Shown: positions 1 through 34,540 of the stretch, in pieces
Numbering within the stretch: position 1 is the first letter of the stretch
How the letters are laid out: each line of letters opens with the position of its first letter
From: a virus
Taxonomy: Duplodnaviria > Caudoviricetes
Length of the DNA stretch: 34,540 bases
Strand: one strand, 5' to 3'
IMG/VR virus record: IMGVR_UViG_3300033067_001012
Coordinates: 1 to 34,540 of that record
Notes under the pieces: model-generated
Seen by the model: only the letters and a program-made list of their open reading frames with translations
What the model was told of the DNA's origin: nothing
Database searches by the model: none
Program-made: the position numbers and the translations under genes

Positions 1-108
1 GTTCTCGAGGTTGCTCCTGAGGTTGCTCCTGAGGTTGCTCCCGAGGTTGCTCCAGAGGTTGTTCTCGAGGTTGCTCCAGAGGTTGCTCCTGAGGTTGCTC
101 CTGAGGTT
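1..108. repeat. 12-bp tandem repeat (GAGGTTGCTCCN-type) encoding NLx[S/N] tetrapeptides on the minus strand
   Basis: Directly visible; the array continues at 34463-34540. Confidence 0.95.
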
Positions 109-357
109 GGCCTTTTCACCCATAATCTTTTCGAAGTCTTTCGACTTCATAATGTTGCAGGCCAACTGGCACTGGATCGGAGATGGAAAGAAAAAATAAT
201 GCTTCGGCGCTTCCATGCCGGCGCATTCATAAATCTGCGCAATGGCCTTCTTTGCCTTGGTCTTGTTTACCTTCCCGGTTTTGCGTCCGTTATCCAGCCA
301 CTTTTTTAAGTAAACCGGCACCTTCTTTTCTTGTGCTTTCGTCATTTTTTCTATCAT
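1..357 (-). CDS. 5' part of DUF6745-like protein (continues across the origin into 34480..33824; about 337 aa in total)
   Basis: ATG at 357 overlaps the stop of 354..908 (ATGA). Reads MIEKMTKAQEKKVPVYLKKWL...IYECAGMEAPK...SPIQC, then the NLRS repeats. 119 codons, in frame with 34480..33824. Missed by the ORF track. Confidence 0.85.
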   Translation of the reverse strand, partial: MIEKMTKAQEKKVPVYLKKWLDNGRKTGKVNKTKAKKAIAQIYECAGMEAPKHYFFFPSPIQCQLACNIMKSKDFEKIMGEKANLRSNLRSNLWSNLENNLWSNLGSNLRSNLRSNLEN

Positions 358-908
358 TTTACTGCTCCTATTTTTTCCGGGACGTGCCCGATTTGTTCGA
401 AAGTTGTTTTGATGATTGATGAAACATTGTTTGATGGTGCTGGGAGTGACGGGACATGATCGAGCTCTCCACGCAGTGCTTGTTTGTGCGTGGTAGAGGC
501 GAGTCCTCGAAGCTGAGCTCTAATGGTGCCCATGTTGTCGGAGTTCGTGTTCTCGCAAAGGATGCCCCATCCGCCGAACTTACAAACAACTTCCCAGGCT
601 AAGTCGCCCATGCGTTTTTTAGCTCGGTCGGGATTGGTGTATCCATCCATCGAGATGGACTTCATGATGAGGTTTGCGACCATGACTGCGTTGTCGTCTT
701 GGCTGATCTCCGGGAGAACTTTGGAGCGGATCTCTGATGGGAATGGAAATCCTTTTTCTGTTTTGAGCCAATTTTGTAGAATAGTCATAACTGAAGAATC
801 ATCAAGATCAGAAAGGGCCGTCATGTAGGCATTAAGGGCGAGCTCGTTTAGGTCTTTTCCGACTACAAGAGCGATACCCAATAATTGCTTTTTAATTTCT
901 TGTTTCAC
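354..908 (-). CDS. Replication-associated protein (G39P/helicase-loader-like N-terminus, DUF6475-like C-terminus)
   Basis: FPFPSEIR and FGGWGILC motifs; coupled directly downstream of the replication initiator. Confidence 0.65.
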   Translation of the reverse strand: MKQEIKKQLLGIALVVGKDLNELALNAYMTALSDLDDSSVMTILQNWLKTEKGFPFPSEIRSKVLPEISQDDNAVMVANLIMKSISMDGYTNPDRAKKRMGDLAWEVVCKFGGWGILCENTNSDNMGTIRAQLRGLASTTHKQALRGELDHVPSLPAPSNNVSSIIKTTFEQIGHVPEKIGAVK

Positions 909-1705
909 GCTTCCCCCTTTTGAACTTTTTGGAGTAAGTCCATGGTGGTTGAAACTTTCTCAACTTGGCGAACTTGGGCGCCGGTCACAGCTTGTCCGCG
1001 TTCCCACTGAGTGCAATAACCCTCGGCGTTTTGAAGGAATGCTCCGACGGGGTGTTGATTCTTTAAAAGCCATCCGTCGTTGTTGGTGAGATAAAATGCA
1101 ATAGCAGGGACAGCATCTTTGCCAATACGGTTTCCAACTTGTTTGCACTGTGAAAAAACCTTGGCGTTGTGCTTTGGATCAACTCCGTATCTTTTTTTGA
1201 AAGCGGCTTTATAAGATTCCCAAACCTCACTGCCGAGAGTCTTGGATGCTTTTGGTTGCGTGGTGACAACCGCGCTAATGTCTGTCTGTTCTGTTATGTC
1301 TGTCTGTCTGTCTGTAGTGAGGAGTAAAGACGCGGCATCTTGTTCTTGACTGCGTAAGTTGGTGTCGGAATGACGGCGCGATGACGGCGCGATGACGTCA
1401 AGTGCTGTAAGTGTTTGAATTGTTTTAGTTAAATACTCTTTGTTGACCCCAAGGTCGGAGCAAACACGCTGTTCGGCGATTAACACCGTGCCAGAACCAG
1501 ACTTACTTGCTTCGCAGAATAGGAAAATTAAGGTCAGCTTCTGAATCGGCTCAAGAATGTAGATTTTTGGATCGGAAAAGAAGTTATTTAGGAACTTGAA
1601 CCATGAATGGTTAGCTCGATCATTGCGTGGGTTGTATTTATCCCAGTTGTTTATTCTGATTTCACAAAGGCCGTCTACCACGTTCATTCCCATCGAACGC
1701 ACCAA
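905..1705 (-). CDS. Phage replication initiator (lambda O/DnaD-like); start may be ATG 1693 or 1687
   Basis: INNWDKYN..R...SWFK N-terminus, central low-complexity linker carrying DNA repeats, helical C-terminal domain. Confidence 0.7.
   Translation of the reverse strand: MVRSMGMNVVDGLCEIRINNWDKYNPRNDRANHSWFKFLNNFFSDPKIYILEPIQKLTLIFLFCEASKSGSGTVLIAEQRVCSDLGVNKEYLTKTIQTLTALDVIAPSSRRHSDTNLRSQEQDAASLLLTTDRQTDITEQTDISAVVTTQPKASKTLGSEVWESYKAAFKKRYGVDPKHNAKVFSQCKQVGNRIGKDAVPAIAFYLTNNDGWLLKNQHPVGAFLQNAEGYCTQWERGQAVTGAQVRQVEKVSTTMDLLQKVQKGEA
1278..1397. repeat. Probable replication origin inside the initiator gene
   Basis: ATGACGGCGCG tandem repeats (1370-1380, 1381-1391, partial 1392-1397) and GTCT repeats (ATGTCTGTCTGT at 1278 and 1296). 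Confidence 0.6.
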
Positions 1706-1799
1706 CCCGGCCTTACGTCTTTCGACTTGGGGCCGGATCGAGTTCCATCTGTGAAAATGAAAGTTGTTTAAATTCTACTAGTTAGTACGTTAGAAGAAA

Positions 1800-1858
<59 letters not shown>

Positions 1859-1953
1859 AGGACTAACGCCAGTGGTCTTTCACAGATGTTGCGTTTCCTT
1901 TAAACGGATTTAACTTAGCCACAACCTCTTTTCAAGAACTATTTTCAATCAAT

Positions 1954-2904
1954 TTAATTTTTTCCCACGTTGCGGATATCAAGAGACTTTGTGACCCCTC
2001 GTAGCGTTTCAAGCTGGGCCTGGAGATACACCCTTTCAAGGGTTCTAATTGATGTCCCGCCGACAGCGCCAGCTCTTGCTGGACTCACTTCTTTTTCATA
2101 AACAGCGGTACTATAGGCCGTATGTCTTATGTCTTGCCATCTTGCTTGCCCCTCAATCTTTGCTATGCTTTTTATAATCGCCCACTGAGACTTTACGTCG
2201 GTTACTGGGCCATCTCCGCGCACGCTTTTAAACAAATGCTCCTCGCCCGTTTCCTTCATCTCTAAAAGTCTTTCAGTAAGTAGTTCATGGGCGTAGTCGC
2301 TCATAGGAATATCCCTTCCAATGCCTGTTTTTGAGCCTGTTTTAACGTTTTCTGGAAGTAGTCTTACAAATCTTTGTTCTAGAAAAATTCGATCTGGTTT
2401 AAGTTCCAACATTTCTGTTTTTCTTAGAATCATCTCATAAGATAGAACGAACATGAGCCTCATTTGCTTGTCGTTCATCACTGCGGCCCAAATTCTAATT
2501 AGCTCCGCGTCGGTGTATATTCTTCCAGTCCGCCCCCTTGGGGGATCTGTCTTTGGGAATAAGCAACCTCCGCGCAGATGCCCACGGCTACGTGCATAGT
2601 TGAATATTATATTAATAAACTTTGTGTAGTCGTCGAATGTTTTTCTTTTCGGCTTTCTCGTCTTAAAGTCGTTGATCCATTTTAGATAGGTCTCTCTGTC
2701 GAACTGGTATAATCTAAAGTGACCGATCTCCCGATCAAGCTCCCCAAGGAATCTTTCGTGCTGGTCTTGAGTCCTTACTCTCTTTTGTTTGGTTTCAGTT
2801 TCGAGAATTTTTTCAATGATGTCAGAGATTGTATAAATCCTGAACATTCGGGCGATCGCCCACACAAGCCATTTGATGAAAGCGGCAAGTTCTCCAAACT
2901 TCAC
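1954..2904 (-). CDS. int: Tyrosine recombinase/integrase
   Basis: LRKTE (R), KTG (K), WQDIRHT (HxxR-like), GGTS...RVY (Y); SAM-like core-binding region; adjacent to the tRNA fragment. Confidence 0.9.
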   Translation of the reverse strand: MKFGELAAFIKWLVWAIARMFRIYTISDIIEKILETETKQKRVRTQDQHERFLGELDREIGHFRLYQFDRETYLKWINDFKTRKPKRKTFDDYTKFINIIFNYARSRGHLRGGCLFPKTDPPRGRTGRIYTDAELIRIWAAVMNDKQMRLMFVLSYEMILRKTEMLELKPDRIFLEQRFVRLLPENVKTGSKTGIGRDIPMSDYAHELLTERLLEMKETGEEHLFKSVRGDGPVTDVKSQWAIIKSIAKIEGQARWQDIRHTAYSTAVYEKEVSPARAGAVGGTSIRTLERVYLQAQLETLRGVTKSLDIRNVGKN

Positions 2905-3083
2905 AGCAACACCTCAAGTTAACTACAAAGTTACTAAGCACTCAGCGGGGCATTATTCCCCATAGAATAACTCAAAATCTTTAAATACAACGGGGTTTAT
3001 GCATATTCTTCAAAAACACCGTCAAGAAATTATCAAATCTTTATTCAATGTTTGTGCAATATCAAGATGAGGTCAAAAATTAA

Positions 3084-3155
3084 AATGCGAGGCCGGGCAT
3101 TCCTAGAGGATAAGAGTAAGAGCCCTTGGCATCACTAGAGCGCGGCACTCGCATT
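3084..3155 (-). terminator. Long hairpin followed by a U-rich tract; terminator or attenuator between the recombination operon and int
   Basis: AATGCGAG/CTCGCATT and GCCG/CGGC stems; the minus strand continues TTAATTTTT. Confidence 0.45.
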
Positions 3156-3211
3156 CTCCACTCCACCCTCACGCTACTGGCATAAATCCAGGCGCTTGGG
3201 CGAAGGGGAAA

Positions 3212-3415
3212 TTAATTCTTTTTGTCCTCAACTTCCCAAAGTTCAAGCTCTTCTTTGACAAACCACTTCTGAAGTCCTTTGTCATTTAAGATCGGCTGAC
3301 CGTCTTTTAAGGCCTGGTTCATCGTTACTTTTACACCGTTAATGTAACCGTAAAAAAAGCCGTACTGTTCGTTATAAACAATTTCGCCAATAGTTCTATT
3401 AAATTTACGTTTCAT
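3212..3415 (-). CDS. Small hypothetical protein (possibly SSB-like)
   Basis: ATGA-coupled to the ERF gene; beta-rich with aromatic residues and an acidic tail. Confidence 0.6.
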   Translation of the reverse strand: MKRKFNRTIGEIVYNEQYGFFYGYINGVKVTMNQALKDGQPILNDKGLQKWFVKEELELWEVEDKKN

Positions 3416-3933
3416 TGTCTCGCTCCAAATGTGCGCGGCCCAAATGATTGTCGTGGTGCCGCTTTTTGTGTTTCTTGTTTTTGACCTGTATCTATTTCTT
3501 CATTTGTTGCTTCAGGGTCTTCAACATCTTTTGTTGGGATAGAAAAAAGCTCGATAAATGCGTACTTCATAGCGCCACTCATTGCTTTGTTGCTCGCCTT
3601 ATCGCTTGTATCAATACCCTCCCCGCATGTAGTTACTTCAACAAATGAGCCGTCTTCGGCGTAAAACTTGTGACAAACAGTGAGTAAAACCCTAAAACTT
3701 GTTTTCTTTTCACCTTGTTTATTGACTCCCTCGTAGCTTTCCATGGTTCGATCGACCACTTGAGGCGCGCAGAACACCTTGTTTTTTACGAGGATTGGGT
3801 GAATGGCGTTGTACATGTCCTCAATTCCACGAAACTTATATCCACCTGCCGCCGCCGGAGCGTCGCGACCCTTGTGAACGCTTCCAAGCTCACTCATTAT
3901 TTTTGGTATCATTTCAAAAATCTTGCTACTCAT
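3412..3933 (-). CDS. erf: ERF-family single-strand annealing protein
   Basis: YKFRGIEDMYNA...GEGIDTSDKASNKAMSGAMKYAF...FSIPT..D.D/E signature. Confidence 0.85.
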   Translation of the reverse strand: MSSKIFEMIPKIMSELGSVHKGRDAPAAAGGYKFRGIEDMYNAIHPILVKNKVFCAPQVVDRTMESYEGVNKQGEKKTSFRVLLTVCHKFYAEDGSFVEVTTCGEGIDTSDKASNKAMSGAMKYAFIELFSIPTKDVEDPEATNEEIDTGQKQETQKAAPRQSFGPRTFGARQ

Positions 3934-4772
3934 ACAGACTCCTCAACAGCCCACTTAGGCAGGGTTAAATTAACAATTTCAGGTTTAAACTTTGGGGGAC
4001 ATTCGGTCATTTGTTGAACTTCAAGCGCATTCTCGTAGGCCGACAAGTACCGCTTTTTAGTGAAGTCACTAAACACGATGTCTGTCATATCGTATAGGGC
4101 GACTTCAGCTGTTTCTGACTCAATGACGATTGCATAAACAGTCGTGGCCTTGCTTGCGAGCGCGTAATGAAGCATCTGAATGTCGTACCGAAGCGCCAAA
4201 AGCTGGCTTGTGAACTCTCTCGCACTCCCATCACGGGTGGTCTTAATGTCGATCACCACGCGAGCGTCCATGTTAACAAGGTCAAGGCGCGCTTTATTGC
4301 CATCCCATACGATTGTTTTCTCTTTCTCAAACTCTCTTAAAGCGTCCTTTACTGCTGGTATGTCCATGCACTTTCGCTTAACCATTTCGACCTTATAGAG
4401 GTCGTCTGGACTAATAACAATCCTGCCTTGATTCTTTTCGTCAAACGCCTTCCACCACTCAATCACGCGGATTGATTTTTGATTCGCCTCAACTTGTGCC
4501 TTTGTCGGTTTCTCAAGTGTGGCGAACTTTGCAAATGCCTCGTCTTGAGGTTTTGTTAATTTCTTTGGCGCGTCCATTGGGATGGTCACGTAACGCTCGT
4601 TAAACGTGTCCGGCTCTAAAAGAGCACAGTGAACCATGGTTCCGAACTCCATTGCGTCTGATTCATAAGCAGGCCCATTTAAGTACTTCCAGCCTTGATA
4701 AGCGCCAAATGAACATGCCTTTAAAAAGCTTGCCCTAATAGCCTTAACTTCACTGTATTCTTGTTCTGTCAT
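3930..4772 (-). CDS. RecE/exonuclease VIII-like PD-(D/E)XK nuclease (DUF3799-like)
   Basis: AMEFGTMVHCALLEP, KARLD...IDIKTT, YDIQM.HY motifs. Confidence 0.85.
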   Translation of the reverse strand: MTEQEYSEVKAIRASFLKACSFGAYQGWKYLNGPAYESDAMEFGTMVHCALLEPDTFNERYVTIPMDAPKKLTKPQDEAFAKFATLEKPTKAQVEANQKSIRVIEWWKAFDEKNQGRIVISPDDLYKVEMVKRKCMDIPAVKDALREFEKEKTIVWDGNKARLDLVNMDARVVIDIKTTRDGSAREFTSQLLALRYDIQMLHYALASKATTVYAIVIESETAEVALYDMTDIVFSDFTKKRYLSAYENALEVQQMTECPPKFKPEIVNLTLPKWAVEESV

Positions 4773-4975
4773 TTTCCTACTCCTTCATATTTAATTTTAA
4801 GAACCTGAAATATTTTAAATGCCTCTGTTACGCGTGGATCGATCTTGCCAGCCTCAATCTTACTAATGTAGCTCTGGGATACTTTTACAAGCTTTGCGAG
4901 TGTGGCTTGATTCATTCCCATGGCCTCGCGGTGTTTTTTGATGGTGTCTGCGAGGCCTTTCTTGTCCGAGCTCAT
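4769..4975 (-). CDS. XRE/Cro-like helix-turn-helix regulator
   Basis: IKKHRE.MGMNQ..LA..V.VSQSYISKIEAGK. Start re-placed to ATG 4975 (GGAGG RBS, ATGA overlap). Confidence 0.85.
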   Translation of the reverse strand: MSSDKKGLADTIKKHREAMGMNQATLAKLVKVSQSYISKIEAGKIDPRVTEAFKIFQVLKIKYEGVGK

Positions 4976-5061
4976 GTCTTCCTCCACTCGATAAAATATT
5001 CTTCCCATGTGATCCACCCAAGCTTTAAGGCTCGGATTAAATTGAATTGCTGTGCTGTCAT
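4972..5061 (-). CDS. 29-aa peptide MTAQQFNLIRALKLGWITWEEYFIEWRKT (SHOCT-like motif)
   Basis: ATGA-coupled at both ends, with GGAG upstream; below the ORF-track length cutoff. Confidence 0.6.
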   Translation of the reverse strand: MTAQQFNLIRALKLGWITWEEYFIEWRKT

Positions 5062-6314
5062 AAAAAGAACTCCTTTATAAACTGTTCAAATGTTCCGCTG
5101 TAGCTTCCAAGCTTCATAAACCCGAAAGTCTCTTGATCACCTACAAGGTAGACAAAAAGCACCTGTCCATTCACTTCAACGAAATCTAAATCAGAATTAT
5201 TCAAACCCTCATCTGTGCGTCCGAAGTTGTTTAAGACTTCACGAGGTGACTCTTCAAAGGTCACTAGATCTCGCGACCTAGCCACGACCGTGTAATAGCG
5301 AGAGTGATCCACAACCGACATACGGTCTGTCATTGTAAATAGGTAGTACCAACCGTTTAAGTACCTAATTGTAGGGCACGCATTCTCAATGCTTGTGCTG
5401 TAAGTTCCGCCGAATGATGACCAATTTATAAGGTCATTAGAGAATAAGAACTTGGGGAAAAACCGCGAGTAATTGCCCGTTTCTCTGATCTCGTATGCCA
5501 TGACGTAACCTGTGTCAGTCTTAGTGACCGATGAGTTATAAATGATTTGGTTACTTGGTGCTGTAAAGATCACAGTAGGCGCTGACCAGTGGATAAGATC
5601 TGTAGACGTTGCGGTCACTACCCGATTACCTGGCCCATCCATAGTGTTACTTGATGCAAACACATGAACGACATTGTTCTCTACATAAGCGCACCCAAAG
5701 TTATAAGCGAACGGCGTCTGACTAAAGGTCGAGAAGTCAGGATAGTTTTGGACTTTTATGAATCCATTACCAGTATCGTTATTCGCAAAGCTGATTAGAT
5801 AAACTTTTCCATTAAAATCAATCGGTGTCATCTCACCCACTGCGCCCATGACTTGGTTAAGTTTGTGGATCGGGCCTGGGTTTGGCTGTTCACTATTCTC
5901 TGTGATTGAGTAATTTTGTGCACACGATGAAAGCGCTAGTGCTAAACAAACCGCAACTGCGCCGGGCATGATACTAGGGCCGATTTTTTCGAGCTTGTAT
6001 CCGTGCTTAGCTGCAATCTCTTCTACTAAGGTGTCGTTCCAAAAAAACCAGTGATCAACAGCGTCCGAGTCTTCTAAGGAAATGCCGTCTTCTCGGATTT
6101 CACTTTCTAACTCATCCGCTACATCACGCATGTTTAAAAGGTCATGAGCGGCCTTTGACCATGATCCGTAATCCGCTGCGTCGTCTTGATCGTTATGGCG
6201 GGTTAAGCGGTAAACATACTCGACATTAGATGTATCAGTTGCGGTCAATTTCTCGCCGTTAACATCTAAACTAATTGTATTTACTGCGTTTTTCATCTTT
6301 AATGCTTGGCTCAT
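5058..6314 (-). CDS. Fusion: acidic N-terminal domain + internal lipoprotein signal + five-bladed beta-propeller glycoside hydrolase-like domain
   Basis: Lipobox LALSS-C131; repeated S.DL..W blade motifs; ACPTIRYLNGWYYLF and NNSDLDF.E motifs. Confidence 0.65.
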   Translation of the reverse strand: MSQALKMKNAVNTISLDVNGEKLTATDTSNVEYVYRLTRHNDQDDAADYGSWSKAAHDLLNMRDVADELESEIREDGISLEDSDAVDHWFFWNDTLVEEIAAKHGYKLEKIGPSIMPGAVAVCLALALSSCAQNYSITENSEQPNPGPIHKLNQVMGAVGEMTPIDFNGKVYLISFANNDTGNGFIKVQNYPDFSTFSQTPFAYNFGCAYVENNVVHVFASSNTMDGPGNRVVTATSTDLIHWSAPTVIFTAPSNQIIYNSSVTKTDTGYVMAYEIRETGNYSRFFPKFLFSNDLINWSSFGGTYSTSIENACPTIRYLNGWYYLFTMTDRMSVVDHSRYYTVVARSRDLVTFEESPREVLNNFGRTDEGLNNSDLDFVEVNGQVLFVYLVGDQETFGFMKLGSYSGTFEQFIKEFFL

Positions 6315-6334
6315 AATGACGCCCTTTCATAATT

Positions 6335-6363
6335 ATAATATATGCAAAAAACATATTAATCAA
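6335..6363 (-). promoter_or_regulatory. Leftward early sigma70-type promoter
   Basis: TTGATT-17-TATTAT on the minus strand, upstream of 6314. Confidence 0.5.
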
Positions 6364-6377
6364 TATAAAAATACATA

Positions 6378-6406
6378 TTGTCAAAATATATACACTCGTA
6401 TATAAT
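6378..6406 (+). promoter_or_regulatory. Rightward sigma70-type promoter overlapped by an operator-like palindrome
   Basis: TTGTCA-17-TATAAT; inverted repeat TATATAC-ACTC-GTATATA at 6387-6404. Confidence 0.75.
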
Positions 6407-6431
6407 AGTATATGTGCCGTATAAGGAAGGC

Positions 6432-6635
6432 ATGGGTAAAATGGACAAAATCGTTTTGGAAGTGCTACAGGAGTTAAGGGATGAGGAAGACGCTAAGGGC
6501 GAAAAGAAAGCCTATTATGCCAACTTCCCGGGAAAGCTATACGAGGATTTCGAGAAGGCCATTGCGCCAGTAGCGCCGACCAAGTTCTTTCAGAGAGTCA
6601 TGGCTAAGGTCGTGCAGCTTTCAAAGAAAAAGTAA
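6432..6635 (+). CDS. Ribbon-helix-helix-like regulator (candidate repressor)
   Basis: AAGGAAGG RBS before ATG 6432; KKAYYANFP strand followed by two helices; divergent from the early operon. Confidence 0.55.
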   Translation: MGKMDKIVLEVLQELRDEEDAKGEKKAYYANFPGKLYEDFEKAIAPVAPTKFFQRVMAKVVQLSKKK

Positions 6636-6687
6636 ACAAAGTTTAGATAGTTTTGAGTAAGTTGAGTATTACTCAAGGAATATTATC

Positions 6688-6716
6688 TTGATAATTATAC
6701 ACAGTTATTATATAAT
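6688..6716 (+). promoter_or_regulatory. Strong sigma70-type promoter of the moron
   Basis: TTGATA-17-TATAAT, followed by an AGGAG RBS at 6726-6730. Confidence 0.75.
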
Positions 6717-6736
6717 TAACTAAACAGGAGCTTAAT

Positions 6737-6976
6737 ATGAATATTATTTTTACGGTTGTTATTTTCTTTTCTTGTAGTGCCTTTGCTCAAATCGATACGA
6801 GCATTTATAAAAATGTAGGCAATTACAATCAACCCGTACAGCCGTATCAAATGCAAGTACAACCGGTCGCACCAGTTCAAGTGCCACAAATCAAGCAAAC
6901 CGATTATACTTGTCTCAATAGATGTACCCAGTCTGGGTTGATGTACGGATTTTGCCAGTCAAAATGCTCTTATTAG
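6737..6976 (+). CDS. Secreted small moron protein with P/Q linker and 4-Cys C-terminal domain
   Basis: Sec signal ending AFA|Q; C-x3-C-x9-C-x3-C; own promoter and RBS. Confidence 0.8.
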   Translation: MNIIFTVVIFFSCSAFAQIDTSIYKNVGNYNQPVQPYQMQVQPVAPVQVPQIKQTDYTCLNRCTQSGLMYGFCQSKCSY

Positions 6977-8013
6977 GTGTTGAAGACCATACCATTGAAA
7001 CTTAGGCGTCCACCGAAGATGCGCGGTAAGTAGAAAGAGTAAGTACCATCAGGGAAAAACTCGAATACACCAAACGCGTGAACCCAGTTTGTTGGCTTGC
7101 CTTTCATAAATGGCGCATCTAATCTGCACAAGCATCCAAGTGATACCGCTTCAATGAATCCGTTAATCGATGGCTGATGCGTGCTTAGAATGTCATGCAA
7201 GTGTCCGTAATAGATATTGCCCTTAATCACGTCTAGGTGTTTCTTTGCGTGATTTGATCCAACATAAAGGCCATGAGTGAAGTACGCCTTACCTACTTTT
7301 AAAAGCTCATTTAGCTCAATCAAGTCGTAACCAAACTCATCAAGGTTAAGAAGTTTCTTAATGCTGAGCTCGATTCCGAGTTCGTCTAGCCCATCAAACA
7401 GCTCTGGAAGCTTTGCAACCATTGCTTGACGCAGCCAGTCTTCATGATTGCCGCTTAAGTACAGCCTTGTTTTGCAATCCGGTGTCCGTAGCACAATCTC
7501 TTTTAAAAGTTGTCTCGCTTCGATCACTTCAGGCACTAATCTTTTTGGATCCATTGAATCACTAGGCCAATGCGAGATCCCTTCGGCATCAAGGAAATCA
7601 CCCAAGATAATATGCGCGTGTGGCTTGTACCAGAATAAGAAATCTAAAAAGATTCTGACTGCGTTGTGATCTCTGTTTTTTACGTGTGTATCGGGTTGAA
7701 CCACAACTTTTAAGCTTGAAGGATTGCCAGCACGAGCAAACATGTCGGCAAGGTCAATTTCGTTAATCTTAAAGCTTTCAACTACTGTGCGCTTATATTT
7801 GAATTTTTGGGCCTTATGTTCTTTTGCGAGCTCTGTGCCCAATATCCCAGCGGCTTTGAGTGCGTCGTTAAACGTGGGCCAGACTCTCATGACGTCATCA
7901 ATGGAGTGATCACCGTAAACAGTATAATCGTGCTTATTCGGCAGCGATCCTTTTAGTTCGGCCACGCGCTTTAAATCCATAAGAAGTGCGTGCATTTTTA
8001 CTGGGTCGGCCAT
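6973..8013 (-). CDS. Calcineurin-like metallophosphoesterase with an N-terminal homing-endonuclease-associated-repeat-like domain
   Basis: DTH, GDFLD, GNHE, THG and GHLH motifs; N-terminal LKRVA..G..P...Y...G......FNDALKAAG. Confidence 0.8.
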   Translation of the reverse strand: MADPVKMHALLMDLKRVAELKGSLPNKHDYTVYGDHSIDDVMRVWPTFNDALKAAGILGTELAKEHKAQKFKYKRTVVESFKINEIDLADMFARAGNPSSLKVVVQPDTHVKNRDHNAVRIFLDFLFWYKPHAHIILGDFLDAEGISHWPSDSMDPKRLVPEVIEARQLLKEIVLRTPDCKTRLYLSGNHEDWLRQAMVAKLPELFDGLDELGIELSIKKLLNLDEFGYDLIELNELLKVGKAYFTHGLYVGSNHAKKHLDVIKGNIYYGHLHDILSTHQPSINGFIEAVSLGCLCRLDAPFMKGKPTNWVHAFGVFEFFPDGTYSFYLPRIFGGRLSFNGMVFNT

Positions 8014-8032
8014 CCAAAGCCCTCCAATTTAA

Positions 8033-8425
8033 CTACTCAACGGTCAATAAAAACTCATCAATCCCATCTAGTGACTTCATAAAACTATTGAAAGCAACGC
8101 GGCTGCTCATCACCATCTTGCCGCCGTTTAATTTGTTCCCGATTTGAGTCCCAAGTAAAACGCATCCATCTGATTCATCGTTGTAATTACCGACGTGAAT
8201 TAGAATGTTGTCGTGGTCTGGGACGCCAGTAATTTCAAAGACCTCATATCCAAGGTGAGGAGAAAATCGTCTAACGCACTTGTATTCACCGGGTGGAACC
8301 TTTGCGGCGTATCCATCACCGAATGGGTAAGAATGCTCAAGCGTAACCGCAAGCAAATCACGGCGGTCATTTAGTAGCTCCCCGAATATGCCGTCTTCTC
8401 TAAATTCTTTTCGGGTTAGCTTCAT
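8033..8425 (-). CDS. DUF5675-family protein, candidate endolysin
   Basis: TLE...VPPGEY...ILIHVGN...SDGCVLLG (His/Cys, L,D-transpeptidase-like); located in the lysis cassette. Confidence 0.75.
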   Translation of the reverse strand: MKLTRKEFREDGIFGELLNDRRDLLAVTLEHSYPFGDGYAAKVPPGEYKCVRRFSPHLGYEVFEITGVPDHDNILIHVGNYNDESDGCVLLGTQIGNKLNGGKMVMSSRVAFNSFMKSLDGIDEFLLTVE

Positions 8426-8713
8426 TTATTGACTCACCCTAAGCTTAAATCCCATGTTGATGAGTTTTGCTAAAGTTGCTGGGTCATTTAAATCATAGTA
8501 CTCGCGCTTTTGCTCCCACCTACGGCACCACAGAAATCTGTCTGCACATTCTCGCCACGTGTAATAAAACTGCCCAGGCTTGTCAGGGCTTAGGAGCAGG
8601 GTTCGCTCCTGTAACGGAATAAGCGAAGGAGTCGGCAAGGTCGCGCAACTCACGCTCGATCCGATCGAGAGCAAGCTGGCTCCGGTAATTATCAGGCTGA
8701 TCCATTTCTTCAT
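8426..8713 (-). CDS. Outer-membrane lipoprotein, o-spanin (Rz1-like)
   Basis: Start ATG 8713 with AAGGA RBS; MKKWISLIITGASLLSIGSSVS-C lipobox; Pro-rich after the Cys; begins inside 8583..8819 in another frame. Confidence 0.65.
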   Translation of the reverse strand: MKKWISLIITGASLLSIGSSVSCATLPTPSLIPLQERTLLLSPDKPGQFYYTWRECADRFLWCRRWEQKREYYDLNDPATLAKLINMGFKLRVSQ

Positions 8714-8819
8714 GGTAGTCCTTTTTAAGTTCCAGGTATTTGTCCTGATACTTTGTTTTAATCTCGTCTGAGGCGATCGACAGTGCCGCCCCGAGTACTT
8801 TAAAAATTGATTCAATCAT
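8583..8819 (-). CDS. i-spanin candidate (Rz-like)
   Basis: Hydrophobic N-terminus plus coiled coil; GAGG RBS; overlaps the lipoprotein gene. Confidence 0.55.
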   Translation of the reverse strand: MIESIFKVLGAALSIASDEIKTKYQDKYLELKKDYHEEMDQPDNYRSQLALDRIERELRDLADSFAYSVTGANPAPKP

Positions 8820-8894
8820 TTTTCCTCACGCGTCGATCGGGGCGAGGTTGAAAGGTTAAGACCTCTAACCCCGATCGAATACCCATCCGTTGGG

Positions 8895-9404
8895 TTAAGC
8901 CGACATTGGAGCGTTGATCTCTTTGATTAGAGAAATAATAGAAACGCCCACCTTTAATGATTTAGAAATAATTGCTGCGGCATGCTCGTTTGCAATGCCC
9001 TTCCCGATAACGAATGCCACAAGCTGGGCGGCTTCTGATTCATCAAGATCCGCAAGTTCTGGAATGGCTTGTCCAGCGTCCTCATAAGCAGCCAATGCCT
9101 TCGGATATAGAGGCATGATCAAACCAAGTGATTCAAAATGAAATTTTCCGTCTTTAAGTAGCTCTTTTTCAAATGAAAGCGCACTGAATCCAAAGTCCAA
9201 AATTTCCATCACGTTTTTAATATCTTTTTTTTCTGACATTTCTTTCTCTCCTAGTTTTTTTGCTAGAGCATTTTCAGCCCTAGATTGTTTAAATTTGAGA
9301 TAGGTGTTTATTGCCATAGGGAGGCCCTTTACAACCGTCCATATAAACCCCAAACACTTAGCCCAAAAATTTGTATTTTCTTTGTTGAAGTAGTCATCTG
9401 CCAT
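8895..9404 (-). CDS. Lysis-region helical protein; second likely start at ATG 9239 (114 aa)
   Basis: RBS-like sequences before both 9404 (GGAGAAGG) and 9239 (AGGAG); KDGK...ELADLD..E motif. Confidence 0.6.
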   Translation of the reverse strand: MADDYFNKENTNFWAKCLGFIWTVVKGLPMAINTYLKFKQSRAENALAKKLGEKEMSEKKDIKNVMEILDFGFSALSFEKELLKDGKFHFESLGLIMPLYPKALAAYEDAGQAIPELADLDESEAAQLVAFVIGKGIANEHAAAIISKSLKVGVSIISLIKEINAPMSA

Positions 9405-9567
9405 TCACCTTCTCCATGATCTGGTACTGCATCTGCTCAATTCGATCTAGACGTGGAACCACCTCTCTGTATGTTGCAAAGAACATGTGAACATATCCCA
9501 AAACAGCGAAGGCACTCCCGACGAGCCACATTAGAATCTCGACAGTGCTCACGCCGCGCTTATTCAT
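9394..9567 (-). CDS. 57-aa single-TM protein (holin candidate) with a prepilin-type N-terminus
   Basis: ATGA overlap with the tail-fibre stop; GGAG RBS; MNKRGVSTVEILMWLVGSAFAVLGYVHMFFATYREVVPRLDRIEQMQYQIMEKVNGR. Not in the ORF track. Confidence 0.75.
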   Translation of the reverse strand: MNKRGVSTVEILMWLVGSAFAVLGYVHMFFATYREVVPRLDRIEQMQYQIMEKVNGR

Positions 9568-10655
9568 TTCCTAACTCCATAAAGTCTGAATGTCCCTGCA
9601 GAGATGTTTCCTGATGACATTAAGAACCGAACCGCGTTGATGGTGTTAGTAGATCCGAAGTAAACAGACCCACCATCTACCGTAACAAGAGAAGGAACTT
9701 GACCGTGCATTACCACGTTCCACTTCATGAGCTTGTATTTGCTGCTAGTTGGAGTGAAAAGCCTGATATCACCTTGAAAGACCTCGCCAGTACTATTTCC
9801 AAGTCCGCCAATTACAACTATCTTTGTGTCTGATCCACTTGAACCAGTTGCACTTGGAGCAGCAGCGCCAGCGCTATAAACAAAGTTGTACGCGTAACTT
9901 GATGTAGAAACATAAGACGACCCTGCGTTCTCTGAAAACCTAATCCAAAGATCCGTGTTATCGGTAGCCGGTACAAGCCCGGTGATGACAAACAAATATT
10001 CGTCGTAAGTTCCATCAATACCAGTAGTGAAATCAATCTGTGCAGATGAGCTTGCAGTCTGAGCTGAAATTAATGTCATCCCAGAAACCGTGCTTAATAG
10101 TACCTTTTTGTTGGCTGATGCCGAAGCGTCAAAGGTTGGAACGTAATCCGCAGTACCGTCTGGAGCTGTATCTGCAGTTAATCCAGAAAACACAGTAGTT
10201 GCGAGCTTTGCCGTAGTAATCGCAGCATCCCTAATGTGGTCAGTGGTAACTGCTCGGTTTGCATCAACGCTTGGATCGTCGCGAAGCTTAGCTGCCGTTA
10301 CAGCATCATCTGCAATTTTTGCTGTAGTAACAGCCGAATCTTGAATCGACGCCGTCACCACAGAGTTGTTTGTTGCAAGACCCACAACCCCGTCCACCGT
10401 TCTAACCGTTGCTCCACCAGAGTCTTTGATTACAAACTTGTAAGACAAAGAAACATCTAGCCAAATGTTAGCCTCGCCATTTGCGTCGAGCACAATCGGG
10501 TTTGCGTTTGAAGTTACACCGGTTGAGTCAGTGTAAGTTAGTTGTGGCGTAGTTGTGCCTGACTGGTAAGTGTAAATGCTTCCACCTGCGAGTGGGTTAC
10601 CATTGGCATCGAAATATTGTGGTTTTAATACGGGAGCAAAGCTTACTGTAGCCAT
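9564..10655 (-). CDS. Tail fibre/spike with P22-type head-binding N-terminal domain
   Basis: FDANGNPLAGG.IYTY..GTTTP..TY.D...NPIVLDANG; AVT.AK repeats; C-terminal SGNISAGTFRLYG. Start at the TAATG overlap. Confidence 0.85.
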   Translation of the reverse strand: MATVSFAPVLKPQYFDANGNPLAGGSIYTYQSGTTTPQLTYTDSTGVTSNANPIVLDANGEANIWLDVSLSYKFVIKDSGGATVRTVDGVVGLATNNSVVTASIQDSAVTTAKIADDAVTAAKLRDDPSVDANRAVTTDHIRDAAITTAKLATTVFSGLTADTAPDGTADYVPTFDASASANKKVLLSTVSGMTLISAQTASSSAQIDFTTGIDGTYDEYLFVITGLVPATDNTDLWIRFSENAGSSYVSTSSYAYNFVYSAGAAAPSATGSSGSDTKIVVIGGLGNSTGEVFQGDIRLFTPTSSKYKLMKWNVVMHGQVPSLVTVDGGSVYFGSTNTINAVRFLMSSGNISAGTFRLYGVRK

Positions 10656-12562
10656 TATTTCCACCGTCCTTGTGAAATTTCGTTTTTGATTTCTTGAAAT
10701 CGTTTTGAACCTGGCTTTAAATCGGAAGCCTCTCTGAGAAGTGTTCTTCCCTTTTCAGAGTTCATCAGAACGGCGGCGGTTGCTTTATCAACACCAAGCC
10801 TTTTAGCGCCTTCATTCGCCCACCTATCGAGGTTTGATTTTTTTTTGGTTTGAGCTGGGTTTCGATCTGTGATGTCCTCTGCCGCAACCTTCTGAATTGG
10901 TTCCGACAGGTCGGTTTTGCTCATTACTCCGATAGTATTTGCGAGCGCCGAAGGCGTTCTTTCTGTTGCTTCGAGGGCTGGCGCCGCCGTCCTTCCAAGC
11001 GACTCAAGACCGGCATCTCTAAGAAAGCTACCAGCTTTGTCTAGAGCTTTTGATACGAGAGGAGTTCCGTATTTTCTCATGCCCTTATTAGCCAAACCAA
11101 GCCCCGCACCAATAGCGGCATTTTTAATTTTATTTTCTATGCCATCACCGGTTGCGGCTCCAACCACCGCACCGCCGACGCTCGTCATGTAATCGCTTGG
11201 AGAAAAAAACCTATTCGCATTTTCACGTAAAACTCTGTCTGACGATATTCCTTCTAGCTGCGCAGCCATGCCGTATTTCTTATTTGCTTCTTTTAACCCC
11301 GCCAAAGCATCGCTTCCAAGAGCGTTATCAAGAGCCGATATTCTCGAATCTATCTTTTCGCTTAGCTTTCCGCGAAGTTTGGCAAGAAGCTGCTTTGCAA
11401 GCGGCTGATCTCTGAACTCTTTGTCGTAATTAATCAAGCTATCTACATCAACCTTTGCCTTTTGAAGCTGTAGGATGTTTGCATCGGGCCCAATCTCTTT
11501 GATGTCGGACAAAACCGACTGTACTTGCGGAAGCGCCTTTCTAAAACCAGCAGTTCCCTTGTATTCAGACTGAAGTGCGCTTTCAAACTCGTCTGCAAAC
11601 TGAACAGGATTGAAAGCAGATTTCTCAAGTGACTGTTTAATTTCTGGAGTAATTTTTTCTAAGAATTTTGGATTATTTACAGCGTCGTTTGCGGCCTTGT
11701 AGGTTTCGGCAATCTTTGCACCGGCTTCCTGCTTAATAGCGCCTGATTTTGCCGCGACCGTTTCAAAGCTTGATCCGGGTTCAACCATTCCGTTATCAAG
11801 CATGAATCGTCCGAGGTCGTTAATTTTGTCTTTAGACGCTGCATTCCTGTAGTCTTTCAGCATTGCTCCCGAAGACTTAAATGCCCGCTCTTCTGCCTTC
11901 GAATTTAGCTTCCCGGCGAGGTTTCCGACTCCTTTTGCGGCGGCAGACGCTCCCTCAATTAATCCCTGCCCGGCTGCTCCAATTGTGCCACCTACGGCGA
12001 GGTTTCTTAGGCGATCTTCACCCTGAAGAATGTTCACTTCACCCTCAGTGTCGCCTGGATTTGAAAGTGCGCCGATAATTGCTCCACCTTTAGCGGCTTG
12101 GGCAACTCGACCGAGCCTGGTTGCGGCATTAATAGGAGTTAATCCGCTTGCAGCTATACCTGATGCAAGTGAGCCGCCAATTGTTCCAACGGCGGACGCA
12201 ACGGGGTGATTTGATTCTTGGTCTTGTAGTCTCTTCGCATAGGCATCACGCTCTTGAGCGTATGTCTTTTCTTGTGGTGATACTGTAAATCCCTGTTCTT
12301 TTAGTTTTTTGTCTAGATCAGCATTTGGATCTGGCATGACTTTGCTAACAAACCCTTGAATTTGAGGCATGTACCCAAGGGCTGCCGCGTTTCCAAAGTG
12401 CTCTAATCCCGCTTGAGCTGCTTCGCCAATATCACCTTCTGAGCTTGCCGGTTTTTCTTTTTGTGAGTTTTCGGCTTTCCACTTTTGCTTAGCTTGCTCG
12501 ACTAATTGATCTCGTTGCCACTTTTGCTTAGCTTGTGCAACAAGCTCTTCTCTCGTGGCCAT
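10655..12562 (-). CDS. Large DNA ejection (internal virion) protein
   Basis: Ala/Gly-rich helical protein, third in the ejection cluster, just before the tail fibre. Confidence 0.7.
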   Translation of the reverse strand: MATREELVAQAKQKWQRDQLVEQAKQKWKAENSQKEKPASSEGDIGEAAQAGLEHFGNAAALGYMPQIQGFVSKVMPDPNADLDKKLKEQGFTVSPQEKTYAQERDAYAKRLQDQESNHPVASAVGTIGGSLASGIAASGLTPINAATRLGRVAQAAKGGAIIGALSNPGDTEGEVNILQGEDRLRNLAVGGTIGAAGQGLIEGASAAAKGVGNLAGKLNSKAEERAFKSSGAMLKDYRNAASKDKINDLGRFMLDNGMVEPGSSFETVAAKSGAIKQEAGAKIAETYKAANDAVNNPKFLEKITPEIKQSLEKSAFNPVQFADEFESALQSEYKGTAGFRKALPQVQSVLSDIKEIGPDANILQLQKAKVDVDSLINYDKEFRDQPLAKQLLAKLRGKLSEKIDSRISALDNALGSDALAGLKEANKKYGMAAQLEGISSDRVLRENANRFFSPSDYMTSVGGAVVGAATGDGIENKIKNAAIGAGLGLANKGMRKYGTPLVSKALDKAGSFLRDAGLESLGRTAAPALEATERTPSALANTIGVMSKTDLSEPIQKVAAEDITDRNPAQTKKKSNLDRWANEGAKRLGVDKATAAVLMNSEKGRTLLREASDLKPGSKRFQEIKNEISQGRWK

Positions 12563-13533
12563 TAGTTGCCCCCGATGTATTTTGTTAATTCTGCTTCGCT
12601 CATATTGTGGAAGTCAGGCATTGCAGAGTCGGCCGACGCATCTTTAATTATGGAGCCGGTCTTATTTCCCTTTTTATCCCATTTCAAATAAGCAAACGAA
12701 CCCTCTCCCTGAGGGTCAAATCCAAGAGTTTTGTATCGACTGCGCATGATCTGTTTTAATTCATCGAGCTTTTGTCTCTGCATTTTTGGGTTATCAAGAG
12801 CAGATCTAGCAAGCGCTCTAAATCGCTCGCCTTCATCTTTGTTAATCGCCCCGCCCGATTGCATGCGGCCTACCGCTTCCTCAAATCTGCTTAATGCTGC
12901 GGTGTAATTGTTATCACCAAATGGGCTGTATCGGGGTACGTTTGAATTTAGCGCCGAACCCATCTCATTAATTGCATCGTTTGCCATGACGACATTGTCA
13001 TACCGCTGCTTGTCCGAAGAATTTAGGCTTGCAAGCTTTGACTCTTTTGTCGGCGGCAGCAAATCTCCAAGCTTGCTTTTTGCTTCCGCATTTAGCTTTG
13101 CAATTTCTGCCCTTGTTTTACTGCGCGCCAACTCCCGATCCATTGGATCATTTTTAGCGCTTGTTAATTCATACTGTGCTTTTTTAATTGCCAAGTATTC
13201 AGGAGTATTGTTTAGCTGGTGCCCGATCATTGCTGCTGTTTCTGGTGAATACGGCATTGCTTCATTCGGAGCCAGATGCCCGCTATCGACTAGTTTTTTT
13301 AACCCCTGGTTCCACGCGCCTTCTCGCTTGTCTTCGGGTAGGCTCATCACAGAGTCGTATGTTGACCCAATTTCCATTAATTTCTTTTTTTGATCCGAAT
13401 CCTTCATCTGTTTTGCTTCCTGGGCATTTCTGAGCCCAATCGACGAAAGTCTTGCAGCATTTGTTTGAACGTCTATCGGATCGTTTTGATCAAAAAGCTT
13501 TATGTTGTTGTAAATGCTTGTGTCGATAGACAT
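12562..13533 (-). CDS. DNA ejection protein (P22 gp20-like position)
   Basis: Helical, QSGGAI...E motif, second in the ejection cluster. Confidence 0.7.
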   Translation of the reverse strand: MSIDTSIYNNIKLFDQNDPIDVQTNAARLSSIGLRNAQEAKQMKDSDQKKKLMEIGSTYDSVMSLPEDKREGAWNQGLKKLVDSGHLAPNEAMPYSPETAAMIGHQLNNTPEYLAIKKAQYELTSAKNDPMDRELARSKTRAEIAKLNAEAKSKLGDLLPPTKESKLASLNSSDKQRYDNVVMANDAINEMGSALNSNVPRYSPFGDNNYTAALSRFEEAVGRMQSGGAINKDEGERFRALARSALDNPKMQRQKLDELKQIMRSRYKTLGFDPQGEGSFAYLKWDKKGNKTGSIIKDASADSAMPDFHNMSEAELTKYIGGN

Positions 13534-14519
13534 TAGCTAACCCCCCAAAATGATGATGGTGACTGTCCGTAGTTGTATCCAGACACAGACCCAACCGGGC
13601 TGTTAGTGCCCAGCCCGCTTAAGTTTTGTTGCATCCAGTTTTTTTGGTCAGCCATAGCGGCCGTGCTCATACCAATGTTTCCTAGGTTTTTAATTGTATT
13701 CCCCCAAGCATTTGCACCAGCAATCTGTGCAGCACCTTGAGCGTTCGCAGCCCCCATCATGTTCTGACCAACTTGGTTTGCGTAGTTCTGCCCAGCTTGT
13801 CCGATCTGCGCGTTTGCGTTCTGACCAAATCCGGAAATTGAGGACAATCGATTGAACCTATTTGTCTGATCGTTGTTGAAACGGTTGTAAGCATTACCGT
13901 ATTCGTTTGATGCGTAGTCTTGACCGTACTTAGCAAGTTCCTTTGCAAAGTTTCCAGACATTAAGCCACCCGACGCAGCAGCAGAGCGCTCTAATGCTTT
14001 TTGACCTTCCTGCATGCGGAAGTCATAGCCAGGATCTTTTTGGAAATCGGCCATTGTGAAGTTACGAGTGAGCTCTGGATCGATCTCATAATTTTCAGCG
14101 TTATTGTGGATGAGACCCTTATCAAGAGAGTCTTGTCGTCCGTTTGCATTCCAGTCGGCTAAAACGCGAGCTCTGATTTGATCATCGCTCTCACCGCCAC
14201 CGGCTTCATTTCTTGCTTGCTGTGCATTTGTTACATAGGTATCAATCCAGCTGTTTTTGATTTGGTCTTCGTTTGTAGATGGGCCGCTTGCTCCATTTGC
14301 TCTGCGGAAAATACCGCCATTTCCATACAGAGCTTGAACACCAGCCTGACGCCAAGGATTTTGGTCAGTGCGCTGCTGATTATACATTTGCATTTGAAGC
14401 TGGCTTGCGCGATCAGCTGCGGCAGATTGCGTCTCTGCTGCGCTCTTTGCTCCTTTTCCGCCCAAAAACCCACTACCAATAGCGCCGACACCGGCAGCAA
14501 TTCCTCCACCTAAAGGCAT
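13533..14519 (-). CDS. DNA transfer/ejection protein (P22 gp7-like)
   Basis: Gly/Ala-rich N-terminus, PWRQAG..AL, DPGY.FR..EGQKALERSAAA.GGL.SG motif. Confidence 0.8.
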   Translation of the reverse strand: MPLGGGIAAGVGAIGSGFLGGKGAKSAAETQSAAADRASQLQMQMYNQQRTDQNPWRQAGVQALYGNGGIFRRANGASGPSTNEDQIKNSWIDTYVTNAQQARNEAGGGESDDQIRARVLADWNANGRQDSLDKGLIHNNAENYEIDPELTRNFTMADFQKDPGYDFRMQEGQKALERSAAASGGLMSGNFAKELAKYGQDYASNEYGNAYNRFNNDQTNRFNRLSSISGFGQNANAQIGQAGQNYANQVGQNMMGAANAQGAAQIAGANAWGNTIKNLGNIGMSTAAMADQKNWMQQNLSGLGTNSPVGSVSGYNYGQSPSSFWGVS

Positions 14520-15289
14520 ACTGATCTCCTCCTCAAATGAGATACATTCTCGTCAGTTTGTTCAAATCCGCGCCTTTTAAACCGTTCCGAGAGTCCAGGA
14601 AGGTTTGTCGCGCAGCTCACCATTGCAAATCCTCTTGCTAGTGCTGAAAACGAAAGGCCTTCAATCAAACAATCAAGAGCGGAGTTTCTATCCGCGCCGA
14701 GTGAATCGGGGTCAGACGATAAATTTCCGATCATCGCTAGATTTGCGTCTGTTAAGAATAAGAACCCTGCCGCAACCGGAATCCCGTTTTTGCATGCGAC
14801 GATGCCTAGCTGTGGTAAAAATGCGGGATCAGGATGCGGAAAGTTGCGCTTAATGAACCATGATTTAATCAGCTCAAAATGAAGATCGAAATTAAACGGC
14901 ACAAGATCAATGCTGGTATCGACGTTTGGAAGTTTTAATTTTGGCTGTTTTACTGGTTTTGAAACCTGAATTATTCCGCCGTTTGCCGATGAGATTTTAA
15001 ATCCAGCCGAGAGGCATGCAATAGTAACAATCGACGAACACGAATCCTCTAGATATATTGATCCCGTGATTCGCTCACATTTTGCCTTCTCTGCAGCGTC
15101 TTCTAGCTTTTTTAAAAGAATTCTACCGTGTCCAGATTTTCTAGACTCTGGTTTAACGTAGAACTCGATAACGTAGCAAACAGGCCCATCGTCTCGATAA
15201 GCAACAAAACCGTGCTCATCTTGAATGATCTTTCCACGCGATCTTTCCGAAATGTATTTGCCGTAGTGAGATTCTGATAAGTTAATCAT
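14510..15289 (-). CDS. Tandem GNAT-fold virion assembly protein
   Basis: N-domain FYVKPESRKSGHG (acetyl-CoA motif A); C-domain PVAAGFLFLTD...F..RGF. Confidence 0.7.
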   Translation of the reverse strand: MINLSESHYGKYISERSRGKIIQDEHGFVAYRDDGPVCYVIEFYVKPESRKSGHGRILLKKLEDAAEKAKCERITGSIYLEDSCSSIVTIACLSAGFKISSANGGIIQVSKPVKQPKLKLPNVDTSIDLVPFNFDLHFELIKSWFIKRNFPHPDPAFLPQLGIVACKNGIPVAAGFLFLTDANLAMIGNLSSDPDSLGADRNSALDCLIEGLSFSALARGFAMVSCATNLPGLSERFKRRGFEQTDENVSHLRRRSVCL

Positions 15290-16086
15290 ACGGTACGCTC
15301 CGTAATCCTGAGCGATGAGAGGTTGATGCCACCGAGAAGTCGCGATCCGCCGGATCCGTTAAATGTCACTGTTGCTGCTGACCCTGCACCGGCGCGGACT
15401 TTGAAAGTTGTGGCACTTGTAGTCCCTGCCGCCATTTCATGCCTAAATGACAGTTTTACTATCCCGCCTGAAGTCTCTACAAACTGAGCGCACCCAGCGA
15501 CAGAGTTAGCTGTGGAATCTTGAAATAAAGCTGCGATCATCGTCACGTTTGCCGCGCTTGCAGATAGAAACAGCTCGGCATCGATTACAAGCCTATTTGT
15601 TGCAGATTGAGGGGTGATGCTAGCGGACAAGAACTCAGTGCCCTCAGTGTTCTGAGGGATTGTGTCGTCAATTGGGATTGTAGTTGTTCCCGTGGTTACT
15701 GCACCGCTTTGAGTAAACACGTCTTGAACAATTCGTGATGCTTTTGCGTCTGTTGCAAACTTCGCGAGCGTAATCCCAGCATCTTTTACGCGCAAGGTGT
15801 CTGAGTTAATTTCAACCGTGCTGTTATCTGTATTTACTGCTAGCGGTGAACCGGCGCCACCAATTAACCCACCACCCGCAACAGACGCGGATACCTTCGC
15901 TTCGGTGACGGCTGCGTCTTCAATTCTTGATGTAGATACAGAATAGAGCTCACTGTTCGAGCTTGCGATGTTTCCACCTACTCGCTCAAAAAGACGAATA
16001 AACCAGTCAGCCCAAACGGGTGTGAGTACACCCATGTCATCGATCATTGGGGTCTTAACCAGTACTGATGGAAGCTTTGTAGACAT
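15286..16086 (-). CDS. Tail needle/plug-like protein with C-terminal knob
   Basis: P..D..G..T.VW..WF..L N-terminus; follows the gp10-like gene; beta-rich C-terminus (SITP.S..N). Confidence 0.6.
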   Translation of the reverse strand: MSTKLPSVLVKTPMIDDMGVLTPVWADWFIRLFERVGGNIASSNSELYSVSTSRIEDAAVTEAKVSASVAGGGLIGGAGSPLAVNTDNSTVEINSDTLRVKDAGITLAKFATDAKASRIVQDVFTQSGAVTTGTTTIPIDDTIPQNTEGTEFLSASITPQSATNRLVIDAELFLSASAANVTMIAALFQDSTANSVAGCAQFVETSGGIVKLSFRHEMAAGTTSATTFKVRAGAGSAATVTFNGSGGSRLLGGINLSSLRITERTV

Positions 16087-17516
16087 TACGCGGCCCCCAC
16101 TTCGACGTTTAACTCAGCACCGATAAGCACCGCTTTCACTGGATCAGTCATGCTGACCTCGTAAACCCGGTCACGAGACATCCCAAGGCGGCGCCAGATT
16201 GCTCTGGTTTTAAATTTTCCAATCTTTCCAGCTCCGACCCAGTACTCGCCAGACCAAGTGTGACCGCCGTCGTCTGACCATCTGAGCATCACTTGGGGGT
16301 CGGTTCCTTGTGCGGTTCCATCCAGTCCGACGCCTGTTTCCATGTCGATCTGAATTGAATTGTGACGAACTAACTTTAATCCAGACGAGAAGTGAGGAGC
16401 GGCCCTAATGCGTTTGATTGGGGTCGTGTCGTCGTAGTAGTAAGAAGCGTCTAGCGAATAGATCTTACCGTTTGAATAATCGCCGACGACATTGTAGCCG
16501 TAACCAATTGCGTGGCAATCAGCTCGATCTCGTTCAAGTGACCAAAGATTTAGGTACACTCTCTCATGCCACATGTTTGTAGATGCGTCATATACCCAAG
16601 TTGATGATGCTCCAGGGAAGTTAATACAGTAAAATGCGTGACCGCCCTGCTCGTAAACCCATGCGCGCGAACTTGAGAGCGTAGTCTGATCAAGGCCACG
16701 AATCACGCTTTCCACTGCTGGAGTAGAAATGGGTTCAGCCTGGTATCCGTTCATGCGATAAATCACGCCGCGGCCCGTGTCTGATCCACCTAAGAAATAA
16801 GGAACACCTTTAAGCTTTGCGATCGATTGAGCGGCATAACATCCGATGTCGTTCACGGCTCCACGAATGCGAGAAAACGGAGTGACACCGTCGTCATAGA
16901 AAACTTCGGTCGATTGCGCACCAAACATGTAAATATTTTGGTTAGCCGCAATTAATCCAACCAAGTTGTCAGGGCTACCAATCGCTGACACGACATCAAG
17001 AGCCGCGAAAGTAACGGCGTTAATTCCAGAGAAAAACGCAATTTGCGTGCCAGTTTTATTAAAAACGAAATAACCGTCGATATAGGTAACGGTGTCGCAT
17101 GGATAGAAATTTATATCTGTGACTTGTGTGAAGGTGCTCGTGTTTACGTTCCAGTGATACCCATTCGTGCCGTCTACAAGGAAAACATAAGTCCCATTGT
17201 CGGCAATGGACACAGCTCCGGTTGACGTGGTCAAAGTCCCGAGCTCAGAGGCTGCCCATGCGCTTGAAATTGAATAGAACTTGTTTCCACCGACTGCGAA
17301 AAGAGTGCCGTTAGATGCCCGATAGAGCGCTCTAACAGGAGAATTTGGGAGCGTAAGTCTAAGGCGCTTTCCAGGGGTCGGCACTAAAGATGCGACTTCT
17401 CGCTCCTTACCCGTGCCAAGGGCGTCCATTTCAACCATCCAATTCACGCAGCGCTGACTATCGACGTTAACCGATTGCGAGGTGTATGATGGCCCGATGA
17501 AAGCAGGAAACCTCAA
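16086..17516 (-). CDS. Packaged-DNA stabilisation/tail hub protein (P22 gp10-like)
   Basis: IADNG, DGYFVF, Y..GGH.FY, TWVYD, LRWSDDGG.TW...WRRLG..RDRV motifs. Confidence 0.9.
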   Translation of the reverse strand: MRFPAFIGPSYTSQSVNVDSQRCVNWMVEMDALGTGKEREVASLVPTPGKRLRLTLPNSPVRALYRASNGTLFAVGGNKFYSISSAWAASELGTLTTSTGAVSIADNGTYVFLVDGTNGYHWNVNTSTFTQVTDINFYPCDTVTYIDGYFVFNKTGTQIAFFSGINAVTFAALDVVSAIGSPDNLVGLIAANQNIYMFGAQSTEVFYDDGVTPFSRIRGAVNDIGCYAAQSIAKLKGVPYFLGGSDTGRGVIYRMNGYQAEPISTPAVESVIRGLDQTTLSSSRAWVYEQGGHAFYCINFPGASSTWVYDASTNMWHERVYLNLWSLERDRADCHAIGYGYNVVGDYSNGKIYSLDASYYYDDTTPIKRIRAAPHFSSGLKLVRHNSIQIDMETGVGLDGTAQGTDPQVMLRWSDDGGHTWSGEYWVGAGKIGKFKTRAIWRRLGMSRDRVYEVSMTDPVKAVLIGAELNVEVGAA

Positions 17517-18214
17517 TTGAAATTACCTCCTGACACAAAATTAAATCCTCGGTGTGCGGCGACAGCCCCATCGCACCGTAGGATCTCAATTTCTGTATTC
17601 GTTCGCTTAATGAGCGCCTTTGATTCCATGGCAGCACTTGCAATTTCTGGAGTGACCTGTCGCCCATATTCTGGAGCAAGATCAATCGCTAAATTAAAGC
17701 GAAGCATGCGCAAGTAACCAGGTGGGAAGTCAACCGTGGTATCTAGTGTTGAAATCTGTGAAAGCGCGCGAAGGGTGTATAAATTTAAAGTGTTTGCCGC
17801 TGATGGCGTTGGATAAAGATAAAGCGTCCGCGCTGGATAGGCGCCGTTATCCCAAAACATCTCAGGGATATTTGATTGAAGTGACTTGTTACCGATCCGA
17901 GCGTACTCGACTTCTGTGAGCGGCTTCATGGCGTACTCTTGGGTGCCGACTTGGATTGTTGCAAAATCAACACGCATGGGACGAGTCGTGATGGATCCAC
18001 CAGAACCAAGCAAATAGCTTGATGTACCTGGCGTTAACGTGATCGAGGCTTCTTTTTTCTGTTCATAAATGAGCAAGTTTTCATTGCTTAGGCTGTCTAT
18101 GAGTGCATTTAAAGTGACAAGGCCGTCAGACGCTTCACCCGCTTGAAGTGACTCTCCCGGTGCGATTGCGCCGATTAACCTAAGTGATGATGTGATTAAC
18201 TCGCGTCCTGTCAT
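17513..18214 (-). CDS. Head-tail adaptor (P22 gp4-like)
   Basis: LI..SLRLIG...GE...E..DGL..LN; PPGY...L.FNLA..LAPEYG. Confidence 0.8.
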   Translation of the reverse strand: MTGRELITSSLRLIGAIAPGESLQAGEASDGLVTLNALIDSLSNENLLIYEQKKEASITLTPGTSSYLLGSGGSITTRPMRVDFATIQVGTQEYAMKPLTEVEYARIGNKSLQSNIPEMFWDNGAYPARTLYLYPTPSAANTLNLYTLRALSQISTLDTTVDFPPGYLRMLRFNLAIDLAPEYGRQVTPEIASAAMESKALIKRTNTEIEILRCDGAVAAHRGFNFVSGGNFN

Positions 18215-18238
18215 TCATTCCCCTTGTTTTGTGGTTTT

Positions 18239-18267
18239 GCGCCCGAAAGCCATTGACCTTCGGGCGC
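18239..18267 (-). terminator. Stable 13-bp hairpin after the coat gene (no U-tract; likely stabiliser or attenuator)
   Basis: GCGCCCGAAGGTC-AAT-GGCTTTCGGGCGC pairs fully, with G-U wobbles, on the sense strand. Confidence 0.5.
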
Positions 18268-18282
18268 GTACCGTAAAACTAA

Positions 18283-19515
18283 TTAGCCCAAGATCTTACA
18301 AGCCCACTCTGGACGAAGTGCGGCCCAGCCGTACATCACGTCCATACGACATCGGAACTTGTCGTTCGAGAAGTCGAAGTCACGAACCACGCGCAAGCTG
18401 ATGCCAGTTTCTGGGTCTGTTTCAACCGCAGAAAAGTGCACACCTTGTGGGAGTTCGAGTGGAACGAATGCAAGACCGAAAGACTGTTCGTGCATCAGGA
18501 GGTTGTGAGCAGTAACTGCAGAAGTACCGACAGAAGCACCACCAAGGGTGAAGCTCAGAGCGGCGTTATCTGCTGGAGCTGCGACAACGTTCTGGAGTGA
18601 ACCAGAGCTATAAATCGCAGGACTGATCACGATGGTACAGTTACCTGAACCGTCAGACGAAGCATCGGCAGTCACAACGAATTGTTGAAGCTGACCGGTG
18701 TCTTGCTTAGTGATTGGGTTACACTTGTTAACGCCAGCGATAGAGAAAATATCGCCCGCTTTAACGCGGTTTGCAGCGGCAGCCGTCCAGCCGTCAGTGA
18801 TGAGGGATGTGGTTCCGTTTGCAACCGATGCCATGTTCACAAGCGGAGTACCTCCGCGCTGACCAGATGTGTTGGAATACACGTTTTGTGCAACCATCCA
18901 CTCACCGCCAGCAGCAACACCCATCACGCCGCGCTTATATTGTTTTGCAATTGAATCGCCATCTTGGAAAAGGCCTTTCAATGCGTCAACAATTGAAGTC
19001 GAAGCCGCCGGGTTGATCAAGTAAGAGTACTTATCGTCTTGTGGGCCAGCTGACTCCATGACTTTTTGCTTGGCTTGCAAGTAAGTGAGGAGTGCGCTTG
19101 GAGTGGTCGCAGCAGTACCGACAGCGTTATAGACCTGCTTTGCAGCAAGGGTCAAACCGTCGATATCTACTTGGTTCACGAGTGCCAAAGCAGCTGGAGA
19201 AAGATAGCGGCTAGAGAACTCATCGATGCTCAAAGTCAGGTCGCTTGACAAGAAGTCAAAACCAACGTGCTTTTGAGTGTCGATTGACAATGTGACAGAA
19301 TCTTCGGTCACGTCTTGAGCTGAGTAAGTCGCGCCGCTTGTTACTGTGAAACGGTTTGGCTTACGGATTTTTTCTGAGGTACCGATCTTGGCACCTTTTT
19401 TAGCGAAGTCTTTAGAATAAGATTTATCGACGTTTGCCGAGAAACCCATTCCGTTTTTAAATTGCATGAGCGCTTCTTTAGCGATCATGCTTGGGGTCAA
19501 AATACTATTTGCCAT
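18283..19515 (-). CDS. Major capsid protein (P22 coat gp5-like)
   Basis: MANSILT..MI..EAL, KIG....IRKP.RF, R.DVMYGW..LRPEWA; AAGGAG RBS. Confidence 0.92.
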   Translation of the reverse strand: MANSILTPSMIAKEALMQFKNGMGFSANVDKSYSKDFAKKGAKIGTSEKIRKPNRFTVTSGATYSAQDVTEDSVTLSIDTQKHVGFDFLSSDLTLSIDEFSSRYLSPAALALVNQVDIDGLTLAAKQVYNAVGTAATTPSALLTYLQAKQKVMESAGPQDDKYSYLINPAASTSIVDALKGLFQDGDSIAKQYKRGVMGVAAGGEWMVAQNVYSNTSGQRGGTPLVNMASVANGTTSLITDGWTAAAANRVKAGDIFSIAGVNKCNPITKQDTGQLQQFVVTADASSDGSGNCTIVISPAIYSSGSLQNVVAAPADNAALSFTLGGASVGTSAVTAHNLLMHEQSFGLAFVPLELPQGVHFSAVETDPETGISLRVVRDFDFSNDKFRCRMDVMYGWAALRPEWACKILG

Positions 19516-19542
19516 TTAAGGACTCCTTAAAACGGCAGCCTC

Positions 19543-20508
19543 TCAGCGCCGCTTCATTTGTGCGCGCCGACGCTCAACGTATTCGACAAATGTGAGCTCA
19601 GGGTCGTCAAGCTGTCGCAATGCCGTCCCCTTCGTTCCACCTACCGGTTCAATTGGTTTCGGTGCGCTGGTTGTTTTTTTTGTTTCTTTGGTTTCTTTTT
19701 GTTCAGAGGCTTTAAGAGCAATTCGCGCTTCGATCTTCCCGATCTCACGAGCAGCCGAAAGCGGGCCAAGTTTTACGATTCGTTCAAACTCAGCTCTATT
19801 TTTTGCTAGCTCATAGGCGACTTGCGGCCCGAAATCAGACTCAAGGATTGCGGCTTGAATTGCCGGAGTAATCGGAACATCTTTTGCATCATCCAAAACC
19901 TCATCGAAATCATCGACAGTTTTAGCAAAAGCATTCTTGCGCTCATGATAGGCTTTAAAAACCTTTTCCTGTTCGCTTAGAAAGTTCTTTTTATCGGCTT
20001 CAATTTTAGCTTTTTTCTCACGCTGATCGAGTTTCCAATCCGTTAAGGCATTGATGTACTCTTTATGCGTTTCGAAATCGTCCGGGCTTGGTTCAGCATC
20101 GTCCGACTTTGTAACCGCTTGCTTTGCAGGTTCTTCTTTCTTTTGGTCATTTGGCGCTTTTAGTGCCTGAGACTTCCAGTACTCGATTTCTTGCTCAGCC
20201 GCCTTTTGGCGTGCGGTCATTTTGTCGATTTTCCGCTGAAAACCGCCCTTTTTCTTCCCTTTGTCTTTACCAGACTCCTCGGCTTCATCTGATTCATCAG
20301 AATCAACCTCATTGTCTCTGGCCTCTGCTTCTAAGGGTTCCGAGTCCTTAGTTTCTTTCTGCTCAGGTTTTTCAACCGGCGCGGATGTAACCTCGACCTT
20401 TTCGCCACGACGCAATTTTTGAAAATCACTAAAAGATAACGACGGGTCGCTAACATCTGTGATCACTTTTGTTTCGGGTGTATGGCTTTGGTTTTGTGTT
20501 TCGGTCAT
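19543..20508 (-). CDS. Scaffolding protein
   Basis: Charged coiled coil between portal and coat; FQRKIDKMT, P.PDDF....Y, AAREIGKIE motifs. Confidence 0.8.
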   Translation of the reverse strand: MTETQNQSHTPETKVITDVSDPSLSFSDFQKLRRGEKVEVTSAPVEKPEQKETKDSEPLEAEARDNEVDSDESDEAEESGKDKGKKKGGFQRKIDKMTARQKAAEQEIEYWKSQALKAPNDQKKEEPAKQAVTKSDDAEPSPDDFETHKEYINALTDWKLDQREKKAKIEADKKNFLSEQEKVFKAYHERKNAFAKTVDDFDEVLDDAKDVPITPAIQAAILESDFGPQVAYELAKNRAEFERIVKLGPLSAAREIGKIEARIALKASEQKETKETKKTTSAPKPIEPVGGTKGTALRQLDDPELTFVEYVERRRAQMKRR

Positions 20509-22652
20509 GGATTGTCTCCAAGGATTTGACCCGGTGATGGCCCGCCGGTAGGTTGTGGTTGTGTCTGCGGTACAGCGCCCATAGCGCCATTAGCGGACTC
20601 AAAATTTTGTGAAGGTTGTGGGTTTTCGTTTGCCGGAATTTGCGGCAGTAGGTCGATGTGCTGCTGGATTCGTCCGATTTCGGCGGTGAGTACTGCAAGC
20701 GAGTCTTTGGCGCTTAGTTTCGCGCGTTCGATCTCTAGCTCAACCTCGAGCTTCTTAAATTCGATTCGCTCTTTTGATTGAAGCTCGACAAGTTTTTGCT
20801 CTTTTTCTTGATTCAATTGGTTAAGCTGCTTTGTCAGCGCTTCGACCATTTGACTCATCTGCTGCATTTGAGCCTGAATTTGTGGTGGAATGTCTTTGCT
20901 GTTTTTGTCATCAGCCAAACCTGGTGGAAGGGTCTTTTTAAGACGCTCTGCGATCTCTTGAGCTCCTGGCCAATCCATGTTTTTGGCAATGATGTCAGGT
21001 GCCGCTTGCATGATCTGAGGAGCGGCACGCGCCATCTCAAGCATTGAGGAAACCGCTTCCTGGCGCTTGGTCTGGAATGATGGGCCTGTATCGATTGTCA
21101 CGTCGTACTTGCCGACACTCATGTCATACATGACTTGTTTTCCGTTTTCTTCAAACGGACGATTCAGATGGACGACGCGCTCATCACCCTCATCGCCCAA
21201 AATTCTTGCAGTCTGTTCTGTGTCATAAACGTAAGGGATGATGTCGTTTAAGATTCGGCCTGTATGACGAATGGACTTGTTTAGATTGTCAATGAAGTGA
21301 AAGTTTGATGTGTTTGACTGCGCCGTTCTTCGCTGAATGGCGACGCCAGACGTCTCATTTGATTGATTTCCAAGTGCCGCATCAAAAACTCCGGTTGATG
21401 CTTTTAGGTCATCGCTTGCTAACATCCGAGCGTTAGTAATCGCCTGAGTTGAGATATCAGACGACGCACGCTGTGGCGGTGGCACGACCTGATTGCCCAC
21501 GATCATGTTGTAAGGAAGGTATGAGTTATTTTTACGATTCGCCGTCTTCCAAATGTTTTCAAATCCTTCGATTTGTTTTGGATCAGCGATGAATGGGGCT
21601 TTAGGAGCAAGTGCGATGGCTTCAGCTTCAGCAGACGCCATGAAGTTGTACATGCGGGCCGGGTCTTTTGCGTCTCTTGTGATGCCCTTTAAGATCCGCT
21701 TGCCATCGATGTAAATGTCTTTCCCGTAGCACGGGATGATTGGGATGTATTTTCCTGGGAATGTGGTCTTTTCTAAGATCTCGGCGCCGTTTAATTTAAT
21801 CCAAGCGATTTTCGGGATTTTGGTTTCGCGCTGATCTTCGATCGTAACGCCATCCGGAAGCCCGATCTCATCAACTTTTGACTTTAGGACTTCTTCGCCT
21901 GTTGATAAAAGAAGTAGAGTGTCCGGAACGTATTTCTTATAAAAGTACTCGGCGATTCGAACACTACCGCCAGGAAGCCATACCGGGGCTTGATCGCCAA
22001 TAGAGAGTAGACCGTCTTGTCCGGCTAGTTTTGATTTTGGATAAGTGAGGTCGTATTGCTTTTTAGAGAGGTCATCAAAAACGAATCCAAACTCAGCATC
22101 GGATCCGTCTGGAAGCTTGCTTAATGGGTCAAGGTAAGCAGAGAATGGATTTTTAATTTGAACGATCTTTGCTTCTTGCTTAAATGACGTAGGGTCACAG
22201 TACTCGGTGATCACACGCAAGTAGCCAAATCCACCCATGACAGCGAATTCAAACGCGTTCGCGTAAGCAATGTCGGCATTGGAGTCGTATTCAATGTGGC
22301 GGATCAGTCCTTGGCGAACTTTTGCCGTTTGAATGTCGGCCTTGTCATCAACTGGACTTACCTTGATTGATGGCTTATTTTGCCGCTGATCATTTGTGAT
22401 CTGGTTTACTACCTGGGCCATGCGGTTGATAACCAGGCATGGTCTACCGTCTTCTCGACGCTCGTTTTTAATGTCCTGGGGCCACTGGTCGCCAAGAACA
22501 AATTCGATATCGTCTTTAGCTAATTGTCGGTTTGCTGATTCAGCCTGAACACATTGCGAGAATCGCTCTATAGCTTCCCGGTGCAATGCCTCATCGCTTG
22601 AGTCGTCATTGGCATTGTCGCTCGGATTTATTTCTTCGGAAGTTTGCGCCAC
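20505..22652 (-). CDS. Portal protein (P22 gp1-like)
   Basis: GDQWP, RPCL.IN, D.SDA, KD..RMYN, SGVAI..R, GKYDV....GPSF.TKRQE motifs. Confidence 0.93.
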   Translation of the reverse strand: MAQTSEEINPSDNANDDSSDEALHREAIERFSQCVQAESANRQLAKDDIEFVLGDQWPQDIKNERREDGRPCLVINRMAQVVNQITNDQRQNKPSIKVSPVDDKADIQTAKVRQGLIRHIEYDSNADIAYANAFEFAVMGGFGYLRVITEYCDPTSFKQEAKIVQIKNPFSAYLDPLSKLPDGSDAEFGFVFDDLSKKQYDLTYPKSKLAGQDGLLSIGDQAPVWLPGGSVRIAEYFYKKYVPDTLLLLSTGEEVLKSKVDEIGLPDGVTIEDQRETKIPKIAWIKLNGAEILEKTTFPGKYIPIIPCYGKDIYIDGKRILKGITRDAKDPARMYNFMASAEAEAIALAPKAPFIADPKQIEGFENIWKTANRKNNSYLPYNMIVGNQVVPPPQRASSDISTQAITNARMLASDDLKASTGVFDAALGNQSNETSGVAIQRRTAQSNTSNFHFIDNLNKSIRHTGRILNDIIPYVYDTEQTARILGDEGDERVVHLNRPFEENGKQVMYDMSVGKYDVTIDTGPSFQTKRQEAVSSMLEMARAAPQIMQAAPDIIAKNMDWPGAQEIAERLKKTLPPGLADDKNSKDIPPQIQAQMQQMSQMVEALTKQLNQLNQEKEQKLVELQSKERIEFKKLEVELEIERAKLSAKDSLAVLTAEIGRIQQHIDLLPQIPANENPQPSQNFESANGAMGAVPQTQPQPTGGPSPGQILGDNP

Positions 22653-22678
22653 AAATTAAAGTTTGAGGCTGAAAAATC

Positions 22679-22717
22679 TTTACTCTATGTATAAGGGATG
22701 TTTACAAAATGTATAGG
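22679..22717. promoter_or_regulatory. Two copies of TTTAC-N3-ATGTATARG in the divergent region upstream of portal
   Basis: 22679-22695 and 22701-22717; third copy at 26671-26687. Confidence 0.55.
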
Positions 22718-22728
22718 CAGGCGGTAAT

Positions 22729-22974
22729 GTGTACGGCAAGATGAGTGATGAAATTAAAGCCACATGGAACCTAGACAAACAAATAACGGTTGCCAAGTTT
22801 AGCCCCGAAAAGGAGTTGGAATTAAGACTAGAAGGCTACGCGCGTGCGATTGAGATGCTTAAGGCCATACCTTGCGCATACGGCGACGCTGACAGCGGCC
22901 TGTGTGAGTGTTACGGCTGCCAGCAGAGAGGTGGGGCCAACTACCTCGAGGAGAGCAACCCGTGGAAGAAATGA
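22729..22974 (+). CDS. Hypothetical protein with a Cys cluster (start GTG 22729 or ATG 22741)
   Basis: First gene of the plus-strand cassette; ATGA-coupled to the next gene. Confidence 0.6.
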   Translation: MYGKMSDEIKATWNLDKQITVAKFSPEKELELRLEGYARAIEMLKAIPCAYGDADSGLCECYGCQQRGGANYLEESNPWKK

Positions 22975-23306
22975 AACCCGGTCGTGAATTAGACGCGCTT
23001 GTTGCCGAGAAGGTGATGGGTGTTGTGTGGTGTACGATGCCAAACGACCCAGCAATTGGATACGTTGTTCATGGAACCACTGGACAGACTCACTCGGTTC
23101 CTCAAATGATCTGGTCTGGGACGGGCTGGGTTTATGAAGGCATCCCATACTACTCCGCCGACTTCACAGCGGCTTTTACGGTCGTTAAACAAATTTCTAA
23201 AGGTGGCTACCCGTGGCCATTCAGAGAAATCATGCATGAAAATGCAGACGTTGATGAAATACCTTTTCAGATTTGTCTCGCAGCATTGAAGGCGGTGGGT
23301 GAATGA
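22971..23306 (+). CDS. Phage ABA-sandwich-domain-like protein
   Basis: GRELDALVAEKVMG...PYYS.D..AA..VV...IC.AAL; start re-placed to ATG 22971. Confidence 0.7.
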   Translation: MKPGRELDALVAEKVMGVVWCTMPNDPAIGYVVHGTTGQTHSVPQMIWSGTGWVYEGIPYYSADFTAAFTVVKQISKGGYPWPFREIMHENADVDEIPFQICLAALKAVGE

Positions 23307-23494
23307 AAGACGCTGAAACAATTGATAGCATAATGGAAAAAGTGCCAGAAAGAGTTCGTTATCGTTGGTGCGTTTCCAGATGGTGCGCGTGTCTAGGATG
23401 TGTAAACAATATGGCCAAAGCCGATCTTTCAAAAGAAGAATGGGAGTCATGGGTTGCTAGAAACCCCAAGCCCACTAAAGGCGGTCGGGAGTGA
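23303..23494 (+). CDS. Small Cys-rich hypothetical protein
   Basis: C-x4-CAC-x2-C; coupled at both ends. Confidence 0.65.
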   Translation: MKDAETIDSIMEKVPERVRYRWCVSRWCACLGCVNNMAKADLSKEEWESWVARNPKPTKGGRE

Positions 23495-23733
23495 ATAAGC
23501 GTGAATTCAAGAAGACTTTAATGCAAAATCCATCAACTCATTTCTATAAATATATGCCGAATGAAAACCAGTGGGTTAAAGAAACGGATTTGAATAATAT
23601 TTCAAACGGCCCACGTATAGTAATGGCCAAAGCAGATTTTTATTTTTTCAAAGAAAAAGTTCGCCAAATAGAGCATGAGAATAAAGAAATGAAGCGGGTT
23701 ATTGATGCCCATATCAAAAAGACGCTGGGTTAA
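23491..23733 (+). CDS. Hypothetical protein
   Basis: GTGA-coupled; its stop abuts the terL stop. Confidence 0.6.
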   Translation: MNKREFKKTLMQNPSTHFYKYMPNENQWVKETDLNNISNGPRIVMAKADFYFFKEKVRQIEHENKEMKRVIDAHIKKTLG

Positions 23734-25218
23734 CTAACCCATCCACCCCATGGATCCTCCGCCGTGATCATACGTCTGAATCGGCTTTGGTTTGCTCTTT
23801 TGTGTTTTCATTAGCGCTAAAATGTATGCGCTAGCAAAGTCCGGCGAGCGACCAATTCTAGACACAATGTCGTCCCTGGATTCAACCTTAATCTTTGAAC
23901 CTTGAAGCCTCCACTTAGGAGCGGATAGATCGGCTTTTAGTCTTGAATCGGGCGGGAGCGCAATTCCTGTGTTTTGTGATGGGTCAAGCGCTTCCCTAAA
24001 CTTCCACCAAAGCTCTGACCTAAGATTGAAAAATTTAAGAATTCCTGAAATGTCTGTCCCAAATGAACTCTCGGCAACATTGATCCCTAAAACATGCTGG
24101 CCAGCGTCTTTTAAGAAGTCAAACGGTGCGGATCCAACGCCGATCACGTCGATATGGATTGGTGCCTTATCTCTGAGTGATGAAATCACAAGACCAGCAG
24201 TAGACGGCCCGTCAGGAGTTTCTTTACCTGGGTAACATAACGGCTCATCAAACCACATGCCATGTCGTCTTGCGATGACGGTGTTATCTTTACCACCGCG
24301 AGCAACGTCAACACCAAGAGAATCCATTGGGTCAAGCCTTAGTGCGCGTACCCATCTAGCCATTGCATCTTCAATCCATTTTGTTGGAATGACTTGAAAC
24401 GGATCATCCTCTAGCCCTGCATGGAAATCACCGTTTAACATTTGGGATCTTAATGGTTCTGGTAACGCTTGAAGCGTACTCATGTAGCCCGTACCCATTA
24501 AGTATGGGTTATCGGTCACACGGGACGGGATGAATGTTCTGGATTGTGGTTTAACGGTTTCGCCGTTATGAGTAATTGTGTCGCCATTAGGCAATTCGAT
24601 GTCCTTACCATCTACCGTCGCAAAGTAACGAAGCTCGCCAGGTTTAGCGGGATTGGGATGATTCTTGTCAAGCCATGGTGCGAAGAATGAAATGACCCAT
24701 TGGCCTTCTGCTGATGTCGGCGGGTTAAACGTGAATAAGGCTTGGCACCTTTGATTTTTGTCTGTCGTTCGAAGCCATCCAAGTAAAAATTTAACCTGGC
24801 GCTCAAGGAAATTTGTCGCCTCATCAAATACAAGAAAGTCATGCGGCCTTCCCTGGTATTTGTTCTCATCACCTAAATGTGGAACAGAACCAAACTCAAT
24901 CTGACGATTTTTAAGTCGCCAAATCTTATCTTGCCCGTTGTAACCGTCTCGACTTCCAATGAGCTGAGTTAGGCGGTCAATTACGCCCGTTAGCTGTGTA
25001 GCCTCACGGCGCAAGATCATGATGTTCTTATGGAGTCTTAGCGACTTACCGCACGCAAGGTCTGTCTTTCCCCCTCCAGCGGCTCCGCCGTATCCTAAAA
25101 TATCAGCTTTACTCTCAAATGCTAAAAGTTGTGGGCCAGGAAGTGGCTTCCATGTTGAATCCCTGCGCTCCAATTCTTCCTGTAGCTCAATTGCCTCAAT
25201 ACTTTCAGCGCGGTTCAT
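23734..25218 (-). CDS. terL: Terminase large subunit
   Basis: YGGAAGGGKT (Walker A), LVFDEAT (Walker B), TFNPP, GVDVARGGKD and SPD nuclease motifs; start at ATGA overlap 25218. Confidence 0.95.
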   Translation of the reverse strand: MNRAESIEAIELQEELERRDSTWKPLPGPQLLAFESKADILGYGGAAGGGKTDLACGKSLRLHKNIMILRREATQLTGVIDRLTQLIGSRDGYNGQDKIWRLKNRQIEFGSVPHLGDENKYQGRPHDFLVFDEATNFLERQVKFLLGWLRTTDKNQRCQALFTFNPPTSAEGQWVISFFAPWLDKNHPNPAKPGELRYFATVDGKDIELPNGDTITHNGETVKPQSRTFIPSRVTDNPYLMGTGYMSTLQALPEPLRSQMLNGDFHAGLEDDPFQVIPTKWIEDAMARWVRALRLDPMDSLGVDVARGGKDNTVIARRHGMWFDEPLCYPGKETPDGPSTAGLVISSLRDKAPIHIDVIGVGSAPFDFLKDAGQHVLGINVAESSFGTDISGILKFFNLRSELWWKFREALDPSQNTGIALPPDSRLKADLSAPKWRLQGSKIKVESRDDIVSRIGRSPDFASAYILALMKTQKSKPKPIQTYDHGGGSMGWMG

Positions 25219-25550
25219 ATTCCAAACGTCCCAACCATCCAGTGATATGATGCGAGCAAGCAAACGACGTGAATCAGCTGGTCAAATCCGATCACTACAA
25301 AAAAGTCATGCACTCGACCTTGTGCCCACATTTTAGAGGATACGCGGCTTGTTACGGCATCAACACACCAATGAGCGGCGCCGTTAAAGAGTGCCCACTT
25401 TAAACCAATTGGTATCAGTGGCAATGTGTAGACGACAATATGGGTTGTTAGCCATTTAAACGACTTGCTTTTTCCCTTCGCCATCTTGTCCGTTTGAAGT
25501 ACAAAGTCTGCCAAAAAGTGCGCCAACAGGACTAGAATCATCGTGAACAT
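25215..25550 (-). CDS. DUF3307-like membrane protein
   Basis: AHFLADFVLQ, H...Y, H..VD, GFDQ.IH motifs. Confidence 0.75.
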   Translation of the reverse strand: MFTMILVLLAHFLADFVLQTDKMAKGKSKSFKWLTTHIVVYTLPLIPIGLKWALFNGAAHWCVDAVTSRVSSKMWAQGRVHDFFVVIGFDQLIHVVCLLASYHWMVGTFGI

Positions 25551-25674
25551 TTTCTAAATCTCCTAAAACACGCATGATGTTATCTAAAATCACGTCAGAC
25601 CCGCCCAGTCCATAAAGCGTAATCGCTCGGTGAATTTTCCATCGCGTTACTTTAATTTCTTCTTCTCTTTCCAT
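25456..25674 (-). CDS. Hypothetical protein
   Basis: Fills the gap in the operon but overlaps its neighbours by 28 and 95 nt. Confidence 0.35.
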   Translation of the reverse strand: MEREEEIKVTRWKIHRAITLYGLGGSDVILDNIMRVLGDLENVHDDSSPVGALFGRLCTSNGQDGEGKKQVV

Positions 25675-25796
25675 CGCTTCCTTGCGATTGCTCGCTTCGC
25701 TAAAATCTCATCCACTGCCGCTGACTTATTCGGGCACACTCTGTCGCTAATTGCGGCCTGCATTCTTTTCTTAGGTTGTTTAAAACCCTCGCTCAT
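25647..25796 (-). CDS. 49-aa basic protein
   Basis: ATG 25796 overlaps the stop of the SEC-C gene (ATGA). Confidence 0.5.
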   Translation of the reverse strand: MSEGFKQPKKRMQAAISDRVCPNKSAAVDEILAKRAIARKRWKEKKKLK

Positions 25797-26011
25797 CGCT
25801 TGGATTTTTCCTGTCTCACGATTTCCATTAGCCTCTCGCCAAGTTTTAGCGGTACGGCGTCCAATTTCCCGCAGCAGCGCTTGCACTTAAGTCCTGAACC
25901 GCAGGGGCATTGGCTGTTTCTGATTTTATGCAATGGGTTTGAAACAAGTGGCTGTGAGTTGTCGATTACTTCATTCACCTTTTTTGCGAGTCGTTTTTTA
26001 TCGCCAATCAT
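25793..26011 (-). CDS. SEC-C motif zinc-binding protein
   Basis: RNSQCPCGSGLKCKRCCG. Confidence 0.75.
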   Translation of the reverse strand: MIGDKKRLAKKVNEVIDNSQPLVSNPLHKIRNSQCPCGSGLKCKRCCGKLDAVPLKLGERLMEIVRQEKSKR

Positions 26012-26421
26012 TCCTTAACCTCGTTGCGCTTTGACATAAGCTCTGCCAATCTCGCCTGAATCTGCTCATCTGATAGCTTTGATAGGTCTTTTGTTTCGAT
26101 GGGCTTACCATCTGGGCCTGAGTGTTCAAGGGCCGACTTGTCTTTTTGGTTCAAGTACTGCTTTCCTAACCATATTTGCATGGTCGCGTTTCCATCTTGT
26201 GCAAGCTGCCACTGTGCGCGACGAAGTGCGACTTTACCTGATCCTCGTTTTTGTGCGAAATACTCCGCAAAAGTCATGCCATGTACCTCCTGACATCGGC
26301 GAGCGACTGTATCTACCGAGCATTCAAAGAACTGCGCGATCTCTTCCTCTGTGCATTGCAACGCGCACAATTTGTCTAAGCTATCAAAATCGACTTCAAT
26401 TTTTGGTCTACCCATCACCAT
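26008..26421 (-). CDS. terS: Terminase small subunit
   Basis: GRPK N-terminus, HTH (CT.EEIA.FF.CS.DT), LRR.Q...A..GN.TM.IWLGKQYL.Q, EHSGPDGKPIE. Confidence 0.85.
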   Translation of the reverse strand: MVMGRPKIEVDFDSLDKLCALQCTEEEIAQFFECSVDTVARRCQEVHGMTFAEYFAQKRGSGKVALRRAQWQLAQDGNATMQIWLGKQYLNQKDKSALEHSGPDGKPIETKDLSKLSDEQIQARLAELMSKRNEVKE

Positions 26422-26633
26422 GGGCCCCCGTCGATATCTTTGTATGCGTCCATATTTGGCTCAGGAATGAGCGCGACCTGAAAGACATGGTTCTGATACT
26501 TCATGATGTCTACAAGCGCCTGGGAGTCGTTTTGATCTAAATCAAATGAGATCCTAAGTGCGCCGTCGGCTTGGGTCGCTGCTCTTGCAAAGTGTGCCTT
26601 GAATGTGATCCCGACCTGATCCTTGTCGTGCAT
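26415..26633 (-). CDS. Small beta-rich hypothetical protein; first gene of the packaging operon
   Basis: T..DG.LRI.FDL pattern; overlaps the terS start. Confidence 0.6.
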   Translation of the reverse strand: MHDKDQVGITFKAHFARAATQADGALRISFDLDQNDSQALVDIMKYQNHVFQVALIPEPNMDAYKDIDGGPW

Positions 26634-26651
26634 GATTCAAAGAATATCGGG

Positions 26652-26708
26652 CGTAAAACTTTATGATAGTTTTACATAATGTATAAGTATTTTTTACGTA
26701 AAACTTTA
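26652..26708. promoter_or_regulatory. Operator array in a divergent promoter region
   Basis: CGTAAAACTTTA twice (26652, 26697); inverted repeat GTAAAACT-N7-AGTTTTAC (26653-26675); palindrome TTTTACGTAAAA (26692-26703). Confidence 0.65.
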
Positions 26709-26721
26709 GTATAGTAACCAC

Positions 26722-26940
26722 ATGAGCGATAAGTCTTTGGATGATGTAATTGGGGGTTTTGAACTTGGTGGCGCGTCAGCCGAGATGGGCGAAGATAGAA
26801 AGCCCATTACCATTTGGGTGCACAAGGACTACAAAACAGATTACGACGATTTGCAGCGCAAGAGCAATGGGCAGTTCTGCAAAACCCTACGACAAATTTT
26901 CATGCTTTCGATCGATAAGGCTAAATCAAAAGTGGGCTAG
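26722..26940 (+). CDS. Ribbon-helix-helix-like regulator
   Basis: RKPITIWV strand followed by two amphipathic helices; divergent from the packaging operon. Confidence 0.6.
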   Translation: MSDKSLDDVIGGFELGGASAEMGEDRKPITIWVHKDYKTDYDDLQRKSNGQFCKTLRQIFMLSIDKAKSKVG

Positions 26941-26960
26941 AGCTCGCTTTGGGGGTGGGT

Positions 26961-27128
26961 ATGGACGAAGAGACATTAATGCGAATTGAGGCTGACTGGG
27001 TTCGAGACGGCCAAAAGCTATATGACCAAGATGCGATTGAGCTAATCAGGCTTGCTAAGATTGGCGCGCTTCTTCTAGCGCCTGCCGAGCACGAGACATC
27101 ACAAGATCCACGCTGCGGAGCTATTTAG
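26961..27128 (+). CDS. 55-aa hypothetical protein (MDEETLMRIEADW...)
   Basis: GGGGGTGG RBS; fills the gap up to the convergent gene; not in the ORF track. Confidence 0.5.
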   Translation: MDEETLMRIEADWVRDGQKLYDQDAIELIRLAKIGALLLAPAEHETSQDPRCGAI

Positions 27129-27331
27129 TGCGTCGGGTCTGGTTGTTCTAAGCTTGCGGCGTCTTCAACCGCTTCTCTAACCTGTGGGAGTTTCTCCCAA
27201 ATTTCATTTCTTTTGTCGTCGTTTGGTTCGTCAAGTAGCTCACACATGAGCATGTACATAATCTCTAAACACCGCTCGCGCTCGGACAGTCCCGGTCTAA
27301 ACTTCAGCGTGATAAACTTTTCCTTGTTCAC
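27125..27331 (-). CDS. Hypothetical protein
   Basis: End of the tightly packed minus-strand small-gene array. Confidence 0.55.
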   Translation of the reverse strand: MNKEKFITLKFRPGLSERERCLEIMYMLMCELLDEPNDDKRNEIWEKLPQVREAVEDAASLEQPDPTH

Positions 27332-27334
27332 ACT

Positions 27335-27583
27335 TTAAATTGTAGCACAGACCTCATTGTAAATGCGGCGAAGTCTTCTCAGTAGTCGCGGCGACAAACA
27401 AAACTCAGTTTCAAATATGCTTTGAATGCGCTCGAACTCCTCTCGACTTGGGTGTGTTGCGTCCATCTCTTGGTCAATTGCGTTTATCGCTCTTGATATT
27501 TGCTCCTTACGGTCGATCTCTTTATTAAAATTGCACCCATACTCTCTCACGCAGATCCCCTCTTCCTCATGCATCCGCTGCAC
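27335..27583 (-). CDS. Hypothetical protein (start may be GTG 27550)
   Basis: Operon packing. Confidence 0.55.
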   Translation of the reverse strand: MQRMHEEEGICVREYGCNFNKEIDRKEQISRAINAIDQEMDATHPSREEFERIQSIFETEFCLSPRLLRRLRRIYNEVCATI

Positions 27584-27750
27584 ACCGAGCCCTGACCTTT
27601 AATGAACGGCATCCCGCAGTCCTTGCACGTCTTCTTTGAGCACGCATGACAAGTCGGTAGTTTATTCGTGTGCGGCTTCCCACATTTAGTGCATCGCCCT
27701 GCCTCGCCGCTTGAGAACCTTCTTTTGTAGCTGTATGAAATTTCGGTCAC
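27547..27750 (-). CDS. Zinc-finger protein (four CxxC)
   Basis: CTKC, CHAC, CKDC, CSGC. Confidence 0.7.
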   Translation of the reverse strand: MTEISYSYKRRFSSGEAGRCTKCGKPHTNKLPTCHACSKKTCKDCGMPFIKGQGSVCSGCMRKRGSA

Positions 27751-27938
27751 TTTTTATACTCCATCCACGCCTCAAATTCGCAAGCCATGCGGTAGGTTGG
27801 AATTACATACCCCCAACGCGTGTGCAAAGAGCAGTCGCCATTAAAGTTTGAGTTAGAGGCTGTACATACTCCGGCAATGGTTGAGATTAGACACAATAAA
27901 AAAACTAAATGGCACATGAAACATAAAAAATCCTTCAC
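27747..27938 (-). CDS. Small membrane-anchored protein
   Basis: GTGA-coupled start; N-terminal hydrophobic segment. Confidence 0.55.
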   Translation of the reverse strand: MKDFLCFMCHLVFLLCLISTIAGVCTASNSNFNGDCSLHTRWGYVIPTYRMACEFEAWMEYKK

Positions 27939-28159
27939 TTCCAAATCTCCTTCTTTTTCTCGGTGAGCCAACGACATGTGTTCTCGGGGCAGTAGTTACT
28001 CAAAACACGCTTGCCTTCGGTTGTTATAAGCATCTCCACCGCACGGTCGAATCCGCGCTGTTCGGCTGATGTAATGGCCTCATTATTGATGTGCTGAATT
28101 AAAAAGTCTTTCCGGCCTTGGCTTCTACAACAGTGGCAGTGGCATGTGTTTAGTGTCAT
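27935..28159 (-). CDS. Hypothetical protein with CxCxxC
   Basis: Coupled at both ends. Confidence 0.6.
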   Translation of the reverse strand: MTLNTCHCHCCRSQGRKDFLIQHINNEAITSAEQRGFDRAVEMLITTEGKRVLSNYCPENTCRWLTEKKKEIWK

Positions 28160-28692
28160 TCCACGCCCTCACCATTATTTTCATCCATTTCGCGTAAAAT
28201 TTTACGGGCGCGTAAGCCGCATTTATGACGAAACCCGAAATAACTGTCATCATCAATTTTCTCAATGTCTGTTTTGGCGCTTTCTGTAATTAATCTGTCG
28301 ATTGCCCAATTTTCCTCATTCCCATAAAACTCCAAGCACTCCCTCATCCTCCGCATCGTCTCAAGAATTCGGCCTATGGTTTCGGGATTTGCGGCTGCGA
28401 TGTAAGCGGCATCACGCGCATAAATAAATCTTTCTCCATTCGGGTACAGTCTTTTGTCGTCGGGCTTATAGCTATCTGGGCCATGGAGCAAAGACCAATT
28501 TTCATTATCGTGTCCAGCACAAGAACAGTTTTTTTCTCCAGTTGTACAATTTTCAGTCACTATGTACGTTGGATTGGTGCAATTTTTGTAGTCGCAGTAG
28601 TAACGAGAAAAAGAATGATGCCACTTCCCCGGCGTCGCCAACTTGCGCTTCTCTTCCAGAGCATCTAATTCTTTTTGTGTGATGAGTTTCAT
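28156..28692 (-). CDS. Ead/Ea22-like protein
   Basis: ATPGKW...DAAYIAAANP; ATGA start at 28692. Confidence 0.7.
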   Translation of the reverse strand: MKLITQKELDALEEKRKLATPGKWHHSFSRYYCDYKNCTNPTYIVTENCTTGEKNCSCAGHDNENWSLLHGPDSYKPDDKRLYPNGERFIYARDAAYIAAANPETIGRILETMRRMRECLEFYGNEENWAIDRLITESAKTDIEKIDDDSYFGFRHKCGLRARKILREMDENNGEGVE

Positions 28693-28910
28693 ACACTCGG
28701 TCTCCAAAACCGATCCCACAAAGATCGCTTAGATAATTTCCAGTCCGATTGACACTCCCAACAAGGATGTAAAATTCCGGTGCTGGTGTCTTGAACCGCA
28801 CTTTTTGTTTTACATACAGCACAAAGATAGTTGTGATCCATAATCATAAACTCACGTTTGAAAACAAACTCTGCTTTCTCTATCGGAGTATCCCATGTAA
28901 CTTCTTTCAC
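28689..28910 (-). CDS. Zinc-ribbon protein
   Basis: CAVC...PCWEC. Confidence 0.6.
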   Translation of the reverse strand: MKEVTWDTPIEKAEFVFKREFMIMDHNYLCAVCKTKSAVQDTSTGILHPCWECQSDWKLSKRSLWDRFWRPSV

Positions 28911-29167
28911 TTCTCCTCCTCCATCGCCGCTTTGAAATCAGGCTCGTAGAAAGCGAAATCATGCCAAGCTCTGTTCAGTCGGAACTCGCCACTGATAATG
29001 TGCTCGCCTTCCTTTAAGCAAAATCTGTCGCGTTGGATTTGATTACTTTCAAGCTCGGCTTCGCAAAGCTCCACAGCTTTCGCATGCCATTCCTTCATCG
29101 CTTTTTTCAGTAATCGAATGCGTGCTTTTAATTCGAGCACTTCAGTTTCACAGCTACAGTAACTCAC
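28907..29167 (-). CDS. Hypothetical coiled-coil protein
   Basis: GTGA-coupled with a GGAG RBS. Confidence 0.6.
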   Translation of the reverse strand: MSYCSCETEVLELKARIRLLKKAMKEWHAKAVELCEAELESNQIQRDRFCLKEGEHIISGEFRLNRAWHDFAFYEPDFKAAMEEEK

Positions 29168-29478
29168 TGTTTCTCCTCATTCATCGCCGCATCGATGGCA
29201 TCTCTGGGGGTCTTACTGTAATTCCAATAATTGCTGCTCTCCGATTCAAGACAGAATCCTTTCCCAAATGGAACGACTCTAATCTCTCTTTCAATCATCC
29301 AATCCAACCGCATAGTGTCGGGGTGGGGTTCGGATTGAACGAGATCAAATTCCTCGCATTTTTCGCATGACCAACGAAGCTTAATTCCGTGAATGCAATG
29401 CTCTTGGTTTGTTTCTCCATAATGGAATTTTTGAACAAACCTATTGTTCTCATTTGCAATATCGATCATAGCTTTCAT
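29164..29478 (-). CDS. Hypothetical modular phage protein
   Basis: C.HG......C..C module plus D..RLDW...PRDAIDAAM module. Confidence 0.7.
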   Translation of the reverse strand: MKAMIDIANENNRFVQKFHYGETNQEHCIHGIKLRWSCEKCEEFDLVQSEPHPDTMRLDWMIEREIRVVPFGKGFCLESESSNYWNYSKTPRDAIDAAMNEEKQ

Positions 29479-30074
29479 CCCATCTCCTTCCGAAACTCCG
29501 CGAGCCGGGTGAGTGCAGAATGTGCTGTATACGCCGCTGAGCCTTCTCCCTTTTCGAAAACTTCGGCTTGATCTCCGTCTTTAATGTTGTGTCCTAAATC
29601 GCCGCCGACAATAATGTCGTGCCAGGCTTTTTTGTCCGCATAAAAACTAAGCGCCGTCTCCATCTCCCCCAGCATAGACTCGTATGCGGTGAGCTTGGAT
29701 TCAAGTTTATCCGCTCGGTGATTTTGATCACAGATTGCTTCCCATTCGGCTGAATGGTCTTCAATACACTGCTTCAACTCCGCGACTTCCTCATCGCGTG
29801 ATGAGTGGCCTGCTTTGAAAGCATCCCGATATCTCCTGAGTGTCGAGATCATGGTGAGGATGGTGGCGGGGTTTGCGGCGGCGATGAATTCGGCGTCTGC
29901 AATCGCTTCTTCATTTATTTCTTTATAAAGGTGCATTGGCCCATGTGCCATGATTGTAGCTCGCACTCCGTCTGGCCATTCAATCCGGCCAGTCCAAATA
30001 CTTTCCGACCATCGCCCAGGAGTCGCCGCCTTCGCCAAGTCCTCAAGCTTGTTTATTTCTTCGGGAGTCAACAT
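29475..30074 (-). CDS. Ead/Ea22-like protein
   Basis: AATPGRW...DAEFIAAANPATIL; coiled coil; ALSFYAD...W. GGAG before ATG 30074. Confidence 0.75.
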   Translation of the reverse strand: MLTPEEINKLEDLAKAATPGRWSESIWTGRIEWPDGVRATIMAHGPMHLYKEINEEAIADAEFIAAANPATILTMISTLRRYRDAFKAGHSSRDEEVAELKQCIEDHSAEWEAICDQNHRADKLESKLTAYESMLGEMETALSFYADKKAWHDIIVGGDLGHNIKDGDQAEVFEKGEGSAAYTAHSALTRLAEFRKEMG

Positions 30075-30301
30075 ATCGCTACTCCTAGAGGGTCTTGTGG
30101 TGACCATCCTGGAGCTGATCGCTTCAATGGGTCATAAGTCGGGGTAACGGGCTTTTGACTAAGATCCCCAGTGGTAAACACATAACCAAGATGCTTCTCG
30201 ATCATCTCAAGCGTCTCTTTACTGGCTCCATCGCGATGATCAATAGTTTTATTAATTTCAAACCATCCCTGTAACCAGTAACAAAAATCTCTGCTATTCA
30301 T
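30068..30301 (-). CDS. Conserved-looking small phage protein (F.YWLQG.FE motif)
   Basis: Strong AGGAG RBS; motif recognised from other phages. Confidence 0.7.
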   Translation of the reverse strand: MNSRDFCYWLQGWFEINKTIDHRDGASKETLEMIEKHLGYVFTTGDLSQKPVTPTYDPLKRSAPGWSPQDPLGVAIC

Positions 30302-30319
30302 CTCTTCTCCTCTCTAAAT

Positions 30320-30538
30320 CCCGCCGCCACACTGAACCAAAATTATTTTTGAATGCAGCGGCGGGCTCCCACAACGATGGGAAAATTTGGCCGATCCGAG
30401 GTGTTCAATCCCGAATGTCACAGTCATCGGCTCTACTGACCGCCCAGATAATTTCGGTCTGCAACTACTGGGCCTTGCAGATACGTCTTGGGATAACGCT
30501 CACCAAGCGGCGCTATAGATCGATCTTTCGACCGAAAC
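30320..30538 (-). ncRNA. Structured non-coding segment (multi-stem element, tRNA-like remnant, two-hairpin element)
   Basis: Several nested stems whose G-U wobbles work on the minus strand; no credible ORF. Confidence 0.4.
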
Positions 30539-30712
30539 TTAAAGATTACCCGTCAACTTCGCCACCACAAGAGATGCGATGAACGACACTCCTGTAATTA
30601 CTCCCATGACTCCTTGGCTCTGAAATGGGATTACATTAAACCCCTGCAAGAAGAACATGATCGAGACTGGGCCGATACAGATCAATAGTGCTGCGATTAA
30701 ACCTTTATTCAT
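30539..30712 (-). CDS. 57-aa two-TM protein (MNKGLIAALLICIG...)
   Basis: AAGGA RBS; two hydrophobic segments; not in the ORF track. Confidence 0.6.
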   Translation of the reverse strand: MNKGLIAALLICIGPVSIMFFLQGFNVIPFQSQGVMGVITGVSFIASLVVAKLTGNL

Positions 30713-30714
30713 AT

Positions 30715-31110
30715 TTAGTTCCTTTTAAGCATCCGATAAAATCCCTCGAACGCGATGCCAAATACGACACGAAGGATGACGAAATCAATAATCGTCGAGT
30801 AGTGAATTTGATAAGTGACGATGAGTGTGAAGACGCAAGCAAGAAACACGAATTGCGCAAGATGCCAGCCATCGGTGAGGAAGGCGAAGATCGTAGAAGA
30901 GCCGGGGAATGCTTCGCCTTCGATGATGTATTCTTCAATTCCTGTGGATGGGTCAACGACACCTGATGGCGACCATTTCCATTTTCTTGAAGACCCAAGA
31001 TTCTTAATCCAATAGTTTCTAGGCGAGAATTGCAGATCACCCTCAGAGCTTCTGTCCATCACAGCCTTAGAAAATGCCGCAACAACCAGTAATAAAATTG
31101 AAATAATCAT
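30715..31110 (-). CDS. Membrane protein with a TDGWH motif
   Basis: Three hydrophobic segments; FPGSST.F..LTDGWH. Confidence 0.7.
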   Translation of the reverse strand: MIISILLLVVAAFSKAVMDRSSEGDLQFSPRNYWIKNLGSSRKWKWSPSGVVDPSTGIEEYIIEGEAFPGSSTIFAFLTDGWHLAQFVFLACVFTLIVTYQIHYSTIIDFVILRVVFGIAFEGFYRMLKRN

Positions 31111-31138
31111 TTTGTGAGTACCAATTCGTCAAGCCACT

Positions 31139-31264
31139 TCATGCGTGTGCCTGCCCATACTTATAAGCGAACACCGCAAGTGCGATGTAAGCCCAGTGAA
31201 TCATCATCGGCACTCCCTTGCTTCCAAGGAAGTATCCGATGATCAGTAAAAACCCCTTATTCAT
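31139..31264 (-). CDS. 41-aa membrane peptide (MNKGFLLIIGYFLG...)
   Basis: ATGA-coupled with a GGAGG RBS. Confidence 0.5.
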   Translation of the reverse strand: MNKGFLLIIGYFLGSKGVPMMIHWAYIALAVFAYKYGQAHA

Positions 31265-31563
31265 ACACCCTCCAGAGTCTTTTGGATCTTCTCCAGTAAG
31301 TTCGTAGTGATCTTCGTGATCCGCTCTCTCAGCGCACCTTTCAGAAAAAAGTGGTCAACTAAGAAGATAGCGCCAAGCGTGTACAAGGTGCCCTTGTGTT
31401 CCTCGATATATTTTTTTAATGAATTCATAAGTCCTTTCGTTTTTGTTTTGTTGTTTGTTGGTTGAAAATTCTCGGCTGTTGGAAAATATCCCGCCTGTAG
31501 GTCTTGTAACCCGCGTTGACGGCCCAAGAGACCGTAGTGATCCTGTTGCTGTTGTTGTGACAT
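31261..31563 (-). CDS. Hypothetical protein with one hydrophobic segment (alternative start MNSLKK at 31428)
   Basis: AAGGA precedes the internal ATG; stop coupled to the next gene. Confidence 0.55.
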   Translation of the reverse strand: MSQQQQQDHYGLLGRQRGLQDLQAGYFPTAENFQPTNNKTKTKGLMNSLKKYIEEHKGTLYTLGAIFLVDHFFLKGALRERITKITTNLLEKIQKTLEGV

Positions 31564-31762
31564 TTTGTGCGTAACTCCTCTCTGTGTTTCTAAATTGTTG
31601 TTTTGCGTCCTGCCGCATGATCTGTTCGTGATGTATGCTTAGTTGATAATTAAGTCCTTCGTGATCCATTTGACGAGCGCTTGTCGCAGCGCTTGCGTTT
31701 GGAATAGAACCGCGTTGGATCGATTCGTTTTCTAATATCTGAAATAATCCATTTATGTTCAC
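31355..31762 (-). CDS. Hypothetical protein overlapping the downstream gene
   Basis: Fills the gap, but has a long out-of-frame overlap. Confidence 0.35.
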   Translation of the reverse strand: MNINGLFQILENESIQRGSIPNASAATSARQMDHEGLNYQLSIHHEQIMRQDAKQQFRNTERSYAQNVTTTATGSLRSLGPSTRVTRPTGGIFSNSREFSTNKQQNKNERTYEFIKKIYRGTQGHLVHAWRYLLS

Positions 31763-31886
31763 CGTTTACCATCCTTTACGAATCACCGCAGGTTTAAATT
31801 GCTTTCGTTTTCCCCGCCCAGCGAACAAATTTTCCATACCAGACAAATTGCCGAGCGGGGCTATCCAGCGACATGCTGGAAAATTG

Positions 31887-32447
31887 TTAATTAAGCCCAA
31901 GCTTCATACAAATGTCATAGGCGATCTGTCCCATGACGTATGGAACGGACGTGCTCTTATCGCCGTAGTGGTGATACCCGGTGCCGTGTGCTGACTCGTG
32001 CATGATTGAGTCTGCCGTGTCTGCAACACTTCCGAAATAGTATCTGTTCAAGTACACAAAATCGTCCGACGAGTTATCAAGGGCAACGGTGTGGAACCTG
32101 TGGTTCTGCATCCAGGTGCCATTAAATATTTTCACGCTCACGTTGAATGTTTTTTTCGTGAAGTCGTCAAATATCTCTTGGTTTGACTTGCCGTCGGTCT
32201 CGGTGAACTTTGCAGCCATCACGGCGTCTTTGAAAAATGAGCTGTCGCGAATTACATTCAGCGCATCAATCGCTTTAAGTACAACGGCTTTCTCATCATG
32301 TGTTGCATCGACAATTTCGGCTCCATAGAACCCAGGAGCGCCGATAGACTCCAGCACCGTTGGAACTACAACGCAGTCAGTGCATTCGCTAGTAGTTGGG
32401 GTCTTTTTAAACAATCCTAAGAACCATCTTTTTATTAATCTAATCAT
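31887..32447 (-). CDS. Zincin-like metallopeptidase
   Basis: HESAHGTGYHH (HExxH..G..H) followed by SVPY..G; AGGAG RBS. Confidence 0.7.
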   Translation of the reverse strand: MIRLIKRWFLGLFKKTPTTSECTDCVVVPTVLESIGAPGFYGAEIVDATHDEKAVVLKAIDALNVIRDSSFFKDAVMAAKFTETDGKSNQEIFDDFTKKTFNVSVKIFNGTWMQNHRFHTVALDNSSDDFVYLNRYYFGSVADTADSIMHESAHGTGYHHYGDKSTSVPYVMGQIAYDICMKLGLN

Positions 32448-32457
32448 TCACTATCTC

Positions 32458-32667
32458 CTAAATTTCGCATTGGCACTGTCCTGTTCTTGGGTCAAAATAA
32501 ATTGCTCTATAGGGCTTGCACTCGTCTACGCATCGCTCTCGGCTCGTCTCTACGCTTCTCAACTGCCGCTCCTCTTCCTCAATCTTGTCGAGCCTAACTT
32601 CTTCTTTGAAGTGTCTGACAATTGGAGAGCACCCCGTTATCATTAAAATTAAGATCACATTTCTCAT
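32458..32667 (-). CDS. Small lipoprotein with Cys-rich C-terminus
   Basis: MRNVILILMITG-C lipobox; GGAGG RBS; ATGA overlap. Confidence 0.65.
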   Translation of the reverse strand: MRNVILILMITGCSPIVRHFKEEVRLDKIEEEERQLRSVETSRERCVDECKPYRAIYFDPRTGQCQCEI

Positions 32668-32783
32668 GTAAACATCCTCCCAATTAACCATAGTCCAATC
32701 ACAGTCACTCCAACGCCAAAACAGACAGTGAAGAAATCAACCGCATCATTTAGAAACGATCCCCATGTATGAGTCCAGATCAT
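32664..32783 (-). CDS. 39-aa single-TM peptide
   Basis: ATGA-coupled at both ends. Confidence 0.5.
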   Translation of the reverse strand: MIWTHTWGSFLNDAVDFFTVCFGVGVTVIGLWLIGRMFT

Positions 32784-32996
32784 TTTAAAGCTCGCTCTTT
32801 AACTGCGTCATCGCCAAGCCTAATGCACAGTCCATAGTGACTTGTGAAAATTACATTTATCGCGCGTCCATAAATAAGCCATGCTTCTTGCCGGTCATAT
32901 CCCTTTAGTCTCTTGTTTACTGCTTTTCCAAAATCGTTCCTAATTCCACAGATAAGATCCGAAGACTCTTGAATAGTTTTTAATTTTTTTACTCAT
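32780..32996 (-). pseudogene. About 71-aa gene interrupted by one extra A in a poly-A run
   Basis: ATGA overlaps at both ends, but the length is 217 nt (3n+1); A7 and A5 runs follow the start codon. Confidence 0.55.
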
Positions 32997-33106
32997 TTGT
33001 TTTTCTTCCTTCTCTTCGCTTGCTTCGCGTTCTTCTTTTTGTTCTTAGGCCTTGTTTGTAAAACTTCCATGTCGATGATGACTGGACTTGGTTTTGCTTT
33101 GGTCAT
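32993..33106 (-). CDS. 37-aa Lys/Arg-rich peptide
   Basis: MTKAKPSPVIIDMEVLQTRPKNKKKNAKQAKRRKKNK; GGAGG RBS; ATGA-coupled. Confidence 0.55.
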   Translation of the reverse strand: MTKAKPSPVIIDMEVLQTRPKNKKKNAKQAKRRKKNK

Positions 33107-33525
33107 GCGACCCCCTCCTCTACCATCCGGTCTCTTACTTGCTCCCATGAGCTAGCGAACATGGCGATTCCACCGTGAGCTTGAACCATCTCGGCGTGTT
33201 CAATCTGTTTTCTAAACCGTTGATATTTTTTGTTTTGACCGATATAGGCCTTCATTCTATCCCAATGCTTCAGGATAAATGCGAGCTCGTCCGGTCGTTT
33301 CATTTCAATTTCCATGTGTCTGCCGCCTTGGCTCTTAATGACCCCAACAATATCCAAAGCAAGCCCTCTAAGATGGCTTTGGCGATTTGTTGGGTGTGGA
33401 AACTCGTCATTCTTCCAAACAAAAACGCCCCGAGATCTAAGTGTAAATAGATAGTTGAATGTCTGCGCCTCATACACAGACTCTTTAATCTCTCGGGGCT
33501 TCTTGATTAAACGCCTGAAGCTCAT
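33103..33525 (-). CDS. VRR-NUC-like PD-(D/E)XK nuclease (candidate resolvase)
   Basis: KES..E, G..DIVG, G....IEMK, Q.........GG.A motifs. Confidence 0.75.
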   Translation of the reverse strand: MSFRRLIKKPREIKESVYEAQTFNYLFTLRSRGVFVWKNDEFPHPTNRQSHLRGLALDIVGVIKSQGGRHMEIEMKRPDELAFILKHWDRMKAYIGQNKKYQRFRKQIEHAEMVQAHGGIAMFASSWEQVRDRMVEEGVA

Positions 33526-33836
33526 CAGTCGATGACCTTTCTGCTCTCTTCAAGAAAGTGGTCGTATTCCGACTTGATCTCAACATAGTAATCGCCCGGA
33601 GGTACGTCGCCCTTGCCGTGTTCAGCGTGGTCAATAACGGCTTTACGTTTCACCTTAAGGTAGCGCTTACCTGCAAGCTCGCCGCTCATCACATCTCCCG
33701 ATTTGAATGCGTGGGTGTTATTGTTGCCTTGATGTAAAATCACCGTTTTTTTGAGTTTTGCTTCCTTTGGGATTTTAAACCCTTTGAAAGTTTTGATCAT
33801 TACATCGCCATGACGTCTTAGTTCTACCGTTGCCAT
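33525..33836 (-). CDS. Small partner protein of the DUF6745-like gene
   Basis: RHGDV...H...H.EH....PPGDY.V....EYD; start re-placed to ATG 33836. Confidence 0.7.
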   Translation of the reverse strand: MATVELRRHGDVMIKTFKGFKIPKEAKLKKTVILHQGNNNTHAFKSGDVMSGELAGKRYLKVKRKAVIDHAEHGKGDVPPGDYYVEIKSEYDHFLEESRKVID

Positions 33837-34480
33837 ACTACCTTTACTCCTTCCATTTTTTGTTCGTTGTGCTGATAAGCCCATGCCTCAGCTACAGTTT
33901 TTGTATTTGGCATTGCTCCCTCAACGTGTGTTTTCCCAGTTGACGGGCAAGTCATTTTTAAGAATGGGCGCACGCGACCGTCACCGATGTCAAACGTGAT
34001 CAATTCGTAATCGTCGAGCTTATCGATTGTTTTGTAATCAAGAACTTTGACCAGGTTGTCACTACCAACCTTCAGCATGATTTGCGCTCTAATGTCGGCG
34101 TTTGTTTCTTTCATGATTACTTCTTTGGTGAAGTCTTCGGCCTTGGTTTCGACAAAGTATTTTGGAACCTTGATGCCGTTCGAATAAAAAAGCGCATAAC
34201 CGTCTTCATAGACCATTGCGGGCTTGTCTAGTGCATGAAGTTGGCCACGTTCGTTGAGGTTCAGCTCCTCGGGATAGTCACTGATAAACACCATGTCTTT
34301 GAACGGAATGAACACGTTAATGTGCTGAACCGCTTCACAGTATTTAACGAATGATTTGTACTCTTTAATTTTTTCTTCAAAAAGTTCATTCAAAACGAAG
34401 TCGTAAAACCCAACCCAATAAGTCCATGTGTTGCCCCAAAACATATATTCGTATTCAAGTTTGAGGTTGCTCCAGAGGTT
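33824..34480 (-). CDS. 3' part of DUF6745-like protein
   Basis: W..FYDF, GQLHALDKPAMVYEDGY, NADIR and CPSTG...VAEAWA motifs typical of this phage family. Confidence 0.8.
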   Translation of the reverse strand, partial: NLWSNLKLEYEYMFWGNTWTYWVGFYDFVLNELFEEKIKEYKSFVKYCEAVQHINVFIPFKDMVFISDYPEELNLNERGQLHALDKPAMVYEDGYALFYSNGIKVPKYFVETKAEDFTKEVIMKETNADIRAQIMLKVGSDNLVKVLDYKTIDKLDDYELITFDIGDGRVRPFLKMTCPSTGKTHVEGAMPNTKTVAEAWAYQHNEQKMEGVKVVWQR

Positions 34481-34540
34481 GTTCTCGAGGTTGCTCCTGA
34501 GGTTGCTCCTGAGGTTGCTCCCGAGGTTGCTCCAGAGGTT
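34463..34540. repeat. Continuation of the 12-bp tandem repeat; includes the 60-bp terminal overlap (34481-34540 = 1-60)
   Basis: Base-by-base comparison of the two ends. Confidence 0.95.

Follow-up and report, generated by a model that had tools for sequence, protein, structure and literature searches.

The moron and its setting

The window, by which we mean the whole stretch of DNA analysed here (34,540 nucleotides), is the entire 34.5-kb record of a P22-like podophage, with genes for a portal (PF16510), a coat (PF11651) and a gp10-like head closure protein (phrog_578). A tyrosine recombinase encoded on the minus strand at 1954..2904, an integrase matching phrog_1 as well as PF00589 (40.4 bits, over the cut-off), suggests a temperate lifestyle. 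The first and last 60 bases of the window are identical and lie within a short tandem repeat, and a 34.4-kb contig of run X1 spans window bases 80-15000 with zero differing letters; no attachment-site joint was found in the reads over positions 1-15000. Nearly all genes lie on the minus strand, the plus-strand exceptions being a regulator-like ORF at 6441-6635 and the gene under study, to which we refer as the moron. Among the minus-strand genes, the first early gene (5058-6314, 418 aa) gives a weak GH43/GH32 propeller signal; close to 5969 it has an internal Met, after which comes a lipobox-like LALALSSC, and a second gene, for a lipoprotein glycosidase that targets a receptor on the cell surface, may be concealed in it.

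The moron is an ORF of 79 aa at 6737-6976 on the plus strand, which begins with MNIIFTVVIFFSCSAFA and continues, after a cleavage site read from the sequence pattern, with QIDTSIYKNV. A Sec signal peptide of 17 aa ending in AFA (6737..6787) is predicted from that pattern and from the orthologues, which show MKK, a hydrophobic core and A-x-A; the orthologues do not share the Cys13 of the window protein, which argues against the moron being a lipoprotein. No hydrophobic stretch is predicted besides this N-terminal signal. The predicted mature N-terminus QIDTSIYKNVGNY (6788..6826), which resembles an ejection protein, is modelled as a disordered arm (pLDDT about 50) and is followed by a variable linker rich in Gln and Pro (6827..6895) and by a helical hairpin of the pattern TDYxCxxxCxxxGxxYxxCxxxCSY (6896..6976), which belongs to a widespread secreted family and has two predicted disulfides. 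In the structural model, helices at residues 40-48 and 53-60 reach a pLDDT of about 90, and the rest is the disordered arm. The earlier note had described the ejection-protein-like peptide as disulfide-capped, which has to be abandoned: the cysteines lie about 40 residues downstream, in the separate hairpin. No match to the moron was found in PHROG, Pfam or PADLOC, and NCBIfam gave one irrelevant match far under the cut-off; searches for homologues by word index, in the ESM Atlas, by tblastn of GenBank phages and for loci related to the one moron returned nothing usable.

As had been proposed from the sequence, the gene has its own near-consensus promoter, of the sigma-70 type (6688..6716 on the plus strand, TTGATA-17-TATAAT, 11/12 consensus positions), and its -35 and -10 boxes are kept in two other loci that carry the gene (L018 and L116), with a spacer that varies. 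Downstream, the moron overlaps by 4 bases the end of a convergent gene for a metallophosphoesterase with an N-terminal HNH-associated repeat (6973-8013, minus strand), and no intrinsic terminator was found between the two. In L018, a second plus-strand gene, lipoprotein-like, lies 3' of the moron (4463-4678), and unrelated genes for signal-peptide proteins or lipoproteins also occur in four further records (G008, G010, G016 and G025).

The regulator-like ORF at 6441..6635, also on the plus strand and preceded by its own promoter (6378-6406), encodes a small protein resembling ribbon-helix-helix regulators. It had been taken as a candidate repressor co-oriented with the moron; the orientation stands and the identity is only plausible, the window protein having no family match and its equivalent in L018 matching CopG/RHH (ribbon-helix-helix) models under the cut-off. 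The cassette of RHH-like ORF, promoter and moron, opposite in orientation to the flanking genes, was found in 3/3 loci with available DNA, which represent three phages. This is the arrangement expected of a gene expressed from the prophage, and expression in the lysogen is a plausible reading of it. A relative with two hairpins follows directly after a cI-like gene on the same strand in each of two further records (G064 and G068), both times lacking the motif.

The motif shared with the gp20-position ejection protein

The ejection genes of the window lie on the minus strand and follow the order gp7, tunnel protein and large protein known from P22-like podophages. The gp7-like protein (13533..14519), which we regard as the putative docking partner discussed below, matches phrog_598 'DNA ejection' with an E-value of 1.6e-42 and contains some 65 inserted residues that three relatives lack; two side observations concern the adjoining region, where the gene before gp7 (14510-15289, minus strand) encodes two domains with a GNAT acetyltransferase in the first half, and a tail-region protein (15286-16086, minus strand) reaches 23.9 bits for a Pgp3 C-terminal domain with a cut-off of 25. 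The large ejection protein in the gp16 position, ej3 (10655..12562), is assigned by gene order. The middle gene of the triplet, ej2 (12562..13533), which occupies the gp20 position immediately after gp7, encodes a protein beginning with MSIDTSIYNNI, and it probably is an ejection protein by gene order and by the match of 6/46 positional homologues to phrog_2534 ('released from the phage upon host infection'), a model that the ej2 of the window itself does not match. Structure prediction makes ej2 all-helical, a helix of 45 residues coming after an arm (residues 1-18) of low confidence. A fold search with this model gave no significant match in the PDB and only uncharacterised phage proteins in BFVD, and no sequence relatives of the gp7 or moron alignments were found in the PDB.

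The ej2 N-terminus was described from 84 loci, namely the window, the best 80 of 574 viral loci with a gp7 gene and three others; 78 of the 84 have a readable next gene after gp7, with the N-terminal motif anchored in 64 of these 78. No other feature of the gp20-position proteins is as well conserved as this motif. MxIDxSI is nearly the sole N-terminal feature conserved in a majority of the 46 ej2 proteins that were aligned, whose mean column identity is 18%; the gp7-like core is also strongly conserved. The motif exists in two subtypes, DPSIAL-like in most and a Y type (DTSIY-like) in 11 of the 46 distinct motifs. Since the second residue is Pro, Ala, Ser or Thr in 61/64 ej2 proteins, removal of the initiator Met is expected from what is established about methionine aminopeptidase; it would leave X-I-D at the free end in 52/64, which is the register of Q-I-D in the mature moron. 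Two further N-termini are of note. In one record (G079, L267:7243-8598, minus strand), which also carries a hairpin gene, ej2 starts with MQPIDYTV, similar to the hairpin start IDYTC; a general link between hairpin and ej2 received no support from profile comparison. A viral protein of 298 aa (L271:1312-2208, plus strand, and L276) starts with MATKDTTIYDNRGN, which resembles the extended moron motif.

The resemblance between QIDTSIYKNV and MSIDTSIYNNI on which the earlier note was built is confirmed, with 7/9 identical residues counted from the Ile, and so is the observation on the codons, 4/7 of the shared ones differing at the third position only and 3/7 being identical. Across the motif, 21/27 nucleotides are identical between the two genes. 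Searching the six-frame translation of the window with the 9-mer of ej2 returned ej2 itself, the moron (7/9) and otherwise nothing above 5, and among ORFs of up to 330 aa none matches the N-terminus of the phage's own ej2 better than the moron does, both in the window and in a second phage that carries both genes (L018, record G006). Scored with a profile of eight ej2 N-terminal residues, the moron motif reaches 17.2 bits, compared to 16.1 bits for the best of 201,626 background windows, which were taken from other long ORFs, not from linkers; with the two cognate motifs left out of the profile the score is 16.3 bits, the background being the one computed for the full profile.

Four clusters of moron orthologues are available (the window, L018/P0199, P0048 from locus L116, and P0200), and all four read AQ[IL]DT[ST]IYxN[VS]GNY. 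Pairwise identity among the four is 86% in the motif (67/78), 69% in the hairpin and 49% in the linker, which bears out the claim that the motif is conserved, and synonymous changes are found within the motif. The match goes far beyond chance and the motif is under selection.

The claim that the moron copies the protein of its own phage specifically was not supported: both morons that could be compared match Y-type N-termini of other phages as well as their own or better. The moron of the window agrees with the ej2 of two other loci (L035 and L087) at 8/10 positions and with its own at 7/10, and for the moron of L018 the best match is the ej2 of the window, while its own ej2 falls outside the top 7 of 43. 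Because neither moron best matches its own ej2, we conclude that the moron follows the Y-type consensus. The ej2 of the L018 phage also belongs to the Y subtype, and the pairs of moron and ej2 examined for co-variation are two, both of this subtype and from related phages, whose gp7 proteins are 64% identical.

The distribution of the gene also counts against the earlier reading. A gene combining signal peptide and motif occurs in one (G006) of 22 related records, six of them partly fetched and several incomplete, and in 1/10 with a Y-type ej2. Scanning for the DPSIAL-type pattern gave 23 loci, namely 21 with ej2 genes, one with an unrelated protein and one without a qualifying ORF, and hence no morons; a pattern scan of metagenomes gave five loci, one real (L116, on a contig that ends before the ejection genes) and four unrelated, and two more viral pattern scans returned L018 again and nothing else. 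No gp7 was found in five genomes with hairpin genes, of unknown completeness and including one with an MNPNIILQ variant; for the six proteins with linker variants no partner among ejection genes could be assigned, no gp7 having been found in the single genome available. A small ORF copying the N-terminus of its own ej3 or the C-terminus of its own ej2 was sought in 20 records, with no convincing case.

The cysteine-hairpin family

The C-terminal 27 residues of the moron define a family with 172 matches among 1.84 billion representatives; 150 of the 172 were listed, and 148 were kept after dropping two as unrelated. These members consist of one to three units of [TI]DYxCxxxCxxxGxxYxxCxxxC, mostly after a signal peptide. 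Both phage contigs and the genomes of many groups encode them; neither Pfam nor PHROG nor NCBIfam has a model for the family, and a gp7-like gene is present in 6/26 hairpin-bearing viral records. Helical-hairpin peptides with a CX3C/CX3C arrangement are called alpha-hairpinins, and likeness is seen to Ole e 6 and crambin, in which two short helices are likewise stapled by CX3C pairs (rmsd 0.8 A over 21 residues). The comparison of the moron model with the two proteins stays under significance (E-values of 3.6 and 8.6), VIA-align returned nothing at Z of at least 2, and hairpin relatives reach 14-23 bits on the Pfam models Ole_e_6 and Defensin with cut-offs of 27-28, the window moron matching neither; the family differs by its own [TI]DY...G..Y...CSY signature.

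Most members of the family lack the motif. Outside the repeats, 7/148 nevertheless score at least 10 bits on the ej2 profile, with shuffled sequences giving a mean of 0.25 and a maximum of 3 in 300 shuffles. Leaving out P0048, which had been found through the motif, 6/147 reach at least 10 bits as opposed to 0.53 expected from a background of real proteins, drawn from long ORFs and not from linkers (P about 2e-5); with a profile of 12 residues, 2/148 do so. The variants cover both ej2 subtypes and are weaker than the motif of the moron, and by profile the motif or a variant of it is seen in seven lineages of the family; on the moron side the subtypes read DTSIY, DPTIY, DPNIA, NPNII and DSSII.

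Several members deserve mention for themselves. In P0046 and P0105 the Cys hairpin is fused behind a lipoprotein domain, and P0105 matches BamE under the cut-off. Genes for single hairpins without a linker lie near packaging genes and in the same orientation in eight loci (L008, L014, L022, L024, L029, L171, L179 and L186), which makes this a second genomic setting of the family. One 44.8-kb contig (G057) carries two near-identical double-hairpin genes (L003 and L006), possibly an assembly duplication. We also considered the hairpin itself as a mimic, either of the N-terminal helical hairpins of ej3 or of the ej2 N-terminus, and rejected this with hhalign probabilities of 0.65, 0.05 and 0.15%.

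A possible periplasmic decoy, its rivals and known exclusion systems

From the match, its conservation, its place in the ej2 family motif, the hairpin, the promoter and the gene context we infer, giving this reading an even chance, that the moron may act in the periplasm as a decoy, filling the site where the N-terminal arm of the tunnel protein docks and blocking the entry of DNA from related phages. The protein would be expressed from the prophage and exported to the periplasm of the lysogen, where signal cleavage would leave Q-I-D free, in the same register as X-I-D of ej2 after Met removal. By analogy with gp72/gp73 of phage DEV and gp15/gp14 of T7, the N-terminal arm of the tunnel protein would dock on the gp7-like outer-membrane pore; a copy of the motif already present in the periplasm would fill the docking site, so that the conduit would never be built, and the hairpin would serve as a stable carrier of the peptide. 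Any phage with a Y-type motif would be a target, beyond the phage's own kind. When the mature moron was modelled in complex with a trimer of gp7-like protein residues 20-300, the result (score 0.07, mark 0.32; controls unfolded) carried no weight either way.

We prefer competition for the gp7-like pore to the other readings because the tunnel N-termini of DEV and T7 contact the pore. The same decoy logic could also apply to a host envelope protein needed by the ejection protein, the moron then filling a site on the host. Such a partner would agree with a moron that follows the consensus of its subtype more closely than its own ej2, as if there were one conserved external pocket, and with a motif that persists across ej2 proteins of so low a mean identity (18%); the conserved gp7-like core explains the same pattern, however, and the DEV and T7 precedent places the tunnel N-terminus on a phage pore, so that we hold a host target to be unlikely. 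Rather unlikely, in our view, is also a motif without any relation to ejection, either the decayed remnant of a first hairpin (Q-[TIV]-D-[YF]-x-C) or a generic helix cap, with convergent likeness to ej2 and an envelope role borne by the hairpin. The moron motif does align with the point at which relatives with two hairpins enter hairpin 1, their first repeat opening there with Q[ITV]D, the majority of the family does without the motif, and the linker of P0052 weakly resembles the GYQY of the repeat (4.1 bits). On the repeat HMM, however, the moron N-terminus scores -4.9 bits, the motif is more conserved than the hairpin, and the match to ej2 extends over 8/10 residues; a generic motif is already covered by the background of real proteins.

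A role in the lytically infected cell, for instance one in which it senses or antagonises incoming ejection proteins in the periplasm and thereby adjusts the timing of lysis, appears improbable to us. The moron adjoins genes of the lysis region, its single-hairpin relatives are oriented with packaging genes in other phages, and no attachment-site joint was found over positions 1-15000, all of which would suit such a role, but its own strong sigma-70 promoter on the strand opposite to the late operon and the placement behind a regulator or cI in several phages speak against it. Very improbable, finally, is a piece of the ej2 5' end captured by recombination and carried along without function. 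The nucleotide identity between the two window genes (21/27) and the AGY serine codon, present in both of them and in 7/10 Y-type ej2 motifs, favour capture; third positions have diverged while the residues were kept, though, and the motif is the best-conserved part of the protein. Capture may thus explain the origin of the moron motif, not its maintenance, and neutral capture is largely refuted by the conservation profile.

Extending the decoy reading beyond the window, we suggest tentatively, and with less than even confidence, that temperate podophages use exported decoys copying ejection docking peptides and that the hairpin family has repeatedly acquired a gp20-position peptide. If true, ejectosome assembly would be the target of a modular class of dominant-negative inhibitors acting in the periplasm, with the N-terminal ten residues of the tunnel protein as the docking element. 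The assembly of P22-type channels is poorly resolved and the molecular basis of the SieA-type block is unknown; a natural decoy of ten residues would reveal which element docks and provide a peptide probe for ejectosome assembly.

Among known systems, SieA of phage P22 comes closest, being likewise a prophage gene of a P22-like podophage and acting at the step proposed for the moron: it interferes with the conduit of gp20 and gp16 and thereby keeps DNA from entering, and its escape mutations map close to residues 338-350 of gp20 and within gp16, away from the N-terminus, which counts against the decoy reading (PMC10883804). In the accessible part of that paper, mimicry of an ejection peptide, as proposed here, is not seen for SieA (PMC10883804). 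SieA also is an inner-membrane protein, whereas the moron, with its disordered arm and hairpin, is predicted not to be one, and the idea that the two are homologues was rejected, no homology being found in PHROG, Pfam, PADLOC or NCBIfam. The interface proposed as mimicked, a tunnel N-terminal segment on a pore, has its counterparts in DEV, where the N-terminal helix of gp72 binds the outer-membrane pore protein gp73 (PMC11445570), and in T7, for which a review presents a model with gp14 stabilising the flexible N-terminus of gp15 (PMC8954989). No sequence or fold link was found between these proteins and those of the window, and the analogy is drawn from the order of the genes and the roles predicted for them. 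No paper on a phage that exports a copy of a peptide from an ejection protein was found in a literature search that had most subscription journals and supplements outside its scope, and the accessible parts of two further papers have no bearing on such copies (PMC12366544, PMC11784390). The moron motif is a real, selected and unusual feature; the decoy function is a plausible reading, and the evidence from co-variation is thin. Exclusion at DNA entry is known from SieA, and an exported ejection-peptide decoy, which would be without precedent in the literature searched, would establish a form of exclusion in which a virus imitates the machine that it uses for entry.
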